In this document: one piece after another, positions 1-62,664 of the stretch
How the letters are laid out: each line of letters begins with the position of its first letter
How positions within the stretch are numbered: position 1 is the stretch's first letter
Virus record (IMG/VR): IMGVR_UViG_3300018719_000038
Coordinates: 1 to 62,664 of that record
Direction: 5' to 3' (one strand)
Source of the DNA: a virus
Taxonomy: Duplodnaviria; Caudoviricetes
Length of the DNA: 62,664 bases
The notes under the pieces: generated by a model
The model's database searches: none
Seen by the model: only the letters and a program-made list of their open reading frames with translations
Told to the model about the DNA's origin: nothing
Position numbers and translations under genes: made by a program

Positions 1-384
1 ATGAAACGCACGATGCCGCAGAGCGACGAGATAGACGCGATCAAGACGTACATGTTCCTTCCGCTCATCCTATCAGCGTTTGAACGGGATCGACGCATAT
101 TCGAGACGCTATTGAAATCGCCGGAGCCGTACATAGATTTGCTAACGATAGCCGCGGATAAGGTTACGAAGGACTTAACGGAGGTTCGCCGCCTGTTTCG
201 AGAACGCGGCATAAAGGTATACGAAATGGAGCGCGGCCAGGCGTGGATTGCCCGCTATATGTGCCGGGGATACACCGGAGATGTGACGCTGTGGGAGCAG
301 CTTGCTATTGCGGAGGCCCGCGTTTTGATGCGGAAATATCTCGGGATTGATACGGAGAAGTTGTGGGAATATTCGCGAAAATAA
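1..384 (+). CDS. Hypothetical protein
   Basis: 127-aa ORF followed by a terminator-like hairpin; no recognisable motif. Confidence 0.7.
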   Translation: MKRTMPQSDEIDAIKTYMFLPLILSAFERDRRIFETLLKSPEPYIDLLTIAADKVTKDLTEVRRLFRERGIKVYEMERGQAWIARYMCRGYTGDVTLWEQLAIAEARVLMRKYLGIDTEKLWEYSRK

Positions 385-387
385 AAA

Positions 388-406
388 GAGCGCAATAGCT
401 GCGCTC
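388..406. terminator. Hairpin between convergent genes (probable terminator)
   Basis: GAGCGC-N7-GCGCTC with an A-run on the left (U-tail on the minus strand). Confidence 0.6.
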
Positions 407-414
407 ACTATACG

Positions 415-1170
415 TTATAGGTTATTCGAACTCGGAAGCTCGAACTCTTCCAGCTCTTCGTAGATATCTTTTTGAATGCTATATTTCCGCGCCAACTGAT
501 ACGGAATTGTATAATCCCCGAACATATTATCAAGAATCGCGTCATAGTCTACGCCTTCCGCTTGCTCGCGTCTCCATGATATGTATACTCCGTCATTCTC
601 GCCGCCACCAACGTTATCAATCAGAACATTAAGAGAAACTTCATACACTTGTGAATTCTCAAACAGTACTTTTGAATATGCGATTAGCGAACCGCCGGCT
701 CTTTTAACGAAGTCCTTATAGTCCGCGAACATGCCCGGGTTTATCGTGATCTCAACATACTCGCCCTTAGTATCCGCAGAAGTTACGAATTTGCGGAAGC
801 TATCGTCTGTCAACGGAATAGCCATCGCAGCGCCAACGTTATCTTTCAGCGCCTTCTTGATGTTATCCTCCGTCACCTCTGCGCTTGTCCAATTAAAAGA
901 CTGCTCTGCATTTCCCACTTCTTGTGCTGTCTCAACGGGCTCGGGTTTTGTTTCCGGTACGTCAGATTCCTGGGCCGGGGGCGTCTGTGCTGTCTCAGGT
1001 TCTGTGGCAGTAGCCGTCCCCCTATCACTGCCGCCACTAGTACCGCCCGTAATATAGCCGATCAAGACAATAGCAATTACCGCAATAACGAAGCACGCAA
1101 TAACGTACTCCCACTTTTTATCCAGCTTCACCTTTATCCCCTCCAAATTACCTAAATCATACCATCCCAT
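415..1170 (-). CDS. Membrane-anchored exported accessory protein
   Basis: N-terminal hydrophobic helix (YVIACFVIAVIAIVLIGYI), T/E/P-rich linker, acidic globular domain; lies distal to the lysis cassette. Confidence 0.75.
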   Translation of the reverse strand: MGWYDLGNLEGIKVKLDKKWEYVIACFVIAVIAIVLIGYITGGTSGGSDRGTATATEPETAQTPPAQESDVPETKPEPVETAQEVGNAEQSFNWTSAEVTEDNIKKALKDNVGAAMAIPLTDDSFRKFVTSADTKGEYVEITINPGMFADYKDFVKRAGGSLIAYSKVLFENSQVYEVSLNVLIDNVGGGENDGVYISWRREQAEGVDYDAILDNMFGDYTIPYQLARKYSIQKDIYEELEEFELPSSNNL

Positions 1171-1247
1171 AAACGAAAAAAGAACCCCTCAACGAAGCCT
1201 TTACGTCATTTACGCAAAGACCCGCCGAGGGGTTCCGTTATTTCGCT

Positions 1248-1469
1248 TTATTCCGTTTTATCCTCGCCGCCACTTCCGCCCGTGCCGTCGCTGTATCCTT
1301 CCGCCAGCATATACGCAACGCACGCCCCCACCGCGCCGATCACGCCCGTCACCTGCAGCGTTACGTTTTCACCCGCGCCGGCCGCCGCAAGGACCGACGT
1401 AGCGAGTGCGGCGAGCAGCGCCCAAAACTTCCGCGAACTCAATTTCCGTGCCCAGTCGATTTTCTTCAT
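1248..1469 (-). CDS. Holin
   Basis: MKKIDWARKLSSRKFWALLAAL..., two TM segments, typical 'KLSSRKFW' holin N-terminus, next to endolysin; start reassigned to ATG at 1469. Confidence 0.8.
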   Translation of the reverse strand: MKKIDWARKLSSRKFWALLAALATSVLAAAGAGENVTLQVTGVIGAVGACVAYMLAEGYSDGTGGSGGEDKTE

Positions 1470-1473
1470 TATA

Positions 1474-2175
1474 TTACTTCGCTCCTTTCGAAATAAAAAC
1501 GGTATTGCTCGCGGCGTCCCATTTGACTTCTGCTCCGAGAGCTTCCGCAATGTCCCGCACCGGCAAGTACGTAACGCCGGAATCCACCACGCCGTCGCCG
1601 ATCTTCTTGCCGTCAACCTTAACGTTAACGATTACGTCTTTCTTCACGTCTTCCGCTCCTTTTGTCCGATTAATCCGCGCCATAGCCTCGTCAATCTGCG
1701 CCTGTGTCGGCCGCTTCCCGGCGCGGTATTGAGCCTTTGATAATCCGAATGTCATTTCGAAGTGCGGCATATCCTTGAACGTACGCCAATCGCCGCCCCA
1801 CGCAAATCCGAGCTTCTTGGCCTCCTCGACGACTTCGTTCCAGTCCGCAACGCCGTCGCGATCCCCGTCCAGCCGCGTATCCCACGATACCGACCGACCG
1901 TCCCCGGTTAGCAGCGCGAAGTCGATCGCAACGCCGAAGTTATGGTTCGAGTAGCCGCCGCGTGCATTGGTAACGATCTTCCCCGGCTTCGTTCGGCCCT
2001 GCGCATATAAAGCGTCTTGCTCCGCGATGGTCCGCAGGCCCTGCGTAATTACGATTGGGACTCCTCGCGCATAGCAGCGGTCGATTAGCGCCGAGGCCGC
2101 CGCAGCAACAACCGGAAGAAGCCCGCGCAATTTGGCCGCGGACTTGGATCGTACATATTCGAGTGTTAACGTCAT
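1474..2175 (-). CDS. Endolysin, M15 family peptidase (L-Ala-D-Glu peptidase-like) with C-terminal copper-amine-oxidase-N-like domain
   Basis: GLRTIAEQDALYAQGRT, SNHNFGVAIDF, WGGDW..FKDMPHFE motifs; C-terminal TYLPVRDIAEALGAEVKWD. Confidence 0.9.
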   Translation of the reverse strand: MTLTLEYVRSKSAAKLRGLLPVVAAAASALIDRCYARGVPIVITQGLRTIAEQDALYAQGRTKPGKIVTNARGGYSNHNFGVAIDFALLTGDGRSVSWDTRLDGDRDGVADWNEVVEEAKKLGFAWGGDWRTFKDMPHFEMTFGLSKAQYRAGKRPTQAQIDEAMARINRTKGAEDVKKDVIVNVKVDGKKIGDGVVDSGVTYLPVRDIAEALGAEVKWDAASNTVFISKGAK

Positions 2176-2496
2176 TTAAGCCGCATCCTTTCCGTTTATA
2201 ATCGCCTTGATATCGTGTACATCCGAAGCCAGTCCGTCATATTGCCGCGCAAGTGTCTCGAACCGGTCCGTCAGACCCTCCGCCAATCGCATCAGGCGGT
2301 CCTCGCGCGCAGTTGCTTCCGCATGCATCCGTTCGTTCTGCGCCTTAGCCTCCGCACTGATTCGTTCTTCCCTTTCGCGAGCCTCCGTTGACATGCGGCG
2401 CATCTCCCGCCAAAGCACCCACGCGAGGATACCGGCCGCGACCGCAAATATTCCGTTCTTCGCAAGCTCCGCAAATATCGTTTGTTCCATCGACAC
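2176..2496 (-). CDS. BhlA/UviB-like holin-like protein
   Basis: NGIFAV TM helix followed by 'REERI/REDRL' coiled coil; directly upstream of endolysin. Confidence 0.7.
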   Translation of the reverse strand: MSMEQTIFAELAKNGIFAVAAGILAWVLWREMRRMSTEAREREERISAEAKAQNERMHAEATAREDRLMRLAEGLTDRFETLARQYDGLASDVHDIKAIINGKDAA

Positions 2497-2538
2497 ACCC
2501 CGTGTAAATAAAAATATCCGCTGTCCTTACGGAGCGGA

Positions 2539-2826
2539 TTACGTTGTTTCCGTGATTTCTTCGTAATTTGCGAGCAGTTCGTTGTAGTCGCGAACGTAGA
2601 CGTCTCCCTTGTCGTCCTTACAGACAAACTGGCCCATTTTCACGACGAGGAGCTTTTCGGGTCGCTTGATAATCCCGGCCCTGACGTTTCCGTCTGCATC
2701 GTAATCAACAGTAGCTGGCAGACCGGTGAATTTGATAATCTTCATAATTGTTTCTTTCTCGCCATCCGCAAACTCAACCGCCTCAACACGGTCCCTCGAC
2801 TGAAATATTCTGATCATCTTCAACAC
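2539..2826 (-). CDS. Hypothetical protein following tail fiber
   Basis: 95-aa ORF with VEAVEF motif; hairpin terminator downstream (~2516-2539). Confidence 0.65.
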   Translation of the reverse strand: MLKMIRIFQSRDRVEAVEFADGEKETIMKIIKFTGLPATVDYDADGNVRAGIIKRPEKLLVVKMGQFVCKDDKGDVYVRDYNELLANYEEITETT

Positions 2827-3742
2827 CCTTCATTTTTTTTTTTTTATTTATACGCTTCCAGTCAAATGAATACTTCCACGTATCAGTTGTATAACTATTT
2901 GGGATCACCTGGAAACCATCAGTGTTTATACGTCCGGTAATCTGAAAATTTTGTGAATCTTTTAATAGAGGTGCGGTGCTTGTTTTTCCAGAAGAGCCAT
3001 AAACATACACACCGCCGTAAGTAGTGCTGTCACTTATATTCTGTATCGTCATGTCTGTTAACACGAACAATGATTGCCGATCTAGGTTGTTGTTATATAA
3101 AAGCGTTGCCTTAACACGAACAAGGCTTGGCGTAAACGATAGTCCTGCTATTATCAGTTTTGGGTCATTTCCAGGTCGTTGAACGTTGCCGCTAGCGTAC
3201 TTTTTTCCTTGGTAAATCTGCCCGATCTTCTGCGCCAAAACTGGAAATGTATCGCTCCCTGATGCCGGTACTCCTTTGCCAGTGATGGCGGAAGCGATCG
3301 TGTTTTTCCCATCACTGACATTTGTAAAAAGCTCGTTAATCGCGGCGACCGTGTTAGTTTTCGCTCCGGTGAGCAGCGATGCCAACGGGCCGACGGCGTT
3401 GCTGGCCGCGACTGCTGCGGTGTTCGCTGCGTTTGCCGTTGACTGTGCCGCAGAGGCCGCGCTATTAGCCGCATTAGCAGTGCTTTTTGCATCCGCCGCC
3501 GCATCATAGGCTGTTTTAACAGCCTTCGAGGTTGCCGCCGTCGTCTCGCTGGCACTGTTTGTGGCGCTGGATAGCTGTACGATACCCTTCTGCGCCGTTG
3601 TAGCGTCCGGCACGGTAATCTCGCCCAGTGCCTCCGTTACCGACGAGTCTACCGCCTCCGCGAGTGCGTTCATATCCCGCGGCACATCGGCCGTCATTGT
3701 TCCGTCAATTAGCGGAAGCTTTAAATTAGCTGTTTGCGCCAT
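2783..3742 (-). CDS. Tail fiber / receptor-binding protein (C-terminus probably frameshifted; natural end likely DWEAYK* at 2844)
   Basis: MAQTANLKLP N-terminus, DATTAQKGIVQLSSATNS tail-fiber repeat, VSDGKNTIASAITGKGV segment, AT-rich variable C-terminal domain. Confidence 0.85.
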   Translation of the reverse strand: MAQTANLKLPLIDGTMTADVPRDMNALAEAVDSSVTEALGEITVPDATTAQKGIVQLSSATNSASETTAATSKAVKTAYDAAADAKSTANAANSAASAAQSTANAANTAAVAASNAVGPLASLLTGAKTNTVAAINELFTNVSDGKNTIASAITGKGVPASGSDTFPVLAQKIGQIYQGKKYASGNVQRPGNDPKLIIAGLSFTPSLVRVKATLLYNNNLDRQSLFVLTDMTIQNISDSTTYGGVYVYGSSGKTSTAPLLKDSQNFQITGRINTDGFQVIPNSYTTDTWKYSFDWKRINKKKKMKGVEDDQNISVEGPC

Positions 3743-3745
3743 ATA

Positions 3746-4318
3746 TTACGTCAACCCCCGATTATAAAGTTCGCTATACGTCTTCCCCGTCGCTGCGACC
3801 TCGCCGTACGTCTGGCCGCTGCCTGCAAGCTCCTCGTATGTGTAAAAGCGGAATACGTACTCAATCGCCATATGTGCCGGCGTTATGTCGCGCACGGCCG
3901 CCATCAACTCGTCGATTTGGTCCGGGACCCCGTATTGACTTACGAACGTAACGACAATCGTATAATCCGCGGCCCGGTTCGCGACCTCAACGTCACCGTT
4001 CGCATACGCCGACGCAACGCTGTCGATAAGTTCCGCCGTTACCGCACCGACGCCGCGCAGCCGGCCGAGGAGGATTTCGCGCCGTTGTGCGTATGTCTTC
4101 GTTTCATCTGTCGGGATTCCAAATATCCGCTCCCATCGCTCAAGCCCCCACGTTGCGGTCTCGATGAAAAACTGCGAGAGAACGTCGCCGATCCCGGCGT
4201 TAAGCTTCGCGAGTTCCTCCGCCTCGCGGTCGATGATGTTCGTTGCTACCGGCATCTCCTCGTAATATTTCGGGAAATAATCGTGCATGTCGCGTTTAAT
4301 TCCCAGTAGCGTCCTCAT
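3746..4318 (-). CDS. Baseplate/tail protein, XkdU/YmfQ (DUF2313)-like
   Basis: QFFIETATWGLERWERIFGI and PAHM motifs; follows baseplate J. Confidence 0.85.
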   Translation of the reverse strand: MRTLLGIKRDMHDYFPKYYEEMPVATNIIDREAEELAKLNAGIGDVLSQFFIETATWGLERWERIFGIPTDETKTYAQRREILLGRLRGVGAVTAELIDSVASAYANGDVEVANRAADYTIVVTFVSQYGVPDQIDELMAAVRDITPAHMAIEYVFRFYTYEELAGSGQTYGEVAATGKTYSELYNRGLT

Positions 4319-5397
4319 GCCGACGTCACCGCCACATTTGAAAGCACCGCAACCTCTCCGTCCGCGATCGAAATGTTTCCGGTCGCTCCGTTAAGCGTCA
4401 GATTTTCGTAGTCAATTACGGGAGGGATATCGAGGATCACGTTAGCAATCCGCGTAATCCGCACAAGCGGATCGGTGAACGCAAGCGTCCGTAAGTATGC
4501 GCGCACGCCCGTTTCAATCTGCGCCTTTACCTCCGCGACGGTAGCGCCGGGGGCGAGCGTAACTTCGACCAAAATGTTAATCGGCACCTCGACCGCGCCG
4601 GCTACCGTACAGGCCGCGCCAATAGGGGCGACTCCCTTGCCGGTTCCATCCTTCGTCGGGTCGATGTACGTCTGGACTGCGGAAACAACCGATGCATCCG
4701 GCGCGGTCTTGTCGTCGTCGAGTAGTACGACTTTTACGGTGCCGGGCCCGTTCCAAACCGGATATACCTTCGCATCCGAAACGCCGGGTACTTCCAGCGC
4801 CCATTGACGATATTGATTCGCATTTCCCGATGTGGCTGGCCGCTGGGCCCTCTCGTAATAACGCGCCAATAAAGAAGCGTCTGACTCCGCATCGACGCCC
4901 CCTTCGAAAAACTTCGCGTTGGTTACAGCCACGATTCCGACAAGGTCGCCGAGCAGCGTAGTAATCACGCCGGCCCCAACGTTTCCGGCCGCCCCCGCGT
5001 CCTGCGCCTCCGCCGCGACAGTAACCGATCCGCTGGCGATCGTTGCCTCCGCCGTCGTTACGAAATAGACCGGATTGTCGCCGCCAGTTGATGCGAGTGT
5101 TCCACGCGGAATCACCGTACCGTCCGGTCCCGAAAAGGTAAGCGAGCCGACCGCTTTGACTGCAGGCTTCCGCGTCAATCCGTATTCCTTCGCCCGCATA
5201 TCGAGGTAAGCGCCGTATGTCGTATCCGCAAACCCGAACGCGAGCACGTTGTCGAGTTCGGAGTATGCTAACGTCAGTTCAATCGCGGCCGGCGAAAGCA
5301 AGTCGAACGTAACGGAGCCCTGCCGCTTATCAATGTCCGCCGGTGACGCGTTGAGCATCCGGTCAAGTATCGCGGCTTTCGTTTGGTCCTCGTACAT
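4315..5397 (-). CDS. Baseplate J-like protein (XkdT-like)
   Basis: DKRQGS, GGVDAESDASL, SGNANQYRQWALEVPGV, WNGPGTVKV motifs. Confidence 0.92.
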   Translation of the reverse strand: MYEDQTKAAILDRMLNASPADIDKRQGSVTFDLLSPAAIELTLAYSELDNVLAFGFADTTYGAYLDMRAKEYGLTRKPAVKAVGSLTFSGPDGTVIPRGTLASTGGDNPVYFVTTAEATIASGSVTVAAEAQDAGAAGNVGAGVITTLLGDLVGIVAVTNAKFFEGGVDAESDASLLARYYERAQRPATSGNANQYRQWALEVPGVSDAKVYPVWNGPGTVKVVLLDDDKTAPDASVVSAVQTYIDPTKDGTGKGVAPIGAACTVAGAVEVPINILVEVTLAPGATVAEVKAQIETGVRAYLRTLAFTDPLVRITRIANVILDIPPVIDYENLTLNGATGNISIADGEVAVLSNVAVTSA

Positions 5398-5810
5398 TAA
5401 GTCGTCACCTCCACCTGTATCGTTTCTTCCGCTGTATCAACGTAAAAGGAGACGAACAACGAGTCCGCCTCCTGCTTTATGCTAAAACCATATACGCGCT
5501 CAATTCTGTCGTCATAAATCAGCGCTTCTTCAATTACCCGCGGTATCTCCGCCTCTAGTAACTCGGGTGTGGCGTTTTGGCCGATCAAATCTTCGAGCTC
5601 GCAACCGTAGTCATCGTCAAATATCGCAAATCGGAAACGCGCTGTCTTAATCGCCTTAATCACGAATTGTCTTATCGCGGCCTCGCCGTCAACAATGCCG
5701 CCAACCACGCCGTTTTCAAAGTCGATCGCGTACGTCCGGAGAGGCTCCGGTTCAATAGCTTCGGCTAATTCCTCCGTTATGTCGACCGGTTCAAGTGGAC
5801 TTAGCGCCAT
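5397..5810 (-). CDS. Baseplate wedge protein, XkdS (DUF2634)-like
   Basis: AIRQFVIKAIKTARFRFAIFDDDYGCEL; EALIYDDRI. Confidence 0.85.
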   Translation of the reverse strand: MALSPLEPVDITEELAEAIEPEPLRTYAIDFENGVVGGIVDGEAAIRQFVIKAIKTARFRFAIFDDDYGCELEDLIGQNATPELLEAEIPRVIEEALIYDDRIERVYGFSIKQEADSLFVSFYVDTAEETIQVEVTT

Positions 5811-5812
5811 CC

Positions 5813-6151
5813 CTACGCACCTCCAATTCGGTCAAGGATAACGTAATTCTGCCCCGCTCCGTAAGAAACGACGATTACCCGGTCACCGGCCTTGAGCGCG
5901 TCCTCGTATTCAATTTCAACCGGAGCCGCGCCGTTAATCGCCACCTTGCGTTTATGCTTCGTCAAGTGTTCGCAAACGATAACGTCATCGATGTCGAGGT
6001 CAAACGGCTGTCCGTCGACTTTAATACTGATTCCGGGGAGGGGCGCGAGGACCGTCGCGAACTCGACATCGACGTCCTTGTTATAGCCGAGCTCCCGGAT
6101 AACGTGGCGCAATTTACTGCGCCCAGCTCCTTCGATCATCTCAACGGCCAT
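5813..6151 (-). CDS. Baseplate spike-like protein, XkdR (DUF2577)-like
   Basis: LKAGDRVIV..GQNYVILDRI C-terminus; synteny. Confidence 0.8.
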   Translation of the reverse strand: MAVEMIEGAGRSKLRHVIRELGYNKDVDVEFATVLAPLPGISIKVDGQPFDLDIDDVIVCEHLTKHKRKVAINGAAPVEIEYEDALKAGDRVIVVSYGAGQNYVILDRIGGA

Positions 6152-7143
6152 TACGCAACCTCCTCGTATTCGATTTCCGGCAGGTCTTCCGTTTTCGATA
6201 ACGTGATGTCCATTCGGTGAACGCCGTCCTCAAATGAATGCTTGTCAGCAGTTACGTAAAAGCCTCCGGCCAGCTTCGTCATCGACTCGAACGCATAGAC
6301 TGCAGTACCGGCGACTACCTCCACGTTACCGAGCGCCTCGACCGAAATCTCCTCATTTACCTTCGCGAGTTCTTTCAACCGTTGCGCCGCAAGTTGGTCA
6401 AGCTGCGATTTCTTCATATCCGAATCGGCCATTTCGAAATGCTGCATTAAGCCGTATTTCTTCACCAACGCGGCGTTTTTTACGGATGATGTTATTCGCT
6501 TTTTTTTCTCTCCGGCCTCTACCTTAATAGCCGTCCGGGTATCTTCAATTGATTGGAAGCGGCTTGCGGATAGGATATTGACGCCTCTCTCAAGGTACCA
6601 GCGTACGATGTTGTCTTTTCGTTCTTTCATGAACAGTTTTCCGTTATTTGTGTATACGCTGAACTTTCTCCCGTTTTGCTTTCTCGTCTCGGTAAGAGCA
6701 GTGACTATCATATCCCATAGAGTTTTTCCCTGAAATATCATTTTTGGAATTACGAAGCCTGTGCTCGCAATAGTTCCGACCGGAATATCAAACGCTTTAC
6801 AAAGTTCTTTCACGATCGCCGATGCGGTCATCTTTGTAAAACGCCGCGAGTCAGTGTTCTTCGTCAGGTAGACATTTTCGTCGCGTGCCGTGATCGAGGC
6901 ACTGCCTTTGTCGGAGATGCTGTACTCAAAAATGATCCCGCGAAAAAGCCCGACATTGTCCGCATAAAAGCGTATCTCCTTGCCGACCTCGATCGGTAGG
7001 ACCTGCTCTTTGCCGTTTAACGTATTGGTGAGCGTTAGATTAAGAGTCCGGTGTGGTTGCGCAACGTCTCCGGACCACTCCGCCGACTTAACAAAGGGCT
7101 CGATCCAATACTTGCCGTCGTATAATACGGTTATCTTCTTCAC
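6151..7143 (-). CDS. Baseplate hub protein, XkdQ/YqbQ-like
   Basis: 330 aa; WSGD, LFRGIIF, TASAIVKELC, KYGLMQ motifs; synteny. Confidence 0.85.
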   Translation of the reverse strand: MKKITVLYDGKYWIEPFVKSAEWSGDVAQPHRTLNLTLTNTLNGKEQVLPIEVGKEIRFYADNVGLFRGIIFEYSISDKGSASITARDENVYLTKNTDSRRFTKMTASAIVKELCKAFDIPVGTIASTGFVIPKMIFQGKTLWDMIVTALTETRKQNGRKFSVYTNNGKLFMKERKDNIVRWYLERGVNILSASRFQSIEDTRTAIKVEAGEKKKRITSSVKNAALVKKYGLMQHFEMADSDMKKSQLDQLAAQRLKELAKVNEEISVEALGNVEVVAGTAVYAFESMTKLAGGFYVTADKHSFEDGVHRMDITLSKTEDLPEIEYEEVA

Positions 7144-7814
7144 GACGGGATCACCAGCTTTTGACCCGGCTTAATCAAATTGGGATTTGCGCCAATTACC
7201 TTTTTATTTTGCGCGTAAATCTTGCGCCAGTCGTCGCCGTTTCCGTATACTCGCGCAGCTATTTTCCACAACGAATCTCCGGATTTTACCGTATAAGACT
7301 TCGGGACCTGCCGACTAGAAGGCCGAGCGGCCGCGTTTAACTTCGGCATGGTTACGCTAACCGATCCGCCGGAAACGGTATTGTCGCCTTTCTTGGCAAC
7401 CGAGAGGAATATGTACTCTTTTAGGTCCAGCGTATAATAAACGTCTTCCGGCTCGCCCCCACGCTCCTCATACTCGAAATTCCGAATGGTGACCGCCATA
7501 TTAATCGGCGTGCCCGTGACAATAAACCTTACCGGCAAGCCCGACCGCTGCCATCTCTCTATCATAGTGACGTACTCGTACGGGTCGAGCAGCGATGAGT
7601 GTGTGCAGTATGACGCATTGTAGTCCCGAGGGAAAAATGAAGAGAGCGAATACTCCCGTAACCGGCCGCCGCCGATTACCGTGTACTCGCCGAGATTTGC
7701 TACGTCAACATCCTCGAAACCATGCGTAGATGTAACGGAGAGAGTGTCCGGATTAACCGGAAGCAGCAGTGTCTCCGCTCTGTTGTTAAATTTGAGCCAA
7801 AACTGCGTTTTCAG
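7140..7814 (-). CDS. LysM-domain tail tube initiator, XkdP-like (non-canonical CTG or ATT start)
   Basis: Frame is open from 7814 (KTQFWLKFNN..LLLPVNP..SSFFP) behind RBS GAGGAGG; C-terminal LysM YTVKSGDSLWKIA..NPNLIKPGQKL. Confidence 0.85.
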   Translation of the reverse strand: MKTQFWLKFNNRAETLLLPVNPDTLSVTSTHGFEDVDVANLGEYTVIGGGRLREYSLSSFFPRDYNASYCTHSSLLDPYEYVTMIERWQRSGLPVRFIVTGTPINMAVTIRNFEYEERGGEPEDVYYTLDLKEYIFLSVAKKGDNTVSGGSVSVTMPKLNAAARPSSRQVPKSYTVKSGDSLWKIAARVYGNGDDWRKIYAQNKKVIGANPNLIKPGQKLVIPS

Positions 7815-7831
7815 AATTCAACTCCTCCTCA

Positions 7832-9922
7832 TTATGCGATCGCATGTGCCAGTTTCTCGGCCAGACGATCAATGTCCGCCTCTTCGCGAATAGTCACGCC
7901 GTACAGGTTGATAACCACCGGCCGGGCGCTATTCCCGGAACTGCCGTCAGAGTTTCGGTAGTTCTGCGCTTCAGTGCGTGTGAGAACCATTTCGTCGCGA
8001 TGCAAACGCGCAGTGTAACCGTTATAGGGAACACGGTCAAGACCGCCGGCGTGCCCTTTTGGCGTCTTATATAAGGGTTGCGGAAAAGGGTTTTTAGACG
8101 GTGTTTTAGACGGCACGGGCGCCAGTGGGTTAGTGAATTGCTTTACCGTACGGTCAACGGCGTCTTTCGAGGGTTTATAGTCTACCCCCTTATTCTCGAC
8201 GTATAGCTGCGGTTTCCCGTTCTTATCGTAGGTTACGCCAGTGTTTTTGCCCCAAATATCGTACCCGGCGATGTCTTCCCAAAAGCCGGCGAGCCACCGA
8301 TCTAAAGGATTGTCCGCCTGGCTTAACGAAAGCGAGTCCTTCATGCCTTTTAGGATGCTCCCACCGATTGCCATACCGATATTGGTGGCCGCGTCCAAAA
8401 TCGGCTGAGACGCTTTTAGCGCCTTACCAAGAGCGTCCGTCAAGTCCCTAGAGATCCCTTCAACTTTGGCCTTGCCTGTGGACTGCCACCACTTGTTAAA
8501 GTCCTCTTGCAAGGTGTCGAACACGTACTTAATTTTTCCTTCGAGTGTGCTTATTTTTTGAAACTCTGGATTGTTCGTGAAATTCTTGCTGATGTAATTA
8601 CGTACCTTCGTGACTGTCTGCTGTATTGCCGCAGTGATTTGCGGAGTGTATTTCTCGACGAAGTCAGCCGCAGCGTTTGCGAAATCCTTGATTAGCGGCA
8701 TTGTCGGCAAGAGCGCCGATATCTGCAGCGTCTCAATCGCGCCCCTGAACTGCTCGACCGCACCGGCCGCGTTGTCCATTTTCTTTCTCGCGACATCGAG
8801 AGCCGTCACCTTCGACATCTCCTTGCGGAACTCTTTTACGCCGTCTGCGCCTTCTTCGTAGAGTATGTTCGCAGCACGGATCGCGTCCGTTCCGAACATC
8901 GTCTCTAGCGCGAGCATCCGTTGCTGATTCGTCAGCTTGCCGAGGGATTTTCGCAGCAATCCGGAAATTTGTTCGAGTGACTTGATGTTACCCTTCGCGT
9001 CGAAAAACTGGTTTGCTCCATTTTTTGTGACGAGACCAAGTTCCGCGAATTGCTCAATCTGTGCCTTTGTTGTTGGTTGCAAATTTTGGAGCATTGTTTT
9101 CAGCGAGGTCCCGGCGTCCGAGCCCTTGAGTCCGTTGTTCGCAAACAGCCCGAGCGCGATGTTCGTGTCTTTGAAGTTTACGCCAAGGCCCGCAGCCACG
9201 GCCGAAACCATCGAGAGGGAGTAACGCAATTCCTCGACACTCGTCGCAGATGCGTTCGCTGTACCTGCGAGGATGTTCGCCGCGTCCGCCGCAGACATAC
9301 CATCCTTTTTATACGCATTGAGCGCGGTGGACATGATTTCCGCTGCATCCGCGAGACCGAGCCCACCTGCCGTTGCTAGGTTAAGTGCAGCCTCAAGTCC
9401 GCCGGCCTGTACCCTCGCCGGTGTCAAACCTGCTTTTAATAGCTCCTCGATACCTTGCGCAGCCTCAAGCGCCGAGTACTTCGTATTTGCGCCCATCTTG
9501 AGTGCCAACGTCTGCATCTTTGCCATTTCAGCGTCTGTTGCGCCGGTTAGCGCTTGAATCGTCGACATCTGCGCCTCAAAGTTCATCGCCTTTTTGACGC
9601 TGGAATACCCGGCGTAGGCCGCCGCTCCGACGACGGCGAGTGAGCCGTATTTCGCAAGCTTTCCAAAGGCAGATGCGCCAGTTTTCGTCAGATTCCCGAG
9701 TGATTTCCCGGCCTTTTGCGATGCTTTATCGATGTCGAGCAACTTCTTGCGGGTTTTTTCTCCGGAAGACACAAGCTTACCGTTAGCGTCCCGCAAGCGT
9801 CCGGTCGCATCTCGGTAAGTATCCGTTGCCTTTTTGACTCGGTCCATTTGCTTTTCAACTTTTTTCAACGGAGCCGACATGTTGTCGATGAGTTTTAACT
9901 TGGCTACGAGATCAAACGCGAT
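7832..9922 (-). CDS. Tail tape measure protein (probable ATC start)
   Basis: TP901-type core (NFEAQMS, TKYSALEAAQG, GSDAGTSLKTM); frame extends to ATC-GCG-TTT-GAT (MAFDLVAKLKL) behind GGAGG. Confidence 0.9.
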   Translation of the reverse strand: MAFDLVAKLKLIDNMSAPLKKVEKQMDRVKKATDTYRDATGRLRDANGKLVSSGEKTRKKLLDIDKASQKAGKSLGNLTKTGASAFGKLAKYGSLAVVGAAAYAGYSSVKKAMNFEAQMSTIQALTGATDAEMAKMQTLALKMGANTKYSALEAAQGIEELLKAGLTPARVQAGGLEAALNLATAGGLGLADAAEIMSTALNAYKKDGMSAADAANILAGTANASATSVEELRYSLSMVSAVAAGLGVNFKDTNIALGLFANNGLKGSDAGTSLKTMLQNLQPTTKAQIEQFAELGLVTKNGANQFFDAKGNIKSLEQISGLLRKSLGKLTNQQRMLALETMFGTDAIRAANILYEEGADGVKEFRKEMSKVTALDVARKKMDNAAGAVEQFRGAIETLQISALLPTMPLIKDFANAAADFVEKYTPQITAAIQQTVTKVRNYISKNFTNNPEFQKISTLEGKIKYVFDTLQEDFNKWWQSTGKAKVEGISRDLTDALGKALKASQPILDAATNIGMAIGGSILKGMKDSLSLSQADNPLDRWLAGFWEDIAGYDIWGKNTGVTYDKNGKPQLYVENKGVDYKPSKDAVDRTVKQFTNPLAPVPSKTPSKNPFPQPLYKTPKGHAGGLDRVPYNGYTARLHRDEMVLTRTEAQNYRNSDGSSGNSARPVVINLYGVTIREEADIDRLAEKLAHAIA

Positions 9923-9927
9923 ATGAA

Positions 9928-10140
9928 CTACCTCCCTCCCGCATTAATCCGGCGCATTCTGTTTTCGCGCTCAATTACTTTGCGCTCTTTCTCTTCTTCC
10001 TCAAATACGAGCAACATGGACGCGAACATAAACAACTGGTGACGCCGGTCCTTCGCGTAAACTTCGTCGGGCGGAATGTGGTGCCGCTGAAAAATCGCAT
10101 GCAAAAGAAACGGGACACCGCCCGCCCGAATTAGTTTTTT
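9928..10140 (-). other. Programmed -1 frameshift site A-AAA-AAC (10134-10140) and the extension of the tail chaperone
   Basis: GCA AAA AAC TAA; the -1 frame is open for 68 codons (LIRAGGVPFLLHAIFQRHHIPPDEVY...) to TAG at 9928. Confidence 0.85.
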
Positions 10141-10529
10141 GCGTCTTCAATCAACTCGTCCTCGTCGTCAAATCCCGAGAGTTTCATAATCGCGCCGAGC
10201 ACCTTTACGATTTCGCCAGGCAACAGCGCCTTTGTCACGCAGTCGGCCGCATCCGTCGCTCCGTAATGCGCAATCAGCGCCTTGTCCGAAAAGTCCGGAT
10301 CGACACAACCTTTCGCAATGACTGCCGCGTTCAGCAGTTGTCCGTCGATTTCCTTTTCGCCTTTACGCGTTGGGATCGTCGCTTGTTCGTGTGCCCGCGT
10401 TAATTCCGCCTGATCCAACGCCCTTACCGTAAAGTGCGTTTTGAGCCGTGGAATATAAACCGAATCCTGTACGTCAAGGGTCGCGCCGAGCAGCGCTTCA
10501 AGTCCGGTTTTTGTCGCTGTTTTCGCCAT
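10131..10529 (-). CDS. Tail assembly chaperone (XkdN-like), short form
   Basis: Between tail tube and tape measure; LLPGEI motif; ends ...DAKN* on a slippery site. Confidence 0.85.
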   Translation of the reverse strand: MAKTATKTGLEALLGATLDVQDSVYIPRLKTHFTVRALDQAELTRAHEQATIPTRKGEKEIDGQLLNAAVIAKGCVDPDFSDKALIAHYGATDAADCVTKALLPGEIVKVLGAIMKLSGFDDEDELIEDAKN

Positions 10530-10600
10530 AATTTATGTCATCCTCCGTTATTATCAAAATAAAAGCGGAGTCCGAAGACCCCGCGCTGTACCAGCGTTTA

Positions 10601-11050
10601 TTAGGTTGTCGGCCGGAGTTTGTCGAGAACTTCCGCGCCGGAAAATACGAATGTCAACTCCTGCTCAACGATTGATCCGACTTCAAAATTGATCAGCGGA
10701 ATCTTATCGAACGTAACGTTTTTCAAACGAACCCGGTACGCGCCAAACGATTCCGGATCGTCGAGCTTAACGACGAGCTCCGTCACGAACGGCGAGCTAA
10801 CGTCGTCCATAACTTGCATCGCCTTTTCGATAAACTCGGATGTCACGAGGTAACCGTTAAGCGAGCCGGCCCCTTTCAACGTTGTTACTTTATTCCCGAG
10901 CCAACGGGTGCCCGCAAGCTTGACCTCTTCGAGTCCGATTTCGATCGTTGCTTCGCAGCCGGTGATGTTCGTTAGCCAATTGCCGTCCTGGTCGAAGACT
11001 TGGCCGAAGTTGCCGTTAATAACCTTTCGCGAATCAAGTATCGCTGCCAT
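10601..11050 (-). CDS. Tail tube protein, XkdM-like
   Basis: KVINGNFG, KLDDPESFGAYRVRLKNVTFD motifs. Confidence 0.9.
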   Translation of the reverse strand: MAAILDSRKVINGNFGQVFDQDGNWLTNITGCEATIEIGLEEVKLAGTRWLGNKVTTLKGAGSLNGYLVTSEFIEKAMQVMDDVSSPFVTELVVKLDDPESFGAYRVRLKNVTFDKIPLINFEVGSIVEQELTFVFSGAEVLDKLRPTT

Positions 11051-11062
11051 CTAATCACCGCC

Positions 11063-12109
11063 TTAAATGTTGATTGTGAGGAAAATCCGTTCGATGCTGT
11101 CGACTTCCGTGTAGCTGATGAGTAAGAAAACCGCATCTCCCACGCTTGGGTTATCCGGGTCAAGCTCGACGATGGGGCCGCTCAGAACATCGTCCCGTTC
11201 GAGCGATTCCAAATACGCCTTAACCGCAACGATTAGCGTAGCCTGGCCGTCCGCGTTGTTGTTCAGTTTTCCGATGTAGTTGTCCGCGGCCGTCCGCGTG
11301 ATGTCCGTCGCGATCGCCTGCCGTGCGCGAATCGACCGGATTTTCTTGCCGGAAGTTACGAGCCCTTGCTCGATCTTCACCTTTTCGCCGTCGTGCGCAA
11401 ACACGAGCGAGCCAGCCTGCAGCGCGGCTTTAATCTGCGCATTTGTCAACCGCTTCGTTACGTCATCGGCCGGCACCGTTACGTAGGTCGTCGACCGGTT
11501 AATCGCCGTGCCTGCGATGAGGCCGGCGACCCAAGGCGCAAACTCGGACGAGTTATACGTTTCGGTTCCGATCGTCACGCCGGAAATCAGATTCACGATG
11601 TAGTCGTCCTTATTTAGCGTGGTTCGGGCGTTACCCTGTGCCGGGTCGGCGTCCGTCGTGTCGTCTCCGCCAATTACCGCGATAAAATGCTTGCCTTCCT
11701 TGCGGTTGTCTTCGACCCACGTCTTAGTCGCGGCCTGCTCCGTCGGGTCATACTCACCGTCAAATACGAAAACGTTGAATTGTCGCGTATCAAAGGCCGC
11801 ACGCATGTCAACGTAATCTTCCGCAACCGGGGTCGCTGGCATCGTGTAGACGAGAACCTCTTTTGCGCCGCCTTGAAGCGCGAACAGAACGGACTGAACA
11901 TTCGCAAGGCCGAACGCGTCGGCTGCTTCCTTTTCGGACTCGATCGTATAAAACGTCTTCGGCTGCGCGTTCGCGCCGTATGTTAACAGCGGTAACGCAA
12001 CAATGCCGCGAGCTCCGCCTCGAATTTGTGCCGCGGCCGCTTCAACAAAGTTGATGTATATGCCCGGCCGGACGGGTAGCGCGGTTGGTTCCCAAGAACC
12101 TCCTGCCAT
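11063..12109 (-). CDS. Tail sheath protein, XkdK-like (compact)
   Basis: MAGGSW..VRPGIYINF, RGIVALPL, YIGKLNNNADGQ motifs. Confidence 0.9.
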   Translation of the reverse strand: MAGGSWEPTALPVRPGIYINFVEAAAAQIRGGARGIVALPLLTYGANAQPKTFYTIESEKEAADAFGLANVQSVLFALQGGAKEVLVYTMPATPVAEDYVDMRAAFDTRQFNVFVFDGEYDPTEQAATKTWVEDNRKEGKHFIAVIGGDDTTDADPAQGNARTTLNKDDYIVNLISGVTIGTETYNSSEFAPWVAGLIAGTAINRSTTYVTVPADDVTKRLTNAQIKAALQAGSLVFAHDGEKVKIEQGLVTSGKKIRSIRARQAIATDITRTAADNYIGKLNNNADGQATLIVAVKAYLESLERDDVLSGPIVELDPDNPSVGDAVFLLISYTEVDSIERIFLTINI

Positions 12110-12160
12110 GTGAAAACCTCCTTCTGAAAATGAAAAAGCGCTCCGTGAGCGGAACGCCTT

Positions 12161-12583
12161 TTATCGTTGATTAACTGTTACTTTATTGATTTTCGGATAC
12201 TGCGCTTGGGTCCGGGCTTCCCTTACGGACGTTTCGAGTATTCCGATGCTCACATAAATTCCGTTCTCTGTTTTTGCCGGCTGCGAAAACGCAAACGACT
12301 CGACACGCATCCGTCCGATTGCGTCCGTCTCATAAAGCATACGGGCCAACGTATCCATTTTCGGGAGCACTTGCTCCGCCTTTGACGCGAAGTAAATGAT
12401 TTGATATTCACGATCAATCCGGTAATGGTAGCGCGTTTCCGTCTCGCGATCGTCGTTCAAAAAGCGGATGACGAACGAATTATGAACGGGAGCGGCCGGC
12501 ACTGTTTGTTTCGTCGTTGTAGCGTCCGGGAAGTGAGCCTTGATAAACGATTCAAGCGCGACAATATCTTCGATTAGCGCCAA
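12161..12583 (-). CDS. Tail terminator/completion protein
   Basis: Position between gp10-like gene and sheath; TTG start at 12583. Confidence 0.65.
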   Translation of the reverse strand: MALIEDIVALESFIKAHFPDATTTKQTVPAAPVHNSFVIRFLNDDRETETRYHYRIDREYQIIYFASKAEQVLPKMDTLARMLYETDAIGRMRVESFAFSQPAKTENGIYVSIGILETSVREARTQAQYPKINKVTVNQR

Positions 12584-12584
12584 A

Positions 12585-13013
12585 TTACCACCCCGCTCCT
12601 TCAAGACCGGACTTAATTTCGTCCTCAATCTGACGCCGCCACTTGCGCTCGTTCTTCTTCGCCGGCTCGTCGAGGAATTGTTTCACGGTCCCCGGCGTGC
12701 GCAGGTTTTTCCCACCCGCGTCTTCTTCGTGAATGTAGTAAGCGTAGTTGAAACGCTGGCCGCTTTTCGTTTTGACTACGGCGTTCGCACTAATTGACCC
12801 GGTCAGGTTCGCGCCGGTTCCTTCGATTTCCCCGACGGTAATTGTGCGGCGCAACGTCCCCTCGTCAATCGGAGCAACGTCGACGGCAGCTGCTTTCCAC
12901 GCGTCAAGAACATCATGCATGCCGAGGCGAGCCGCTTCCGCTGCAATTTCCGGAGATTTCGTGATAGTCAGATCAAACAACTTCGTAATATCAAAGTTAA
13001 GGGACACTTCCAT
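12585..13013 (-). CDS. HK97 gp10-like neck protein
   Basis: APIDEGTLRRTI and NYAYYIHE motifs. Confidence 0.8.
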   Translation of the reverse strand: MEVSLNFDITKLFDLTITKSPEIAAEAARLGMHDVLDAWKAAAVDVAPIDEGTLRRTITVGEIEGTGANLTGSISANAVVKTKSGQRFNYAYYIHEEDAGGKNLRTPGTVKQFLDEPAKKNERKWRRQIEDEIKSGLEGAGW

Positions 13014-13330
13014 TACACGAACACCTCCGTAATAAGCGGCTTTCCGTTGATGCCGCGCTTAACTTCGATGCTTTCCGGCCTTCTCGCGACAGTCACGCCC
13101 AATTCGTTCGTGTACGTTATGGCGTCGTCGTACGATACGTCCGGTAGTTTATCGAGGATAATGCGCAGGCTCGTCGTGGCCTCTTCGCCGTACTGGTTTG
13201 TTACGACGTTCGTTTCTTCGGAGACACGCGCCCTATATGTGAGGATTGCACCAGACTCATTTCCGCCCCATCCGTCGTCCTTGCCTGGCTTCGTAACGGT
13301 TACGGTCTGTTTGAGTGGGATAATCGCCAT
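13013..13330 (-). CDS. Head closure protein
   Basis: LKQTVTV..DDGWG, VTNQYGEE; synteny; ATG at 13330. Confidence 0.7.
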   Translation of the reverse strand: MAIIPLKQTVTVTKPGKDDGWGGNESGAILTYRARVSEETNVVTNQYGEEATTSLRIILDKLPDVSYDDAITYTNELGVTVARRPESIEVKRGINGKPLITEVFV

Positions 13331-13728
13331 TACAACGTCACCCACTTAACGCCGCGCTTCGAAATGGTTACGCCGTTTTCCGCGCCGATAATGTCGAGCG
13401 CCGCCTGTGGGATGAGTCTTCGCAAGTCGGCGTCCGGCCCCGTCACATATGCATCTTTAAAATCGAAGGAAGCCACGCCGTTTACGGAAAATCCCGTCAG
13501 TCCCTGGCGCGCCATCCGGTTCGTATCGTTAAATGCTATGGTGAGGATATTCGCGAACTCATACACCGCCTCGTCTGGAATCGTATATTTCGGATAGGCG
13601 CGGAGCAGGTTCTTTTCGGCGACGTTTAACATTCGTTGTTTTTTCGCCGTGTCCGCCTCCGTCCAGTCCTCAATATCGACGCAGTTCGCGGTAATATAAT
13701 GATCCGCAAGTATTACGTTTTGAGCCAT
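13330..13728 (-). CDS. Head-tail adaptor protein
   Basis: ADHYI..W..AD..KKQRMLNVA pattern; synteny. Confidence 0.7.
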   Translation of the reverse strand: MAQNVILADHYITANCVDIEDWTEADTAKKQRMLNVAEKNLLRAYPKYTIPDEAVYEFANILTIAFNDTNRMARQGLTGFSVNGVASFDFKDAYVTGPDADLRRLIPQAALDIIGAENGVTISKRGVKWVTL

Positions 13729-13742
13729 GCGCTCACCTCCGT

Positions 13743-13985
13743 TTATTTTCCGGAGGCGTTCGCGCCAGCTTTACGCGTTTTCGGCGCAGGCTTTACGGCG
13801 TCCTCTTCCGCCGCTGGCTCCGCGTCTTTTTTCGGCTCCTCCGGTTCATCTACACGCTTTACCCACGTCGGGACAAGCGCGTCCAATCGTTTAATTTCCG
13901 CTGCATCTTCCGTCTCATATCCCCCGTTCATGTCGAAGACGATATCACCGACGGAATAACGCGGACTCGCTAAATAATTCGCCAT
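13743..13985 (-). CDS. Small virion-associated hypothetical protein
   Basis: 80 aa, 'YETEDAAEIKRL' plus charged tail; follows capsid genes. Confidence 0.65.
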   Translation of the reverse strand: MANYLASPRYSVGDIVFDMNGGYETEDAAEIKRLDALVPTWVKRVDEPEEPKKDAEPAAEEDAVKPAPKTRKAGANASGK

Positions 13986-14446
13986 CAGCTTCCGGCCCCC
14001 TCAAGCGCGGTGATTCGGGCTGCCAGCTCCGAGAGAATACCTTGTACGTTAGTGGCCGTCCCCGGCGCGATTGCAGTCGCCGTAATCTGGCCGGCGTTGT
14101 GCGTATGGTTGCCGGCAGCCGCTGTACTGGCCGATGTTCCAAGCGCGAGACTGGACGTGCCAGCTCCGATTGCCGACCGAGCTGCTGCCGCATCCGCCGC
14201 GGTCATAACGCTCTTTCCCACCGACGAGGCGTCTGAAATCTGCGAGGCCGTATGCGTATGAGACGCTGGGGGAAACGACGTGGGCTTTCCGGTAATGTCC
14301 GCCCACGCAACCGTTGTCGGGCCGCCTCCACCGCCCGAACTTTCCAGTAACGACTGAATAATATCGCCGAGTCCGACGTCATACGCGGCCGGACTGATAA
14401 GGTTAAGCCGCTCTCTATCGCGGTCTGGTAACGCCAAATTGAGCAC
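13985..14446 (-). CDS. Head fiber/decoration protein
   Basis: WADITGKPTSFPPASHTH and AAAGNHTH fiber repeats, C-terminal coiled coil; immediately after major capsid gene. Confidence 0.7.
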   Translation of the reverse strand: MLNLALPDRDRERLNLISPAAYDVGLGDIIQSLLESSGGGGGPTTVAWADITGKPTSFPPASHTHTASQISDASSVGKSVMTAADAAAARSAIGAGTSSLALGTSASTAAAGNHTHNAGQITATAIAPGTATNVQGILSELAARITALEGAGS

Positions 14447-14487
14447 CTCCGTTAAAAAGTTAAGGGGCGACCGTAGCCGCCCGCGGA

Positions 14488-15606
14488 TTAGGATACCGAC
14501 GTGTTAATGTTTTCGAGGATCGCGATTTTCTCGCCGGCGTTCTTAACCGTTACGCCGTATTCGCCGCGAATTTGACGAGCCACGAAGTCAGCACCCGGTA
14601 CAGTCGCGTCAACGTCATGCAGAGCGCGGCCGCTAAGTGGGTTGATCGACAAGATGGAGCGGTCAAAGAGTGCGATCTTATTTTTAGGGAAGTTCGGATC
14701 AACTACGACGGTTGCAACAGACCCACCAACGATATCAGACACGAACGTCTGAATCTTGTGGCCGGTTACTTCGTCCGTACGTTCGGTACGGATTGTGTCG
14801 CTTGCAAACTTCGTAATTTGACGAGCACCGGCAGTGTTAGTCAGAATCGTATTAACGGACCCGCCGCGCAGATAGACGTCCTCGGCCAAGTCGTTCAGCA
14901 GTTTCGGAGTGATCTCCTTGCCCTCCGCGTTCTTCTTGGCGGCACCTTTCTTATCCGCAAAATACAGCAGGCCGCCAGTCGTCCGAGGCATACCCGGAGC
15001 ACCTTCGATACGACGGCCATAAATCAACCAATCGTTTTGTTCGCGGGCGATCTCCTTCAACCGGAGTTGTACCTGATAGTCCAACTCGTTCGTAACGTTG
15101 TATGTCCGGACATTTTGCTGCGTACCGGATACGGCTGCATACCGCTCGATGATTTGCGTAAAGTTGTGGTCAACCAAACGGTCGTGTCCTTCGTCAATAC
15201 CCGGCATAGCGCCCTCCAACTGCGGACGAGCTACGATGCGGATTTCGGCACCGGCGGCGATATCCGCGGCAGTCGTACCGTCATAGCCGCGCACTACGGT
15301 AATTACGTCGCCTGCAACGGCCGTAACGCGCAGGTACTCCTCGCCAGCCACCGCGATAGCATTAACGCGGAACTTGAGGCCGTCGCCGTCATTAACCGTA
15401 ATGGTCGTTGCCGCTGCTGTTGCGGCCGCCTTTGCGGTTGCGCGGTTAGAGTTGAGGTTGTCGGACATCCATTCAAATTTCGTTTGATACAGCGGCGTAT
15501 TTCCGATACCTACGAGGCCGAGCAGCGTCGGCGCGTCGTTGATAATGAGCGAAATGCCCGCTTCAAGCTGGCGGACTTGGTCCTGAAAGTCGTAAGATTT
15601 AAGCAT
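14488..15606 (-). CDS. Major capsid protein (DUF5309/SU10-like)
   Basis: 372 aa after scaffold; FEWMSD, NFTQII..AVSGT, PRTTGGL, GEYGVTVKN motifs. Confidence 0.88.
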   Translation of the reverse strand: MLKSYDFQDQVRQLEAGISLIINDAPTLLGLVGIGNTPLYQTKFEWMSDNLNSNRATAKAAATAAATTITVNDGDGLKFRVNAIAVAGEEYLRVTAVAGDVITVVRGYDGTTAADIAAGAEIRIVARPQLEGAMPGIDEGHDRLVDHNFTQIIERYAAVSGTQQNVRTYNVTNELDYQVQLRLKEIAREQNDWLIYGRRIEGAPGMPRTTGGLLYFADKKGAAKKNAEGKEITPKLLNDLAEDVYLRGGSVNTILTNTAGARQITKFASDTIRTERTDEVTGHKIQTFVSDIVGGSVATVVVDPNFPKNKIALFDRSILSINPLSGRALHDVDATVPGADFVARQIRGEYGVTVKNAGEKIAILENINTSVS

Positions 15607-15670
15607 TAATTATTTCCTCCTCGGGTTTTTGTGCAAAACAAAAAGGCCCTGGATTATCCAGAGCCTTCGC

Positions 15671-16372
15671 TTATTTTTTGAGTAGCTTATTTGATAGTTC
15701 GATTACCTTCGAAAAATCCCTTGCCTTTTTGGCTTCGGCCAATTGAGCCTCTAACGTTTTACGTTCGTCGTCGTCGCCGGGGTCCGGGTCACTGCCTCCG
15801 ATGGACTTCGGCTTTGTTTGCGCTGGTAAATAAGGATGCTCGGCAACCAACGCCTCAACAGCTTCCTTCGCGCCGACCACGTTACCTTCGTCGTCAACCG
15901 TAACTCCGGACAAATCCGCAAGTTTGAGCGCAGCGGCCAACCGATCCGCCGGAATATTAGCGTCGCGAGCGAGGGCCTTAAACTCTGCATTAATCAGGCG
16001 CTGGTTTGCGGCCGTTAATGCGGACGTCTTCGCCTTTTCCGCTTCCTCCGCCTTATTCCGCGCCTCTTCCAATTCCGCGGCCAGACGTTCAGCTTCGGAC
16101 AGCTCCGCTTTCTTTCGCTCGGCCTCCGCCAGTTCCAGCGCTTCAAGCTTCGCTTTGATATCGTCGTAATCTGCGTAAGGCTTTTTTGCCCGCGCCTTCT
16201 CGCGGCTAATAAGCGCGTCGAGTTCTTCCTGCGTCATCGTAACGGTACGCTTATCCGGTTCTCCGCCGGAACCTTCGCCATCACCGCCTGCTCCCGGGTC
16301 ATCTCCGCCCTCACCTTCCGCAAAAAGCTGCAGATTCAACGGATATCTAAAACGAGTCATTTCGTTTTTCAT
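15671..16372 (-). CDS. Capsid scaffolding protein
   Basis: YPLNLQLFAEG N-terminal motif (Prp-type cleavage motif), TQEELD, YADYDDIK coiled coil. Confidence 0.88.
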   Translation of the reverse strand: MKNEMTRFRYPLNLQLFAEGEGGDDPGAGGDGEGSGGEPDKRTVTMTQEELDALISREKARAKKPYADYDDIKAKLEALELAEAERKKAELSEAERLAAELEEARNKAEEAEKAKTSALTAANQRLINAEFKALARDANIPADRLAAALKLADLSGVTVDDEGNVVGAKEAVEALVAEHPYLPAQTKPKSIGGSDPDPGDDDERKTLEAQLAEAKKARDFSKVIELSNKLLKK

Positions 16373-16461
16373 TACGTTCCTCCACCGTTTAAAGCCCGTC
16401 GGCTATTAATGGCCGTTGCAGTTTAACGTCATAAACGTTCGGACGGGCGGCTAGTCCGCCA

Positions 16462-17235
16462 TTATGCCGCGATGAGTTCCGGCGTTGTTACGCATTCCGG
16501 AATCGTGCGACGAATTCGTTCTATCATATCGATACAGGCGTGCGACCTGCGGTTACGGTCGTAGTATCCGTGAACATAGTTTGCGAAAACCTCAAACTTA
16601 CGGTCTAATCGCAATGATCGCGGCGTGTCCGCGTACATAAAAAAGCACCAACGCAAAGCGTCGGCGTTCGATTTAGTGGTAAGAGTATACATCGGACTTT
16701 TACGACCCGACTTACCGGCACGGTGTTCCTTCAACGTCGTGTTGATGCCTCTCTTTTGGAACTCCACTTGCATGTCCTCAAAGAAACTTTTTGTTGCGCC
16801 ACAGATTAAAAGTTGAAGATCGTTCCACTGTTTCCCGTGTTTTATATTTCCGTCTCCCTCGAAAACTCCGCGAGTGAAGTCCCAAAACAGCGACTCCGGA
16901 ATATTTGGAACGGTCGTATTGAATGTCTTATTACTTCTTGCCATTCCGCATGCAAACAAGTCTTCTGCCATTTCCTTACGGCACACTCGTAAATACGCAA
17001 AGTGCCTACCGTCATCTTGTGTCCCTTTAAATACAGGACCGGTAAACCGCATGGCCCTCTTGATCTTTTCAAGCGCGTCGATATCGTGGGATTTAAGCAT
17101 AAGACGAATCTGCCCACTCTTTTCATTTACGGAACCGTCAGTGAGCAACCACCCAAACACCCACGCGCTTTCCCTAGTCCATGTCTTAAAAAAGTCTTCA
17201 TTGACACTGTGAACTTTCCTAACTAAATCGCCCAA
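16462..17235 (-). CDS. Free-standing two-motif LAGLIDADG homing endonuclease
   Basis: SAWVFGWLLTDGSV and WDFTRGVFEGDGNI motifs; C-terminal LDRK. Confidence 0.88.
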   Translation of the reverse strand: MGDLVRKVHSVNEDFFKTWTRESAWVFGWLLTDGSVNEKSGQIRLMLKSHDIDALEKIKRAMRFTGPVFKGTQDDGRHFAYLRVCRKEMAEDLFACGMARSNKTFNTTVPNIPESLFWDFTRGVFEGDGNIKHGKQWNDLQLLICGATKSFFEDMQVEFQKRGINTTLKEHRAGKSGRKSPMYTLTTKSNADALRWCFFMYADTPRSLRLDRKFEVFANYVHGYYDRNRRSHACIDMIERIRRTIPECVTTPELIAA

Positions 17236-17339
17236 TTAACCAAACCCCTTAAAGTTCGATTCCTTGAGAAGATGCCGCGCAGGGCGCCAAGGTCGCGCCT
17301 TTTCGGTGATCAGCCTATCGCGGCCAAAATAAAAACGCC

Positions 17340-18386
17340 TCAATCGGCGTCTAAAAGTTTTGGATCACGTATTGGAGAAATTACGTGGCGACAATTTGGC
17401 CCACGCTGTTATCTCCGGTTTCCCGGAGTGTCGGACTATCCCATAACCTCGAAAGGCTCCGCTATTATAGTCTCTGCACGTCCCTGTCTCTTTGGGATTG
17501 CGATGTACGCGGACAGGTTTCGCTCACGGTTGCCGTAGCGCAAATACGCCGTAGGGTTCCCTGAATTTAAGCGGTTATTCGATGCGAGTCACCTCGCAAA
17601 GCCACCCGTTTGTCGATGGAATATTTCTCGGCGCGGCAAATCACCGAAATACGGATAATCGCCCGGGGCATCGCGTACCAATTTGACGATGCGTCCTTCC
17701 CAGTTTCGGCAGGCGTCCGTAGCTCCGTGGCGCGATATCCGACCGTAATAAGCGCGCCGACCAATAGCTTCGTTTACCGTCGCTTCCCGGTGTGACTCCG
17801 CCATCTTCGTCCGCGTAACCATTTCTACGTAGACTTCCGGCTTCCAACGTCGGCCGGCCGCGTCAATAATTCCGGTATTTACGGAGTCGCCGAGCTTTTT
17901 CCGTAATCCGGCGAGGATATCCGCGCTAATCGTCCGTCGGCCGTTCACGCCTTTCGTAAGATTGGCGCGCATGGATTCCGCGGTTACTTGCCGGACCACC
18001 GTCCGGACGCGCCGCTCTATGTTTTTGGTGACCGCCAGCAAATCCGCTTGAGTATCCGCTACGGCCGCCGCGACGAGTTCCCGGTTGATCTTCGTAAATT
18101 TGACGAGCTTTTCCGCGTCCTTAACGTCCAGCGACACAAGCGCAGTCAGCACACCATCGCGGACAGCCTGCGGAATGTTCTTCGCGACCCAGGCCGCCGA
18201 CTCTTCGTCAAGTGATGCGAGTATTTTCGTTACCTCAATGAGTGCGGCCGCCGAGTTTGCCCGGGACATGTTCGCGATGTCAATGCGGTCGAGTTCGGCA
18301 AGGATCACAGCAATTGCCTTTTTATACGCGCGGACCAGGCGGCCGATTTCATAATCGTAATTAGGTTCCGGGATTTTAGCGGGCAT
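17340..18386 (-). CDS. Minor capsid protein, spliced (exon 1 18386-17616, exon 2 17399-17340)
   Basis: Exon 1 ends ...REIFH; exon 2 reads PNCRHVISPIRDPKLLDAD*, restoring the conserved FHPNCRH motif. Confidence 0.9.
17400..17615 (-). ncRNA. Group I self-splicing intron, 216 nt, no internal ORF
   Basis: 5' exon ends in U paired with G of IGS GGUGG; terminal G; P (AAAUUCAGGGAA), Q (GCAACCGUGAGC), R (GCAGAGACUAUA), S (GGGAUAGUCC); P3 CCGCU/AGCGG, P7 GACUA/UAGUC, P2 GUGA, P8 UUCG and P9 GAAA loops. Confidence 0.93.
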
Positions 18387-18693
18387 ATGTCGCTACCGCT
18401 TCGTACGTCGCCGCAAAGATGTCAGGCTTGCACGGATACCGCTCTCCGGCCACTCCGGTTATGATCCAGTCACCGGGCGAAATTTCGTGGAACCCTTCAA
18501 GCGTTTTTATTGCTGGCTTTTGGATGCACTTGGGGATAGGGCCGTTCTTATCAAAGTAACCGATAAAGTTACCTGTAACAGCCTTGCCGGAGGTTCCAAC
18601 GGCGATTGCATAGCATGCATACCCGTCCTCCATTCCCGGCGCGTACAATACCGCATCGATAACCACCGGCTTCTTGCGATATTTGGGCATCAC
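18376..18693 (-). CDS. Hypothetical phage protein
   Basis: KYRKKPVVIDAV..IKTLEG..PGDWIITGVAGERYPCKPDIF, a common phage family. Confidence 0.8.
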   Translation of the reverse strand: MMPKYRKKPVVIDAVLYAPGMEDGYACYAIAVGTSGKAVTGNFIGYFDKNGPIPKCIQKPAIKTLEGFHEISPGDWIITGVAGERYPCKPDIFAATYEAVATYAR

Positions 18694-20273
18694 ACAACGA
18701 CCTCCTCAACCTCTTCGTTAAAGACCGAGCCGTCGACCTTCCCGTTCATGCGTTCCTCGTCCGCGTCGATCCTCTTGATGCGCTCCTCTGCGGTCGCGTC
18801 GTCAACTCCGTCGAGTTCTTTAATCGCGTCAGCAACGGATTGCGTCGGCTTGCCGCCGGTCCGGATATTCGCCACTTCTGCCGCTTCTTTCGGGTCCTGC
18901 GGCACCCCATCACGCCAGTTAATCCGCGGATACACGGGCTCGTATGGCACGAATCCGGCTACGTCCTTATTAGCGTAGTTTTCGAGCTGCATCGCGGTCC
19001 AGATAGCGTCGCGGAGTGCGCGGTCAACGTGCGCCCGAATACGGTTGACCTTTGCCAAAATCGGCATGAAACGTGCCTTAATCGCGCCGGAATCCGTATG
19101 TGACGTGCCGGTTCCGCCTTTGTCGTTAGCGAGGGTCGTACCAAAAAGCCACTGCGGCGTCTCACTCATCTGATAAACGAGACCGAGCAGGATGTCGAGC
19201 TCCTTAAACGCAGATTCGAGTTGCCCCTCCCACGTTAGATAGCCGGGCGTCGTGTCGTTTTTCCCGACCGGAATGTAGCGGCCGCCACCGCGGACAGTGT
19301 CTCCGCCGTCTTCGATGTCCTCCGGTCCATACATCCACGGATCGGAATGCTTCCAAAGGATATAGTCAATCTGCGCGAGCCGCTCATTTATCGCGCTCAA
19401 CACGCTTTCCAACTTTTCAACGCCGGAGATACCTTCCCACCGATCATCGACCGACTTATACGGGATGTGATGGACAAGCAACCGGTCCGTCCCCGTTTCA
19501 ACGACGTCATTTTCGCGGCCAGTCGGGACCGCATCGCCGATCGTATATGTCGGAATCGGCACGCCCCAGTCCTCGTTGACGCTCCGCTCATTAAGGCGGA
19601 ACCGTTCGTAGGTTATAAATCCCGGAACGTGTCGCTCGACTACGAGATATGGCGTATATGTCGCCTCTTCGCCCGAAAGCCATCGGACTACTTTTCCGTT
19701 GGGCTCCTCGACCCAGTCAATCCACGCGATGTTGATCGCCTTGAACCTCTTGCGCGAGCCCTTCGAAAGCTCCGGAAATACGATGTTAGCCGGCACCGCC
19801 TCGATAATCGGTTCGAGCGGCACCTCCGGCGCAGGCAGTCCGAGTTGAGCCGCTAGTACCTCCGTCTCGCTTACGTCCGCCCGCGCGGCATAGTACGTTT
19901 TGATAAACGAGTCGCCGCGATAGCCGCCGCCGATGACGAGTTCGTGCGTCATTTGCGTCAAGTCGTTCTCCTCAACGATCGAGTCGAGGCGTTCCTGTTC
20001 GCGGCTGCCCAGGCCCTTTCCGCTTTCATATGTCGGTGGCTCGCCGGTCAGCAAGTCCGCCGGCTTCGTGAGCAAAATGTCCATGAGGTTAACCGCAATA
20101 AACAGCGTTTCAAGCTGCGCGGCGTGCGGCGTATCCTTTAAGAGCGACGAGGCCCGTTCGTAGATTTCCGGGTGCCGGCCGTCAAAGATTACGCGGCCGC
20201 GTTTATATCGGGCCAGGCGTGGGATATCGCGTTCAGGCGGGTACTGTTCACCTGTTTTAAACAATTTCGCCAA
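18690..20273 (-). CDS. Portal protein (SPP1-like)
   Basis: 527 aa directly after terminase; SETPQWLFG, SGAIK, INWRDGVPQD. Confidence 0.88.
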   Translation of the reverse strand: MAKLFKTGEQYPPERDIPRLARYKRGRVIFDGRHPEIYERASSLLKDTPHAAQLETLFIAVNLMDILLTKPADLLTGEPPTYESGKGLGSREQERLDSIVEENDLTQMTHELVIGGGYRGDSFIKTYYAARADVSETEVLAAQLGLPAPEVPLEPIIEAVPANIVFPELSKGSRKRFKAINIAWIDWVEEPNGKVVRWLSGEEATYTPYLVVERHVPGFITYERFRLNERSVNEDWGVPIPTYTIGDAVPTGRENDVVETGTDRLLVHHIPYKSVDDRWEGISGVEKLESVLSAINERLAQIDYILWKHSDPWMYGPEDIEDGGDTVRGGGRYIPVGKNDTTPGYLTWEGQLESAFKELDILLGLVYQMSETPQWLFGTTLANDKGGTGTSHTDSGAIKARFMPILAKVNRIRAHVDRALRDAIWTAMQLENYANKDVAGFVPYEPVYPRINWRDGVPQDPKEAAEVANIRTGGKPTQSVADAIKELDGVDDATAEERIKRIDADEERMNGKVDGSVFNEEVEEVVV

Positions 20274-20297
20274 TCTACCGCCTCCTTTCCGTTTGGA

Positions 20298-22052
20298 TTA
20301 CGCCCATGCGGGCTTGTTACGGACTTTCTTTTTCGCTTTCGCGACGTTCTCGACCGCGAGCTGCAGGGCGTCCGCGGAGTCGACATAATCGCCGTGCGGA
20401 TACTGCACAAGTTGGTCGATGAGCATCGTGTGCCCAGCGTTAAGAATTAGGGTTTTGTTATGAAAAAGAGGCTCTAACGACTCAATCCGCTCCTCTTTCG
20501 AGGATTTGTAGGACTTGATATCGTTGAGCCTCGTTTTATAGATACCTTCGACGCGCATTCTCTCTTGGAGCTGCCGATAGAACTCGTGCTGCGCGTTAAT
20601 TGTCTCGACGCTGAATACGTGGTGCTTCCACTCTTTCATACGCTCGATAATGATATCGAGGTATTTGTGCGGAGGTTCTTTCGACGCGTATTCGTCCAGA
20701 ACGAAGATGTGTCCGGTCTTTTCATAGCGACCGACCGTCAGTACCGCGTTATAACAGCTCCGCGCATTCTTCCCTTGCGCTATATCCCACGCGCCTGAAA
20801 TCGTCAACTCATCGACCGGAATGAGCAAATCTTCGTACCGAATATAACGCCGGCTGCCCTCGTACTCGAACCGGTAATAGCCGTATGTGTCCGGGAAGAA
20901 AAACTGCTCATCCTCGGAAAACGCCAGATTCCGGAACTCCGAATTATATGCTCGCGTGCCCATATTGACTTTTTCGTGCATGAGCGCTCGGTACGTCCAG
21001 CGCCACGGCCACGCCAGCTCGACGCCAGCTTCCAGCGCCTCTTTATTCGCCTCATAAAACGCGTCGGCCTCCGTCGGATCGTCTGACCTCGCGTAAATTT
21101 CGCAATATCGGTCCCAAAGTTGCGGATTGTCCGGCTCCGAAACTACCGCGCCATGGAAGGAAGATTCGAAGTCCCTACGTTTGAGAACGTGATTCAAAAG
21201 GCCGGTCGCGCTAACCATCGTGCCGACAAGGATTATCGCGGTGGCCTTCGTTCCAATCGGAACTACGACCGAGTTAAACCAGTGAATCAACTTTTCCCGC
21301 GCTTCCTTCGTGCCTTCGTTATTTTGCGAAGACGGATCGTCGACAATTACGAGGTCCGGCCGATATGAGCCGTGCCGTTTACCGCGCAGTTGTTTACCGG
21401 AGGACGAGGCCTCGACCAGCGTTCCGGACGCGGTGATAAACGCTTCTTCGTTATCCTTTTCGTTCAGGTTGTTCCGTTCGTGGAGCAGCGGGCCGAAATC
21501 CTGGCGCAGCTTTTCGTTGAATTTAAGCTGCTTGTTCACCCAGCCGATCAGCTTTTTCGAAAGCGTGTCTGTTTCCGAAATCACAAGGATGTATCGCCGT
21601 TTCCGGAATACGACTTGATGAAGCGGAAAACCGTTCGAAAACATGCCGGACTTCGAGTGTCCCCGGGCGGCCGCAATCGCAAGCCGCGCATTTCTCACGA
21701 CATGGTCGACGTGATCGCACAAGTCGAAGAACTCGCGGTGGATCGGCGCTAAATGGTCGAAATTATCGTGCGGCGTTCCGTCCTCGCCGTGCCGTATGAT
21801 ATTATCCTCGTTTTCCGGATTGCCGGCGTCCGACAGGTATTCGTAAGTGAAATAGGCGACGTCGTTCTCCGCGCGGTCGATTCGTTTTAAACGCCGAATC
21901 TCCGCAATATCAGTCCGGAACGCCTCTTCGTGATACGTCGTCGCGCGGCCCGATTCGATAAGGGACCGCAGCTTTTTAGCGCGAGCACTAACGAGCTTGA
22001 TGCGTTCTTGCCGCGCCGGCTTATCGAGCCATTCATCGTTAACCCATGCGAT
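20298..22052 (-). CDS. terL: Terminase large subunit (probable ATC start)
   Basis: ARGHSKS Walker A, RPDLVIVDD Walker B, C-terminal DSADAL nuclease; frame extends 110 codons to ATC (MAWVNDEWL) behind AAGGAGGT. Confidence 0.92.
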   Translation of the reverse strand: MAWVNDEWLDKPARQERIKLVSARAKKLRSLIESGRATTYHEEAFRTDIAEIRRLKRIDRAENDVAYFTYEYLSDAGNPENEDNIIRHGEDGTPHDNFDHLAPIHREFFDLCDHVDHVVRNARLAIAAARGHSKSGMFSNGFPLHQVVFRKRRYILVISETDTLSKKLIGWVNKQLKFNEKLRQDFGPLLHERNNLNEKDNEEAFITASGTLVEASSSGKQLRGKRHGSYRPDLVIVDDPSSQNNEGTKEAREKLIHWFNSVVVPIGTKATAIILVGTMVSATGLLNHVLKRRDFESSFHGAVVSEPDNPQLWDRYCEIYARSDDPTEADAFYEANKEALEAGVELAWPWRWTYRALMHEKVNMGTRAYNSEFRNLAFSEDEQFFFPDTYGYYRFEYEGSRRYIRYEDLLIPVDELTISGAWDIAQGKNARSCYNAVLTVGRYEKTGHIFVLDEYASKEPPHKYLDIIIERMKEWKHHVFSVETINAQHEFYRQLQERMRVEGIYKTRLNDIKSYKSSKEERIESLEPLFHNKTLILNAGHTMLIDQLVQYPHGDYVDSADALQLAVENVAKAKKKVRNKPAWA

Positions 22053-22070
22053 GGGAACGCACCTCCTTCG

Positions 22071-22511
22071 TTATTCCGCGTCGGTTTCTGCGAGCAGCTC
22101 GTCCAATTCTTCGATTTCTGCCGCCAGTTCTTCGTTTGATTTCGTGGCTCCGGAGTCTTTCGTCTCGACTGCGACCTGCTGCGTAATGAGGCCGAAGCGC
22201 CGGAAGAAAAGATCGATAGCTTTGATCGACGGCTGCCCGCCGGATATCGATTTCATTAGCTGCCGGTAAACAAACGCCCTCTCTGACGCGAGAAAGTCGT
22301 CCGCCAGGTAATTCACGTAATCGATAAACGCGCGATTCTGCGTCCGCCACTTATAGAGCGATTGGCGTGAGACTCCGACCTCGTCCGCAATCTCGTCGAA
22401 TCCCTTCCGCTCGTCTTCCGCTGCAAATTCCCGTTCAACACACATTAGCGCGGCCCGAATTTGGCGGCCGTCCAATTTCGCCTCTAGCGCGGCTTTCCGT
22501 TTATCTGCCAT
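22071..22511 (-). CDS. terS: Terminase small subunit (HTH)
   Basis: EIADEVGVSRQSLYKW HTH; directly upstream of terL. Confidence 0.8.
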   Translation of the reverse strand: MADKRKAALEAKLDGRQIRAALMCVEREFAAEDERKGFDEIADEVGVSRQSLYKWRTQNRAFIDYVNYLADDFLASERAFVYRQLMKSISGGQPSIKAIDLFFRRFGLITQQVAVETKDSGATKSNEELAAEIEELDELLAETDAE

Positions 22512-22624
22512 GTTGCGTTCCTCCTTTCGCGTTCTTTGCGTAAAAATAGCGCCTTCCGTACGCCGGGGTATAAATGGTCCCGATGCGCACGAAACGCGCT
22601 AATTTGACGGTAAAATTACGAGAA

Positions 22625-23263
22625 TTATGCGGCGAGCTGCCGCGGTATGTCGGCAAGCAGCGCGAGTAGCCGGTCTCGCTCCGCTTGGAATGCGATTTCG
22701 AATGCGTGTGACTGTTCGAGTAATTGCGTGATGTCTGCCGTAGACTTGCCGGACCGTTGCGCCATTTCCGCGACGACGGCGTCGAAACGTTCCTGCGTGA
22801 AGGCCGGAGTGCGTTCGCGGAAAGAGATGAGCGAGTTAGTTTCCTTTGATGAGTTGCAACTGATGCACACTTTCGTAAGATTCCAGCGTGAGTTTGGTCC
22901 GCCCTGCTTCATCGGGATAATGTGATCGATATGTATTGCTCGCTTTGGTGGATTATCCCCGTGATCCTTTCCGCAATAGGCGCATACATTTGGCATGCTG
23001 TAAATGTCGAGCGCATCTTCCGGCGTTAAGTCCGAGAATGCTCCGTCCTTCTTGGCTTGATAACGCGATGTTGTATAGAACGCCATATGCGGATTCTCTT
23101 CGCGATACTTACGGACACGGGCGCGATGTTTACCGGGATTCCTTTCGCGATTTCTTCGACATGCTGCCCGTCCTTTTTCGAGACACACTTCGCATGTTTT
23201 AAGACCATCCCGGATCGTTACTTCCGTAGATGGCTTCGAACAGGTTCCGCAAAGTTTAACGAT
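22625..23263 (-). CDS. HNH endonuclease with N-terminal Zn finger (probable ATC start)
   Basis: CAYCG..HIDHIIP..GG.N...N....C..CN; GGAGG precedes ATC ATC GTT AAA; adjacent to terS. Confidence 0.85.
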   Translation of the reverse strand: MVKLCGTCSKPSTEVTIRDGLKTCEVCLEKGRAACRRNRERNPGKHRARVRKYREENPHMAFYTTSRYQAKKDGAFSDLTPEDALDIYSMPNVCAYCGKDHGDNPPKRAIHIDHIIPMKQGGPNSRWNLTKVCISCNSSKETNSLISFRERTPAFTQERFDAVVAEMAQRSGKSTADITQLLEQSHAFEIAFQAERDRLLALLADIPRQLAA

Positions 23264-23732
23264 GATAACCGCCTCCCCGAGTTTAAAAAATTGTGCGCAA
23301 ATTCCGAACAACTGTCGCGGCCCGTTGAGCATACCCCTTGGGGGTCTCACACTTTATCACATTAACGCGACCTACATCTGCACAAAAGTCAACTTTTGGT
23401 CACTAGTCCAACTCCGCGCCACTCCGTCATAAATCGCATAACCACGCGGCTTCCCGGCGTTTCACCCTCCGTCGGTCATCCGCCCGATCCCCGCAAATTT
23501 GCACTTTTGCGTATATTTCCCGGCGAAATTGCGGCCTGAACCGCAAAAACCCCGTGAGTTTTCGGAGGGCGTCCGGCCCGAGCCGCCAGTCCGTGAACGG
23601 CCCCACTCCGTAAACAAACGGAACCATCCGCGCATCAAATCGCTTCATTATATGCGCAAGCAAACCGCAACCATTTCGCAAGGTTTACATCGCGCTTGTC
23701 CTGCGCCCGAGCAAAACGCAGGAGCTGCGCCA

Positions 23733-23906
23733 CTAATCGACGTTCACCAATACGCGCAAAGGACCGTATTCATCGAGAATATAGCCGTCGTCTCCCGCAA
23801 GAATTGCGTTGTCTTCCGGCCCGAATACGTACTCCTTAACGCCTTCCCTGCGTGCTAACTCCGCGTGTAATTCCGCGGTAGAAACGCGAGATAAATTCGT
23901 GCTCAT
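23733..23906 (-). CDS. Small protein, BC1881-like (not in the ORF track)
   Basis: MSTNLSRVSTAELHAELARREGV...GPLRVLVNVD, 57 aa, with RBS. Confidence 0.7.
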   Translation of the reverse strand: MSTNLSRVSTAELHAELARREGVKEYVFGPEDNAILAGDDGYILDEYGPLRVLVNVD

Positions 23907-23911
23907 TTACG

Positions 23912-24118
23912 TTATCCCTCCGTTTTCAAAACGACCACTTGCGCAGGAACAGAGATTCTTACGCTAAGTGGCTCCGAATATAGTCCATAGATTGATGCGC
24001 GGTTGAACGTCAATTCTCCGAAGTCATCGGAATTTAAAGCGTAAATGCATACGCCCTCTCTGCGCGCCAATTCCTCAAGTAATTCGCCGGACGATGCGTG
24101 CGATAAGTCCATTCCCAT
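23912..24118 (-). CDS. Small protein, paralog of the neighbour
   Basis: MGMDLSHASSGELLEELARREGV shares the LS..S..EL..ELARREGV motif. Confidence 0.7.
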   Translation of the reverse strand: MGMDLSHASSGELLEELARREGVCIYALNSDDFGELTFNRASIYGLYSEPLSVRISVPAQVVVLKTEG

Positions 24119-24505
24119 AACGAAATCCCTCCGCTCACTTAACGTTCGCTTAGCGCGAATAAAGGTTTGACTACATGAGATACTTCTTTGAATAGGCTTC
24201 ATGATTCTTTCTTTCAAAGGTTTGAGCAAAGATAATGCTGCGGCCTGCCGGCCTTGCCCGTCGCCTATCGGCTCCGGAATATCTCTTTAACGCGAATAGA
24301 ATTTATATAACCCCCTAACGCGCATAAGAGATTAACACAAGGCCCGATCTTGGCCGCAGTGTTCGGAGTGCCCTTCTCCGATTTCCTTAATCTGTGTTCG
24401 CTTTGTTACCGATGGCTCTCTCAAGATAAAGAATCAATCTCCGCGTTTTTGACCGTGAAAACGCCGCTATCCCTTGCCCGACGCAGCTTCCAGCGATTTT
24501 ATTCG

Positions 24506-24558
24506 CGTGCAAAAAAGGGTACCTATCTGCCCGAAAACGTGCAAAAAAGGGTACCTAT
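24506..24558. repeat. Perfect 21-bp direct repeat x2
   Basis: CGTGCAAAAAAGGGTACCTAT at 24506-24526 and 24538-24558. Confidence 0.9.
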
Positions 24559-25418
24559 TTTTCGCAGCCTATCCGTTTATTCGCGAACAACGCCCGCAGC
24601 ATCCCGTCCGGCTCGCCTTGTTTCCGGTAGAATACGAACGGATTTAGCGCCGTAAACTTCTTTCGCTTGTCCTCAACGTCGACCCACTCGCCGATAATCG
24701 CAGCCTTACGCAGCCGGGCGAGAGCCTCCTTCGTTTTGGTCGCGGACATGCCGACGAACTCGCCGATTTCCCCGTCCGTCAGGAACCGGATGTCCTCCGG
24801 AGCCGCGAACGGATCGGCGCAAACTAGGTTCGTATCGTAGTGGACGTTCGGCAGCAACTTGTATACGAAGCCGAGGTCGGCCGCGTTAAGCTTGAACGCC
24901 TTGAGCGCGGTGAAATACGTCTTAATCAGCGCATCGACTTCGCCGGCTGCCGCACTGTTCCGAAAATGGTACCGCTCGTTAACCGAGAAGATTCCGCCAG
25001 ATTCGAAAAGGATACTGCGCGCTTCTAACTCGTCAACAACTACGCGAGCCGTCCGTTTGCTCACGTCCCACACTCGCGCTAAATCGCCGATCGTTAGAGG
25101 TGTATTGTCGCGGCCTTCCGTTACCAGGACGTTCGTTTTAAACGCAATGTGCGGCTGTAGAAGCAATATGTACCCGCAATACTTATTCGAAAGGTCGCGC
25201 GTAATGTCTTGAATGTTGCGCATGTGAATGAACGAGAAATAGCGCTTGTCCCGTTCAAATTTCGCATGCTTCCGCGCCGCCTCGTATTGCTCTAGCGATT
25301 TATACGTAAAAAGACGGCCAGCCTCGTCCTTGGCTAACCGTCCGCTCATTGGCGTAAATTTTCCGATTGGTGCGCCGCTTTTAATGCGCGCAACCCTTTT
25401 CCGCAATGTTGCGCTCAA
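24555..25418 (-). CDS. RepL-like double winged-HTH DNA-binding/replication protein
   Basis: Two HTH-like units (TIGDLARVWDVSKRT; TDGEIGEFVGMSATK) each followed by VN/LNP motifs. Confidence 0.55.
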   Translation of the reverse strand: MSATLRKRVARIKSGAPIGKFTPMSGRLAKDEAGRLFTYKSLEQYEAARKHAKFERDKRYFSFIHMRNIQDITRDLSNKYCGYILLLQPHIAFKTNVLVTEGRDNTPLTIGDLARVWDVSKRTARVVVDELEARSILFESGGIFSVNERYHFRNSAAAGEVDALIKTYFTALKAFKLNAADLGFVYKLLPNVHYDTNLVCADPFAAPEDIRFLTDGEIGEFVGMSATKTKEALARLRKAAIIGEWVDVEDKRKKFTALNPFVFYRKQGEPDGMLRALFANKRIGCEK

Positions 25419-25777
25419 CCGGCGCTCACCTCCCGATACTCTCCTGCTATACTCTCGCGCATTTCCGGCACATTCGGATACGCGAACATTTCGCTATATT
25501 CCGTATGCCATCCACCCGTTGTGCGACTAGTTGGAGCAAATATCGCCGTTTCCCGATCCGCGCAAATGCAGCGAAATGTGTTACGCGGGCCTCCGCATTC
25601 GATAATGTCGCCAACCCGGAACGTCCAGGCGCTTTGGTCAGCCGCCTCTAATTCGCGTAATGCCTGCGTCGTTTTCTTCGCCTCGCGTTGGATCGCTTTG
25701 AGGCCGCGAATGGTTGCGGTAATGTCCGTTTGGTCAATCGTTAATCCTACGTTTAATTCGCGCAGATTTTGCGCCAT
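25415..25777 (-). CDS. Hypothetical protein
   Basis: 120-aa ORF with RBS GGGGAGG, overlapping the next gene. Confidence 0.7.
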   Translation of the reverse strand: MAQNLRELNVGLTIDQTDITATIRGLKAIQREAKKTTQALRELEAADQSAWTFRVGDIIECGGPRNTFRCICADRETAIFAPTSRTTGGWHTEYSEMFAYPNVPEMRESIAGEYREVSAG

Positions 25778-25923
25778 TTATAACGCCTCCCCGTTTTACG
25801 CAAGTTGCTTAAACCTGCGGTTGTAACGTATAGGCAGCAAAACGCGCAAAATGCACCCTACTCTAGTAAAATAGTCGCAAAATATGGTAAAATTTCGGTA
25901 TAACGCTCGAAAGGAGCCGAAAT

Positions 25924-26127
25924 ATGAAACGGTCTAAACGTTTTATGCGGCCGCTTACGTCCGACATCCACTTTTACACAGCGCATATGGAGCGGGCCCC
26001 GATCGTCGTTTTTGCCGCGGGAGAGCTCGTTGGAAGCGGAAGGATTGCGGAGATAACGGAGGATAGCGTAAAGATCGGGGATGAACGGTATCTTCGCGCG
26101 GTCTGTACGTTTAAATTTGCAGTTTGA
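25924..26127 (+). CDS. Hypothetical protein
   Basis: 67 aa with RBS GGGAG; small beta-barrel-like. Confidence 0.65.
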   Translation: MKRSKRFMRPLTSDIHFYTAHMERAPIVVFAAGELVGSGRIAEITEDSVKIGDERYLRAVCTFKFAV

Positions 26128-26137
26128 GGAGCAGAAA

Positions 26138-26740
26138 ATGGCTATCGCAGAGTATTTTTTGGAAGCGTTTATAGACGAAACATCTTATACCAATACAAAA
26201 CTCACCGACATTGAGCATTGGTTGATTGATAGAAAATTGAATGATAAGGCTATAATATTCAGTGATTTTTCTAAAACCATAATAAAATCCTTGTTCCTTA
26301 CTTTGTATGCAAATTTGGATTCGTGCCTTAATGAGGTAGCCAATTCTTTATACAACCAGTATAAATTAAACGTTGCTCCCGAGGATTTAAGAGGCAAAGG
26401 GATTCAAAGATCAATTAACTACCTAAAGAAGGTTGCCTCAATCCCTATCCCGGACGATTTAAAGACCTATGAGGAAATTTTGCAATTAATGAAATTAAGG
26501 AATCACTATGCCCACGACGGTAGGCCGATTGTTCTTAAGAATAGTACCATTCACAAAGCTGCCGCTAGATTTGAATCAGTAGAGATTAATAATTCTCTTA
26601 CTAACCGATTCGGTGAGCATGTTAGCATTTACTTAACTTTTGATTTCCTACGAGACGTAAGTACAGTTTTTATGATGTTTTGCCAAGAACTTTTAGACCT
26701 TGTATGTGATCATTACGGGGGTAGAGTAATCAAACAATAA
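26138..26740 (+). CDS. HEPN-like accessory protein
   Basis: AT-rich, helical, RNHYAH (R-x4-H) motif; ATG at 26138 behind GAGGAG. Confidence 0.6.
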   Translation: MAIAEYFLEAFIDETSYTNTKLTDIEHWLIDRKLNDKAIIFSDFSKTIIKSLFLTLYANLDSCLNEVANSLYNQYKLNVAPEDLRGKGIQRSINYLKKVASIPIPDDLKTYEEILQLMKLRNHYAHDGRPIVLKNSTIHKAAARFESVEINNSLTNRFGEHVSIYLTFDFLRDVSTVFMMFCQELLDLVCDHYGGRVIKQ

Positions 26741-27593
26741 ACCTCTCGAACACTGGGCTCCGCAGCATCCCCGCGCGAGTCCAGTTTCGCATTTTTACGC
26801 TTGCCCTTATCCGCGGCTCTACATAAACGAAGTCGCGATCCTCTCCGGTAATTAACGCCTTACTGACGCCATAAAACGCCTTCTTCTCCGTCGGTCCTAC
26901 GCCGAACTCGATGATGCCGGCCGGACGCACTCTGCCACGGTCATCCGTAACTCCTGCAAGCCAGCCGAACTCCGCCTTTTTGTATCCCATAACATAGACG
27001 TCAGCATATGTCCAGTTAATGACCTTACGCCAGCTATCCGATCGGCGGCCGGTCTCATATGCGCTATCCGCCCGTTTGCCGACTATGCCTTCCATGCCGC
27101 GGGCTTCAATCTGCGCAAATAAAGCTTCCCCTGCGCCTTCAACATGCGGTACTATCCCAAAACTACTTGACGGCATCTTGAGGCTCGCCAGCAACTTTTT
27201 GCGTTCCCTTAGCGGGCGTCGGCGCATATCCTCCCCTTTGTACATCAGGATGTCAAAAATGGCATAGTAGGCCGGAAGGGTAGCGGATAGACGCACGATC
27301 TTGTCGGCCTTCTTCGCTTGAAAGCGGGCCATTATCTTTTCAAAATCGGACACTCCGGTCGCCGGATCCACGCATGCGATTTCGCCGTCCAGGATGATGT
27401 CATGCGGAAACAGTGCGCCTGCGATCTCGGGATATTGGCGAGTACAGTCATTGTTGTGGCGCGTATATAGGCGGACGGTGCCGTCCTGTTGCGAGAAGAT
27501 CAAGCGGTGGCCGTCAATCTTTGGTTCGAATATATAGCGCGGATCGCTGAACGGACCCGGCGCTGTTGCGAGTAACATCGGATCAATAAACAT
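26730..27593 (-). CDS. ATP-dependent DNA ligase
   Basis: FEPKIDGHR (motif I), LDGEI, IFDIL, EGIVGK, WRKV. Confidence 0.92.
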   Translation of the reverse strand: MFIDPMLLATAPGPFSDPRYIFEPKIDGHRLIFSQQDGTVRLYTRHNNDCTRQYPEIAGALFPHDIILDGEIACVDPATGVSDFEKIMARFQAKKADKIVRLSATLPAYYAIFDILMYKGEDMRRRPLRERKKLLASLKMPSSSFGIVPHVEGAGEALFAQIEARGMEGIVGKRADSAYETGRRSDSWRKVINWTYADVYVMGYKKAEFGWLAGVTDDRGRVRPAGIIEFGVGPTEKKAFYGVSKALITGEDRDFVYVEPRIRASVKMRNWTRAGMLRSPVFERFIV

Positions 27594-27666
27594 AAAAACA
27601 CCTCTCTACCGATTATAGCGCGTGGCTATGCGATAGAGAGGCGGTAAGTTGTGGTAGGACGTATGG

Positions 27667-28095
27667 TCAAACGCTGATTGTATTCCCGTTTCCGTCTTCC
27701 CAGCCGTTGACGTCCTCGCCTGCGTCCAGATCGGCGACAATTTGCGCCTGATTGTCCAGATCGGCCGGCGTAATCGTGGCGATAATTTCGCCGTCTTTGA
27801 TCACGTCAAATTCATGCATTTGGTGGTCGAATTCCTTTTCTACAACCTCGTAACCTTCGCGCGCCCATGTTCTCATTTTTCCTCGTTCCTTTCTTTTATT
27901 TTTTGCATAATGTTCAAGTTCTTCACGGAGGTATAGCCGAGTCTTACGCTGTCCCCCGAACTCTACAAAAGGGGTGATTCGTCCGGTTGCGACTGATTGA
28001 TTGAATGCAGATACGGATTGACTCGTTATTGCTCGCGCTTCGTCCTGCATGACCAAATTTTCCTCGATCCATCTTTTAATCTCCGCGTTGTTCAC
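27667..28095 (-). CDS. DNA-binding protein fused to (or read through into) a small acidic domain
   Basis: GTG at 28095; excisionase-like HTH part ending RLYLREEL, then internal MRTWAREG domain. Confidence 0.55.
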   Translation of the reverse strand: MNNAEIKRWIEENLVMQDEARAITSQSVSAFNQSVATGRITPFVEFGGQRKTRLYLREELEHYAKNKRKERGKMRTWAREGYEVVEKEFDHQMHEFDVIKDGEIIATITPADLDNQAQIVADLDAGEDVNGWEDGNGNTISV

Positions 28096-28762
28096 TTCGT
28101 ACCTCCAAAGCTTCAATATATGGTTTATGATACTTATCTTCCCCTGCTTTCCTCGCAGCCGCAGCCGCATCAAGCGTAGCGTACTCGCCAAGATAGTACG
28201 ATTTACCCTTAACTCTGATGCTCGCGCGATATACGGCAGTTCCGTCCTTTTTTCGCCGCATCGTTACGCCCTTTACACCAGTGCTACTATCGCTTCTAAC
28301 TTTACTCTTAAGCACCGGAGTATAGACGCCCTCAACTCGTAAGTTATTTTCGTTATACCGCTGCAGCTCCGCACCTATTTCATCTCGCAGACATCCGCAA
28401 GATTTAGTTGTGCCGTTACGTAGGCGCAGCGCATCGACGCTCGTTTCCTCACCGCAATCACAGCGGCATTCCCAATAGACGTGTCTAGTCTTCGGGTCAG
28501 TTTTTCCGCGCCCAATGACGATAAGTTTACCGAAACGCTTGCCAGTTAAATCGTCGAGATTCGCGGCGCTCGTACGTTCACGTTGCGCACATCCGCAGGA
28601 CGTTGTATGACCGTTGCGTAAATTCGGCATTGTAACCGGCACGTCTTTTCCACAATCACACCGACACAACCAACGCCGCGTATACCCTTTTCGCTCGATT
28701 TCACGGATTACAACAAGTCGGCCGTAACGTTGGCCTGTTAGATCGATTAGTTGCTTACCCAT
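28076..28762 (-). CDS. AP2-domain protein with two Cys-rich repeats
   Basis: DLTG.R[YF]G.L.VI...W.C.CDCG...SCGC twice; STGVKGV..YRASI..YLGEY..AAAARK AP2 domain. Confidence 0.8.
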   Translation of the reverse strand: MGKQLIDLTGQRYGRLVVIREIERKGYTRRWLCRCDCGKDVPVTMPNLRNGHTTSCGCAQRERTSAANLDDLTGKRFGKLIVIGRGKTDPKTRHVYWECRCDCGEETSVDALRLRNGTTKSCGCLRDEIGAELQRYNENNLRVEGVYTPVLKSKVRSDSSTGVKGVTMRRKKDGTAVYRASIRVKGKSYYLGEYATLDAAAAARKAGEDKYHKPYIEALEVRSEQRGD

Positions 28763-29154
28763 TACGCAATTGCCGCCAATACTTCGGATTGATCGACTAC
28801 GCGGATTTCTCCGTTAGCCACTTCGATGATTTCGCGTCGGCGGCCGTTATTATATTCGTAAAAGCCGTTGTTCAAACGGAACACCTTTTCGCCGTATTCG
28901 TTCGCGTAGTCCGCATTCAGAAACTTCCGCTCCAATTTGTATACCGGATGAGGGCCGACGATTTGTGCCAGCCACGTTTTGAATTTACGAGTGTCGGCGG
29001 CAAGTTCGAACGTTACTCTTGCTTTAGCGGCTTTGACGTTCGCCCAAGCTTGTTTCAGCGCCTCTGCGAAGTATTCTTTTGCCGATCCCCCAAAATGATT
29101 AGCCCCCTGTCTAGCAATCGCCCAAGCCGCTTTCATAACGTTCATCATCTTCAT
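28762..29154 (-). CDS. Hypothetical protein
   Basis: VMKAAWAIAR..FAEALKQAW N-terminus common in phage early genes. Confidence 0.7.
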   Translation of the reverse strand: MKMMNVMKAAWAIARQGANHFGGSAKEYFAEALKQAWANVKAAKARVTFELAADTRKFKTWLAQIVGPHPVYKLERKFLNADYANEYGEKVFRLNNGFYEYNNGRRREIIEVANGEIRVVDQSEVLAAIA

Positions 29155-29249
29155 TACCTCCCGTTTTCTTATTCTACGTATATAATAACATGCAATTATT
29201 TATATGTAAAGAAGTATTTTGAGATTGTGGGCATGAAAAAGCGCCGCAG

Positions 29250-29438
29250 CTACGCGACGCCCCTTTCCGCTAATATTTGCCGCGTCACCGCAGCCTTGTA
29301 CGCCATTAGGCGTTTGTAGCGCCCGGTTGGCGGCTTCTTAACGTTCCGCCCGCGAAGATATTCAAACCGGCGCGCCCCGTACTCGTTGGCTTTGCGCGTG
29401 AAAAATGCGATGCGGTCAGCGGTTGATTTCCGTTTCAT
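29250..29438 (-). CDS. Small basic hypothetical protein
   Basis: 62 aa; ATGA overlap with upstream peptide. Confidence 0.55.
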   Translation of the reverse strand: MKRKSTADRIAFFTRKANEYGARRFEYLRGRNVKKPPTGRYKRLMAYKAAVTRQILAERGVA

Positions 29439-29518
29439 TTCCGTCTCAACGCCCGAATCAACGCAACAACCGACAAGGCCAGCGCGGCCAGGCTAATGAT
29501 TAATGTTACTGTTTCCAT
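29435..29518 (-). CDS. 27-aa single-TM peptide
   Basis: METVTLIISLAALALSVVALIRALRRK behind AAGGAGG. Confidence 0.7.
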   Translation of the reverse strand: METVTLIISLAALALSVVALIRALRRK

Positions 29519-29553
29519 GCGTTATTCCTCCTTAGAGGGGCCGAAGCCCGGTA

Positions 29554-29868
29554 TTATGCCTTGACGGCGAAGTCCTCTATCCCAGCCTCGTTATGCACCG
29601 TATAAACGCTGTATTCCCCGTAAGTGCCATCGTATGTGGCTTCTTCTGGCAATTCATTCATCGCTACAAGCGGCATAGTTTCCATGCCACATTCCATAAA
29701 GACTGATACAACTTTGCGGATTTCAATACGGTGTTTCCAATACTCATTTACATTTCCCAACGCATCTTTGATGAAGTAGCACTTCCTTGATTCGTTCACT
29801 ATTGTCCCATTCAACCACTCGCCTTGCTCGTTGTACCAACCACCAGCTTTTCGAAATTGAACATTCAT
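29554..29868 (-). CDS. Hypothetical protein
   Basis: 104-aa AT-rich ORF with RBS GGAGG. Confidence 0.7.
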   Translation of the reverse strand: MNVQFRKAGGWYNEQGEWLNGTIVNESRKCYFIKDALGNVNEYWKHRIEIRKVVSVFMECGMETMPLVAMNELPEEATYDGTYGEYSVYTVHNEAGIEDFAVKA

Positions 29869-29932
29869 AACGTTCCCTCCCCGCGTAAGGCCGCCGCCAG
29901 ATTGTATATTTCAAACCGTTTATGTTAAGATT

Positions 29933-30012
29933 GGGAGGAGAGGGGCGCTACCCTCTCCAGCGGAACCTTTCTAACGTCTGCGCCGTACGCGTCGTTTAGG
30001 GGTTCCTTTTTT
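29933..30012 (+). ncRNA. Putative antisense antitoxin RNA
   Basis: TTGTAT / TGnTAAGAT promoter upstream, GGAGAGG/CCTCTCC hairpin, GGAACC...GGTTCC-TTTTTT terminator overlapping the 3' end of the peptide gene. Confidence 0.6.
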
Positions 30013-30093
30013 ACGTTCCTTGCGGATTGTGATGATTGCCGTTACTAACTGGACAATCGCCGTAAGGAGCAAGACCCAATCTCTGATTTCCAT
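29971..30093 (-). CDS. Putative type I toxin (40 aa, TM plus basic tail)
   Basis: MEIRDWVLLLTAIVQLVTAIITIRKERKKGTPKRRVRRRR behind AGGAGGTG. Confidence 0.7.
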   Translation of the reverse strand: MEIRDWVLLLTAIVQLVTAIITIRKERKKGTPKRRVRRRR

Positions 30094-30120
30094 TTCTCTT
30101 GTTCACCTCCTTTCTGATTC

Positions 30121-30185
30121 TATTATACGTTATCGTATATCGTATAGTCAACCCCGTTTACGAGATTTATTCTTTATCGTATAAT
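30121..30185. promoter_or_regulatory. Divergent sigmaA-type promoters with TATCGTATA operator repeats
   Basis: Minus strand TTGACT-N18-TATAAT; plus strand TATAAT at 30180; TATCGTATA at 30131, 30138, 30175. Confidence 0.65.
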
Positions 30186-30206
30186 GAATATCGGAGGTGA
30201 ATCGTT

Positions 30207-30410
30207 ATGCTTACGGCCGTCCCTCGTTTAAATGAGATACTAAAGGAGCGCAACATCACGCAGACACAGCTCGCAATGATGTCCGGCGTTCCTCAACCGT
30301 CTATATCGCGTTTTGACAAAAATACGCGCCACGAGTCCGCGCACCTATTCGCAATTTCCCGCGCGCTCGGACTTTCTATCGAAGACTTATTTCACGTCAG
30401 CGAGGCGTAA
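30207..30410 (+). CDS. XRE-family HTH regulator
   Basis: LKERNITQTQLAMMSGVPQPSISRF..IEDLF. Confidence 0.88.
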   Translation: MLTAVPRLNEILKERNITQTQLAMMSGVPQPSISRFDKNTRHESAHLFAISRALGLSIEDLFHVSEA

Positions 30411-30428
30411 AATTTTCCCGTTGAATAA

Positions 30429-30440
30429 GAACGTTTGTTC
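30429..30440. promoter_or_regulatory. Gram-positive LexA (SOS) box
   Basis: GAAC-GTTT-GTTC between TTGAAT and TATAAT upstream of the YolD-like gene. Confidence 0.8.
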
Positions 30441-30471
30441 GGTATATAATATCCGCAGAGGTGATTCGGAT

Positions 30472-30813
30472 ATGTCAACGAACAAACTTACGCCGGGCTC
30501 GAATATGGTATGGGAGTCCTCGCGCATGATCATGCCGGAGCATAAAGAGGCGATGCTACGCGCCCAACACGAGGAAAAGCGCCGTCACCGTCCGGAAATA
30601 GACGAACAGCTCGCGGAGCAGATTTCGCGTTTCCTCGTCGAGACGCATCGTGCTAAGCAGCCGGTTAATTTGCGCATGTTTGACGAGTTCGAAGACGTGC
30701 GCGTTGTCGGCGTAATTGAACGGCTCGATCCGCGGGCCGGCCGCTTTATGGTCGACGGCGAATGGTTCGGAATGGCGGACATACTCGAAATGGGATTCGC
30801 GCCAAGGGAATAG
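30472..30813 (+). CDS. YolD-like protein
   Basis: NMVWESSRMIMPEHKE motif; SOS box upstream; ATG at 30472. Confidence 0.85.
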   Translation: MSTNKLTPGSNMVWESSRMIMPEHKEAMLRAQHEEKRRHRPEIDEQLAEQISRFLVETHRAKQPVNLRMFDEFEDVRVVGVIERLDPRAGRFMVDGEWFGMADILEMGFAPRE

Positions 30814-30825
30814 GAAATGAACGCA

Positions 30826-30866
30826 GAAAAGCGCCGTTGTCACGTAGATTAAACGGCGCTCTTTTC
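30826..30866. terminator. Bidirectional terminator
   Basis: GAAAAGCGCCGTT...AACGGCGCTCTTTTC between convergent genes. Confidence 0.7.
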
Positions 30867-30872
30867 GTTATG

Positions 30873-31445
30873 CTATGCGGCGGCTGCTATCGGTAGTTCC
30901 GCGTATTCAACGATTACCTCCCGACCGGTCAGCGCCATCGCCCGCCACTTCGCACCGATTCCGACGCACTGCGTAAATGGCATGCTCGCGCCTTCAACGA
31001 CAGGCCCAGGCGACGTATCACGCCGATATTGCGCCTTTCTTGCGGCGTTCTTCGTCCGAATGCCGCGATCCATCCAGGCGTTTTCGTATTTGCTACGCAT
31101 GCGCTTCTTTCTCGGCCGATGGTCGACGCCGTCCGCACCTATTGATTCTGCGACCCATAGCGATACCTCGCGGTCGTGTCTTCGGCCGAGTTGCCACTCG
31201 CTCATGAACGGGTATTCATTGCGCGTCATCTTATCCGGATGCCTGTCCGTCAGCTCCTCGCGCAAAATATAGTCGGTCAGGCGCTCAAGCTCCGCCGGGT
31301 CCGGCGCAACCCCGACGCTATCAATATACGCCTCGGTCAGCGCGTGGACGGCAGCCATCCTTTCGCCGCGGTCCGCAATGTCCTCCGAAATCAGGTCCGT
31401 CACCGCGTCGTGAAATTCCGCTTTATAGTCGTATACCACGCTCAT
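30873..31445 (-). CDS. Conserved phage hypothetical protein
   Basis: LERLTDYILREEL..DKMTRNEYPFMSEWQL; ATG at 31445. Confidence 0.7.
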   Translation of the reverse strand: MSVVYDYKAEFHDAVTDLISEDIADRGERMAAVHALTEAYIDSVGVAPDPAELERLTDYILREELTDRHPDKMTRNEYPFMSEWQLGRRHDREVSLWVAESIGADGVDHRPRKKRMRSKYENAWMDRGIRTKNAARKAQYRRDTSPGPVVEGASMPFTQCVGIGAKWRAMALTGREVIVEYAELPIAAAA

Positions 31446-31446
31446 A

Positions 31447-31854
31447 TTAAGCCGCCTCCCCTTCCGCCGATGCGATGTCCTCCGTATATTCGACCACAAC
31501 TTCGCCGTATTCCCATTTGCGGTAGACCGCCGCCAGCTTTTCCGCAGCCTCATCGTACATTTTTGCGACGACTTGCCGGGCGATACCCATGACGCGCGCC
31601 GCTTCGTTCTGCGTCAGATCCATTCCGGAAATAAGCGCAACGGCTTCCGTCTGGCGATCCGTCAGGCCGGCGTTGTATATTGCGCTGTTCAAATCGAGTA
31701 AAATGTCGCTGGCCGCCGTATCGCCTTTAAAGCGCGCGGAGCTAATCCGGTGCCGGTCGCGGAGTAGCGATTTGACCCCGGCTGCCGTACTCAACGCGTA
31801 TTTAACGGAGTATGTCCGTTCCTTTTTCGCTGTGTCGATTTTTACGTGTCCCAC
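31447..31854 (-). CDS. Sigma-70 region 4-like transcriptional regulator
   Basis: LTDRQTEAVAL..DLTQNEAARVMGIARQVV. Confidence 0.8.
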   Translation of the reverse strand: MGHVKIDTAKKERTYSVKYALSTAAGVKSLLRDRHRISSARFKGDTAASDILLDLNSAIYNAGLTDRQTEAVALISGMDLTQNEAARVMGIARQVVAKMYDEAAEKLAAVYRKWEYGEVVVEYTEDIASAEGEAA

Positions 31855-31969
31855 TGCGCTCTCCCCTTTTCTCTAGCGATAATGGCGCAACGCTGCGCTA
31901 TATGAACGTTGCCGCACGCAGTCGCTGCGTTTCTATTTCTAATTTTTCAAACGTTGAGATTTGCGAATG

Positions 31970-33160
31970 TCAGGCCGCCTTTTTCCCCTGTTTGCGCTTT
32001 TCGACGCCGACACCGTCAAATATACACGGTTTCCATTCAATAACGTCTTCCAACCGATCAAGTATCGCCTCTTCCGTTTTCTCCGTAATGACGCCGAATC
32101 CGTTAAGTTCGTCCATAAGCGCGGCTCGCTCTTCTTCCGGAATCTCTGCGATAAGGACACGAGCGAATCCGAGTTGAAACAGCATCGAACGGTACACTTT
32201 CGGAAATACCTGCCGTAAATATCGCAAGTACCCGCGCCGGATCGGAATCGGACACGCCTGGCATCCGGTTCGCGGCATGAATACGTTAAGACCCTTCGCG
32301 ACCAAGAACTCGGCCGTGACTCGGTCTACAACAACGTCCTTCCCGGTATACCGATCGTCAATTACCGCGTTCATATCGTAAATCGGATTGTACGGAATCG
32401 CATGGCGGCGAACGTATTCCCAAACGTCTTCCTGCCGATTGTTACCGAAGTTGAACGAGTCACCGAGCGCAGTCCAGTACAAGATCGGCCGGCACACCCA
32501 CGTTTTCCACTCGGAGCGCGAGTAGTAGAAATCTCCGTCGCGGCGAGCGGACATCCAACGTTGGCGAGATTCCCCGGCTCGGACTCCGTTAAACATAATG
32601 TGCCAGCCGTTCTCGCGGATCGCCTTTCGCATCGGCTGATGTTTGAGACTGTGGCAACACTTTTCGACGACAGGTTTGCCGTTTTCGCGGTCCCCTTTAC
32701 GCTTAAAGAGCGAATCAACGCCGTTCTCTTCGTAAATCTTCCGCAGAGTGGTTTCCGGCCGGGCTTCGACCAGATTAAGCGCCCATTCCTCCGTCATCCT
32801 CTTTGCGTAGAGACGTGTTTGAGGGTATTCATTTAGCGTGTTATTCCAAACAGTGTCGAACCAAATGCCCAGTTCGTTCGACACGCGACGAACCAAATGA
32901 AGCGTTATAATCGAATCCACCCCGAAAGAACACGATACGACGACTTTCAATTTATCGCCGTGCTCCTCGATCCCCTTGCGAAGAACCTCGCGAATCAGAT
33001 TTAATGCGCGTTCCTCTTTCCAGGCGAGCGGCGCGGTTTTGTGCCATTCTTCCGTCTCAACACGCGACTCTTTCGGAAGCCTGGACGATTCCTTCGTAAT
33101 ATCTGCGTATCCAAACAGTTCGACCACCTCCCCGTTATTCAATCGTCCCGTCCGCGCCAA
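31970..33160 (-). CDS. PAPS-reductase-family (PP-loop, Fe-S) protein
   Basis: SCSFGVDS, KCCHSLKHQP, GVRAGESRQR, RPILYW, RTGCQAC. Confidence 0.85.
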   Translation of the reverse strand: MARTGRLNNGEVVELFGYADITKESSRLPKESRVETEEWHKTAPLAWKEERALNLIREVLRKGIEEHGDKLKVVVSCSFGVDSIITLHLVRRVSNELGIWFDTVWNNTLNEYPQTRLYAKRMTEEWALNLVEARPETTLRKIYEENGVDSLFKRKGDRENGKPVVEKCCHSLKHQPMRKAIRENGWHIMFNGVRAGESRQRWMSARRDGDFYYSRSEWKTWVCRPILYWTALGDSFNFGNNRQEDVWEYVRRHAIPYNPIYDMNAVIDDRYTGKDVVVDRVTAEFLVAKGLNVFMPRTGCQACPIPIRRGYLRYLRQVFPKVYRSMLFQLGFARVLIAEIPEEERAALMDELNGFGVITEKTEEAILDRLEDVIEWKPCIFDGVGVEKRKQGKKAA

Positions 33161-33368
33161 TCACGCCGCGCTCCTTAATCACGCATGACTCGACCCACGC
33201 GAACTCACAACGGTCATGTATCGGATTGTCCGCGAGGTCAGATACGGTCGTTACCGTATCTCCTTCGTAAATCTCACCGCCGCACCAGGCGCAGTAACAA
33301 ACTACTCGCGGTTCGTCGCGCGGCCCCGGCGGAGCGAAGCGGTATTCTGGAGTTCCATCGTTAATCAT
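33135..33368 (-). CDS. Small Zn-finger protein
   Basis: CAWCGGEIYEGD..HDRC. Confidence 0.7.
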   Translation of the reverse strand: MINDGTPEYRFAPPGPRDEPRVVCYCAWCGGEIYEGDTVTTVSDLADNPIHDRCEFAWVESCVIKERGVIGADGTIE

Positions 33369-34645
33369 GCAGCCACCTCCAATTCCGAAGTCAGACCGTT
33401 GCCCGTTCGGTCCAACTCCGCGTAATACTCGCTAACAATCTGATCCTGCCACGTGAAATCGAACGTACTCACTTCCTCGCCGCGCCACTCGACCCCTTCG
33501 CCAGCCCCTAGCGTCAACTCGTTCCAGCGGTAAGGTCCGTCTGAATACGTGCGGCTCGCGTCCTTATATCCGTCACTGGCTCCGTTCGCGTGCGAAAACA
33601 TAAACGCCGATACGTCTTTTAACGAATGCCACGACGGTATGTGCGGATACAGGTTAGAGCGCGTCAAGTAGTCGTCCGTGAAATCGTCGAGCAACTCGTC
33701 AAGCTGCGTAAGTCCGTCGCCCCATATATCCGTTGATCTCCCGTCTTTGTCGTAACCAATATCCGTTATCTGCGCGAAGTAAGCCCGCGTCTGCCCCGCA
33801 AGAAACTTTGCGTCAAATTCCGAAATATCCTCGTAACTACTTCCCAAATTCGAGCCCCAGCGCTTGGTCACGGCCGGTATGAGCGGAGTTCCCGGCGGCA
33901 CTTTCCGTACGATGAGAATTTGCGTCGGAACCGTCGTACCGGTCAGCGCGAACGTTTCGCCCGGCAACATTATCGTCGCGACGTGCCAGCACGTTTCGTA
34001 TAACATTCGGCGCACCTTTTCCGCGTAATTGGCGTAATTGAGGCCCATCGGAAGCACGAGCGCAATGTAGCCGCCCGGTTTCACCGCCTTAATCGCGAGC
34101 TCAATAAACGCAGATTCCGACTTGCCCTTCGCGCGTCCCTTTGTTGTCCGTAGCGTTTCGAACGTATCCGGCAGCGTCTCGGCCGCGACATCGATCGTAA
34201 CGCCATACGGAGGATTCCCGACGACATAATCGTAATAGTCGCGTCGGTCGTGATGGAACGCGTCGCCCTGGATAACATCGGCGTGCGGATAGATGAGCGA
34301 CGTTACCTTTGCGCTGATATCGTCGAGTTCAAGCGCAGTTATCTCCGCGTCCTCCGGGATGTGTTCGATAAATACGCCACTGCCGCAGGACGGCTCCAAC
34401 CAGCGCGAGCCAGCCGGAAACTCACCGCCGCAAAGACCGCGCAACGCCTCGATTATGAAGCGCGCAACATGTGTCGGCGTATAAAACGCACCGCCTGCGT
34501 ATGCGTTCGGGAGTAGGCCGCCCGTTGACGTGTAGTTCTCGCGGAGAAACGCAATGTCCTCCGCTGTGATTTCTTCGCGCGGTTTCGCAACAATCGCCAT
34601 CGAGCGAACATTACCGTCCCATCGTTTGCGATCAGCTTTACCCAT
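33365..34645 (-). CDS. N6-adenine DNA methyltransferase
   Basis: AFYTP, LEPSCGSGVF, VVGNPPY, KPGG..ALVLP, F..TGTTVPT. Confidence 0.92.
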   Translation of the reverse strand: MGKADRKRWDGNVRSMAIVAKPREEITAEDIAFLRENYTSTGGLLPNAYAGGAFYTPTHVARFIIEALRGLCGGEFPAGSRWLEPSCGSGVFIEHIPEDAEITALELDDISAKVTSLIYPHADVIQGDAFHHDRRDYYDYVVGNPPYGVTIDVAAETLPDTFETLRTTKGRAKGKSESAFIELAIKAVKPGGYIALVLPMGLNYANYAEKVRRMLYETCWHVATIMLPGETFALTGTTVPTQILIVRKVPPGTPLIPAVTKRWGSNLGSSYEDISEFDAKFLAGQTRAYFAQITDIGYDKDGRSTDIWGDGLTQLDELLDDFTDDYLTRSNLYPHIPSWHSLKDVSAFMFSHANGASDGYKDASRTYSDGPYRWNELTLGAGEGVEWRGEEVSTFDFTWQDQIVSEYYAELDRTGNGLTSELEVAA

Positions 34646-35230
34646 TTACGCAGCCCTCCCGTCTCCTAACGCCAGGTAACGCATTATCTCGTCTATCTGC
34701 TCATACAACTCCGTCAGCCCTGCGTCATTAACAACGGTAAAGTCCGCAACGTATTCGTCGAGCGCCGTCTCCGTGCCGTGCGTCAGGTCGCGCAACGCGA
34801 AGCTATCGCCCGACTCGACTGCGCGCTGGATACGTAAACTTTCCGGAGCCTCAACGCGAATGAGGACGTAGCCCCGCGCCGATAACGCTTCGGCCTCGTT
34901 TAACTGGCGCACATCGCTGATTATGGCAGGTTTCGGAGTGATCCCGGAGCACCTTGCGTCCTCTTGATCGAAATAGACCGATTCCAGACACGCGTCAATC
35001 CAAACGTCCTCTCCGACGTGTTCGCGCATGAACTGGCCGTGGAACTGGTAGCCGGCGCGAGGCTTCGGTTCGCGAGGAATCTCGGGATAGCGGCGGTGAA
35101 AATCGTCTTTTAGCGCGTCGCCGAACGCGAAACGCGTGTATCCGTATTTCTCCGCAAGATAGGCGGCAACTGTGTCTTTGCCGCTGCGGAGCTTGCCGAC
35201 GAGCCCTATATTTATAAGTTTTTCGCTAAT
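34646..35230 (-). CDS. Deoxynucleoside monophosphate kinase (probable ATT start)
   Basis: Upstream in-frame GLVGKLRSGKDT P-loop, FAFGDALK, ISDVRQLNE; the ORF track misses the first 67 codons. Confidence 0.85.
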   Translation of the reverse strand: MSEKLINIGLVGKLRSGKDTVAAYLAEKYGYTRFAFGDALKDDFHRRYPEIPREPKPRAGYQFHGQFMREHVGEDVWIDACLESVYFDQEDARCSGITPKPAIISDVRQLNEAEALSARGYVLIRVEAPESLRIQRAVESGDSFALRDLTHGTETALDEYVADFTVVNDAGLTELYEQIDEIMRYLALGDGRAA

Positions 35231-35310
35231 GACTGACGCCCCCCTATTTACTAGGTATAAAGAACCATAAAACTCTATCCGATAAAGTAAAAGAGAATGG
35301 AGGAATTATT

Positions 35311-35694
35311 ATGAAGATATCCGGTGAGCAGAATGCAATAACCAGAATGAGAGAGTTAAAAAAGCACTATCATGGTCTCTCTTCTAAGGATTTAATAAGT
35401 TTAAAAGCGGCTTATGAAGCTAATGAAGAAGACAACAAGCAGCTTAGTATCGTTGTTCTAATGGTAGGTGCGGTGTTCACGCTGTTGAATTTAGCAATCA
35501 CAAGCCTTTCAAAAGTGCCTACTTTAGTAAACACTCTGACGGCTGCAATATTAGCTCTTTTCTCAATTGGCGGTGTGTCAGTAATTGGAATCCGCATATC
35601 TAGAAAGAATATTGAAACTACACTTAAGAGGAAAGCAATCGAGATAGTTTTATCCGAGAGAACCGCAAGAACAAAAACAAAGAGCGTTGATTAA
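35311..35694 (+). CDS. Two-TM accessory membrane protein
   Basis: AT-rich, counter-oriented, RBS GGAGG, two hydrophobic helices. Confidence 0.7.
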   Translation: MKISGEQNAITRMRELKKHYHGLSSKDLISLKAAYEANEEDNKQLSIVVLMVGAVFTLLNLAITSLSKVPTLVNTLTAAILALFSIGGVSVIGIRISRKNIETTLKRKAIEIVLSERTARTKTKSVD

Positions 35695-37124
35695 GCAATT
35701 AATCTATTCAGCGCGGAGGAGGCGGAGTCGTCCGCCCCTTCCCGCGAGTCGTCGATGATTTCCGCCTCTCTATCGCGGAGTTGTTGCGTAACAAATTGCG
35801 CGGTACATGTAACCTCAAACTCTCCGACACATGTGCGTACAATATCGCCATTCCGCACTTCCGACGGATTCGGCGCGGTCAAGTACTCCGCCGGGACTTC
35901 GAGACCCAGCGCACGCCGCAACGCAATGGCCTTCCCGATCCATACGTTGAATACGTCGTTCGGTGCGCATTTTGCGATTCCTGTGATGGTGCGGAAGTCC
36001 CCCGTAGATAGCCGGAACTCGCTACCGTATTTCGGCCGAATTAGCGCGACGACAGTCCGCTTGTTCCGATTAACTACGAACTCAACGCGGTAGAAATCGT
36101 CCCATAACGGACTGGCGTACGGGAGATTTGCCGATTGGGTTTCGCCGATCCGCGTCAATTCCAAAACGTCAGCCTTCGCCCGCTCAACGATTTCGTCGCG
36201 GATTTGTTGCGGCGACTTCCGCTCATTCAACAGTCCCGCAACCTTGCGCTTGGATTCCGGAGTCGGTGGCGACGATCGTACCGCTGCCGCCTTCCGCGCC
36301 GCTTCCAACGTTTCCAACGTAGCCACGCGACTTTCCAGCGTCTGAACTTTCGCGGTCAATGATGCGATATTCTCCGCAACCTGTTCCGCAGAAGACCGCG
36401 ACGAAAGGGGCGTAGCTGGGCGCGTGGAGAGCGGCGTCGGTGCGATTTCTTCCTCGCTCTTAATCGGTTCGAGTACGCGATAGTCACCGTCAAGAATATA
36501 CCAACCGTGAACACGCACGCGGTCCCGCGACAAGGTCGAGCGCTCAGTAACCGTTCCGATCTCGCCGACCATATGCATAACACCACATCCGCTTGACGCC
36601 GTAGTTTTGGTATTAACGATAATCACGCGCTCGCCCTTCGTAGCCTTCCGGTCGACCATGCGGAAGCGTTCGCCGTCGATGACGAGAACTTCCGTTGGTT
36701 CAAGAACACTAAAGTCGCGCGGATTGGCCTCGCGCTGCTTGTGCGCCTTTTCCGAATAGACCGTGCCTCCACCGTCTTTGTAGACGTGCTTAACGGTAAC
36801 GATATCTCCGGTGGCGAGCCCGTGACATGTCGTGTCTCCCACAATGATCGCGGTATCGCCTACGCGAGCTTTCCGCTTAACCTCGCGATATTCCCGCTTG
36901 ATGCCGCCGAGCGATTCGTCGGGGAGGACGGTGATTGGCGCGGAGTCTTCGGTAATGGTCTCGTAGTCCCCAAGTTGGACCACGAAACGATCACGACTAC
37001 CGTCGTGGAGAACGAGAACTCCTCCGGAATAATCGGTTGAGCCTCCCGTGACCTCAAAAACTTCGCCAATCCTGCCCGCATACCAATACGTGTTTTTCTT
37101 CGCGCCCGTAATCCGAATTTTCAT
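35691..37124 (-). CDS. Repeat-domain (SH3/KOW-like) phage protein
   Basis: Repeated [YF]R.V.RKA..G[DE] units; C-terminal AKCAP.DVF...IGKAIAL domain. Confidence 0.7.
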   Translation of the reverse strand: MKIRITGAKKNTYWYAGRIGEVFEVTGGSTDYSGGVLVLHDGSRDRFVVQLGDYETITEDSAPITVLPDESLGGIKREYREVKRKARVGDTAIIVGDTTCHGLATGDIVTVKHVYKDGGGTVYSEKAHKQREANPRDFSVLEPTEVLVIDGERFRMVDRKATKGERVIIVNTKTTASSGCGVMHMVGEIGTVTERSTLSRDRVRVHGWYILDGDYRVLEPIKSEEEIAPTPLSTRPATPLSSRSSAEQVAENIASLTAKVQTLESRVATLETLEAARKAAAVRSSPPTPESKRKVAGLLNERKSPQQIRDEIVERAKADVLELTRIGETQSANLPYASPLWDDFYRVEFVVNRNKRTVVALIRPKYGSEFRLSTGDFRTITGIAKCAPNDVFNVWIGKAIALRRALGLEVPAEYLTAPNPSEVRNGDIVRTCVGEFEVTCTAQFVTQQLRDREAEIIDDSREGADDSASSALNRLIA

Positions 37125-37144
37125 TTAATCCGCTCCCTTTTCGA

Positions 37145-37528
37145 TTAATAGTCCGCCTCTTCACGCGGCGGTAAGACGCGCACGCTCAATTCTTGCTTTC
37201 CGAACTCTAGCGCGTCGACAATGTCCGGAATGTAAACGTCGAGCCGCTTGCCCTTGATTTTTCCGCCTCGGTCGGTACACGTCCGCTCGCCGACGCCGTC
37301 TATTTCAACGCGCGTACCCAGCGGCAGTTCCCGTGGACACGCAACGGTTACCCCGGCCTCCACCGGCTTGCCTGACGCAGTGATCCCGTGGCCCGGCGTA
37401 TAGTCATCGCCGACGGAGTACGCAGTGACGACGTAGGTTTCCGGTTTAGACGGAAGCTTGCCCGTTGCTTCCGTCATTCCGGTTACCGCAACCGCCAGCG
37501 CCAGGATCACCGCGTTTATTACGCCGAT
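37145..37528 (-). CDS. 3D-domain cell-wall enzyme (start ATC 37528 or GTG 37510)
   Basis: VTAYS..GITASG..VACP..LPLGT..DRGGKIKGKRLDVY; signal-like N-terminus. Confidence 0.85.
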   Translation of the reverse strand: MGVINAVILALAVAVTGMTEATGKLPSKPETYVVTAYSVGDDYTPGHGITASGKPVEAGVTVACPRELPLGTRVEIDGVGERTCTDRGGKIKGKRLDVYIPDIVDALEFGKQELSVRVLPPREEADY

Positions 37529-38142
37529 GTCTGCGCCTCCTCGAACGCCTCCTCAATCTGCGCGATCAACGCCGCTTTCGCTTCGGCTGGCGTGATTTTG
37601 ACGACGTCACTCTCGCGGGCCCAATCGTCCTTATCGCCAAGTATGGCACGTAGTTTATACGGAACGTGCGAGTCGTCGACAACCGTAACCTGCGCGATGT
37701 CCCCAGCGACTAGCTCCTCGTTGTAAGTCCGCTCAACCACGCGCACATAGTCGTCGACCTTAATCGCGATCTGCGCCTCCAACTCGGCGATCTCGGCGCG
37801 CTTTCGTTCGATGGCTGCGCGGATTTCGGCCGGCGATTGTGGCGTTTGAGGCGCGGTGTCTACCTGGCGGAATACGGTGAAATCATCGGAATCTACGTAC
37901 ATAAGCTCGTCATAATCCTCGTCCAAACCGCGCGCATCTCCGCCATCATCATAGAATCCTACGACGCCGCCTTTACTGATAGTTATGCCGTAAAATGCTC
38001 TGATTTCGATATCCTGCCAATTACCGTCGTCGCACCGCAATATATCGCCAAGCTGCGCCGGCCCCTCCGTCTTCACATACCGTGCGCCAGCGTACTCAAT
38101 CTCGCGGTCGTTGATCTCTTTTACTCCGCTCAAACTTGCCAT
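37519..38142 (-). CDS. Repeat-domain phage protein
   Basis: AQLGDIL..FY..FYDDGGD unit resembles the N-terminus of 48266..49429. Confidence 0.65.
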   Translation of the reverse strand: MASLSGVKEINDREIEYAGARYVKTEGPAQLGDILRCDDGNWQDIEIRAFYGITISKGGVVGFYDDGGDARGLDEDYDELMYVDSDDFTVFRQVDTAPQTPQSPAEIRAAIERKRAEIAELEAQIAIKVDDYVRVVERTYNEELVAGDIAQVTVVDDSHVPYKLRAILGDKDDWARESDVVKITPAEAKAALIAQIEEAFEEAQTSA

Positions 38143-38171
38143 TTATTCGAACACCTCCGCATTATCGCGAT

Positions 38172-38438
38172 TTATTCGCTTAATTTTTCGTCAAGATACG
38201 AATCGATTACGTCAAACTGCAGGTGCTGCGCCAGCACGGTCCGCTCGGCAAGGTCGACGTTGCTCCATCCGGATTCTATCGCGCCGTTCAAGCGATCCGG
38301 CCCGACCGTTGCGATAACGTAGCCAGTAATCCGCCCGGCCAACGCATCAGCCGCAAGTCCGGCGAGTTCGACCGCCATTTCGTTCGCGGCGCAGGGGAAC
38401 GGGATGACTTCGGCGAGTTGCGGTTTCTCTTCGCTCAT
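38172..38438 (-). CDS. Hypothetical protein
   Basis: 88 aa, coupled ATGA start. Confidence 0.65.
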   Translation of the reverse strand: MSEEKPQLAEVIPFPCAANEMAVELAGLAADALAGRITGYVIATVGPDRLNGAIESGWSNVDLAERTVLAQHLQFDVIDSYLDEKLSE

Positions 38439-38575
38439 TCTGCGTCCCCCTTTTCGTTAGACTTACGCGAGGCCCAAGCGTTCGCCCACGCAGTCGCGAC
38501 GTTTGATACGGTGATCAGCGCGAACACGCAGAGGATTGCGAAGATAAACGGATGTTCTGCGATGAATTGCGTCAT
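38435..38575 (-). CDS. Small membrane peptide (46 aa)
   Basis: MTQFIAEHPFIFAILCVFALITVSNV...; abuts dUTPase stop. Confidence 0.6.
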   Translation of the reverse strand: MTQFIAEHPFIFAILCVFALITVSNVATAWANAWASRKSNEKGDAE

Positions 38576-39139
38576 TTATGCGGTCACCCCTTCCGCCCGT
38601 GTTCCCGTGTGTCCGAATCCGCCGGACTTGCGCACCGTTTCACTCAATTCGTCGACGACTGCGAAGGTTACACGCTCGACTGCGGCCATAACCCCCTGCG
38701 CGATGCGGTCACCTTTGCGGATGATGTACGTCCCGTCGAGTCGCGGCATCCAGTCAAGTTTTGCGGTGGTTCCGTCTATTTGCGTCACAATCTTCGTTTT
38801 AAGGAACTCGACCTCTCGCTGGTTGAAGTCGATGTCCCATATAACCGGCTGCGCAATATTATCGACTATCACCTTGACCTCTCCGCGAAAATCCCCGTCC
38901 ACCGTGCCCGGCGAGTTGGATACGCGTAGTTTCGTTTTCCAGCTAATTCCGGATCGCGGCCGAATCTGCAGCTCGTAGCCGGGCGGAATCTCAATCGCGA
39001 AGCCGAGCGGAACGAGTGCGGTTTCGCCTGGCGCAATGATCACGTCTTCCACCGCGACAAGATCGAAGCCGGCCGCGAGTTCCGTTGCGTAACGTGGTAC
39101 GACGGCATCCGGGTGCAGGCGTTTGATATTAACGATCAT
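38576..39139 (-). CDS. dut: Trimeric dUTPase with insertion
   Basis: AAGFDL, RPRSG, GTVDGDFRGE, GDRIAQ, RKSGGFGHTG. Confidence 0.95.
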   Translation of the reverse strand: MIVNIKRLHPDAVVPRYATELAAGFDLVAVEDVIIAPGETALVPLGFAIEIPPGYELQIRPRSGISWKTKLRVSNSPGTVDGDFRGEVKVIVDNIAQPVIWDIDFNQREVEFLKTKIVTQIDGTTAKLDWMPRLDGTYIIRKGDRIAQGVMAAVERVTFAVVDELSETVRKSGGFGHTGTRAEGVTA

Positions 39140-39438
39140 CGACTGTCCCCCTCCCGCTCCTCAATTACGTAAATTTGGCCGCGCTGCTCGATAACTTCGT
39201 ATTTCGTCGCGTCGATAACATGGCCCGGCCGGAGTGTGACTTCGTGGCGGACCGGTTCGTTCGTAAGTATGGCGGCAGCTATTGCAATAGCTCCGAGCAA
39301 AATACCGAAGAGTACCGCGACAGGTTCGTCCTCAACCATTCCGCCGATAAAGAGAAAAGACCCTAATATTCCGGCTAAAATCGCAATCAACAGAGCCACT
39401 CCGTTAATCGCGCCACCATACGTATTCAGCACATCCAT
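39136..39438 (-). CDS. Two-TM membrane protein
   Basis: Hydrophobic N-terminal half; C-terminal KYEVIEQRGQIY. Confidence 0.7.
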   Translation of the reverse strand: MDVLNTYGGAINGVALLIAILAGILGSFLFIGGMVEDEPVAVLFGILLGAIAIAAAILTNEPVRHEVTLRPGHVIDATKYEVIEQRGQIYVIEEREGDSR

Positions 39439-40334
39439 TAGGCCGCAGCCACCTCCGCCCCGGTCGCGCCGTAATCAACGTCAGTGTCGTCGAGAATGTA
39501 GTCGCCGGTTTTGTCCGGCTCATACGGCATGTATGTCGTATCCGCGACACTGCGATACAAGAACGTCTTTCCAAATTCCCGCGAAATTTTCTGAACAGTC
39601 AGCGGATCAAACTTTGTTCCACCGTAACCAAAAGCCTGCACCAACGCACCCACTCGCGGCTCGTCCGGTTGCGGCGCGTTCAGGTATTCGTCCGGCACCG
39701 GGAGGCCGAGTGCTTTGTACAACGCGATTGCCTTGCCGATTTCAGCGTGGAAGACGTCGCCGGGCGCACATTTTGCGGTAGCTTTCGCCCAAATTGTTCC
39801 GCTGTACACACCGCGGAGAAGTGCGGTTACTGCGCGTTTCTCGCGGTTGACGTGAAACTCAACGTTCATATTGCGTATTCCATTTGCTCCCATTACGCCC
39901 AAATGCCGTCCACGTCCCCGGCCGATACTTTCCGATACCTTCGCAACGTCCGCCTTGGCCTTCGCGATAACCGTTGCTCGGTTCGGCTTTTCCTCCGCGC
40001 GGCTTAACGGGTTGGGCTGCGTATCGGCAGGCGCAACCGGCGCGATCTCATCGAGGTATTTCCGGACGGCCGCGGCGTTTTCGCGGAGAAATTGCGCGAG
40101 CAGCTCGGAAATTGGCGAGGACTCAACCGGTTCGAGGACGACATACTCGCGTGGGTACGCCAGAAATTCGCGGCCCTTTCGCCCGATAAATCGTACATCA
40201 CCGTCCATGTCTGTTCGTTTGACCGTAAACACATCGCCATTTTCGTAGTGACCTAGCGTGTGTTCTGCCGCCACGATCTTAATGCGTTCCCCGACGTTGG
40301 CCTTGCGTTTGACCTCTCGATATTGCTGTGTCAT
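39438..40334 (-). CDS. Repeat-domain phage protein, paralog of 35691..37124
   Basis: YREVKRKANVGE; AKCAPGDVFHAEIGKAIAL..LGL.VP.EYL.AP.P. Confidence 0.7.
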   Translation of the reverse strand: MTQQYREVKRKANVGERIKIVAAEHTLGHYENGDVFTVKRTDMDGDVRFIGRKGREFLAYPREYVVLEPVESSPISELLAQFLRENAAAVRKYLDEIAPVAPADTQPNPLSRAEEKPNRATVIAKAKADVAKVSESIGRGRGRHLGVMGANGIRNMNVEFHVNREKRAVTALLRGVYSGTIWAKATAKCAPGDVFHAEIGKAIALYKALGLPVPDEYLNAPQPDEPRVGALVQAFGYGGTKFDPLTVQKISREFGKTFLYRSVADTTYMPYEPDKTGDYILDDTDVDYGATGAEVAAA

Positions 40335-40385
40335 ATTGCGTTCCTCCTTCGGTTATTTGGCGTTCCGGCGCGTCGTTGCGCCTTA

Positions 40386-40421
40386 CACTGACTATGTTGC
40401 CGACGCGCCCGATTCCGCACA
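40386..40421 (-). promoter_or_regulatory. Conserved phage promoter-like motif, copy 1
   Basis: TGTGCG-N13-CGGCAACA-N-AGTCAGTG on minus strand; same spacing at 52753 and 61560. Confidence 0.75.
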
Positions 40422-40466
40422 TTTTTAGCGAAAAAAAAAAAAACGGAGAAGGCCGCAGCCCCTCCG

Positions 40467-40649
40467 TTAATCTCTCGCTATTACGTTTTCAGTCGCTTCC
40501 AACCGACGCCGGGCCTCCGCAAGCTTCCGCTCATATTTCGCCAGAAGGCCCGTATAAATCTCAACGCTATTTTCGAGGCTTGCGACCTCTGCGCGCTGCA
40601 TTTCGATAAGATGGGCGCAGGTATTCCCGTTATCCGGCAGCATGATCAC
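40467..40649 (-). CDS. Small coiled-coil protein
   Basis: GTG overlapping the resolvase stop; followed by terminator hairpin. Confidence 0.55.
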   Translation of the reverse strand: MIMLPDNGNTCAHLIEMQRAEVASLENSVEIYTGLLAKYERKLAEARRRLEATENVIARD

Positions 40650-41206
40650 GCCGCCCCCGCCTCCGCCGGCCCGTCGATCAAGTTTTCGCGAATCAAATAC
40701 GCCAGGCACACCGCGAGCGCATCGCTATCATCGTATCCGGCCCGGAATTGATAGTCAGCCGGCAGCCGCAGCCACTTGCGCACGGCCTCGGCAACCTTAG
40801 CTTTATCCGCGTTACCATCGCCAGTTACGATTTTCTTTACCGTTTTAGGCGAAATGTTGTCCGCAACTGCGAGGCCGAGGCGAGATAGCGCGCGATCCAC
40901 CGCCGACCATGCGCCGTGAACCTTGTCGTTCTGCGCGTAGTTGCGGCTTGGCGGCCATATCTCGCGTATGATTGCGGAGTCCGGCCGATGTTCGCGGAAA
41001 AAGAGTAACGCGTGGGCCTCGATAACTTCGTAACGCAGCGGCTGCTCTTCGTCGGAATCCGTTTTGACTACGGACGTCGCGACGAGACGAGGGACGCGGT
41101 CAATCACGTCGATGACCGCAAATCCCGGAGATGTTAGCGATAGGTCGAGGCCGGCATATCGCGCCTTAGGCCGCGACGTCTTCGTCTTCTTCGTCCGTGT
41201 CGTCAG
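40646..41206 (-). CDS. RuvC-like Holliday junction resolvase (probable CTG start)
   Basis: GLDLSLTSPG, IIRE, TVKKIVTGDGNADKAKV, DDSDALAV; AAGGAGG 8 nt before CTG. Confidence 0.85.
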   Translation of the reverse strand: MTTRTKKTKTSRPKARYAGLDLSLTSPGFAVIDVIDRVPRLVATSVVKTDSDEEQPLRYEVIEAHALLFFREHRPDSAIIREIWPPSRNYAQNDKVHGAWSAVDRALSRLGLAVADNISPKTVKKIVTGDGNADKAKVAEAVRKWLRLPADYQFRAGYDDSDALAVCLAYLIRENLIDGPAEAGAA

Positions 41207-41396
41207 TCTCTCCGCCTCCTTCCGATGAGTATCCGATGAGGAATGCAGTGAGCGCAAGGATTCCGATGATCACGCGGCCGACAAACGGGATATCCGAATC
41301 GAACAGCGCGCCGGTTACGAAGCCAAAACCGAGGCCGATTGCACCAGTCAGTGCGATGTAGAGAACGCCGTTTACCGTTTTATTTACGTATTTCAT
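41166..41396 (-). CDS. Small two-TM membrane protein
   Basis: Hydrophobic ORF abutting upstream stop. Confidence 0.6.
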   Translation of the reverse strand: MKYVNKTVNGVLYIALTGAIGLGFGFVTGALFDSDIPFVGRVIIGILALTAFLIGYSSEGGGETDDTDEEDEDVAA

Positions 41397-41618
41397 TTAC
41401 GCAGCCTCCCCGTCGATCTTCGTCAATAGCCGGTCCGTCGCTTGTTCGAATAGTGCGAGTAGCCGATCGGTGCTCTCCGCTGCAGTCGGCGCGATCGCTC
41501 CGTCAACATACTCATCTATCTTCGTAATCACTTCCGCCGGCAGGATTTCCGTAACATCCTTTCCGGTAACATCCTCGACGAAACTGCCCATCGCGCAAAA
41601 TACGATCAACTCGTCCAT
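41397..41618 (-). CDS. Hypothetical protein
   Basis: ATG at 41618 behind AAGGAGG. Confidence 0.6.
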   Translation of the reverse strand: MDELIVFCAMGSFVEDVTGKDVTEILPAEVITKIDEYVDGAIAPTAAESTDRLLALFEQATDRLLTKIDGEAA

Positions 41619-41619
41619 A

Positions 41620-42672
41620 CTACGCGGCCTCCTTCGCAATTTCTCTTTCCGCGCGAATCCGGTAGATGTCCGCAAGTGCTTCCGCCGGGCCGCGCTTCTT
41701 CCAGTCCGGCAGGCTCGACCGTTGGATTGCCGAGACGTGGCGCTCTATTTCCGCGAGCTCGTCCGGCGACAGCGACAGCGCACACGCCGTTTTGAAATTG
41801 TTGAACGTCCACTTGTCGACATCGAGTTTCGGAGGCTTGCCCGCTTCGGCCGCCGCAACGATCCCGGCGAAATGGTCGAGAACTTCCGCGCGCATCTCGT
41901 CCGTAATGTGTAGGCCGAACGCCGCAATGTCCGGATTCTTTTCGAACTCGTCCGGCGTCATCATCCACGACTTTTTCGACGCGTTGACGTAGAGGATAAT
42001 GTAATAGTCGATCGGTTCCGCGTCAGTTCCGTACATAACCGAGTAGCAGACGCATTGCTTAACGTGGTCCTCTTTCGGTCCCTTGCGCGTTGAGTATTCG
42101 GACGTTTGCGAGTACGTAGTTTGTTTGCTTTTGATCTCCAAACCGACGCGAACGGTCCGCCCGAGTTCCGGAACGAATACGCGCATGATTCCGTCGCAGG
42201 TTCCGTATAGCGCGAAGACTTTTCCGGCATGCTCAACGATTTTGTTCAACTTCGCGAAGTCCTCAAACATCGGCTCGCCGTGATCGTTCCGCACGAAGCT
42301 AAATTCCGGATTCTCTCCGTAATGCCGAGCGTAGTGGCGTTCCGCGAACAAAATATCGCGCTGAATCGTATCGCCGATTGCGGTTCCGATTCGAGTCCAG
42401 CGCCCTTGAAATGCCGGCCGGTCCTCGTTGTCCTTTTTCGCGCCGCGCATTTTCTCGTACAGGCTGCGCGGATCGGCGTTGGCAGATGACGGAGAGAAAT
42501 ACGGCAGCCCCCGCGCCGGCCATACTTTCCGCGACTTGTCCGATAAGACCATGCTATACCAGTGATGGATTTGCGAGTCGAGCGTATCATCGTAGACTTC
42601 CGGGGCCGCGTGCCAGTTGTTAAGGAATTGCGTAAATTGTTGCGCGATTTTATCTGCGATAAGTTGTGTAAT
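41620..42672 (-). CDS. PD-(D/E)XK exonuclease (probable ATT start)
   Basis: FSPSS, GTCDGI, LEIKS, Q..CY; frame extends 40 codons to ATT behind GGAGG. Confidence 0.75.
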   Translation of the reverse strand: MTQLIADKIAQQFTQFLNNWHAAPEVYDDTLDSQIHHWYSMVLSDKSRKVWPARGLPYFSPSSANADPRSLYEKMRGAKKDNEDRPAFQGRWTRIGTAIGDTIQRDILFAERHYARHYGENPEFSFVRNDHGEPMFEDFAKLNKIVEHAGKVFALYGTCDGIMRVFVPELGRTVRVGLEIKSKQTTYSQTSEYSTRKGPKEDHVKQCVCYSVMYGTDAEPIDYYIILYVNASKKSWMMTPDEFEKNPDIAAFGLHITDEMRAEVLDHFAGIVAAAEAGKPPKLDVDKWTFNNFKTACALSLSPDELAEIERHVSAIQRSSLPDWKKRGPAEALADIYRIRAEREIAKEAA

Positions 42673-42960
42673 TTAAACCGCCTCCCAAACTTCGATTGTC
42701 TTCGTTACCTTGCGTACTTCCACAACGTCAGCGTCCCCGTCGTCCCACTCGCTGTTATACGAATAGTCCGAGAAGTACGAACCGGAGCGCATTGCTGTCG
42801 CGCTATAATAACGCTCGCCGTCCGTAAAGATGACTTCGCAGGATTCGTATTTACCTTCGGAAATCCAATCGCCGACCTCGACGACCTTCAAATCTCCGCT
42901 ATAACATTCGCAGGCCATATCCTCAACGTCCGCAACGCTAACTTTAATCGACATACTCAC
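42673..42960 (-). CDS. Hypothetical protein
   Basis: 95-aa acidic ORF; RSGSYFSDY. Confidence 0.7.
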   Translation of the reverse strand: MSMSIKVSVADVEDMACECYSGDLKVVEVGDWISEGKYESCEVIFTDGERYYSATAMRSGSYFSDYSYNSEWDDGDADVVEVRKVTKTIEVWEAV

Positions 42961-42969
42961 GCAGCCTCC

Positions 42970-43260
42970 TTATCGCAATTTCGATTCATCAAACGGTTCA
43001 TACGTAATCTCGGCAGGACAATTTTGCATCTTTCCAGCTTTAAAGTACTTACGCCAAAGGTCCCCGGCTTCTTCTCCCTCGCCGCTAAGTTTGAAAAGCA
43101 CGTCTGGGAAACGTTCGGAAAATGCGATCATCTCAGCTTCGTGCTCATACCACTTACAATCGTCTTCAAACGCGTAAGCAAAGTCACTTTCGTCCAATGC
43201 CTCACGCACTTCCGGTAAGTCCGGCGTCATTTCAAGTTCGTAATGCGTGTAATATCCCAT
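42970..43260 (-). CDS. Hypothetical protein
   Basis: MGYYTHYEL..KWYEHE..L.GEGEE..DLW..YF; ATG at 43260. Confidence 0.7.
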   Translation of the reverse strand: MGYYTHYELEMTPDLPEVREALDESDFAYAFEDDCKWYEHEAEMIAFSERFPDVLFKLSGEGEEAGDLWRKYFKAGKMQNCPAEITYEPFDESKLR

Positions 43261-43261
43261 C

Positions 43262-43900
43262 CTACGCAGCCTCCTCCGTTTTATTCCGCTCAATCCGCCG
43301 CACAATCGCGCCAGGCGGCACGTATTTAAGCGGCCGTTCCTCCGAATCAATCACGACGTTACGGTACTCGATGCTCCTGCTCTCCGCCTTTTGCCGCAAG
43401 ATCGCGTAAAGCTGCAGCGTCGCCTCGGCGTCATTCATTGCGCGGTGATGGCCCGTTAAGTCGATTCCGTACCGGGCGCAGCAGTCCGCCAGCCGGGCGC
43501 TTTCGTCCGGATCGACCAGGCGCGAGAGGGCACGCGTGCAGACGAACCCCCGCCGCATACGAAGCGACGGCATAAACGAGAGGTCAAACGGAGCATTATG
43601 CGCGACAATCACGGACCACTGTGCAAACTCATTTAGCGCAATCAGCGCGCGGAAATCAGCTACTGCCCCACGCAAGTCCTCCGCACGAATCCCGGTCAGT
43701 TGCGTGATTTCTGGCGCGATTTCGACTCCGCGCGGCAACGCAACGAACGTTTGGAACCGTCCGATTTCTCGGTAAGCAAGGCCGGGAATGCCTTCGATGA
43801 TTTCCGCACGGATTGCGGCGATTTCCGTGATATGGTCGGTCGTAGCGTCAAGGCCGGTCGTTTCGATATCGAGGACGGTTACGATTTCAGATACGCTCAT
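43262..43900 (-). CDS. DEDDh 3'-5' exonuclease (DnaQ-like)
   Basis: LDIETTG, VAHNAPFD, HRAMND. Confidence 0.92.
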   Translation of the reverse strand: MSVSEIVTVLDIETTGLDATTDHITEIAAIRAEIIEGIPGLAYREIGRFQTFVALPRGVEIAPEITQLTGIRAEDLRGAVADFRALIALNEFAQWSVIVAHNAPFDLSFMPSLRMRRGFVCTRALSRLVDPDESARLADCCARYGIDLTGHHRAMNDAEATLQLYAILRQKAESRSIEYRNVVIDSEERPLKYVPPGAIVRRIERNKTEEAA

Positions 43901-44162
43901 ATTTCGCCATCTCCTTCGCTATTAATTCGTGAATCTTGCGGCCGGGGACGCTCTTATGGCGCGGATACCATATCATCGAAAAATCGAACGCGTCCGGAAT
44001 ATCTCGGCCATCGACGCAACGCTCGACGTATTCGCGGACGTCATCGGCGAGTGTTCGCGGCTCCCATCCGCAGATACAGCCGTGATCACCGTATTCGTCC
44101 GCAAGTGTGCGGAGTTGGCGTCGGCATTGCGGACAGGTGTACGCTGCGGTTTCGCGTTCCAT
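43887..44162 (-). CDS. Zn-finger hypothetical protein
   Basis: CPQC..LADEYGDHGCICGW. Confidence 0.65.
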   Translation of the reverse strand: MERETAAYTCPQCRRQLRTLADEYGDHGCICGWEPRTLADDVREYVERCVDGRDIPDAFDFSMIWYPRHKSVPGRKIHELIAKEMAKYERI

Positions 44163-45055
44163 TTATGCGGCCTCCTCTTCGTTAATGATCGCCTTAACTT
44201 CGGTCGGCAGGCGCTTCCCAATTGCTTGCCTAATCGCCTTTTCCTCGTAGCCGGCCGGAAGTGAGTCGGATTCCTCTTTTATAAGGTCATCGTAAACGCG
44301 GCCGCCAAGATTGCGGAGAATGACGCCCATATCCTCAAGTCCGAAGTCTTCCGGAATCAGCGCCTCATCAACGAGTTTCCGTAGCAGTTTATCAACCCGC
44401 CCCCGCGTCATGAACGTTTTGACGAACGAAGCTTCCGGGGACTCCGGTGCGTTCGGATCGCGCGGGGCTTTTTGCGGCTGCACTTCGCGGAACCCTTCCG
44501 ATACCAACTTAACGAACGTCTGCTTGCCGAAGCGGTCACGGTACGCGACATTCTTTACGACGATGCCTTCGCCTCCGTCCGCCTGCGTGGCGAAAGCCGA
44601 CCGACCGACGAGCGTCTGTAAATGTTCGAACGAATGGTACGGCCCGGAGTAAAGAACCGGCGCGACCATCAAGCCCAAACGGGCAGCCTCCGCGATGACA
44701 AAGTCGGTGGGCGCGTACGAATCCTCGATCTCGTCGTAGATATCGAACAGATAGAACCCGTTTGCGTGCGCCCCATAATCGACTTTATGTTAACCAGCCA
44801 CTCGCCGTAGTAGATTACGTTAGGCAAAAGGCGGCTCGGGTCGATTTGTCGCGTCCACTCGTAAAACCCGCGAAGATTATTTTCCGGAGAGAGGCGCGTA
44901 TTGCGTGAAAAGGCCAGAACTTCCGCCGGCTCCTCCAACGATGCATTAGCTCCGTCCAGTTTCTCGTAAACAGTGATATAGTCGCCTTCCTTTACAGCGC
45001 CGACTGTTTCGCGGTGCCCCATTCGTAAAATATCCGCGTATTTCCGCTGTTCCAA
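44163..45055 (-). pseudogene. Rnl2-family RNA ligase with a single-base frameshift at ~44790 (pseudogene or sequencing error)
   Basis: EKLDGANAS, YGEW in frame 1; FYLFDI, EGIVVK, FVKLV in frame 2; adding one A restores WLVKHKVDY. Confidence 0.8.
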
Positions 45056-46147
45056 TTACGCCGCCTCCCCGTATTTATTCGCAAACTCCGGCAGCGGCCG
45101 GTTATTCGCGTAATCCCATTCGTCCGGAGCGTATTCCATCATCCAGCGTTTTTGGATGACGACGTCTGTTGTAAGCGGAACGCTCAACTCCGTCGTTTTC
45201 GTCATCACATCGTAAATCAGCGCGATCGTCTCCGGTGACACCTGCTCGTCCGGAATGCTGACGATGATTTCATCGTGAATGGACGCGTTAAACTCCCAGC
45301 CGCGTTCCCGGCAGATTTGCGCGATACGAATGCCGATCCGCTTCAAAATGTCCGCGCCAGTCCCTTGAATGACGGCGTTAAATGCCGCGCGTTCCCAATA
45401 GCCGACGAGGCCGCGTTTCTCCGCCAATACGTCGATTTCGTCTTGAATCGCGAGCAGCTTGCGTTCGTCGGCCGGAGACAGCTTCGTTTTGTTCCGCAGC
45501 GCCTTCCGCTCGGTATAGAGCCGGATCAACCGCTGCTCGTTCTTGGCTTGCGCGGCGGCCGTCGCCTTGTAATCCGGAAACCGGCGCTTCCTGCCAAACA
45601 GCGTCTCGACATATCCGTGTTGCCTCATGTACTCTCGAATGTCCGCGACCATCGTCTTAAACGACGGGAACGTGCGGTCGAAGTTCTCGAAAAACATGTG
45701 CGCGACGTCTTCCGTCACGTTCATTTTCTTCGCGAACGATTTCGGTGACTGGTCGTAAGATACCGCGAGCTGGCCGGTTTTCATCATCTTCCGCGGCTGA
45801 AATGTGTGCGTCGGATCGTACGCCTTGTCGACGCAATACTCTTCCGCCAGGCCGAACGTCATCATCGCCATCGTCGTATAAAGGTCAACGCCATCGACGA
45901 AGATCTGGCGCATAGAATTATCGCCGTACTTCGTGTACATGATGTGCGACATGATACGCGGCTCAATCTGGCCGAGGTCTGCGCCGACGAACGTAAAGCC
46001 CGGCCGCGGAACAATTTGGTTGCGGACGCGGTTCCCTGCGCCCTTTGACGGAAGGTTCTGGGCGTTCAATCCGCGTTGGACTTTTCGACTGTCGGCGATA
46101 AGCTTGCGGACGATTGCGTGGTAGTTGGCATCAGTTATTGCGACCAA
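45056..46147 (-). CDS. polA: Family A DNA polymerase, C-terminal part (motifs A, B, C)
   Basis: NAQNLP, ADLGQIEPR, RKMMKTGQLAVSY, TLFGRKR, NAVIQGTGAD, IHDE. Confidence 0.92.
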   Translation of the reverse strand: MVAITDANYHAIVRKLIADSRKVQRGLNAQNLPSKGAGNRVRNQIVPRPGFTFVGADLGQIEPRIMSHIMYTKYGDNSMRQIFVDGVDLYTTMAMMTFGLAEEYCVDKAYDPTHTFQPRKMMKTGQLAVSYDQSPKSFAKKMNVTEDVAHMFFENFDRTFPSFKTMVADIREYMRQHGYVETLFGRKRRFPDYKATAAAQAKNEQRLIRLYTERKALRNKTKLSPADERKLLAIQDEIDVLAEKRGLVGYWERAAFNAVIQGTGADILKRIGIRIAQICRERGWEFNASIHDEIIVSIPDEQVSPETIALIYDVMTKTTELSVPLTTDVVIQKRWMMEYAPDEWDYANNRPLPEFANKYGEAA

Positions 46148-46412
46148 ATGGATTACCGTCCTTATCGTAAATTGGAGACAGGCCCCCTACACCGTTCGAA
46201 GTCGCGGCAGAACTCAGTGCTGCGTAATAAATTCCCGTCTCTTTGTCTCTTACTGTTGTTATCGTGGTTGTTGTATCTATAAAGTCCCTACTTACAAACT
46301 CAAATCGTGAATTTGACGACGCTTTTTCTTTAACTCTTTCTGTATTCTCACCGCAAGCGGTAAGCCCAATCAGTAACAGCAGCGCTGCTATCCCGAAGAG
46401 TGTTTTTTTCAT
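46131..46412 (-). CDS. Lipoprotein inserted between the polymerase halves
   Basis: MKKTLFGIAALLLLIGLTAC lipobox; DKETGIYY, PIYDKDG; ATGA overlap with upstream stop. Confidence 0.85.
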   Translation of the reverse strand: MKKTLFGIAALLLLIGLTACGENTERVKEKASSNSRFEFVSRDFIDTTTTITTVRDKETGIYYAALSSAATSNGVGGLSPIYDKDGNPFGRNN

Positions 46413-48244
46413 ACACATTCCTCCGTTTCAAATTCGCGTAATATATCGATTGGACGGCCGCTGTATCCCGACGAACTATACCTCCCGGTTGCCGTACCGC
46501 CCGCCTTGAACTCCGAATGAATCCGCCCGTCCACTTCGAGCGCGTGCGGAATCTTCGAAACGTACGTGTTGAGGAGTTTTTCGTACGCGGCCACGGTCGC
46601 AAGCGGTTTGAGCGCCTCTTCCTCGTCGTAGTAAACCGTAAGGATTTCGGCGGCTGTACTCCGCGACTTGCCACGCTTGAATTGCGAAGTCCTATCGCGT
46701 ATCCCGAGATGATCGTAAATCAAATACGCCAGGTGGTTCCCGTTCGTGATCGAAAATTCTTGCGTAAACAAGGGCGCATGACCCTCGGTGGCCGGCGCTA
46801 GATTCATGGCCTCCGCTTCGAGCTCGGCCAATCGCGCGACCGCATTCGTATACTTCTTGAGCGTAGTTTTGCCGGCCGCCTCGCATTCCGCAATGATCGC
46901 GCGTTGCTTCGCCTGGGCTTCCGCGTTCCTTTCGATCCGCCGGCGCTGCTTCTCGCACCAGTCCGCGATCTTTGTCGCGTTTAGAGTTCGGTCCATTATC
47001 CGCACAAACTCCGCGTCGATGTTGTATGCGGTCATTACGTCGGCCCTTGCCTGTTCGAGCAACGGTTTAAACTCCGCTTCGAGTTGCGCCAGCCCTTCGA
47101 GGTCTACGCAGAATCCGCACCGCGCCAGGAATACGTCGGTCTCCGGTAACTTCGAGTCAATAAGCGCGTAGCATTCGAGTAGCTTGCCGGAACCATCTGC
47201 CGAGGCCGCACGCTTCATTTGCTCAAATTGCCATTTCGTCAGCTTCCATCCGTAAAGTACGTCCTTGATCGCGTAGATTCCGACCAACTCGACGCTGAAC
47301 GGTGCCGGCGAACGGTTGCCGAACATGTCTTCGAATGTAAAGACGGGACCCTCGATGCCGAAATGGCGGCCGTACTTCGCGACAAGCGGCTTCAAGCCGT
47401 ACGCTTCTTCGTGCTCATTAAGCAAGTTCATCGCGTCGAGCGAGTCCCATACGCATCCGCGGATCTCGTATCCGTCCTTGATCGCAACGTGAAGGTCATA
47501 CCGCGCCGACCCCATGTGGAACGACTTGCCGTGCGCCGGTTGCGAAAGGTACGGCGAGATTGCCGCCAGCACTTTCGACCGCGTGAGTTGCTTGTCGCCC
47601 GCCTTATGCGCATTGGTATCGTCCAGGAACTCAAATCCCGGCTCGCCGCGCATGTCTACGTGGCCGTACGGAAGGTAATAACCTTCGTTAAGCAGCGGTA
47701 GCCATACGGAATATCCGATCGAAACGTCAATATACGTATCGACGCCGGTACCCTCGAAGTCATTCGCGGTCATTGATTTTACGCCGAGTTTCACCCACCG
47801 GTCCGGCCATTCTCGCATCTGCCGCCGACATTCCTCGCGTAACCGTTCCACAAACGCAGGAAGCGCGGAGTCGTCCGTAATTATGTAGAAGTTCGCCGGC
47901 TTCGTCCGCAACGTCTCCGCAACTCTTTCCGCGCGTTCCTGGCGCTCGCGTTCCGCAAGCAACCGCTCGCCTGCCGCGATGACGTCCGCCTTTGTTACGG
48001 CTCCGCTTTCGCGCGCCTTTCCGCCGGAGCGGAGAGACAGAAGCTTGCCCGTTGCTTCCGTCTCCTTTACGATTTCGACGAGTTGGCGCTCGCGATCCGT
48101 AAGACTCATGCGGCTGATTCGTTCGATCGCTTCGGCCTGCGTTTCCTCTGCGGCCTTCTTGCGTTTGGCTGCGTCCTTAACGCGATCGGCAGCGTCTGCG
48201 GCGTCGGTCGGCGAGCGTAAGTTGAGCGTTAATTTAACGTCCAA
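46409..48244 (-). CDS. polA: Family A DNA polymerase, N-terminal part (3'-5' exonuclease, thumb)
   Basis: NDFEGTG, RYDL, YAIKDV, KLLNTY, DGRIHSEF, TATGRYSS. Confidence 0.9.
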   Translation of the reverse strand: MDVKLTLNLRSPTDAADAADRVKDAAKRKKAAEETQAEAIERISRMSLTDRERQLVEIVKETEATGKLLSLRSGGKARESGAVTKADVIAAGERLLAERERQERAERVAETLRTKPANFYIITDDSALPAFVERLREECRRQMREWPDRWVKLGVKSMTANDFEGTGVDTYIDVSIGYSVWLPLLNEGYYLPYGHVDMRGEPGFEFLDDTNAHKAGDKQLTRSKVLAAISPYLSQPAHGKSFHMGSARYDLHVAIKDGYEIRGCVWDSLDAMNLLNEHEEAYGLKPLVAKYGRHFGIEGPVFTFEDMFGNRSPAPFSVELVGIYAIKDVLYGWKLTKWQFEQMKRAASADGSGKLLECYALIDSKLPETDVFLARCGFCVDLEGLAQLEAEFKPLLEQARADVMTAYNIDAEFVRIMDRTLNATKIADWCEKQRRRIERNAEAQAKQRAIIAECEAAGKTTLKKYTNAVARLAELEAEAMNLAPATEGHAPLFTQEFSITNGNHLAYLIYDHLGIRDRTSQFKRGKSRSTAAEILTVYYDEEEALKPLATVAAYEKLLNTYVSKIPHALEVDGRIHSEFKAGGTATGRYSSSGYSGRPIDILREFETEECV

Positions 48245-48265
48245 GATGCGTCACCTCCTGCGTAA

Positions 48266-49429
48266 TTAGGCAGCGGCCTGTTCGCGATCGAAGCGCTGTT
48301 CGACCGGGACGATGAGGTTTACATGATGGTGATACTTCAGCTTCCCTGCTACTTTGACGGGGATGCTACTTACGTTCCCGCTTGCGGCCGCCTCTCCGAC
48401 GGTTCCTACCGGGTGTCCATACTCATCCTTGTACGTTTGTACGATATCTCCGGCCCTAATTTCGCCGACTTTCCGCCCGATTGCCGCCCATTTCTCAATC
48501 TCCGCGGCTTCCTCTGCGCTGAGTTTTTCGAGTTGCTCCGGTTTGGCGTAGCCCACCTCGTGGTCGTCACCTGCGATTTCAACACGCTCTCCGGAGTGGT
48601 ACGAAGTCTTCGGGTCGGATACCGTATAGATTTTACCGGTCTTGAGCCCGAGCAATGGATGCTCTCCGCCTCCGTTAATCAGCCGAACCTTATCGCCTTT
48701 CGCGAACTGGTTGCGTGGATCGAGCGCTTCTTTGGCAGCAGCGACTTCGGCTTCCGTGGCGCGGACGAAACGATGCACGAACATTCCGTATTTACGGCCG
48801 TCCAGCGTTTTAACGTCGATTATCGTATTAGAACCGAATGAGCCCCCGCCCCAATTGTCGTTAATAACTTCGCCAATATCGCCGACCTCCGCGATACTTT
48901 TTGCACCGTCCGCGTCAACCACTTTTACGCAATCCCCGACTTTAAATCGAACTTGCGCCAGGAACTCCGCCTCGGTTGCCGGCTGCAGGTGGTACGACCG
49001 TAAGTAGTTGCCGCGTGTTCCGTCCGCACGCTCCCCTACATATAGAATCCTGTTGCCACGATCTTCCGGCCCTTCTACGATTTTGATAACCGAACCGATC
49101 TCGTAAGCATGGTCATTATCGTTTGGCCCGACAACCTTCGCATAGTCCCCGACGGTCAAGCGCTTCGGCTTCGCGGGCTGCGCAGATTCTTCGATTTTTT
49201 CGTAGACTTCGTATTCTACTTTCCCGCCGTCAAAATCGTCGCCGTCCTCGTCTTCAAAATGCGGATCGCCCGCACCGTCTACGCGAGTTACCTCGTAAAA
49301 TGCGCCTTCAATAACGTAATCATAATCGTCATTATCCGTAATCTTGAGCACGTCACCGACCGCGGCTTTCCGGTCAACCTTCCGGTATTTAACGCCTTCG
49401 ATTTCGATTTCTACATTCAATTTCGCCAT
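48266..49429 (-). CDS. Tandem SH3/KOW-like repeat protein
   Basis: About five [FL].VGD..K[VI]V units separated by ATEAE linkers. Confidence 0.7.
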   Translation of the reverse strand: MAKLNVEIEIEGVKYRKVDRKAAVGDVLKITDNDDYDYVIEGAFYEVTRVDGAGDPHFEDEDGDDFDGGKVEYEVYEKIEESAQPAKPKRLTVGDYAKVVGPNDNDHAYEIGSVIKIVEGPEDRGNRILYVGERADGTRGNYLRSYHLQPATEAEFLAQVRFKVGDCVKVVDADGAKSIAEVGDIGEVINDNWGGGSFGSNTIIDVKTLDGRKYGMFVHRFVRATEAEVAAAKEALDPRNQFAKGDKVRLINGGGEHPLLGLKTGKIYTVSDPKTSYHSGERVEIAGDDHEVGYAKPEQLEKLSAEEAAEIEKWAAIGRKVGEIRAGDIVQTYKDEYGHPVGTVGEAAASGNVSSIPVKVAGKLKYHHHVNLIVPVEQRFDREQAAA

Positions 49430-49498
49430 TTATACGTTCTCCTCTCGTTCGGGCCGCGCCATATACGCTGTCGCCCGCCTTACGCTCCGTTTTCTCCG

Positions 49499-49942
49499 TT
49501 AGGCCGCGAGCTCAACCGGTCCGGCCGCAGTCTGCTCCGTATACATCTCGCGCTGAATACTAAGCGGTAGCTCGACCCAGCGTTTTTCCGCGCTCGCCTC
49601 GGTCGCCCAGTACTCCGCCTGCCCGGTATTCTCGAAGACCCATACCCGAGGGGCTTCGTCGCCTTTTGCGCCCAATACGCCAATAAAATAGTCAGCTTCG
49701 GGCTGCGAGTAGGCTTCTCCGTTGCCTTTGCGGGCATAAACGACCATCTCGTTCCGTCGGTCAGACCGCAGCTTAATCGTCTTGACCTGAAACGTTTTCC
49801 ACTCGCGGCTTACCGGATCGCGCGCCACAATGTCGAACGATTCGCGCGTCTCCGTCTTGGCTACGGTCCAGCCTGCGCATACGAGCGCCGTTCGTGCGAC
49901 TTGCTCCGATACTTGCCCGACAATTTCAGTAATGTGCGCCAT
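49499..49942 (-). CDS. PD-(D/E)XK endonuclease
   Basis: G..SE, FDIV, FQVKT, Y...EADYF; ATG at 49942. Confidence 0.75.
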   Translation of the reverse strand: MAHITEIVGQVSEQVARTALVCAGWTVAKTETRESFDIVARDPVSREWKTFQVKTIKLRSDRRNEMVVYARKGNGEAYSQPEADYFIGVLGAKGDEAPRVWVFENTGQAEYWATEASAEKRWVELPLSIQREMYTEQTAAGPVELAA

Positions 49943-50025
49943 AGATGCGCCTCTCTTTCGTGTGGGGATCGCCAGCCAGCGGCAACCTGCGCACTGGCCG
50001 ACGTCATTGTTGCGTTGGTACGCGA

Positions 50026-50811
50026 CTAGAAATTGAGCGTTGGGTCTTCGTCTGCCGGCGGCGCATCTGCGTCGGACGGAGTGCCCGCTGCGGCCCCGAT
50101 CGACAGGCCAAGGCGCGAAATATCGAATCCAGCGATGACCAGGTTCTTCGTTTGCTCCTCTTCGTCGGCTACGTACAGGCACGTTTCGAAGTTCGCGAGG
50201 TCGAACGGCTGCTCCCCGATCTTGGCGAAGTTGGCGCGCTCCTCTTCCGTTAGGTCACGTTCAGGCTTAACGATGGCATTGAGCGAAACGACTGCGTTAG
50301 TTCCTGCGCCCTTTTTCGAAAGTTTGAACGCGATTACGTCGAGGTCGTCGATATTATCTTCAATCGCGGATTTGAGCGTAGCCTCCTGCTTCGGACTCAG
50401 GTCGACTACGATATCCCGGCCGGACGTCAGATCGTAGAACGCGCGAAGATAACGTTTCTTACCTTTGTACAGATACGCCTCGTCCGTAATTTTCTTGACG
50501 TCCTCTTCGCTCGCGCCCGCTTCTTTAGCTGCGTTTGCTTCCGCGTAAAGAAGGTCGGCCGCCTTGTCCCATACGGAATGGCCGCTCTGAACGAATCCCT
50601 TTGCGTTACGTACGGGCGGATTCTTAGGAACGAACGTGTTAACTTTGCCGAACATGCCGTAGCCGAAGTACTCCGCGACATCGTTAATCGACTTGACGCC
50701 GACCTTATACGTGCTGCCGGACTTGAATGATACGATCGGACTATCCTTCGCGCTGCCATTGTCCGTACTTGCTGCGGCTGCTTCTGCGCCCATTTTCGTA
50801 AAAATAGACAT
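50026..50811 (-). CDS. Putative single-stranded DNA-binding protein
   Basis: 261 aa in replication module; K.SKKGAGTN motif; acidic tail ending DEDPTLNF. Confidence 0.65.
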   Translation of the reverse strand: MSIFTKMGAEAAAASTDNGSAKDSPIVSFKSGSTYKVGVKSINDVAEYFGYGMFGKVNTFVPKNPPVRNAKGFVQSGHSVWDKAADLLYAEANAAKEAGASEEDVKKITDEAYLYKGKKRYLRAFYDLTSGRDIVVDLSPKQEATLKSAIEDNIDDLDVIAFKLSKKGAGTNAVVSLNAIVKPERDLTEEERANFAKIGEQPFDLANFETCLYVADEEEQTKNLVIAGFDISRLGLSIGAAAGTPSDADAPPADEDPTLNF

Positions 50812-50819
50812 TCGATCAC

Positions 50820-51158
50820 GTTCCTTTTCTTCGATTTTTGCGAGCGGCGGTCGTTTCCGTACGGCGTGGAATCCGCGGCCGCTCTCGCGGATCGCAATGA
50901 TGCGCAAATTTTCGGACATAGGATTGCGCGCATGTACGCGGGCCCTGCGCACACTTGCGGCTTACTCTTAGGCGTAGCACATACGGACGGCGATTAAGCC
51001 GATTACAGTCGCCCCACGCATGAGGCGGACACAACCGTAAGATAAACGCTACTTTTACGCGTCGAGAAGGTATACTCCCGATAATGCGCGGCTCCTACGC
51101 CCGATATGTCGCAGCAACCGGAAAGTTACCGCAACACGGCCGACGCAGGAATCGGCTT
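50820..51158 (-). ncRNA. Candidate structured RNA / long structured leader
   Basis: Nested stems with many G-U pairs that form only on the minus strand (see findings). Confidence 0.6.
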
Positions 51159-51695
51159 TTATACGATCGCTGCGTATCCTTGCGCAAGCAGCGTCAATTC
51201 ACGTTTCTCTTTCGTGATCCCGGCGTTAATCTCACGAATCTGCAGCTCGACTGCGTTCATTCGCGCGGTCAACGCATTACGGCGCGATTCAGTCCGGGCC
51301 TTTGCGATCGCCAGGCGAAGGGCGGCCGCCTCCTGTTCGAGTGGGGCGCGTTTCGCCAGCGCTTCGACTTCCGCCTTCAATACCGCGACTTCTTTGCGTT
51401 TTACCTCGCGGCCAACTGCGGCGGCAACTGCAGACACGGCCGGTGCCGGAATCTCCGCCTTCATCACGGTTAGAATCGCGCTATCGATCAAATCCGCGAT
51501 GATAATTATTCCGGCTTTGGCGAACATTCGGCCGTAAGTGCCATCGTCAGCCAACGAATTACATACGTATTCCGCGGCGGCCATGTGCTGATTCGCCCAG
51601 CTTGTGGCCTGCGCCTTATCGACGCCGAACCTCTCGGTGATTCGGCGAAGGGCGTGCGCGGTTAAGCGCCATCTCTGCGTTGGGTTCGTGCTCAT
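51159..51695 (-). CDS. Hypothetical protein (DUF4258-like N-terminus, coiled-coil C-terminus)
   Basis: LTAHALRRITERFG...AILTV. Confidence 0.65.
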   Translation of the reverse strand: MSTNPTQRWRLTAHALRRITERFGVDKAQATSWANQHMAAAEYVCNSLADDGTYGRMFAKAGIIIIADLIDSAILTVMKAEIPAPAVSAVAAAVGREVKRKEVAVLKAEVEALAKRAPLEQEAAALRLAIAKARTESRRNALTARMNAVELQIREINAGITKEKRELTLLAQGYAAIV

Positions 51696-51844
51696 GCGAT
51701 CCGACCGCCTTTCAATACGCGGGGATTGATGTAATCCGCCGGGTCTTCGTATGGTTCGTACGCGCCATTATATAGAAGGAACGCGTCGAGCTGCGGAACA
51801 GATTTGCGTGAAACCTTTTTCGTGGACTTGCGTAAACTATTCAT
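51692..51844 (-). CDS. Small hypothetical protein (50 aa)
   Basis: MNSLRKSTKK...YEPYEDPADY behind GGAGGT; ATGA overlap downstream. Confidence 0.6.
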   Translation of the reverse strand: MNSLRKSTKKVSRKSVPQLDAFLLYNGAYEPYEDPADYINPRVLKGGRIA

Positions 51845-52032
51845 ATCGGATACCTCCGTATAGTCGTTTTTGGGCGTACTTAAATAAGCGTTGACAATCC
51901 GCCAATTTTTTCGTAATATTGATATCGTAAGTGTTTGAAATGGAAAGATTTAGGTTATGCTATACATAAGTAATTTTTAGTCTTTTATGGCTATTCTTGA
52001 TGACTTGACGACTGTGATATACTAAAATTGAA

Positions 52033-52071
52033 GATAAGAACGGCATTCATGCCCGAAAGACCGTTCTTATC
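52033..52071. terminator. Hairpin downstream of sigma-like gene
   Basis: GATAAGAACGG...CCGTTCTTATC inverted repeat. Confidence 0.65.
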
Positions 52072-52078
52072 AACGCAG

Positions 52079-52729
52079 TTAGACCGCTAAGTAATCGGAA
52101 ACATCTCCAAAACGATTGGCGTCGTATTGGCGAGCTAACTTCCGAAGCTTGCGTTTAGCTGTCTCATGATGGATACCGATCGATTCGGCTATCGCGGTAT
52201 CCGAAGCGCTGGGTGGCGCAAAAAGAAATGCTTCGACGATGGCTGTCGTCGTGGCGTCGGGTTTTCCCGAATGTTTCAAGAAGTCGATCAGTTGGCGCTG
52301 GTCGTCTTCTTTTTTTCTGCATAAGTTTGGCATCGCAACCTCTTCGGCAGACGGCTCCTCCGGTGTGGGGTACTTTGGCGAGTACTCACCGGATTCATTA
52401 GCGACCGTCTCATCGAGCGAGCCCGGGATTCTTTTTCGTCGTCGGCCGTTACCTCGGAAAACCATTAGTCGCTTCCGTAGCAACGCGGACGATAACGTCG
52501 TAGCGAAGTTCACTAGGTCGTCCCTTTCTGACAATTCCCATATCGCGTTATCAAACGTCTCCTGGGCGCTGTGCTCATCACGACAGCCTCTGCTTATTAG
52601 GGAATCCCGGTGCATCCTACCGAACATCGACTCCGCGAGACGGTACATCCGATTGAATGCGTCCGCTGTCCGCTCGGCTCGATAAGCTGCGTGCAAACTA
52701 TTAAGTTGTTCAATACTCAAAAACGTCAA
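52079..52729 (-). CDS. Phage sigma-70-like factor
   Basis: Region 2-like helix, SLD, C-terminal HTH TAIAESIGIHHETAKRKLRKL. Confidence 0.7.
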   Translation of the reverse strand: MTFLSIEQLNSLHAAYRAERTADAFNRMYRLAESMFGRMHRDSLISRGCRDEHSAQETFDNAIWELSERDDLVNFATTLSSALLRKRLMVFRGNGRRRKRIPGSLDETVANESGEYSPKYPTPEEPSAEEVAMPNLCRKKEDDQRQLIDFLKHSGKPDATTTAIVEAFLFAPPSASDTAIAESIGIHHETAKRKLRKLARQYDANRFGDVSDYLAV

Positions 52730-52752
52730 CTCCTTATATTAAATCTCTCTTA

Positions 52753-52788
52753 CACTGACTTTGTTGCCGATGGATAAACTTTCGCACA
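52753..52788 (-). promoter_or_regulatory. Conserved phage promoter-like motif, copy 2
   Basis: TGTGCG-N13-CGGCAACAAAGTCAGTG upstream of the sigma-like gene. Confidence 0.75.
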
Positions 52789-52846
52789 ATTCCAGATGAA
52801 ATTTTGTTAATATTATTTGTGATAGACTTTATCTGGAGGCGGCAAT

Positions 52847-53080
52847 ATGGGTTATCAACTCGGCCGCTGTTACCTCGATACTATCCTGCACGAGATTGGC
52901 TGGTCACAGAAAGACCTTTCCGACTACACGGAGATCGACAAAACGACTCTTTCGAAGTACGTTAAGGGATCGCGCACAATCTCGTATCTTAACTCGATAA
53001 TCATCACAGAGACCATCTACGAGCGAACCGGCAAGCGGTATAGTCCAAGTGATCTATACGAAGTTATTAAGACGGGTTGA
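52847..53080 (+). CDS. XRE-family HTH regulator (possible repressor)
   Basis: GWSQKDLSDYTEIDKTTLSKYV; divergent from the sigma-like gene. Confidence 0.85.
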   Translation: MGYQLGRCYLDTILHEIGWSQKDLSDYTEIDKTTLSKYVKGSRTISYLNSIIITETIYERTGKRYSPSDLYEVIKTG

Positions 53081-53168
53081 GTCTTGAGGGCAGCGAGGGC
53101 AAATCTAAGGGTTTGCCTTGCGGTCCAGTTGCCAAAACGCCAACTATCGACATTATACGCCTTTGGTT

Positions 53169-54113
53169 CTACGCTGTCATCATAAAATTTACCAATGGCC
53201 TATAAATTTCCCTCGTTTTTCCCAACTCTATCATTCTCGCCTCGGTCGGGTCCTTAAACCCGTGGGGCACTAGCGCAATCTCTAACCGCATCCGATCCCG
53301 CAAGCTCTCCGCAATCTCATTGCGCCAGGCTCGTCCGGCCGCGTCATTATCTCGCAAAAGTACAAGCGTTTCGATAGGACTCCGCAGTATGAGGTCGCGT
53401 TTTTTTTCGTTAAACGCCGCCCCACCGGTCGCAATCGCAGGCACTCCGATCGTCCAGAGATAAAGCGCATCGATTTCGGCCTCGACCGCAACGGCCCGTT
53501 TTATTCGGCGACGATGAATGACGTCGATTCCGTAAATTAAATTGCGGACCTGCGTTCCTTCTGCGTGGAACCAAAACCTTTTCGCGTAAGTTGTCCGATA
53601 CTTTACCGTCAGCAGTCGGCCGGCAGCGTCGAACCACGGAATTGTCACGGCGCGGCTCTGCGGATCGTATCCCGTTCGGAATAGCGCCTGAACCTCCGGA
53701 CTTATTCCGCGCCCCGTAAGGTAATCGGAATGATGCGTTGCGTATGTGTCGAGTAGCGAGTCAGCAAGCTTTGGTCGTGCGGGGGCCTTGGCGGTGGGCT
53801 CTCGTAGGTGAAGCGTTATGTAGTCCGCCGGGCCGTCGCGCTCATTATCCGTAAGTAGCCTTCGTGCTTCTGATTCGGAGATGCCGCGTAACAAGGCAAG
53901 TAGTTGAACGGGGCCGCCGCGCCGACGGTTCGGATCGGTTGCGCCGCTATCTACCCAGCAACCGAAAGCCGGGTCGTCTGGGTTCGTTATGACGCGGAAG
54001 GATGGTCGGTCGTCTCCGGGGCGAAAAGGCGAGCTGGCTTCGAGCTTTCCGGTATAGGGGCGCAGGTTGCGCCATGGGTAACGCTCGATTTCCGCGAACA
54101 AAGTTTCCAACAA
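53169..54113 (-). CDS. dnaG: DNA primase (TOPRIM)
   Basis: SPFR..DDRPSF, YLTGRGI, VEAEIDAL, DNDAAG, KDPTE. Confidence 0.9.
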   Translation of the reverse strand: MLETLFAEIERYPWRNLRPYTGKLEASSPFRPGDDRPSFRVITNPDDPAFGCWVDSGATDPNRRRGGPVQLLALLRGISESEARRLLTDNERDGPADYITLHLREPTAKAPARPKLADSLLDTYATHHSDYLTGRGISPEVQALFRTGYDPQSRAVTIPWFDAAGRLLTVKYRTTYAKRFWFHAEGTQVRNLIYGIDVIHRRRIKRAVAVEAEIDALYLWTIGVPAIATGGAAFNEKKRDLILRSPIETLVLLRDNDAAGRAWRNEIAESLRDRMRLEIALVPHGFKDPTEARMIELGKTREIYRPLVNFMMTA

Positions 54114-54124
54114 AGCAACACCCC

Positions 54125-54478
54125 TTATCGATTTTCTTCCAGAAGGTCCCACCATTCTTCCTCGGAAATCCCTAGTGACTCAATAATTTCCCTTACATAG
54201 CTTGTTTTATAATCGCTGACACGTTGCCCTAACTGGTTTTCGTATCCACCATCAATTAGCCTTAATGACTCCTCCACGTCTCTCATTGCTGCCTCAACCA
54301 CTCCCTGAATAAACTCCTGCTTTGATACGTTTAGTTTATTCGTAAGTATCTCAAGCCTCCTATTTTGTAAGTTGGTGAGGGATATTGAGAATCTTACGGT
54401 CTTGTTTAATATGGAGTCTGGTGTAGTCGGTTTACTGACCATACTTTCAATTATTTTGGAAAAATTACTAGCTTTCAC
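54125..54478 (-). CDS. Ribbon-helix-helix-like accessory protein
   Basis: TVRFSISLT..RRLEILTNKLNVSKQEFI; AT-rich; has its own promoter. Confidence 0.6.
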   Translation of the reverse strand: MKASNFSKIIESMVSKPTTPDSILNKTVRFSISLTNLQNRRLEILTNKLNVSKQEFIQGVVEAAMRDVEESLRLIDGGYENQLGQRVSDYKTSYVREIIESLGISEEEWWDLLEENR

Positions 54479-54500
54479 TCAACCACTTCCTTGAATCAAT

Positions 54501-54544
54501 TTTTGGTTCATAATTATAATACCTCCTTTTGGTTCAGTTGTAAA
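54501..54544 (-). promoter_or_regulatory. Promoter with TGAACCAAAA direct repeats
   Basis: TTTACA-N17-TATTAT; TTTTGGTTCA at 54501 and 54527. Confidence 0.6.
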
Positions 54545-54558
54545 GAAGGATTTGGAAA

Positions 54559-55941
54559 TTAAAACCCGCTCGCAAACTGCCCCGCAATCTCCGCGCCTTT
54601 CGGCAACTCCCGCAGCACACCGTAATCCATCAGCGCCACGAGCTCGATCACAAGTCCCTCACCACCGTTACGCCCTTTCGCCAGCCCGAGCGCACCATTC
54701 CCATTCGCAGAGTCGAACGAAAATAGATTCGTCGCGATTTCGAGTACGGCCGTCGTTGTCTTCACTCGGTCACGTTTCGGCAGCTTAACCGCACGATGCT
54801 CGCCTTCTTCCGTTTCCTGCCGCTCGGTATGCGCCTGGATCGTAAATATCCCGACGACATCATGCGCGCCGATAATCGTTTCCAAGCGCCGGGCCGCCAT
54901 TTCCGCAGCGCCGCCGGCCGTCTTGTTCGCATTCCGGCCGTAGACGTCGGACAAGCCGTAAAAAGGATCGATCACCACGACGTCGATGTCCGGGCGCATG
55001 TGCAGTTCGCGGTCTAACTCGTCCAGGGAGCGCGTCAGGTTCGCGTCGCCCTTCGCCTGCAGGATCAATTCACCCGGATAGTATTCGTTAAGCCGCGCTA
55101 CTGTTTCGAGCATGAACGGTTCCAGTTCCGCGTCCATCTTGCCGGCGAGCAACGCCTTATTCGGCAGGCCGACGTCCCCGAGTCCGTCCGCTTTAACAGC
55201 GCCGTCCCTTGCGGTGGCGATCGATATGAGCCGCGATAGCCACGAATACCACTTGACTTCGTAGGATTTTACGAGCACGACCGCCCCTTGCCGCAGCAAC
55301 TCGTCCACAAATACCTCGGACAAATACGTCTTGCCGCGTCCCGATTCTGCAAGTATGCCATACGCGTCACCCGAATAGAGCCCACCGATTTCCGCATTAA
55401 GCGTCTCGAACGGCGTTTTCCATAATGTATACGACTCGCCGGCCTTTCGCTTTTGATATTCCGCCTTAAACGCACCCGCGAGCTCCATAAGGGACACGCC
55501 GATATCCCGCTTGACCATCGCTTTAACCTCGATACTCTCGCCGAGTTCGCGGAGGTACCTTCCGAAGTCGGCCGGCGCAAGTTGTGCGAATTTCTCCGCG
55601 AGTTCCGACGGTACCTTTTTTCCACTCTCATCGTCTGTGTATCCATTTATACGGCGCAGGACCTCGCGTTTGGCCGCTGCGGCTTTAAGCTCGCCCGCCA
55701 AATACTCAAACGAATCTGTCACGCCCGGGATATACGTTATGTCCGGACACTCTGCGGTTAGTGTTGCGTAGGATGGGGCGCGGCCGCCGTTTTCCTTCGC
55801 GTAGTTAGTGACGAAATCGAAGGCCTGGCGCTCTCCCTTCGTTTCGAAGTCCTCGCGCGTGATTCCATATTTGGTTAACGCGGATATGTCGCCGGCGTCG
55901 ATTGTCTTAGATATAAATTGTTCGCCGTATACTGGCATCAC
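54559..55941 (-). CDS. dnaB: Replicative DnaB-like helicase
   Basis: AESGRGKT, SYE, VVIDP, KGRNG. Confidence 0.9.
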   Translation of the reverse strand: MMPVYGEQFISKTIDAGDISALTKYGITREDFETKGERQAFDFVTNYAKENGGRAPSYATLTAECPDITYIPGVTDSFEYLAGELKAAAAKREVLRRINGYTDDESGKKVPSELAEKFAQLAPADFGRYLRELGESIEVKAMVKRDIGVSLMELAGAFKAEYQKRKAGESYTLWKTPFETLNAEIGGLYSGDAYGILAESGRGKTYLSEVFVDELLRQGAVVLVKSYEVKWYSWLSRLISIATARDGAVKADGLGDVGLPNKALLAGKMDAELEPFMLETVARLNEYYPGELILQAKGDANLTRSLDELDRELHMRPDIDVVVIDPFYGLSDVYGRNANKTAGGAAEMAARRLETIIGAHDVVGIFTIQAHTERQETEEGEHRAVKLPKRDRVKTTTAVLEIATNLFSFDSANGNGALGLAKGRNGGEGLVIELVALMDYGVLRELPKGAEIAGQFASGF

Positions 55942-56048
55942 ATGTCACCCCCGATTATATGTGTCTCTCTTATAGTGATCAAAGTTCAAATTGGCCGATT
56001 TTTGTAAAACTCCACCACTATTTAAATTAAGTCGACAACTGCCAATTC

Positions 56049-56247
56049 GTATACACTTTGCTGGGTAATATCAATAAATCCATAATTAATTTACGTTTTT
56101 TGTATACTACCCATTGTATACTACCCAAGCCTTGGACCGAGTTAGCGATCTGGTGTACGTACAGTCGTACGACCTAGGCCCATGGGGTCCGGAGAATGTA
56201 TACAAAAATAGAGCTGAAACTGGATTTCTAATAAAAGAATGTATACA
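56049..56247. repeat. GTATAC repeats and abutting palindrome cluster
   Basis: GTATAC x5; tandem TTGTATACTACCCA x2; AGAATGTATACA x2; palindromes 56154-56193. Confidence 0.8.
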
Positions 56248-56303
56248 CCGTTCCTTGTCACTTAATTTAATTCAATCTTTAAATTACGCCCATTTTCTAA
56301 TTC

Positions 56304-57074
56304 TTACGCAGTTTTTCGCAATCCGCGTTTTGATTCACCAACGAACGGAACCACACCGCACATATCCCGCACACGATCCGCCAGCCGACGGTCGAATACT
56401 TGTGCAAGATCATCGATCGGAACATTACTCGTATAAACGGTCGGAAGCCCTTCCGTTACGCGCGCGTTGATAATCGCATGTAGGTCTGCTCGAAATGCTT
56501 CCGAAGCGTCCCGTACGCCGATGTCGTCCAACACCGCAAATGGTGCGGATTGAGCTCCGGTAAGTGCCCGGTAATAACGCGCTGCCGCCGGCTCTGCGAT
56601 ATGGTCCGGCACCCGTGGCCGGTTGAACGCGCTATAGTCCGTCTGCCAGGCGTTCACATCGAGAAAGTAGGCCGGAAGATTCAGCGGTTGCCCGTTCCGT
56701 TGAATCGTTCCGATATAGTGGCGTATGATCCACTCGTTTATGAGCGCGGCTGCTGTCGTTGTCTTGCCGGTGCCGGGAGCGAAGCTAAAGAGATACAGCG
56801 ACTTAATTCGTTCCGTTGGCGCGGTATCGAATTGCCGTGTAAAAGTCCCGACGTATGCCTCTGCGATTTTGTACGCCGCCTCCTGGTCCTTGCGCGCCGG
56901 ACTGTTTGCGAGAGTAAGCCGCCTGTACTCCGCCGGTACGCCAGCCGCGCCGATCCTACCGCCGAGGCCGTCCGCACCATGGCACGCGACATATGACGGG
57001 CAGATTACGTTGCACTTCTCTCCGCCGGCCAGCGTGCAATGTGCGGATAATATGCAGTTGTCTGCGTGATTCAT
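56304..57074 (-). CDS. DnaC/IstB-like AAA+ helicase loader
   Basis: PGTGKT, VLDDIG, TVYTSN, RLADR..F.GESKR. Confidence 0.9.
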   Translation of the reverse strand: MNHADNCILSAHCTLAGGEKCNVICPSYVACHGADGLGGRIGAAGVPAEYRRLTLANSPARKDQEAAYKIAEAYVGTFTRQFDTAPTERIKSLYLFSFAPGTGKTTTAAALINEWIIRHYIGTIQRNGQPLNLPAYFLDVNAWQTDYSAFNRPRVPDHIAEPAAARYYRALTGAQSAPFAVLDDIGVRDASEAFRADLHAIINARVTEGLPTVYTSNVPIDDLAQVFDRRLADRVRDMCGVVPFVGESKRGLRKTA

Positions 57075-57468
57075 TGCGTTCCTCCTTTGTAAATAAGTCT
57101 ACCCCTTACCTGTTCGGCCGTCTATACAAGTTCGATACCTACGAATTGCGGTTGACAAACGCGTTTCTATGGTGTATAGGATTGTCCTTTTTCTTCCTGA
57201 ATTAAGAGTAGCGGAAGAAATCATCAGTTTCCAGACAAAGATTTTGCGAAAATTTTGTTCTTGATTTCTGATTGAAAATATGATATTTAAAATCCCATTA
57301 TTAGGGAAATGTAATTATAGTTGTTAAAATAATACCGTTTATCGATGTGCCCGGTGCAATTTTCTCATTTCTAATTACATTATTAAATTTTTCTAATAGG
57401 CCGATCCTGGATACTAATTTTATTATTTTACCTTAGTTTAGTGGTAGGGGAGAACGATGTGTGGATAT

Positions 57469-57870
57469 CTATAACCAACCTGCCATTTCCTCCGCACTCA
57501 TCGCATCAGTCGTGGTTTCCTCCACCCGGTTCCGGCGCTTCTCCTCCGCTAGCACCTGCGGCATAATCCGCGGCAACATATACGCAATCAGAAAACCGGC
57601 GGTAAGCTGCGGGTACTGCGCTGTCGGCCGGTACTCCGCGAAGGCTCGTTCGATAGTTTCGCGCAGGGCCGCCGCACCGTATTCCGTAAGGGCCCGCTTG
57701 ATTGCGCCCTGTTCGAAACCCCATCCGCGTAAAGGTACGTATTTCTCAACGCCGAACTTTTCCGCGTTTAAATCCTCAACCATGCGGTGTATCGTTCGGA
57801 CATTCCAGTGTTCGAGCGGCAAGTTCCGCCAGTCAGCCCGCTGTTCTGCGGTGATCTTAGGCCGCGCCAT
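57469..57870 (-). CDS. Replication-associated hypothetical protein
   Basis: Directly upstream of DnaC-like gene; helical. Confidence 0.6.
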   Translation of the reverse strand: MARPKITAEQRADWRNLPLEHWNVRTIHRMVEDLNAEKFGVEKYVPLRGWGFEQGAIKRALTEYGAAALRETIERAFAEYRPTAQYPQLTAGFLIAYMLPRIMPQVLAEEKRRNRVEETTTDAMSAEEMAGWL

Positions 57871-58177
57871 CTTCGGTCACCTCCGCTTCGATCTCGTCCA
57901 TAACGTTTAGCATGATGTCATAATCGTTGATGTCCTCGCCACCACCACCGGTAGCATTAGTAACGACGACCTCCCGAAGTTTAGCCCACTTTTTCTCGGC
58001 CGCGATTGCCCGACGGATCGCATACGGCCATCCTTCCGAAGCTTGTTCGAAAAATTGCGTAGACTCTTCCGATAGCGGAAGCGAGGTATAGCCGCCGCCT
58101 TCATCGTAATAAACCTCCGGAACAGCCTCACACAGCGCCAAGTCCGCCGTAAGGTCCCGTTTCGTTTCCGTTGTCAT
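57857..58177 (-). CDS. Hypothetical protein (Ead/Ea22-like)
   Basis: KRDLTADLALCE..F..ASEGWPYAIRRAIAAE. Confidence 0.65.
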   Translation of the reverse strand: MTTETKRDLTADLALCEAVPEVYYDEGGGYTSLPLSEESTQFFEQASEGWPYAIRRAIAAEKKWAKLREVVVTNATGGGGEDINDYDIMLNVMDEIEAEVTEDGAA

Positions 58178-58289
58178 ACCGCTGACACCTCCGATTATAA
58201 TTTGAAAGTTTCACATTGGTAAAACGCCATATTCGGCGATTTCCTACTTTTCATGGCGCATTTGACAGCCAGATTAACCCGTACAAATC

Positions 58290-58347
58290 GGAACTTACCG
58301 GAACTCACTGGAACTTTTAGGGACTTTAAAGGTAGTTAACTGGAACT
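58290..58347. repeat. Phased GGAACT direct repeats
   Basis: GGAACT at 58290, 58300, 58310, GGGACT at 58320, GGAACT at 58342. Confidence 0.75.
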
Positions 58348-58475
58348 AATCAGAACAGAGCGATAACCGCCCTTAAAATTGTTTATCTCTTTAAATCTCT
58401 CCGATTCTTCGTTTTTCTTACTTTTTCATTTTCGCCCCCATTCGACACCGTTCGCGTTTGATTATTATGCTACGC

Positions 58476-58487
58476 GAACATACGTTC
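58476..58487. promoter_or_regulatory. Gram-positive LexA (SOS) box
   Basis: CGAAC-ATAC-GTTC in the intergenic region upstream of the replication genes. Confidence 0.7.
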
Positions 58488-58512
58488 CCTAATACGGACA
58501 ACAACCGGCCAC

Positions 58513-58749
58513 TCACCGGACAAATACGTCGATAACCTTCCGTCCGATCCGGATACGTTCGTTGCCGCCGACCTCTCGCATCAAATCCGGCCGGTTGCGC
58601 CGGACCTCGCCTGTCGATTCCACCGCGCCAATATCGCGTAAAATCCGTGGAATATAGCGCTCGTCCGTCCGGAGGGTAGTGCAACATTCCGGCGCGTCAA
58701 CGTCGCCTATTAGGACGGTAAAATGACGGGAATAGTCCGGAGTCATCAC
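58513..58749 (-). CDS. Hypothetical protein
   Basis: 78 aa with RBS; STGEVRRNRPDL. Confidence 0.6.
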   Translation of the reverse strand: MMTPDYSRHFTVLIGDVDAPECCTTLRTDERYIPRILRDIGAVESTGEVRRNRPDLMREVGGNERIRIGRKVIDVFVR

Positions 58750-58845
58750 TCACGCCCACCCTTTCCGTAGTATTCGAGAATATCGTCAACCGTTTCGAAT
58801 TTCAAAAAATCACCCCTCATATATTTATACGAAAGTTGTGCAAAA

Positions 58846-59292
58846 TCACACGCCCTTCGTCAATTTCGTCGAACCTCCGTCCGATTTAAGGGCGGCAATA
58901 ATCGTCGCGAGACATATCGCTTCTGTCTCCGACTCGGACACGGCATATTCGTGCTCTCCTACGCCGGTTTCCGGATTCCAGCGCGCCCAAACCTCCGCCC
59001 GACACATGTCGCCCATGTACGAAACTTCACCGTATACTCCGTTATGTGTGAGTACCGCCCACGCCCAGCGAATATCCTCCGACGGCCGGAACCAGTCTTG
59101 CGGTCCGGACGAAAGTGTACAGTCGGACTCAATCGCAACGATGCGGCCGTCCGCGTCTTCCCATCCGATATAGCCGCCTCCTGCGCCCGGCCGAGACACT
59201 CTACGCCAACCCATAACGTCGCGTGCAACCCAATCGTCACGTTCTCGCGACGTCATTCCGTCCCATTTTGCGATGATTTCGTCGCGTGTCAT
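58846..59292 (-). CDS. Phage ABA-sandwich-like (BC1872-like) protein
   Basis: RERDDWVARDVMGW..PSEDIRWAWAV..EAICLA. Confidence 0.7.
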   Translation of the reverse strand: MTRDEIIAKWDGMTSRERDDWVARDVMGWRRVSRPGAGGGYIGWEDADGRIVAIESDCTLSSGPQDWFRPSEDIRWAWAVLTHNGVYGEVSYMGDMCRAEVWARWNPETGVGEHEYAVSESETEAICLATIIAALKSDGGSTKLTKGV

Positions 59293-59534
59293 TCCGACGC
59301 CTCCTCATACGCAAGTGATGCCGCAAGTATCGCAGCCGCCTCGTCTTCCTTCTCGATACGCTCGCAACGCCAAGCGTCAATCTCAAACGACGGCTCCGTG
59401 CAGTATCCGCAGTCTAATTCCGCCAATGCGTCGGGCAGACGAAGATATAACTTGCCGTTAATAAAATCCTGCGAAAGACAACGGAACGCCTTCTTGTGAT
59501 CAACCCTTACGAGATATCCGCGATAATCCTCCAT
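59289..59534 (-). CDS. Hypothetical protein
   Basis: 81 aa, coupled to neighbours. Confidence 0.6.
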   Translation of the reverse strand: MEDYRGYLVRVDHKKAFRCLSQDFINGKLYLRLPDALAELDCGYCTEPSFEIDAWRCERIEKEDEAAAILAASLAYEEASE

Positions 59535-59537
59535 CCA

Positions 59538-59720
59538 TTACACCTCCCACGTAATATCGCGCGCCTGAACGTTTTCGAATACGTATGCACCTTCTCCGTA
59601 TTCCTGCTGCGCCCACTCATGCGCCAATTGCCTCGATCCCGAATATACAACGTCCATTATTCGCGTGCCGACGTATATAACGTATGTTCCCGGCGGTAAC
59701 TGCTTACCTACTCGTACCAT
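59538..59720 (-). CDS. Hypothetical protein
   Basis: 60 aa with RBS AAGGAG. Confidence 0.6.
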   Translation of the reverse strand: MVRVGKQLPPGTYVIYVGTRIMDVVYSGSRQLAHEWAQQEYGEGAYVFENVQARDITWEV

Positions 59721-59788
59721 TTTCCCGCTCCTTTTCCGTTAAATTAGCGCCCACTTGCGCAGCCCTACCGAATACCCTCCCCGCAACA

Positions 59789-60145
59789 TTACGAGGCTAG
59801 TTTGACGTCAAAATCACGTAAAGCGCCCGATGATAACGCCGCGACTATACGCTCGGACTCTTCGGCCAGCTGCGCCATAAATTCCGCGAGCGTTTCCGCG
59901 TCTCCCCGGGCCGCCGCCTTAATGCGCACGCTATCGAGAGCAGCCGTAAGTCCGGCCGGTGTATATCCGTAGTAGCCGGCGTCCTCCCATACTTCGCGCG
60001 GCGTCGGATCAATCGTAGGGTCCTTCGCAATCCGCGCCTTCCAGTTCGGGGCCAACGTGGGATCGACCAGCCGCCGCTCCTTTACGATAAATTGCGTTCC
60101 GTCGGTAGTCAGGCGAAAATCTGGCGTTAATGAAATGTTAATCAT
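59789..60145 (-). CDS. Hypothetical protein
   Basis: FRLTTDGTQFIV..W...GYY; ATGA overlap with sigma factor. Confidence 0.7.
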   Translation of the reverse strand: MINISLTPDFRLTTDGTQFIVKERRLVDPTLAPNWKARIAKDPTIDPTPREVWEDAGYYGYTPAGLTAALDSVRIKAAARGDAETLAEFMAQLAEESERIVAALSSGALRDFDVKLAS

Positions 60146-60834
60146 GCGGATACCTCCTCGTATTTTTCATATCGCGCCCGGACGCGTTGTAAAGTGCCTT
60201 GGATGGCCTGGCGCGTTGTTCCTAGCGTTCTGGCGACGTCACTTTGCGTTAGCCCGTCGGTAAGCATCCGGACGACCCGGCATTGCTCCGGCGTGAGGTT
60301 AGCGGTAAACTCGTGGACCTCCGCGCTGGTCAGGTCGTCGGGCCTACCGGGCTCTATCGGGGCCAGCCCGTCGTCATCGTCATAGTCCGGCTTATAGTCA
60401 AGCGATGCGGTATGGCGGATATGCGCGGCGAGTAAAGCGTCTTGTGCGATGTCTACGCGAATACCGAGAGCCTCCGCGACTTTGGCGGCCGGTTGCATAT
60501 CGAGGTCATTGCGCAGAATGGCGACCATCGCGGCATACACGGCCCGAGGTAACCGAAAATTACCGGCCCGCCTGCGACACATATTGCGGATGTAGCCGCT
60601 GATGTAGCGATAGGCGAACGTTGAAAATTCGATTGCGGGATCGTCGTACCGGTTATACGCGAGGATAAGTCCGATAGTGCCTTCGCTGACGACGTCTTCC
60701 TGTTCGAGGCTCGCGGCGGACCATTGCGGAGTCAGCCGTTTGGCTACTGCGCGCACCAGGCGTATATTGTTCGTTAAGAACTCCGCGCGGCTTAGCGGGC
60801 CAAGCAGCGGATTGTCGGGATAATGCGTTGTCAT
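60142..60834 (-). CDS. Sigma-70 family RNA polymerase sigma factor (SigF/SigB-like)
   Basis: NIRLV, EDVVSEGTIGLILAYNRYD, FSTFAYRYISGYI, SLD, TQSDVARTLGTTRQAI. Confidence 0.9.
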   Translation of the reverse strand: MTTHYPDNPLLGPLSRAEFLTNNIRLVRAVAKRLTPQWSAASLEQEDVVSEGTIGLILAYNRYDDPAIEFSTFAYRYISGYIRNMCRRRAGNFRLPRAVYAAMVAILRNDLDMQPAAKVAEALGIRVDIAQDALLAAHIRHTASLDYKPDYDDDDGLAPIEPGRPDDLTSAEVHEFTANLTPEQCRVVRMLTDGLTQSDVARTLGTTRQAIQGTLQRVRARYEKYEEVSA

Positions 60835-61046
60835 CGTGGGGCCTCCGTTTCAATTCGTGAGTTCGCGGCGCTGCGGCCGGTTGCGTTGCCTTCTTCGAAT
60901 ATGCTTACATATTCTTTTGACGCGAAGAAAATCTATCAATGATATATCTCTGTGCGCGTCAGATATTTTTTATAATCAACTGCTCCGCGAGGTTCAATGA
61001 GCGAAGCGAATTTAACCGAAGCGGTAATGTTTTATCTAGTTATTAA

Positions 61047-61122
61047 TGGTTCTTGTTAATACTGGTTCTACTTAGTGTGACGTTGATGTATGTGACATTT
61101 ATGTTTGTGACGCGTACGTCAC
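61047..61122. repeat. Iteron-like repeats (candidate origin)
   Basis: TGTGAC at 61076, 61091, 61106 (15-bp period), inverted GTCAC at 61118; TGGTTCT at 61047, 61063; AT-rich flank. Confidence 0.7.
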
Positions 61123-61538
61123 TAAGAGTCGTTCTTGAAAATGCTAAGCCCGCTAACTGGTAGGATCGTGTATACCGTACTCGCCCACCCCGTCGAATCC
61201 TCGTTACGTCTGCGCTGGACCTTGATTAGCGACCGGTCCTTCCATCGGTATTTTGCAAGCGACCGTATCCGCCTATTTGCCGTTTCGCGCGAAACCCCGA
61301 GACTTTTCGCTATTTGCCACTGCGTCGGATAGCACGTCCCGTCCGCGTTCATAAACGACGCGAGGACGAGTAGTGTCTGCAGGCGCTCCGGGCCTAAATC
61401 CGCAATCATACCGGACCGGACTGCCTCAACGTAAAATTTAACGAATATGCGCGTTTCGGTTGCGCCGGATGTAACGGAGTATTCCGTTTGGGACTCGACG
61501 CTAACTAGGCGTTGCTCGCGTTGTTCCTGCGTATTCAT
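61122..61538 (-). CDS. HTH replication-initiator-like protein
   Basis: LLVLASFMNADGTCYPTQWQIAKSLGVSRETANRRIRSL; ATG at 61538. Confidence 0.8.
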   Translation of the reverse strand: MNTQEQREQRLVSVESQTEYSVTSGATETRIFVKFYVEAVRSGMIADLGPERLQTLLVLASFMNADGTCYPTQWQIAKSLGVSRETANRRIRSLAKYRWKDRSLIKVQRRRNEDSTGWASTVYTILPVSGLSIFKNDS

Positions 61539-61559
61539 ATCTCGCTCCCCCCCCCCTCT

Positions 61560-61595
61560 CACTGACTCTGTTGCCGGTCGATTCAATTTCGCACA
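61560..61595 (-). promoter_or_regulatory. Conserved phage promoter-like motif, copy 3
   Basis: TGTGCG-N13-CGGCAACAGAGTCAGTG upstream of the HTH initiator gene. Confidence 0.75.
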
Positions 61596-61666
61596 ACTTT
61601 TCGCAGGTTTTATTTCGTAGTCACAGAACATACGGACAGCAAATCCGCAAATTGGGACATCGACGC

Positions 61667-61704
61667 AAAAAAAAAAAAGCGCCCACCTCCGAAGAGATGA
61701 GCGC
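61667..61704 (-). terminator. Intrinsic terminator after integrase
   Basis: GCGC..C...G..GCGC hairpin with long U-tail on the minus strand. Confidence 0.7.
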
Positions 61705-61713
61705 AGTTGTTCG

Positions 61714-62664
61714 CTACAATTTCTTTATTCGTTTTTTATCCGAAATCAATCGGTTCAACGGTGACGCCTTTGTGTGGTCCGCCTTCAGATCATCGTCAAG
61801 CAGAGCAACATACCGCTGCGTCATTTTCATGTCCGCGTGACCGAGCGTCCGTTGCAACGCAAAGGCAGACGCGCCACCACGCAAAAACTCCAATGCGAAA
61901 GCATGACGCAAGTCGTACGGCCGAATGTGTACGCCAAGCTTTTTACTGTACAGCTCGATCCGATCGCCCCAGGTGTGTCGCGTCATTCTTCCGCCGTCCC
62001 ACGTACAAAATATCGGCACATCCGGCCCCCACTCCGCAAGCCGTACGGCAAGCACGCGTTTGATCGCTTTTGCGGTATGATCCGAAATCGGCAGCGTCCG
62101 GGATACGCGAGTCTTCGCCACCTTAGCGGTGATGTAAATTTCGCATGCCTGCGGATTGAAATCGACAGGAACGAGTGATAGTGCTTCCTTCGGCCGGATT
62201 CCGGAATCCAGCGTTAGAAGTATAAGCGCATAGTCGCGCAGCCCCGCAAACGTCTTTTGGTCGGGCAGTTCCATCAGCTCACGTAAAATTTCCGCATCGA
62301 TATTAACGACACGACCTTCGTCCTTCCGTTTCTTAATACCCGCGATCGGATTCTCCGATATGTACCCCTCTTTTACGCACCAGTTAAGAAATGTACGCAG
62401 ATAGACAAGGCGGTTATTAAACGTTGGGGGCGCGATATCTTCCTCCGCCAAATGCGCGTACGCCGACTTTTTCAGTTCCTCCGAGCTTGTCCACGCGTTA
62501 GGAAACCGCTTGAAAAAGAGACGAACGTGCTTATCGTAGTCCTCGCGAGTCTGATCGGCCAACCCCTGCGTTTTCTTCCACGTCAGGAAGCCGCCAAGGG
62601 CCTCCGCCCAGCCGCGAAATTGCTCCGGAACCTCATCTGGAATCCTCGTTATTCTCCGTGCCAT
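61714..62664 (-). CDS. int: Tyrosine recombinase / integrase
   Basis: SGIRPKE, KT..SR, PYDLRHAFA, LGHAD..MTQRY. Confidence 0.93.
   Translation of the reverse strand: MARRITRIPDEVPEQFRGWAEALGGFLTWKKTQGLADQTREDYDKHVRLFFKRFPNAWTSSEELKKSAYAHLAEEDIAPPTFNNRLVYLRTFLNWCVKEGYISENPIAGIKKRKDEGRVVNIDAEILRELMELPDQKTFAGLRDYALILLTLDSGIRPKEALSLVPVDFNPQACEIYITAKVAKTRVSRTLPISDHTAKAIKRVLAVRLAEWGPDVPIFCTWDGGRMTRHTWGDRIELYSKKLGVHIRPYDLRHAFALEFLRGGASAFALQRTLGHADMKMTQRYVALLDDDLKADHTKASPLNRLISDKKRIKKL

Follow-up and report, generated by a model that had tools for sequence, protein, structure and literature searches.

Organization of the locus

The window, that is, the whole 62,664-nucleotide stretch of IMG/VR virus record IMGVR_UViG_3300018719_000038, encodes a minor capsid protein 2 gene interrupted by a short intron and, past its second exon, a LAGLIDADG homing endonuclease gene (Table 1). 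These may well be two linked selfish elements that occupy the 3′ end of this head gene in a prophage of Paenibacillaceae type from a soil bacterium. Exon 1 matched PF06152 (42.3 bits; cut-off 26.3) and the minor head protein family phrog_4611 (7e-46), and 668 homologues of minor capsid protein 2 were found. The intervals that a preliminary description of this DNA had assigned to the intron, both exons and the nuclease gene were all reproduced, as was the placement of the endonuclease outside the intron, 104 nt past the exon 2 stop; its start codon is TTG. The 60-nt length of exon 2 separates the intron site from the nuclease cassette, which is made up of the terminator-like hairpin, the structured leader and the LAGLIDADG ORF. 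On the other side, the inserted block has its right-hand boundary at the spacer ahead of the scaffold gene, since this spacer is kept in a relative lacking the cassette.

Table 1. Features of the capsid–nuclease region, with positions in the window
Feature	Positions	Strand	Remarks
Exon 1, minor capsid protein 2 gene	17616..18386	-	257 codons, ends ...REIFH; last letters ...TTCCAT, ending at 17616
ORF-less group I intron	17400..17615	-	216 nt; RF00028, covariation, same insertion site in five variants
P1	17619-17615 / 17606-17602	-	U.G pair at 17616/17605
P2	17597-17593 / 17588-17584	-	loop GUGA
In-frame stop in intron	17591-17589	-	
P3	17574-17570 / 17463-17459	-	
P4	17564-17559 / 17529-17524	-	
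P6	17522-17521 / 17480-17479	-	
P6a	17517-17512 / 17488-17483	-	
P6b	17510-17508 / 17502-17500	-	
P7	17472-17467 / 17439-17434	-	
P8	17458-17454 / 17449-17445	-	loop UUCG
P9	17428-17423 / 17418-17413	-	loop GAAA
Terminal intron G	17400	-	
Exon 2	17340..17399	-	begins CCAAAT; 19 codons PNCRHVISPIRDPKLLDAD + TGA stop
Terminator-like hairpin with T run	17323..17352	-	consensus scan; overlaps exon 2 stop codon
Leader resembling int-alpA RNA motif	17261..17325	-	RF02996, 33.4 bits
Free-standing double-motif LAGLIDADG homing endonuclease gene	16462..17235	-	257 aa, TTG start at 17235; PF14528
Spacer ahead of scaffold gene	16373..16461	-	retained in cassette-less relative (run X4)

A compact group I intron in the minor capsid protein 2 gene

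Searched within 1.6 kb, the window intron matched the Rfam model RF00028 over its whole length (model positions 1–253; 17412–17625, minus strand) with 46.9 bits (E = 2.2e-10). The Infernal search proposed in the preliminary description as a check thus returned a full-length match, at a score short of the 50-bit gathering score, which is why a default gathering-score scan of the whole window listed nothing. Homologous introns at the same site fell on both sides of this threshold, with L069 (57.4 bits) and L071 (53.0 bits) above it and L003 (40.7 bits) and G118 (39.5 bits) below. Across the five variants the intron measures 211–216 nt and its insertion site is identical; none of the five keeps a remnant ORF.

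When the P1–P9 structure was applied to the five variants, 98.8% of cells were paired over the 51 pairs counted, a proportion favoured by the model having been drawn by hand from these same sequences. Compensatory changes affecting both sides were present in 16 of the 51 pairs, distributed over P2, P6a, P6b, P8 and P9, and P3 and P7 were invariant. This covariation result was matched by 0 of 500 shuffle controls, and slid controls gave 1–2 double-changed pairs with 32–41% of cells paired. The conserved core helices P3–P9, including the P3/P7 pseudoknot, are maintained throughout; in all five variants the exon end ...CCAU pairs with GUGG, placing a U.G pair at the junction, and the last intron base is G. 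The earlier claim of a 216-nt intron with a full P1–P9 core is accordingly supported, subject to two reservations: the short P5 aligns unreliably between variants, and P10, judged by eye, comprises at most 2 bp. The minimum-free-energy fold of the intron alone was uninformative (z = -1.14); the pseudoknotted core is visible only by comparison. P7.1/P7.2 and a P5abc extension are both lacking, which presumably argues against subgroup IA and for a compact IC3-like form. At the level of comparative sequence analysis, the group I intron in the minor capsid gene is real. A five-intron nhmmer profile run over 108 loci revealed no further intron, and a metagenome scan with an exact 21-mer matched only a duplicate of L069.

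The intron splits the FH|PNC(R/K)H motif between the His and Pro codons. Among the 120 homologues listed, FH-x-x-C-x-H is unbroken in 112, in agreement with the earlier reading of a divided conserved motif; another 8 break off either at FH or following an intron-type tail, RQTGGFAR for instance, and are called in databases as truncated proteins. Splicing in silico restored the reading frame and the exon 2 tail, yielding a 276-aa protein that ends FHPNCRHVISPIRDPKLLDAD and whose tail resembles those of uninterrupted homologues (e.g. P0002, 97% identity). In vivo, the ribozyme would splice itself out of the late message to give the full-length head protein, and in unspliced message the in-frame stop eight codons into the intron would halt ribosomes. 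A search of sequencing runs listed no RNA run that contains this stretch. As predicted from these reading frames, the complete head protein is obtainable only from spliced message, in line with the dependence on splicing proposed before; such a requirement in a head-assembly gene has consequences for annotation, as the truncated database entries illustrate.

The LAGLIDADG endonuclease and its leader

The nuclease ORF matched PF14528 (36.4 bits; cut-off 22.5) and the endonuclease family phrog_4645 (5e-33). Over 29 sequences, D33 of the first motif (...GWLLTDGS) is at least 90% conserved and E126-G-D128-G of the second (...GVFEGDGN) is invariant. The AlphaFold2 model (pLDDT 91, pTM 0.88) adopts the two-domain alpha-beta-beta-alpha-beta-beta-alpha fold, and its top Foldseek matches were two-domain LAGLIDADG enzymes (probability 1.00; TM 0.45–0.58 on the query), including the TliVMA intein endonuclease, PI-SceI, I-Tsp061I, I-DmoI and I-AniI; a PDB search by nuclease sequence alone gave no match. 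Between the window and L003 nucleases, amino-acid identity (81%) exceeds nucleotide identity (76%). With both catalytic Asp residues conserved and a confident fold model, the earlier identification as a free-standing LAGLIDADG endonuclease holds, and the predicted enzyme looks catalytically intact. LAGLIDADG enzymes with new long targets are useful scaffolds for genome engineering. Distant LAGLIDADG matches (about 30% identity) occur in Sporosarcina and Bacillaceae chromosomes; among the loci scanned, no intron match was found, and five Sporosarcina and Lederbergia loci lie near FMN riboswitches.

Upstream of the nuclease gene, the hairpin at the exon 2 stop, which is terminator-like by pattern match only, is preserved with different letters in L003 and L005. 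The leader that follows scored 33.4 bits against RF02996 (E = 1e-4), short of the 35.8-bit int-alpA cut-off, and the leaders of L003 (32.2 bits) and L005 (31.5 bits) scored similarly. The same element, present as one copy in the window, recurs in L003, L005 and G118 with 86–95% identity and compensatory changes in its inner hairpin; after it, an AAGGGG Shine-Dalgarno-like run lies about 9 nt before the TTG start. Elsewhere, RF02996 was detected above its cut-off before a LAGLIDADG ORF in L041 (50.8 bits) and before a GIY-YIG ORF in G048 (41.4 bits). A literature search for int-alpA found no relevant paper, and to our knowledge int-alpA is an orphan RNA motif with no function assigned.

A bolder interpretation, which we put forward as doubtful, is that the hairpin, the int-alpA-type RNA and the ribosome-binding site form a portable leader common to free-standing homing-endonuclease genes of unrelated families (LAGLIDADG and GIY-YIG) in Bacillota phages, which would silence nuclease expression or set its timing in the late operon. 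In the same scenario, cleavage by the LAGLIDADG enzyme would fall precisely on the intron site, and intron, 60-nt exon and nuclease gene would constitute a 3′-end replacement cassette. If correct, the portable-leader part would provide a first function for the int-alpA motif.

Distribution, mobility and joint absence of the two elements

The survey covered 52 distinct alleles, 5 with the intron and 47 without. Downstream of the capsid gene, a LAGLIDADG gene was present for 4 of the 5 intron alleles and for 1 of the 47 intron-less ones (one-sided Fisher p = 9.1e-5, with kinship ignored); these counts leave out the contigs of eight intron-type proteins and 41 nuclease homologues from a large protein collection. 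All four locus states are represented, namely both elements, intron only, nuclease only and neither. In L071/L073 the intron has no LAGLIDADG gene in the 3.8 kb downstream, and in L005 the nuclease cassette lies behind an uninterrupted capsid gene, which indicates that each element is able to persist by itself. The co-occurrence survey suggested in the preliminary description thus yields a strong association; independent occurrence, named there as evidence against the pairing, was found to a slight extent, the intron alone once (L071) and the endonuclease alone once (L005). L097 was considered as a second nuclease-only allele and rejected, its ORF being a HEAR-repeat protein of which only the last 39 residues match.

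Identity among the five introns is 79–89%, whereas the exon 1 proteins are only 53–68% identical to that of the window. In the exon 1 tree of 52 rows, intron alleles fall in five places, each beside intron-less sisters, with support of 100/96 for the window with L052, 100/100 for L071 with L106 and 98/64 for L003 with L005, the latter within a 100/99 clade that includes L096. On this phylogenetic evidence the intron is horizontally mobile.

Both elements can also be missing as one block, as in a close relative. In its 1254-nt contig from run X4, position 16461 connects to 17615 through 45 other letters, and 1153 nt are left out; the absent block (16462–17614) comprises the intron, exon 2, the spacer that follows exon 2 and the nuclease gene. 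Through exon 1 this contig differs from the window at 67 positions in 757 nt. A contig from run X3 (20,619 nt) has both elements. Of 401 Paenibacillaceae genomes, 33 have the capsid gene; a single one has the intron, and that genome also encodes a close homologue of the nuclease. As far as these genomes and contigs indicate, intron and nuclease are associated and can be absent together. Conservation of the block was compared with that of its flanks, and a higher level was confirmed for intron and leader and rejected for the nuclease ORF, nucleotide identity being 75–77% for the nuclease gene, 72–78% for portal and 76–78% for MCP. G118 carries the same intron and leader with a nuclease only 39–43% identical, so the block does not always move whole.

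The association might instead reflect independent tenants of an insertion hotspot, with unrelated targets and histories, joined by linkage and shared descent, the nuclease being inactive, aimed at other phage DNA or a maturase. We regard this as improbable. The junction does host many unrelated inserted genes (GDSL-lipase-like ORFs, a nuclease-like ORF with HEAR repeats, and ORFs measuring 104 to 760 aa), each element is alone in one lineage, and some LAGLIDADG proteins are maturases, such as the Thermotoga 23S intron protein (PMC3984707). Nevertheless, the five intron alleles are polyphyletic and yet four have the nuclease, and the association p value, the joint loss in X4 and the conserved catalytic residues all weigh against unrelated tenancy. 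A maturase, moreover, is not required, given that the L071 intron persists without a LAGLIDADG protein.

Collaborative homing as the favoured reading

In the 30 nt past the intron site, the window, L003 and G118 share 24–26 letters with one another, compared with 17–23 with their own intron-less sisters, a pattern of letters that hints at co-conversion and counts in favour of collaborative homing. A rival mechanism is trans-homing by co-conversion, in which the LAGLIDADG enzyme would cut nearby, in the last capsid codons or at its own cassette junction, and drag along the intron 60 nt away. The nuclease-only L005 would be easily explained by it if cassette insertion destroys the target, and the intron-only L071 fits a short conversion tract. 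In addition, free-standing cassettes with the same leader occur at intron-less head-module junctions, for example terL/portal in L041, indicating that the nuclease family can home on its own, and T4 MobE with the nrdB intron offers a precedent (PMC2790892). We nonetheless consider trans-homing rather unlikely: four diverged nucleases (39–81% identical) are all found next to one and the same intron site, and the sole nuclease-only allele has an unusual PCCAH site, just as immunity by site change would look if that site were the target. The Ala of this L005 site stands at a position occupied by Arg or Lys in the 51 other alleles, which hints that the target is the intron site and that L005 gained immunity by changing it.

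Collaborative homing is, in an evenly balanced estimate, the best reading of the intron–LAGLIDADG pair. No ORF fits within the 216 nt, and the nuclease gene adjoins the interrupted gene. Should a related phage or prophage with an intron-less allele be present in the same cell, the LAGLIDADG enzyme would cleave this allele at the intron insertion site or close beside it. Repair templated by the donor would then transfer the intron together with the short 3′ exon and the nuclease cassette. The donor site would be safe in that the intron splits the target, and the nuclease-only lineage (L005) would be safe through its different site. Of the earlier proposal of a LAGLIDADG-based collaborative homing pair in a head gene, the intron, the free-standing nuclease and their association stand; against it count the intron without LAGLIDADG in L071/L073 and the nuclease without intron in L005. 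Further points against collaborative homing are that conservation of the nuclease ORF does not exceed that of flanking phage genes, that constraint on RNA structure may account for part of the high intron identity, that the capsid/scaffold junction is a general insertion hotspot and could inflate co-occurrence, that the alleles are non-independent samples and that the window intron scores under the Rfam cut-off. With natural alleles in all four states and four diverged nucleases at one site, specificity, protection and co-conversion are directly testable.

Comparison with known systems

The preliminary description held that characterised phage introns reside mostly in DNA-metabolism genes with HNH or GIY-YIG enzymes. 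This background needs updating, since intron-containing capsid, tail and terminase genes of phages have been published (PMC3706429, PMC10448857). In mycobacteriophages of Cluster J, capsid and tail genes contain introns that the authors consider most likely group I (Pope et al. 2013, PMC3706429). The same report gives RT-PCR confirmation of splicing for the ORF-less tail-gene intron of BAKA and reports splicing of the capsid intron of LittleE. As described there, LittleE resembles the window in linking a capsid-gene intron to a LAGLIDADG-like protein and differs in having that ORF inside the intron, on the other strand, and not past the 3′ exon. A LAGLIDADG-like ORF within a phage capsid intron is therefore also on record (PMC3706429).

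The ribozyme ends have counterparts in the DNA-polymerase introns of Certrevirus (phiTE/CB7): the phiTE intron matched the window intron over 65 nt at the 5′ end (E = 1.7e-8) and 36 nt at the 3′ end (E = 4.6e-4), and its 5′ exon likewise ends CCAT. In an nhmmer alignment the ribozyme middle could not be aligned between the two. The CB7 introns splice, as determined by RT-PCR; as reported, they differ from the present intron in lying in a DNA-polymerase gene of proteobacterial myoviruses with an HNH ORF inside (PMC7344957). The phiTE intron, sharing both ends with ours and carrying an HNH gene between them, suggests nuclease turnover, whereby the intron lost its own ORF and a newly arrived free-standing LAGLIDADG gene took over or merely neighbours it, a route also proposed by Barth et al. 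(PMC10448857). The nuclease-like ORF of L097, with only its last 39 residues shared with the LAGLIDADG protein, is a possible replacement scar. Given that 0 of 5 intron variants keep a remnant ORF and that all measure 211–216 nt, we rate turnover as very improbable; it concerns origin and is compatible with collaborative homing or trans-homing.

As in T4 MobE/nrdB, collaborative homing here would have a free-standing nuclease mobilize a neighbouring intron that lacks a working nuclease of its own; MobE, in the published account, differs in being an HNH enzyme, and the nrdB intron still contains a defunct ORF, endonuclease I-TevIII (PMC2790892). A literature search for free-standing LAGLIDADG enzymes returned organelle papers and no phage paper, and among the titles and abstracts listed in a further search there was no report of an intron paired with a free-standing LAGLIDADG in phage. 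In the literature examined, a LAGLIDADG enzyme is absent from cooperating phage pairs (PMC3984707, PMC10448857).

Collaborative homing itself has been published for cyanophage, T3/T7-like phages and ICP1 (PMC3984707, PMC10448857). Cyanophage S-PM2 combines an ORF-less psbA intron with the free-standing F-CphI, and in S-PM2 and the T3/T7-like cases the endonuclease target site is the intron-insertion site (PMC3984707). The present locus shares with these pairs a free-standing endonuclease gene just outside the interrupted gene, the elements being linked. Compared with them as described, it departs in its two-domain LAGLIDADG enzyme, in its head-assembly gene of a temperate Bacillota phage and in that a cut at the intron-insertion site is putative here (PMC3984707). 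In ICP1, where essential head genes are surrounded by clusters of nuclease genes (Barth et al. 2023, PMC10448857), the large-terminase intron and T5orf172 offer a parallel, with a morphogenesis/packaging gene carrying an intron and a nuclease gene beside it; unlike here, that report describes a GIY-YIG-type nuclease, in a vibriophage, next to the N-terminal exon. Few phage systems show a nuclease-less intron cooperating with an intron-less nuclease, and the locus likely adds a new case in which two selfish elements spread jointly.

Organization of the head module and the split capsid gene

The window corresponds to a complete provirus record in which the gene for minor capsid protein 2 is interrupted between its FH and PNCRH motifs. 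Without splicing, the reading frame ends in the tail RQTGGFAR with a stop at 17589, and a short frame from 17399 encodes PNCRHVISPIRDPKLLDAD followed by a stop; joining 17616 to 17399 in silico yields a protein with a C-terminus like that of its relatives. Among the best 120 of 668 homologues found, FH-x-x-C-x-H is uninterrupted in 112, and the remaining eight terminate at FH or in an intron-type tail. In these eight database entries (P0001, P0003, P0006, P0011, P0020, P0039, P0101 and P0104) the gene call breaks off at the intron, and the final 18–21 residues of the protein are accordingly lacking from public annotation. The capsid protein of a 97% identical relative (P0002) is without interruption.

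The small PGDYG-like ORF is absent from close relatives. Contigs from two public sequencing runs (X3 and X4) skip 18371–18686, with 13 other letters between, a contig from a third run (X2) carries 446 other letters in place of the region, and the ORF is also missing in two of the compared loci, L003 and L005. It is another variable insert of the head module.

Features of the head module and of the nuclease cassette in the window
Feature	Position	Strand	Remarks
Portal	18690–20273	-	First in head-module order
Small PGDYG-like ORF	18376–18693	-	Between portal and minor capsid protein 2
Minor capsid protein 2		-	Intron-split gene between PGDYG-like ORF and LAGLIDADG ORF
Exon 1	17616–18386	-
Intron	17400–17615	-	216 nt
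Exon 2	17340–17399	-	19 codons and TGA stop
Terminator-like hairpin		-	Between exon-2 stop and nuclease start; pattern match
int-alpA-like element	17261–17325	-	65 nt; 33.4 bits against a cut-off of 35.8
LAGLIDADG ORF	16462–17235	-	Between minor capsid protein 2 and scaffold
Scaffold	15671–16372	-	After LAGLIDADG ORF
SU10-type major capsid protein	14488–15606	-	Last of the listed head module

Identity, structure and relatives of the intron

The check with a group I model proposed in the preliminary description returned a match over the full model length at 17412–17625 (46.9 bits, E 2.2e-10). The score lies 3 bits below the Rfam gathering score, and a default Rfam scan of the window therefore listed nothing. 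Four further variants of the intron were found (L003/L004, G118/L070, L069/L076 and L071/L073), two of which exceed the Rfam cut-off (57.4 and 53.0 bits). All variants share the insertion site (TTCCAT before, CCN-A after), measure 211–216 nt and end in G.

The P1–P9 structure drawn on the five-row intron alignment places a U.G pair at the 5' splice site, forms a pseudoknot between P3 and P7 and has the loops L2 GUGA, L8 UUCG and L9 GAAA; P7.1/P7.2 or a P5abc-like extension is absent from it. Over its 51 pairs, standard pairing holds in 98.8% of cells, a percentage flattered by derivation of the structure from the same sequences, and 16 pairs carry double-sided changes, a count not so affected. 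None of 500 shuffled controls performed as well, and slid partners gave 1–2 double-changed pairs and 32–41% pairing. P3 and P7 are invariant and so contribute no covariation evidence. The full P1–P9 core described earlier thus stands as far as the drawn helices and their pairing are concerned, with the reservation that the alignment of P5 between variants is unreliable. The full-model match, covariation and uninterrupted homologues together bear out the claim of a group I intron splitting the capsid gene; judged from these comparisons the intron is real, its splicing being predicted.

[quoted passage not shown] The common parts are the guide sequence, P2, the P3 5' strand, the P7 3' strand and the first bases of P9. 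The phiTE intron holds an HNH gene between the matching ends, whereas the window intron is ORF-less. The likeness to phiTE, a Certrevirus, points to a ribozyme lineage that would span proteobacterial and Bacillota phages. Counterparts of the phiTE introns in phage CB7 splice by RT-PCR, according to PMC7344957.

The free-standing LAGLIDADG gene and its leader

As first described, the LAGLIDADG gene lies outside the intron: it starts at a TTG 104 nt past the exon-2 stop, with AAGGGG ~9 nt upstream. The ORF matches PF14528 and phrog_4645, and the motif aspartates D33 and D128 are both conserved across 29 aligned members of the family. A PDB search by sequence alone gave no match; the AlphaFold2 model (pLDDT 91) is structurally closest to two-domain LAGLIDADG enzymes such as PI-SceI, I-Tsp061I, I-DmoI and I-AniI. 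On these combined grounds the gene is free-standing and looks active, as a prediction.

Roughly one in three members of the nuclease family has an additional N-terminal stretch of ~70–80 residues, including the copy in genome G118 (L068, 3931–4887, minus strand) and homologues P0131–P0162; the window nuclease is a short form without it. The more distant protein of L041, a Brevibacillus prophage locus, has weak N-terminal HTH matches below Pfam cut-offs.

L003, L005 and G118 carry the int-alpA-like element at 86–95% identity, and its inner hairpin shows compensatory changes. Its scores in front of the window, L003 and L005 LAGLIDADG genes are 31.5–33.4 bits, below the cut-off, and in G118 it was recognized by alignment; the L069 nuclease is without it. 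Above the cut-off, the int-alpA motif directly precedes, in L041 (997–1064, 50.8 bits), another free-standing LAGLIDADG gene located between terL and portal and, in a genome of the Paenibacillaceae (G048 contig 22, 131734–131802, L109; 41.4 bits), a GIY-YIG ORF. A match just below it in G064 (35.3 bits) precedes an HTH ORF. The motif occurred in two of 151 Paenibacillaceae and one of 151 Bacilli genomes sampled, and may represent a leader common to free-standing homing-nuclease genes. A terminator-like hairpin precedes int-alpA-type motifs in front of free-standing nuclease genes.

Co-occurrence, mobility and the proposed mechanism

We compared 52 distinct insertion-site alleles from viral contigs, genomes and a 401-genome Paenibacillaceae sample. 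A LAGLIDADG gene lies downstream in four of the five intron-bearing alleles (window, L003, G118 and L069) and in one of the 47 intron-less alleles (L005), giving a one-sided Fisher p of 9.1e-5 that is not a true probability, the alleles being related. Within the 401 genomes, the capsid gene was present in 33; a single genome carries the intron, and it is also the one with a close nuclease homologue, while one further genome has only a 31% nuclease match. The co-occurrence survey proposed in the preliminary description shows an association of the two, with each element also found once by itself.

In the exon-1 tree, the five intron alleles occupy five different places, each beside intron-less sisters, and their introns are 79–89% identical, against exon-1 proteins 53–68% identical to that of the window. 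Horizontal spread of the intron would predict this pattern; structural constraint also keeps introns similar. An X4 contig (1254 nt) joins 16461 to 17615 with 45 other letters between and runs on across exon 1 at ~91% identity; what it lacks is precisely the intron, exon 2, the spacer and the nuclease gene. An X3 contig (20,619 nt) retains both intron and nuclease, and close relatives therefore either have the whole block or lack it.

Collaborative homing is the best reading of intron and nuclease, a proposal that we regard as evenly poised. The LAGLIDADG enzyme would cleave intron-less alleles at or beside the intron insertion site, and repair would then copy the intron, the 60-nt exon and the cassette into the cut allele. 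Over the first 30 nt of exon 2, window, L003 and G118 agree at 24–26 positions, versus 17–23 with their own sisters, a modest sign of co-conversion. Under the main rival, which we consider rather unlikely, the enzyme would cleave elsewhere nearby and the intron would be co-converted, by analogy with T4 MobE. Turnover, in which the intron would have lost its own ORF and the LAGLIDADG gene would be a newcomer, is an origin story that fits either mechanism.

Several observations count against a simple pair. Independent occurrence, named beforehand as evidence against pairing, was found in one lineage each, for the intron in L071/L073, where the LAGLIDADG gene is absent, and for the nuclease in L005, where the cassette lies behind an uninterrupted capsid gene. 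Intron-adjoining nucleases are diverse (81%, 54% and 39–43% identity to that of the window), and the nuclease ORF is not conserved above surrounding phage genes. The L005 site reads PCCAH, with an Ala unique among the 52 alleles; this would fit immunity by site change, as a single case.

Independent tenancy of a hotspot by intron and nuclease is a further alternative, to which we assign little probability. Unrelated cargo and a gap that varies between about 125 nt and 3.3 kb (L057, L056, L085, L040, L049, L053 and L071) mark the capsid–scaffold junction as an insertion hotspot. Found there are GDSL-lipase-like ORFs, ORFs between 104 and 760 aa without Pfam match, some of them large, and one nuclease-like ORF with HEAR repeats. 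The last of these, in L097 (291–1469, minus strand), matches 'homing endonuclease associated repeats' (PF18780, 45.4 bits) and takes the place that the LAGLIDADG gene has elsewhere behind the capsid gene; it is of a different kind, and its last 39 residues (...ERIRRTIPEC..TPELIAA) are all that it shares with the LAGLIDADG proteins. A similar ORF precedes the L005 capsid gene (2093–3064; 25.4 bits, just below cut-off), which is thus bracketed by two nuclease-like genes.

Comparison with known systems

Among the papers listed by the literature searches, none matched for free-standing LAGLIDADG genes in phages or for group I introns in Paenibacillus phages. Collaborative homing in two phages is the subject of a description in the review PMC3984707. 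The earlier cases named in PMC10448857 are a cyanophage and T3/T7-like phages, to which that paper adds the ICP1 terminase intron. The intron–nuclease principle is therefore already known, its free-standing LAGLIDADG version in phages being unmatched in the literature searched. Capsid- and tail-gene introns that splice are reported by Pope et al. (PMC3706429), who confirmed the BAKA tail intron by RT-PCR; one intron described there carries a LAGLIDADG-like ORF inside, whereas the LAGLIDADG gene of the window lies outside its intron.

Follow-up and report, generated by a model that had tools for sequence, protein, structure and literature searches.

A family A DNA polymerase encoded by two genes in a temperate Paenibacillus phage, with a conserved junction that holds accessory genes

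The temperate Paenibacillus phage studied here (IMG/VR record IMGVR_UViG_3300018719_000038, all 62,664 nucleotides of which are referred to as the window) encodes its DNA polymerase in two genes that are translated separately. The junction of the two is a conserved slot, which in related phages holds at least 13 different small accessory genes. Both halves of this family A DNA polymerase (PolA), together with the tails that they carry at the junction, are under purifying selection (dN/dS of about 0.02–0.2). The best explanation, which we consider likely when taken as a whole, is a two-chain PolA with a conserved junction acting as an expression and cargo slot, where the split was founded by an HNH homing endonuclease.

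Open reading frame (ORF) calls place the N-half gene (46409–48244, 611 aa), a lipoprotein gene (46131–46412) and the C-half gene (45056–46147, 363 aa, TTG start) in this order, all on the minus strand. The Pfam DNA_pol_A matches of the two halves are complementary, covering profile positions 18–124 in the N-half (44.4 bits) and 127–380 in the C-half (154.4 bits, E 5e-45), and with a cut-off of 34.3 bits both belong to PolA. The split point lies between the TGR and NLQNIP motifs, after profile position 124 and inside the polymerase domain, which in Klentaq numbering is between chain positions 287 and 288. The original prediction, made from the letters alone, described motif 2 as cut in two, and this is what we observed, the N-half ending TATGRYSS+SGYSGRPIDILREFETEECV* and the C-half beginning (M)VAITDANYHAIVRKLIADSRKVQRGL+NAQNLP. 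Both overlaps claimed for the intervening lipobox gene were also found, as the N-half stop codon and the lipoprotein ATG at 46412 overlap as ATGA, and 17 nt (46131–46147) are common to the lipoprotein ORF and the C-half gene. The gap between the halves is 261 nt of translated ORF here, and 160–684 nt of unrelated coding sequence in relatives. A promoter and terminator scan of 44900–48500 gave counts at or below shuffled expectation, with none inside the junction, and the three genes appear to form one transcription unit.

The N-half is made up of an N-terminal region, a putative 3'-5' exonuclease-type domain (D162/E164), a thumb, TGR (T586-G587-R588) and a 20-aa tail (SGYSGRPIDILREFETEECV, residues 592–611, 46412–46471, minus strand), the first half of a lineage-specific insert, which has homologues in 31 split loci. 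T586, G587 and R588 are invariant in the alignment of 27 N-half rows, as are D162, E164, D250, Y324 and D328. Pfam gave no exonuclease match at E≤0.01 in the window's N-half; an alpha/beta domain is present in the model of a contiguous relative (L034), and PF01612 was found in contiguous outgroups. N-halves of 36 related loci are 63–80% identical to that of the window, and the N-half of one relative (L015) is interrupted by an in-frame stop, hence some copies decay.

The C-half begins with a head ((M)VAITDANYHAIVRKLIADSRKVQRGL, residues 1–27, 46067–46147, minus strand), which is the second half of the insert and has a predicted helix at about residues 8–19, and continues with NAQNLP, the palm, the fingers and motifs A, B and C. 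Across 28 C-half rows D57 (motif A), R119, K123 and Y131 (motif B) and H291-D292-E293 (motif C) are invariant, so that catalytic motifs read as intact in the window are indeed conserved in both halves across 27–28 relatives. L127, four residues past K123, is invariant in 28 of 28 rows and, by motif-B register, we take it to be the equivalent of E. coli Pol I position 762. Leu762 has been linked to temperate phages in print (PMC6302109), which agrees with the reading first given to this residue. Motif names follow PMC10201439, where it gives them. The ribosome-binding site of the C-half in the window is weak (AAGGA, 11 nt upstream of the TTG start), hence the C-half must depend for its expression on being coupled to the lipoprotein ORF.

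Among 32 distinct loci, the window included, the split falls at one common site in 31, all with homologous tails, and one locus (L034) is contiguous. At E≤1e-30, a protein search returned 202 clusters; all of the 120 that were listed were C-halves of 318–392 aa, from Paenibacillus, Brevibacillus, Neobacillus, Bacillus and Cytobacillus; a search for longer proteins found only nine contiguous long-insert clusters. The head motif xDxN[YFR] is present in 114 of 117 split C-halves. In comparisons with 12 relatives, dN/dS was 0.075–0.17 for the N-half, 0.056–0.115 for the C-half, 0.00–0.21 for tails and heads where dS was computable, and 0.00–0.15 for the N-tail alone where computable. The polymerase is thus encoded by genes in pieces, two separately translated ORFs which are both under selection (dN/dS ~0.1). 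The same split arrangement is carried by Paenibacillus larvae phages, which have been isolated and form plaques, and whose GenBank records already annotate two genes for the split polymerase. The main texts of published P. larvae phage papers, as far as they were covered, give the polymerase genes without remark on the split, and a literature search of the papers proper found none analysing it. The expectation that the split and its appendages would be conserved while the intervening gene varied was therefore borne out, with 31 of 32 loci split, homologous tails, and either 13 cargo families or none in between.

We propose that the replicative polymerase would consist of two polypeptides that assemble without covalent joining, an N-subunit with the exonuclease domain, thumb and TGR, and a C-subunit with NLQNIP, palm and fingers. 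An insert of ~35 residues unique to this lineage would be broken at one of its surface loops, and the halves of the insert would become a C-terminal tail on the N-subunit and an N-terminal head on the C-subunit, both of which are placed in the modelled interface. A complex model of N-half and C-half scored 0.83, and the best of three controls 0.00. In calibration, 58 of 80 solved complexes attained the mark applied, as did 2 of 110 mismatched pairs. The model was built on our own alignments, and as single-chain PolA structures have been solved, such a pass may mirror no more than likeness to them. Contact agreement between runs was at least 94% and partner pLDDT at least 85. The modelled interface includes N-tail residues 584–607 and C-head residues 1–33, and the C-head helix contacts N-half residues 166–176 and 193–204, leaning on the exonuclease domain. 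At the level of a model, this supports the suggestion that the added peptides zip the halves together.

The split point had also been proposed to act as a cargo slot for accessory genes, and the relatives agree with this. The slot contains 13 unrelated gene families over 23 of the 31 split loci and is empty in eight. Cargo includes an HNH_3 endonuclease in three of the 32 distinct loci (L014, L023 and L029), an N6_N4_Mtase in one locus and DUF7296 in six. DUF7296 and a 58-aa membrane protein were each found as cargo in separate clades, which shows that cargo moves between lineages. Furthermore, cassette borders are sharp, as nucleotide homology between sister phages breaks at the N-half stop codon and restarts at the C-half start codon. 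In the pair L005/L007, 90.9% homology extends to position 3670 and restarts at 4004; in the pair L004/L008, 93.5% homology extends to position 3817 and restarts at 4007, and the N-halves of the latter pair are 97% identical vs 84% for the C-halves. Cassettes are probably swapped through recombination between the conserved polymerase flanks. In the window, a GGAGG ribosome-binding site (46420–46424, minus strand) lies within the tail codons T-E-E, 7 nt upstream of the lipoprotein ATG (46412), and GGAGG occurs in tail codons in 25 of 31 distinct rows, mostly 6–9 nt upstream of the start of the next gene. In the eight cargo-free loci, stop and start codons overlap or abut in different frames, with GGAGG 7–13 nt upstream of the C-half start (GGGGG instead in L009). 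The GGAGG in the last tail codons would drive translation of any gene that follows, hence the junction would act as a ready-made expression socket.

The cargo of this phage is a 93-aa lipoprotein assigned to DUF6440 (Pfam, 30.7 bits against a cut-off of 26.5) and PHROG 8801 (PHROGs, E 4.4e-12). The longest ORF (46131–46418) has 95 aa, and the 93 aa are counted from the second ATG at 46412. Bacterial lipoboxes follow the pattern [LVI][ASTVI][GAS]C, and the N-terminus (MKKTLFGIAALLLLIGLTAC...) is a signal peptide in which the lipobox reads L-T-A-C. Two Paenibacillus protein clusters found by protein search are 75–77% identical to the lipoprotein, and one source names the 77%-identical relative 'LptM family lipoprotein'. 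The phage collection searched contained no match, and a scan of genome contigs gave a single weak, irrelevant match (L039). The lipoprotein is likely an accessory, moron-type gene, and any function given to it is inferred.

The tails are a feature of this lineage. The ~35 extra residues are confined to the clade in which the split occurs, and contiguous outgroups (17–37 aa spacing) do not have them, whereas ten contiguous in-group forms with a long insert (L034 and P0007–P0015) have the tails as an internal insert. In a tree of 169 rows the contiguous ones fall within the split ones, which suggests that the ancestor of the clade was split, and parsimony requires one split and four fusions vs 12 independent splits. 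On this tree, the ten contiguous long-insert forms look like re-fusions. Parsimony also favours the earlier proposal that an appendage was added to each half, with insert and split in either order on the stem branch. An interim view that the appendages predated the split, taken from contiguous L034, was revised when the larger tree placed the contiguous forms inside the split radiation.

A rather unlikely alternative is that the insert came first, arising as ~35 aa in a contiguous polymerase whose loop was then split independently many times. The split would then not have given rise to the tails, and the contiguous forms would be relics of the ancestral state. This would fit the whole, unbroken insert of all ten contiguous forms and the AF2 model of L034, where the insert is ordered with a helix (595–604, pLDDT ~92) equivalent to the C-head helix, and also the graded series of shorter inserts (26–37 aa spacing) already present in contiguous outgroups. 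Support at several nodes within the mixed clade is low (0.0–0.7), which leaves room for such an order. However, the nesting of contiguous rows and the 12 splits it would require argue against it, as does the economy of the two changes: for a functional split, stop codon, ribosome-binding site and start codon must all arise together, whereas a small indel suffices to fuse overlapping frames (1 nt by count, L021/L018 vs L034). Indeed, the deepest branch of the locus tree, which is a quick tree, is L023, a split locus with an HNH gene in the slot.

Under our preferred reading, the split most likely began by insertion of a free-standing HNH homing endonuclease gene at this site, and homologues of the founder type may remain in the slot of three lineages. 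The HNH homing endonucleases found in the slot in three loci are the probable founder, and they are homologues of one another (53% and 38% identity). It is also conceivable, if improbable, that the gene was split without a homing endonuclease, for example when a mutation in the loop caused a frameshift or a stop, with HNH genes arriving later. HNH genes occupy so few of the distinct loci that they may be cargo like the rest and not the founder; eight split loci carry no cargo, the slot of the window itself is without an endonuclease, and cargo such as DUF7296 and the 58-aa membrane protein is mobile across lineages. Against this, HNH_3 is the sole cargo class with known site-specific self-insertion, homologous HNHs share the slot in the deepest branch and the main clade, and the endonuclease route has published precedents, which include split genes lacking an endonuclease (PMC3045599; bioRxiv 10.1101/2022.08.31.505936).

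Taken one step further, endonuclease founding suggests a joint reading that we put forward tentatively, at slightly under an even chance, in which a selfish endonuclease founded a standardised, self-expressing socket and the damage became new protein structure. The tails born from the split would form an ordered loop and a helix docking on the exonuclease domain, as modelled; re-fusion of the genes in at least four lineages would have left the tails in place as an internal insert of 35 residues; and the joint would let phages reassort polymerase halves, as in L004/L008. If true, fragmentation by a homing endonuclease followed by healing would be a route to structured insertions in conserved enzymes.

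Restoration of a single polypeptide by RNA splicing, protein splicing or ribosomal bypass is very improbable. Group I introns are reported in other phage PolA genes (PMC3428280) and T4 gene 60 is read over a 50-nt gap (bioRxiv 10.1101/2022.08.31.505936), yet here the gap is itself a translated ORF, replaced by unrelated coding sequence in relatives, and in loci without cargo the frames overlap and are supplied with a ribosome-binding site and start codon of their own. An Rfam cmscan of 44000–49000 at E≤10 found no intron family, only a chance snoRNA match (13.3 bits), and group I and group II introns were rejected. Inteins and split inteins were likewise rejected: Pfam detected no Hint/intein domain in either half, the head ends ...RGL before NAQNLP where HN and a nucleophile are absent, and the tails evolve as protein (by dN/dS) and have their counterpart in an internal segment of contiguous enzymes, with which they share homology, rather than in intein blocks. 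The initial reading had seen neither intein ends nor an intron core, and both scans concur. Least probable of all is that the polymerase gene is dead, a foreign gene having inserted into it and broken it. The foreign ORF inside a conserved motif and the adjoining RNA ligase gene with its frameshift could raise this suspicion, but an insertional pseudogene is ruled out by dN/dS of ~0.1 on both halves, by invariant catalytic residues and by an arrangement that the plaque-forming P. larvae isolates and at least 117 further protein clusters have in common with 31 of 32 distinct loci.

A family A polymerase can therefore be split inside its catalytic domain, between TGR and NLQNIP, and yet be retained, and this split PolA is kept across a large group of temperate phages and prophages of Bacillota. 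It offers a natural blueprint for building PolA enzymes in two pieces and a system in which to study the rescue of fragmented enzymes by tails, and the contiguous relatives with tails as an insert make it testable whether scars of selfish elements seed protein insertions. The junction is a precise hot spot for swapping accessory genes (methylase, membrane proteins, lipoprotein, DUF7296), and is worth searching for genes related to host interaction or defence. For annotation, the two 'DNA polymerase' genes in Halcyonevirus-type phages are best treated as one enzyme.

The polymerase genes of the P. larvae phages belong to the same family (63–73% identity) and share split site and tails with those of the window, but differ in having a DUF7296 gene in the slot where the window has a lipoprotein. 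Other phage polymerases in two genes have been reported. The OM43 phages MEP401 and MEP402 are described with a split DNAP and a small intervening ORF of unknown function (PMC10580990), as here; these phages are however Zobellviridae-like and unrelated, and the authors leave an intron possible. In S-SBP1-like T7-type cyanophages (Czernecki et al. 2023, PMC10201439), described there as the first split in PolAs, PolA is also encoded by two adjacent genes predicted to act as two interacting components. The reported split is at the exonuclease/polymerase boundary, whereas here it is inside the polymerase domain, such that two chains would form the active-site cleft.

Endonuclease elements are implicated in two further split genes. 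In T4-type phages, topoisomerase II is reported to be split into gp39/gp60 by a MobA element (Manning & Atkins, bioRxiv 10.1101/2022.08.31.505936), and, as may have happened in our loci, a mobile endonuclease element was recurrently inserted at one site of a replication gene; the host gene and phage group differ, and the 50-nt translational bypass described there was not seen here. The closest precedent among the accounts available is the ribonucleotide reductase of Aeromonas phage Aeh1, split into NrdA-a and NrdA-b by the mobE homing endonuclease (Crona et al. 2011, PMC3045599). As reported, it shares with the split PolA an essential, replication-related enzyme, two genes each translated separately, a conserved split site, no splicing of RNA or protein, and pieces bearing C- and N-terminal tails, which in our case are missing from contiguous outgroups. 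In Aeh1 a free-standing HNH-type endonuclease gene lies between the pieces, whereas here HNH_3 is found in three relatives only, the window has a lipoprotein, and the slot of what is a PolA gene mostly holds non-endonuclease cargo (13 families) or is empty. The tails were reported to be essential in Aeh1, and their role in PolA is modelled only. Finally, unlike in Aeh1, the PolA lineage includes apparently re-fused descendants that retain the tails as an insert.

The window is a complete provirus record in IMG/VR (62,664 bp) with nearly all genes on the minus strand and an integrase gene at 61714–62664. In a replication module, downstream of genes for a DnaC-like loader, a DnaB-like helicase and a primase, family A DNA polymerase (PolA) is encoded by two minus-strand ORFs, an N-half at 46409–48244 (611 aa, Pfam DNA_pol_A profile positions 18–124) and a C-half at 45056–46147 (363 aa, TTG start, profile positions 127–380). 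Between these, a minus-strand ORF at 46131–46418 (95 aa, or 93 aa counted from the ATG at 46412) matches DUF6440 above the Pfam cut-off and also PHROG 8801, and encodes a protein with a signal peptide and an L-T-A-C lipobox at its N-terminus. The lipoprotein ATG and the stop codon of the N-half share the sequence ATGA, and the lipoprotein ORF shares 17 nt with the beginning of the C-half. The original prediction, a split PolA with a coupled lipoprotein gene, was right in every detail that could be checked.

Directly upstream of the polymerase, a 387-aa protein (48266–49429, minus) shows two stretches of similarity to PHROG 15694, whose function is unknown, with an internal repeat apparent by eye. 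Just downstream, an RNA ligase gene (Pfam RNA_ligase, 44163–45055, minus) is broken into two ORFs, 44669–45055 and 44163–44678, because one nucleotide that is present in L007, a related locus with an intact homologue, has been deleted right after ...GGTTAA (about 44790). A frameshifted pseudogene, recoding and an error in sequencing are all possible readings. A 310-aa protein (41620–42552, minus) within the replication/recombination module matched PHROG 1706, "CRISPR/Cas system associated" (E = 2.5e-57).

Using tblastn and locus fetching we recovered 37 related loci, including six duplicates, from two annotated Paenibacillus larvae phages, 22 IMG/VR contigs and 13 GTDB genomes (Paenibacillus, Brevibacillus, Neobacillus, Sporosarcina, Terribacillus and Seinonella). 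PolA is split at the same place in 31 of 32 distinct loci, the window counted, and contiguous in one. A protein search limited to 199–636 aa gave 202 clusters at E ≤ 1e-30, the best 120 of which were all 318–392 aa, and the motif at the head of the C-half was present in 114 of the 117 split clusters with the N-terminus kept among the matches listed. Against 12 relatives, dN/dS was 0.075–0.17 for the N-half, 0.056–0.115 for the C-half and 0.00–0.21 for the tail and head segments where dS was unsaturated. The TGR motif and motifs A, B and C have invariant catalytic residues, and the acidic exonuclease residues are invariant too. A pseudogene is ruled out by the conserved split, low dN/dS and invariant catalytic residues, and from these comparisons a real and functional arrangement is well supported. 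In one IMG/VR relative (L015:1899-3671) the N-half is interrupted by an in-frame stop at codon 223, suggesting that some copies are decaying. Several relatives (L030, L035, L026, L027; protein cluster P0132) lie on 60–69 kb contigs, one titled "Circ", one with very high coverage and one with a protein labelled plasmid-borne. Phage-plasmids or replicating phage may hence be among the members, although the window carries an integrase gene and is classified as a provirus.

Splicing, of either RNA or protein, is also very unlikely. An Rfam scan at E ≤ 10 returned no intron, a domain search no intein, and the junction residues are unfit for one, in keeping with the earlier observation, in which no intein ends or intron core were seen. 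Also arguing against splicing, the tails evolve as protein (dN/dS), and in eight loci lacking an intervening gene the stop and start codons overlap or abut in different frames, with GGAGG (in L009, GGGGG) 7–13 nt ahead of the C-half start.

The break lies within a lineage-specific insert. We measured the span from the first T of TxTGR to the P of NLQNIP, grouping proteins by identity to the window C-half. It was 17 residues in the ordinary PolAs among the search matches (lower identity), 26–37 in contiguous relatives at 40–49% identity and 52–54 in nine contiguous protein clusters at 55–65%. The long insert also occurs in one contiguous genomic locus, L034 from Sporosarcina, whose extra 35 residues fall exactly between Klentaq chain positions 287 and 288. 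The two halves of this insert have homologues in the window, namely the N-tail (20 aa after TGRYSS, residues 592–611) and the C-head (27 aa before NAQNLP). In an AlphaFold2 model of the L034 protein (mean pLDDT 86.6), the insert forms a loop and then a well-defined helix, 595–604, within a block of pLDDT about 92. The position at which the other loci are split maps, by our own alignment, to the loop just before this helix.

A functional split requires a stop codon, ribosome-binding site and start codon at once, and fusion of overlapping frames needs only a small indel (1 nt by our count, comparing L021 and L018 with L034). We built a FastTree phylogeny from NLQN onward with 169 rows (117 split clusters, 32 loci including the window, nine contiguous clusters and 11 short-insert outgroups). 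Some genes are present twice (e.g. P0127, the window's own protein), and three truncated gene calls were left out. The 10 contiguous long-insert rows nested deep among 148 split rows, in a tree where several inner nodes are weakly supported and L023 is a long branch. Fitch parsimony gave a split ancestor, with one split and four fusions versus 12 independent splits when fusion was forbidden. Furthermore, the three HNH proteins found between the halves are homologous (L014 versus L029, 53% identity; L014 versus L023, 38%) and occur in both the deepest branch and the main clade. Together, the tree, parsimony, ease of fusion and homologous HNHs modestly favour a history in which an HNH caused the split along the clade's stem branch, the tails arose with the split or just before, the HNH was later lost or replaced, and the halves occasionally re-fused.

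The split point had been proposed as a cargo slot, with split and appendages conserved while the intervening gene varies. Both were borne out, with homologous tails in the split loci and 13 unrelated families between conserved flanks in 23 cargo-bearing loci. These comprise DUF7296 (n = 6), HNH_3 endonuclease (n = 3), a 58-aa membrane protein (n = 3), a 53-aa protein (n = 2), an N6/N4 DNA methylase (n = 1) and eight families found once each, including the window's lipoprotein (DUF7296, HNH_3 and methylase by Pfam). DUF7296, the commonest cargo, is about 105–110 aa with a CPCCGD-type cysteine motif and occupies the junctions of L001, L002, L005, L010, L012 and L015. Cargo distribution departs from the polymerase tree, with DUF7296 spread over three separate polymerase clades, and cargo genes differ within the near-identical sister pairs L005/L007 and L004/L008. 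DNA homology between sisters breaks off no more than a few bases from the N-half stop and restarts at the C-half start. Of 31 distinct rows, 25 have GGAGG in the final 30 coding bases of the N-half, usually with a start codon 6–9 nt on (in the window at 46420–46424, 7 nt before the lipoprotein ATG), hence the conserved tail end (…E-T-E-G/E) appears to double as a ribosome-binding site for any following gene. Each cargo gene would in turn supply the C-half site, as in the 58-aa membrane protein, which ends in …GGAGGTTGA. Scans found no promoter- or terminator-like sites within the junction.

Recombination at the junction also appears to reassort polymerase halves between phages. L004 and L008 share 97.0% identity in the N-half (~1990–3810) and 83.8% in the C-half (4001–5130), about four standard deviations off trend.

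Complex modelling of the two full-length halves, with alignments of our own making (27 and 28 rows), scored 0.83, a mark reached in 58 of 80 solved complexes and two of 110 mismatched pairs; the best of three controls scored 0.00. Contact agreement between runs was at least 94% and partner pLDDT at least 85. The modelled interface takes in N-tail residues 584–607 and C-head residues 1–33, with C-head residues 13 and 16 predicted to contact N-half residues 166, 173 and 196, next to the D162/E164 exonuclease motif. The model supports binding between the halves, although single-chain PolA structures have been solved and the result may reflect just likeness to them. The tails' place in the modelled interface fits the proposal that the added peptides zip the halves together.

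This kind of arrangement is already known. It belongs to the "genes in pieces" class, the nearest case being Aeh1 NrdA split by mobE, where tails made at insertion are essential (PMC3045599), and a second the MobA element in T4-type topoisomerase genes (bioRxiv 10.1101/2022.08.31.505936). OM43 phages have a split PolA with a small ORF (PMC10580990). In Halcyonevirus records this very family already appears as two annotated genes; both polymerase genes appear in a table of PMC6070908, PMC11860570 mentions DNA polymerase once in passing, and the returned passages of these two papers contain no discussion of the split. In T7-like cyanophages PolA is split at the exo/pol boundary, claimed by the authors as the first such case (PMC10201439), whereas the window's split is inside the catalytic domain. 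This split site is new, as are the size of the clade, a socket with a built-in ribosome-binding site, the breadth of cargo and the re-fused descendants.

Follow-up and report, generated by a model that had tools for sequence, protein, structure and literature searches.

The 347-nt non-coding gap at positions 50,812-51,158 (minus strand) of a Paenibacillus provirus encodes a genuine mRNA leader that is structured on the sense strand and has been conserved within one family of Paenibacillus (pro)phages. This leader is a previously uncatalogued folded RNA built of interchangeable modules, and it most likely controls the amount of an SSB-like replication protein whose gene it precedes. In the window, the whole 62,664-nt stretch of DNA that was analysed, the gap is bounded by an upstream ORF at 51,159-51,695 (minus strand), which codes for a 178-amino-acid protein of unknown function (phrog_5083), and by the SSB-like ORF, whose conserved start is the ATG at 50,811. 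Primase, SSB and polymerase genes form the neighbourhood of the leader, and homologues of the upstream ORF were found by tblastn in 31 of 57 related loci. The layout comprises an invariant core hairpin (M1) just past the upstream ORF, optional modules, and always an A-rich ribosome-binding end. The earlier note had proposed one ~340-nt RNA with a 160-nt multibranch domain; the leader is instead a mosaic of optional modules, with a length of 30 to ~360 nt in relatives.

All stems quoted in the earlier note lie where it placed them, and its proposal of a novel phage structured RNA is borne out by strong covariation and by the lack of an Rfam match. With Rfam 15, no match was obtained at the gathering score over the whole window and none at E <= 10 within 50,700-51,300, an interval in which nothing pointed to a self-cleaving ribozyme. 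We found no DNA match to the gap among phage records and no earlier description of such a leader in the literature. Inside the gap, neither promoter-like nor terminator-like sites were seen on the minus strand, and the alternative hairpin followed by a U run of a transcription attenuator was not found, the last pairing region (region 3, below) leading into an A run. As for folding against shuffled sequences, the claim of a highly structured region stands for M1 and only weakly for the gap as a whole, which folds at -137.1 kcal/mol (z -1.85, 7 of 100 shuffles equally good; opposite strand, z +0.45) and is thus weakly above chance.

M1, a hairpin of ~25 bp at 51,094-51,149 (minus strand), is backed by folding energy, covariation and G-U excess. 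It unites two stems that had been quoted separately, UCCUGCGUC/GGCGUAGGA and a 13-bp stem, both upheld by covariation in relatives. An 8-bp lower stem, P1 (51,149-51,142 with 51,101-51,094), and an upper stem of 16 columns (51,140-51,125 with 51,118-51,103), of which the window pairs 14, are separated by a conserved G-G mismatch that is present in 49 of 54 sequences. The sequence flanking this mismatch is near-invariant (CG in 52, GC in 52 and CG in 53 of 54), and the apical loop is variable and tolerates inserts of 10 to >100 nt. Taken alone, this first hairpin (51,090-51,152) folds at -36.4 kcal/mol (z -5.61, 0 of 200 shuffles as good) and the other strand at -11.8 kcal/mol (z +1.02), indicating that M1 folding is strand-specific. 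Among the 54 sequences, 92.6% of the cells pair and 20 of the 24 pairs change on both sides, a level reached by 0 of 500 shuffles, while slid controls pair at 28.6-47.4%. The argument that G-U pairs favour a fold on one strand also holds, since the M1 cells comprise 182 G-U and 49 A-C in these sequences, a 3.7-fold excess that points to a single strand, that of the coding sense. An inverted-repeat finder that counts Watson-Crick pairs alone does not have M1 in its list.

Of 58 other distinct loci, 53 matched the covariance model of M1 in the sequence preceding the homologous gene. Among loci without a model match, inspection by eye suggests an M1 interrupted at its apex by a large insert in L075 and L076 and a divergent M1 in L021, and the upstream sequence of L071 is limited to 86 nt. 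No M1 was found in the 30-nt gap of the Brevibacillus locus L015, nor by the model in Bacillus phage 268TH002, which has its own 148-nt GC-rich gap. The model matched 8 of 151 Paenibacillaceae genomes, with an SSB-like gene within 1.5 kb of M1 in 5 of 7 new loci, and M1 occupies a single place in 4 of 5 host genomes; the model built here marks the leader locus in prophages, one copy per genome. A pattern scan of viral contigs gave, among the 80 matches listed, 4 true M1, all 4 in this phage family, and 76 stretches that are chance matches. M1 begins 8-42 nt after the upstream ORF match in the 11 loci where this match reaches the C-terminus (in the window, the stop codon lies 9 nt ahead of the hairpin), and the distance from M1 to the ATG is 30-41 nt in the 12 loci with minimal leaders, where M1 is the sole module. 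In 9 of 54 loci, M1 is separated from the SSB gene by at least one ORF, M1 and the A-rich stretch then heading the inserted ORF, which indicates that M1 is not strictly an element of the SSB gene.

The lower part of M1 can swap partners between two states, both of which track sequence changes and which are near-isoenergetic in the window. In state A, region 1 pairs with region 2 (UCGGGCGUAGGA, 51,093-51,104, minus strand), which forms the 3' side of the lower M1 stem, and a single long helix of ~25 bp results. In state B, the UCGGC of region 1 pairs with region 0 (GCCGA, 51,152-51,156, minus strand) in a small hairpin, and region 2 pairs with region 3 (UCCUAUGUCCGA, 50,912-50,923, minus strand) over 12 bp (-20.0 kcal/mol in the window), a helix that closes a domain made of modules M1b and M2. 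The energies of states B and A are -149.2 and -146.7 kcal/mol, 2.5 kcal/mol apart in the window, and the free MFE fold includes both the 0:1 pairing and the 2:3 helix. Own partners pair better than swapped ones, for 2:3 (mean energy -13.63 vs -12.51) as for 0:1 (-10.35 vs -9.28 kcal/mol), and in neither case did any of 5000 permutations reach so low an energy. Only 33 of 54 loci have a recognisable region 0: the region reads GYCGA in 16, GYCGG in 8 and neither in 17 of the loci with U at column 10, and GYCGA in 0, GYCGG in 9 and neither in 4 of those with C. A tree-aware test of 2:3, underpowered with 4 independent pairs, gave 2.2 the same way and 0 opposite, which is not significant (p 0.25-1), and its neutral motif rule picked the wrong site or none in 20 of 54 loci. 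The lower stem has a predicted probability <0.2 in 17 loci, 0.2-0.8 in 15 and >0.8 in 22, and the median for the upper stem is 0.9.

We also considered that the likeness of regions 1 and 3 might be a target-site duplication; against this speaks column 183, which agrees with region 3 (A-U 14, G-C 10, G-U 10, A-C 0) better than with column 10 of region 1 (10 C-A mismatches). Masking of the Shine-Dalgarno by UUCCU in region 1 or UCCU in region 3 was rejected: loci in which region 1 or the ribosome site has another sequence show no complement, and no consistent pairing of region 1 or 3 with the Shine-Dalgarno was found, L008 and L038 being without complement.

M1 could be a pure processing or stability element, serving as a site for RNase III or, once RNase Y has cut, as a block to 5' and 3' exonucleases, with no part for SSB. 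The stability of the SSB message would then be uncoupled from the upstream gene, and region 2 would refold onto region 3 after cleavage, the 2:3 pairing providing a ready 5' stem. The helix length (24 paired columns plus one mismatch), which is kept while the sequence changes, fits such a role, as do the apical inserts of 10 to >100 nt, to which a duplex-reading enzyme would be indifferent, the position of M1 at the head of whichever ORF comes next, and the cuts made by B. subtilis RNase III within long duplexes (excerpts of PMC11780869). However, there is a single such site per genome, a need for duplex length leaves the near-invariant sequence around the G-G mismatch unexplained, and so are left the pseudoknots and the A-rich stretch at the ribosome site. 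We therefore regard this explanation as unlikely, if worth serious attention.

The optional modules found in the window are M1b, M2 and M3. M1b-a (51,057-51,091, minus strand) is a CGCG/CGCG helix enclosing the UCGGGAG/UUCUCGA hairpin (51,081-51,062), in which 3 of 5 inner pairs keep pairing through two-sided changes (RNAalifold, 5 loci) and further variants are seen. M1b-b (50,973-51,052, minus strand) is a branched stretch closed by GUAGC/GCUAC, a helix with two-sided changes in 3 pairs, and it holds the UUACGGU/ACUGUAA and CGCCUCA/UGGGGCG stems together with a local CGGC/GCCG hairpin. Thus, of the stems pointed out beforehand, UCGGGAG/UUCUCGA is backed by relatives, as is GUGUGCGC/GCGUACAU, and the two inner stems of M1b-b, partly conserved in the 5 loci compared, receive partial support. 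Two other quoted pairings do not survive the comparison. In L040 and L016, the nearest relatives, the 5' half of the supposed 9-bp closing helix AAGCCGAUU/AAUCGGCUU is retained without its partner, and in the window the CGGC of the AAUCGGCUU partner sits in the local hairpin common to relatives; GCGCAA/UUGCGC lacks its partner in relatives and clashes with conserved pairings. The modules look shuffled between phages.

M2 (50,921-50,967, minus strand) consists of a conserved GUAAG, a 3-bp lower helix, a hairpin (50,954-50,932, minus strand; loop AGGGCCC at 50,946-50,940) and a conserved GCGCAAUCC. It occurs in 18 of 54 loci, plus L150 and, as a bare hairpin, L016. In the 18 loci, 104 of 108 stem cells pair, against 23-51 of 108 in slid controls. 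The loops are 7-9 nt long and all 18 contain a palindromic hexamer (GUCGAC in 9, GUGCAC in 7 and GGGCCC in 2) preceded by a 5' purine (G, GA, GC or A); a 3' A follows the palindrome in 15 of 18, L019 having a 3' G and the window and L040 none. To our knowledge, bacterial messengers rarely contain a hairpin loop of this kind, whose palindrome persists through three sequence variants.

M3 (50,842-50,892, minus strand) is a predicted H-type pseudoknot, read from the sequences of 5 loci. Its S1 is AUCCGCG/CGCGGAU, the loop GAGCGGC of which pairs with the downstream GCCGCUC (S2), and a UUCC/GGAA hairpin lies between the S1 and S2 elements. Both stems had been noticed before, GAGCGGC/GCCGCUC as an alternative pairing; they hold as stems, and instead of being alternatives they would form the pseudoknot together. 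S1 has three sequence variants, with one-sided changes that keep pairing, and S2 three, L026 having lost one base pair in a compensating manner; these variants were read by eye in the 5 loci, MAFFT having put the S2 strands out of register. M3 is present in 5 loci only, and the 12 minimal leaders have M1 alone, without pseudoknot. A different pseudoknot, M4, was read from the sequences of other loci. Taken alone, the M2 hairpin (z -0.68) and the M3 stretch (z -0.54) are unremarkable in energy.

Another possibility is that the switch is read by a different factor: a ligand, a phage protein such as the upstream 178-amino-acid protein, or ribosomes finishing the upstream ORF, which would couple SSB synthesis to upstream translation. 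The two mutually exclusive pairings that both track sequence changes would suit such a reader, as would the start of region 0, which in the window comes 2 nt past the stop codon of the upstream ORF, and the conserved unpaired GUAAG and CAAUCC of M2, which resemble ligand or protein pockets. A stop-codon trigger is nevertheless weakened by the spread of the stop-to-M1 distance, since at 8-42 nt region 0/1 must lie beyond the reach of a terminating ribosome in some loci. In addition, the modules carrying the conserved unpaired strings are optional, no Rfam riboswitch matched, and regions 1 and 3 do not pair consistently with the Shine-Dalgarno, so that we find a reader of this kind rather improbable.

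A separate, stable and trans-acting ncRNA, set free as the M1b-M2 domain within its 2:3 closing helix and self-pairing via the palindromic loop, seems very unlikely. The six-base palindrome, in three variants, is found in 18 of 18 M2 loops, the loop layout is that of the HIV-1 dimerisation loop with its palindrome GUGCAC (excerpts of PMC7357161), and the 2:3 helix would define a compact domain. Against this, M2 is confined to 18 of 54 loci, L150 and the bare hairpin of L016, and promoter-like and terminator-like sites are absent from the minus strand of the gap. Finally, a DNA-level element (a replication origin, a ssDNA priming hairpin or a recombination hotspot among replication genes) is highly improbable: a single copy among primase, SSB and polymerase genes, the tolerance of G-T pairs in DNA hairpins, loops that are palindromic as DNA too and shuffled-looking modules would agree with it, but the 3.7-fold G-U over A-C excess points to the coding-sense strand, half-sites 10 to >100 variable bases apart misfit a dimeric DNA-binding site, pseudoknots and a steady tie to the ribosome site are messenger-level features, and the gap showed neither iterons nor an AT-rich stretch for unwinding.

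The reading that we prefer, control of SSB synthesis in the manner of gene 32, bears on the end of the leader and on the protein encoded behind it. The A-rich translation initiation region (50,812-50,841, minus strand) has its Shine-Dalgarno AAGGAA at 50,826-50,821 and its start codon at 50,811-50,809. The A fraction at -35 to -1 is 0.43 in the window and 0.40 on average over 54 loci, against 0.28 +/- 0.09 at 37 other ORF starts of the window. As for UAAA, 37 of 54 loci have it vs 6 of 37 controls, the window itself having none, and the little-structured A-rich stretch is ~30-37 nt long. The downstream gene (50,026-50,811, minus strand) encodes a 261-amino-acid protein (phrog_6883) with an acidic C-terminal tail ending in F, homologues of which are annotated as ssDNA binding protein in two Bacillus phages. 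Pfam gave no match for the window's protein, and a sequence profile search of the PDB gave nothing meaningful. An AlphaFold model based on a 102-sequence alignment reached a pLDDT of 89.1 (an earlier 11-sequence model reached 50.8 and returned nothing in Foldseek at E <= 0.001), and its top four Foldseek matches are T4/RB69 gp32, with 1gpc at E 7.8e-4 and prob 0.99, and prob 0.97-0.99 for the best three; TM for gp32 is 0.34-0.43. VIA gave Z 6.7/6.5/5.5/5.4 over 164-178 residues for gp32 and, for the next-best match, Z 4.5 over 51 residues. The predicted structure thus suggests that the protein is gp32-like, with a moderate rather than close fold match. In L150, this leader stands before a family member with just 24% identity, which makes a tight protein-RNA co-adaptation unlikely.

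In T4, the SSB is under autogenous control through its own leader. By analogy, an SSB autoregulatory leader, which the earlier note had put forward, is plausible here; that it would work like the T4 gene 32 leader is a tentative reading that we judge nearly, though not quite, evenly balanced. According to excerpts of PMC535899 and PMC3014915, the gene 32 operator consists of a pseudoknot and, behind it, an A+U-rich stretch containing UUAA(A) repeats, RNase E processes the transcript 71 nt upstream of the start codon, and the mRNA is very stable; the excerpts of PMC535899 give the unstructured stretch as >40 nt and state that it is not known whether other Ssb proteins autoregulate likewise. In the Paenibacillus phages, the polycistronic transcript would be cut or trimmed near M1, and the downstream RNA would refold into state B, providing a structured, protective 5' end for the SSB message. 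gp32-like SSB exceeding the available single-stranded DNA would nucleate at the structure adjoining the ribosome site, in the window the predicted M3 pseudoknot, and would spread over the A-rich unstructured stretch, blocking its own translation. A more elaborate scheme, which we hold to be improbable, is that the leader represents a new class of phage RNA switch, in which the two foldings gate a self-complementary kissing loop through which two SSB messages or processed leader fragments would pair and which, with binding by the gp32-like protein, would set the level of the replication proteins. If true, autoregulation of the gene-32 type would for the first time be seen outside T4-like phages, and a dimerisation loop of retroviral style for the first time in the messenger of a bacteriophage. 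The palindromic M2 loop can be directly tested for RNA dimerisation.

Like the T4/RB69 gene 32 operator, the leader stands in front of a gp32-type SSB gene, places a folded element (in the window, the predicted pseudoknot) directly 5' of an A-rich ribosome-site stretch, and has UAAA elements in 37 of 54 loci. Processing of the polycistronic RNA a short way upstream of the structure takes place in T4 (excerpts of PMC3014915) and is only proposed for this leader. The two differ in that no sequence or structural homology and no Rfam match was found, and the leader described here is much larger and modular, with a ~25-bp switching hairpin as its core vs a 28-nt pseudoknot. Moreover, its pseudoknot is optional (M3 in 5 loci, M4 in others), its unstructured stretch is ~30-37 nt vs >40 nt in T4 (excerpts of PMC535899) and in the window is without UAAA, its hosts are Gram-positive and its phages are temperate.

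The M2 loop resembles the HIV-1 dimerisation initiation site in that, at the apex and over 7-9 nt, it carries a GC-rich six-base palindrome with a purine before it in all 18 loci and an A after it in 15, and its GUGCAC variant is the HIV-1 palindrome (excerpts of PMC7357161). The M2 palindrome changes yet stays a palindrome, and dimerisation of M2 is putative. Unlike the retroviral site, M2 lies in a bacterial phage mRNA leader rather than a retroviral genome and is an optional module, and the loop of the window is 7 nt long with a purine on the 5' side only.

RNase III processing hairpins lie between phage genes, with T7 and SP82 as examples. M1 is similarly an intercistronic duplex of >20 bp with an internal mismatch and a free apical part, and its 24 paired columns (92.6% paired) make up the duplex of about two helical turns taken as a criterion for RNase III, the staggered cleavage of which leaves a 2-nt 3' overhang (excerpts of PMC11780869). 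It differs from the phage hairpins in occurring at one site per genome vs several and in its strongly conserved mismatch flanks. Lambda cIII and hok are bistable mRNA leaders; ours likewise has two mutually exclusive foldings of one leader, both kept in evolution, but differs in that no Shine-Dalgarno pairing was found for it. A partner-swapping core combined with plug-in modules should be useful for studies of RNA switches and of the evolution of regulatory RNAs by module exchange, and the leader family offers a testable case of gene-32-type control in temperate phages of Gram-positive hosts, with a distant gp32-like protein and an unrelated RNA.

The window is a complete provirus of 62.7 kb with its genes on the minus strand, and its relatives reside in Paenibacillus genomes, with one in Brevibacillus. 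The gap under study (50812-51158, minus strand, 347 nt) is bounded upstream by a 178-aa ORF of unknown function (51159-51695, minus strand; phrog_5083) and downstream by a 261-aa SSB-like ORF (50026-50811, minus strand; phrog_6883), whose homologues all begin with MS.FTK at an ATG preceded by AAAGGAAC. The neighbourhood resembles that of Bacillus phage 268TH002, where the gene order is primase/helicase, regulators, sigma factor, small ORFs, 'ssDNA binding protein', endonuclease and DNA polymerase. A 216-aa ORF without Pfam or PHROG match (52079-52729, minus strand) occupies the position of the annotated RNA polymerase sigma factor in 268TH002, which also carries an AimR (arbitrium) regulator nearby. 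A search of the minus strand inside the gap revealed neither a sigma-70-type promoter nor an intrinsic terminator, so the leader looks operon-internal. About 2 kb upstream of the leader, a strong sigma-70-like promoter match (53152-53180, minus strand; ATGACA / 17-nt spacer / TATAAT, 11/12) may, judged from sequence, drive the operon that contains it. Two AT-rich 30-nt inverted repeats, 73% complementary and the longest of the window (57308-57381 and 56062-56113), are candidate operator, origin or attachment features.

Comparison among relatives shows that the leader is a conserved RNA of the sense strand that switches between folds and is linked to the beginning of the replication-gene block. 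All the stems quoted in the earlier note, which had proposed one structured RNA of about 340 nt, are present in the sequence. The whole gap folds only weakly better than shuffles (z -1.85, 7/100 as good; opposite strand z +0.45), but its first hairpin, M1 (51149-51094, minus strand), is exceptional and one-stranded, with -36.4 kcal/mol (z -5.61, 0/200 shuffles) versus -11.8 kcal/mol (z +1.02) for the complement. After removal of duplicates, the protein-guided searches left 59 distinct loci, one of them the window. Of the 58 others, 53 gave a sense-strand match to a covariance model of M1 built on 7 sequences, located ahead of the homologous gene and in every case scoring above the antisense strand; L016 matches only in part, since an insert of ~100 nt sits at its apex. 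The five loci without a match are L015 (gap of 30 nt), L071 (86 nt of upstream sequence), L021 (13.7 bits with filters off), and L075 and L076, in which M1 with a large apical insert is visible by eye. In a MAFFT alignment of 54 sequences not fitted to structure, the 24 pairs of M1 are formed in 92.6% of cells (shuffles 80.1 +/- 0.5, 0/500 as high) and in only 28.6-47.4% when the partner is slid by 1-3 columns. Covariation is present, since 20 of these pairs change on both sides (shuffles 11.8 +/- 1.7, 0/500 as many), and G-U cells outnumber A-C cells by 182 to 49, in line with the earlier argument from G-U pairs. A G-G mismatch separating an 8-bp lower from a 16-bp upper stem is kept in 49/54, and the pairs adjoining it are nearly invariant. 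A conserved peptide in the region was excluded, since lengths show no multiple-of-three bias (23/14/17 by class for M1, 24/12/18 for the leader).

M1 occurs at one place per genome in 4 host genomes (5.7-6.7 Mb), and a whole-genome model search of the Brevibacillus host genome gave no M1 match. Matches were obtained in 8 of 151 sampled Paenibacillaceae genomes, and an SSB-like gene lies at most 1.5 kb from M1 in 5 of 7 new loci. A gene-blind pattern scan of viral contigs yielded four true M1 hairpins among the 80 matches listed, the others being chance matches; three of the four were in known contigs and one was new (L150).

The single ~340-nt fold did not survive the comparison: the leader is a mosaic, in which M1 and the start codon are 30-41 nt apart in 12 loci and up to ~360 nt apart elsewhere, owing to optional modules. 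Nor is the outer 9-bp closing helix conserved, since L040 and L016 retain AGCCGAUU without its partner, whose CGGC forms in the window a local hairpin common to relatives. Four modules follow M1 on the minus strand of the window. M1b-a is a helix enclosing the UCGGGAG/UUCUCGA hairpin, supported by two-sided changes in 5 loci; in M1b-b (5 loci) the GUAGC/GCUAC closing helix is supported and the inner stems partly so; M2 is a hairpin with a palindromic loop (18 loci), and M3 a predicted H-type pseudoknot (5 loci). The six-pair stem of M2 is formed in 104/108 cells in its 18 loci (slid controls 23-51/108), and the loop holds a palindromic hexamer in 18/18 (GUCGAC 9, GUGCAC 7, and GGGCCC 2, the window and L040); in 15 loci this hexamer has a purine on its 5' side (G, GA or GC) and an A on its 3' side. 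In M3, the stem AUCCGCG/CGCGGAU has in its loop GAGCGGC, which pairs with GCCGCUC; both pairings are supported, combined as one predicted pseudoknot rather than as the alternatives first suggested. As read from the sequences of the five loci, each stem has three variants, and L026 has lost one base pair through matching changes. At least one ORF stands between M1 and the SSB gene in 9 loci, the inserted ORF being headed by M1 and an A-rich stretch. Inserts include a small basic ORF of ~44-71 aa in five loci (L058, L059, L064, L079 and L051), an ORF of 181 aa that weakly matches an AP2 domain (L039:953-1498; E 0.02) and longer ORFs in L050 and L052; L023 also has an insert downstream of M1.

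Besides its partner within M1, region 2 (51104-51093), which makes up the 3' side of the lower stem, has a second complement in region 3 (50923-50912). This conserved downstream string is, in minimal leaders, the GYCCG at the head of the A-rich stretch. In the window, this 2:3 helix has 12 bp (-20.0 kcal/mol), closes the M1b-M2 domain and is present in RNAfold's fold; variants of the helix include UAGGA/UCCUA, UAAGA/UCUUA and CGAGC/GCUCG. Region 2 pairs better with its own than with swapped region 3 (-13.63 vs -12.51 kcal/mol; 0/5000 permutations as low, relatedness uncorrected). Under a neutral motif rule the 2:3 pair is A-U in 14 loci, G-C in 10, G-U in 10 and A-C in 0, with a non-pairing letter in 11 and no motif in 9; on a protein tree the test has little power, with 4 independent pairs, of which 2.2 go the same way and 0 the opposite (p 0.25-1). 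Column 183 of M1 agrees more closely with region 3 than with column 10, its partner inside M1 (10 C-A mismatches); column 10 itself tracks region 0 just upstream (GCCGA, 51156-51152 in the window). Where column 10 is U, region 0 is GYCGA in 16 loci, GYCGG in 8 and neither in 17; where it is C, the counts are 0, 9 and 4. Own 0:1 pairings are again lower in energy than swapped ones (-10.35 vs -9.28 kcal/mol; 0/5000 permutations as low, relatedness uncorrected). State B (0:1 + 2:3) reaches -149.2 kcal/mol in the window and state A (M1 complete) -146.7 kcal/mol. Across the 54 loci, the upper stem has a median predicted probability of 0.9, and for the lower stem the value is below 0.2 in 17 loci, between 0.2 and 0.8 in another 15, and higher than 0.8 in 22.

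The structural model of the 261-aa protein, based on an alignment with 102 diverse homologues, is confident (pLDDT 89.1, pTM 0.83), and a Foldseek search with it puts the gp32 core of T4/RB69 in the first four places (1gpc E 7.8e-4, prob 0.99; TM 0.34-0.43). With a second aligner the gp32 Z scores were 6.7, 6.5, 5.5 and 5.4, covering 164-178 residues, followed by a match with Z 4.5 over 51 residues. Two weak leads to PF08804, found in 18% of members of the nearest named Atlas cluster and in 1/102 family members (E 0.0057), agree with these matches. The tail is acidic and its last residue is F. In L150, the same leader precedes a 251-aa relative with just 24% identity to the window's SSB-like family (hhalign prob 95.8%, E 7.5e-9). 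There (L150:6515-7504), a window-like upstream gene, M1, M1b, M2 and the A-rich stretch stand ahead of this protein, which has a Cys/His-rich stretch and, as in the window's family, an acidic ...DEDLPF end; from its sequence, the locus looks like a mosaic exchange with its junction at the ribosome site.

The M3 pseudoknot ends 16 nt upstream of the Shine-Dalgarno sequence. Another pseudoknot, seen by eye in loci without M3 (L040, L074, L002, L006, L025, L030, L003, L042 and L023), pairs a loop GGCGGA (or AGCGG) with UCCGCC (or CCGCU), which lies a few bases further on, shortly ahead of the ribosome site. The last 35 nt of the leader have a mean A fraction of 0.40 (0.28 +/- 0.09 at 37 other ORF starts of the window), and UAAA is found at the leader end in 37/54 loci versus 6/37 control ORF starts. 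In 268TH002 (L100:3740-3886), the homologous SSB gene is preceded by a 148-nt GC-rich gap with a CUGGCGG string and a AUAUUAAAAC-type A-rich end; M1 is not detectable in this gap, which may be a counterpart of the leader.

By analogy with T4 gene 32, we tentatively favour a model in which the transcript would be processed near M1 and refold to give a structured 5' end, and the SSB would repress its own synthesis over the A-rich ribosome site. A tight, SSB-specific operator is made less likely by the ORFs inserted after M1, by the optional nature of the pseudoknot and by the divergence of the SSB in L150. An element acting in processing and stability alone is a less likely reading; PMC11780869 describes the cutting of long duplexes by B. 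subtilis RNase III. It is more doubtful still that another factor, or translation upstream, reads a switch between the two states. We judge a released, self-pairing small RNA very improbable, and an element acting at the DNA level hardly credible.

The earlier idea of a novel phage RNA stands, as the leader is a new RNA family. Rfam 15 gave no match at gathering score in the whole window and none at E <= 10 in 50700-51300, and literature searches yielded no description of such leaders, only T4/RB69 work and unrelated papers. The general kind, a cis-acting phage mRNA leader, is known; the partner-exchanging core helix and the always-palindromic loop are unusual. One of the three M2 loop variants, GUGCAC, is the palindrome of the HIV-1 dimerisation loop, which, according to PMC7357161, has conserved purines on its flanks. 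The T4 gene 32 leader, as described in PMC535899 and PMC3014915, has a pseudoknot and, after it, an A+U-rich region carrying UUAA(A) repeats, and its very stable mRNA is processed by RNase E at -71; the window leader has a similar layout, the predicted M3 and then the A-rich ribosome site, at which repression would be expected by analogy.
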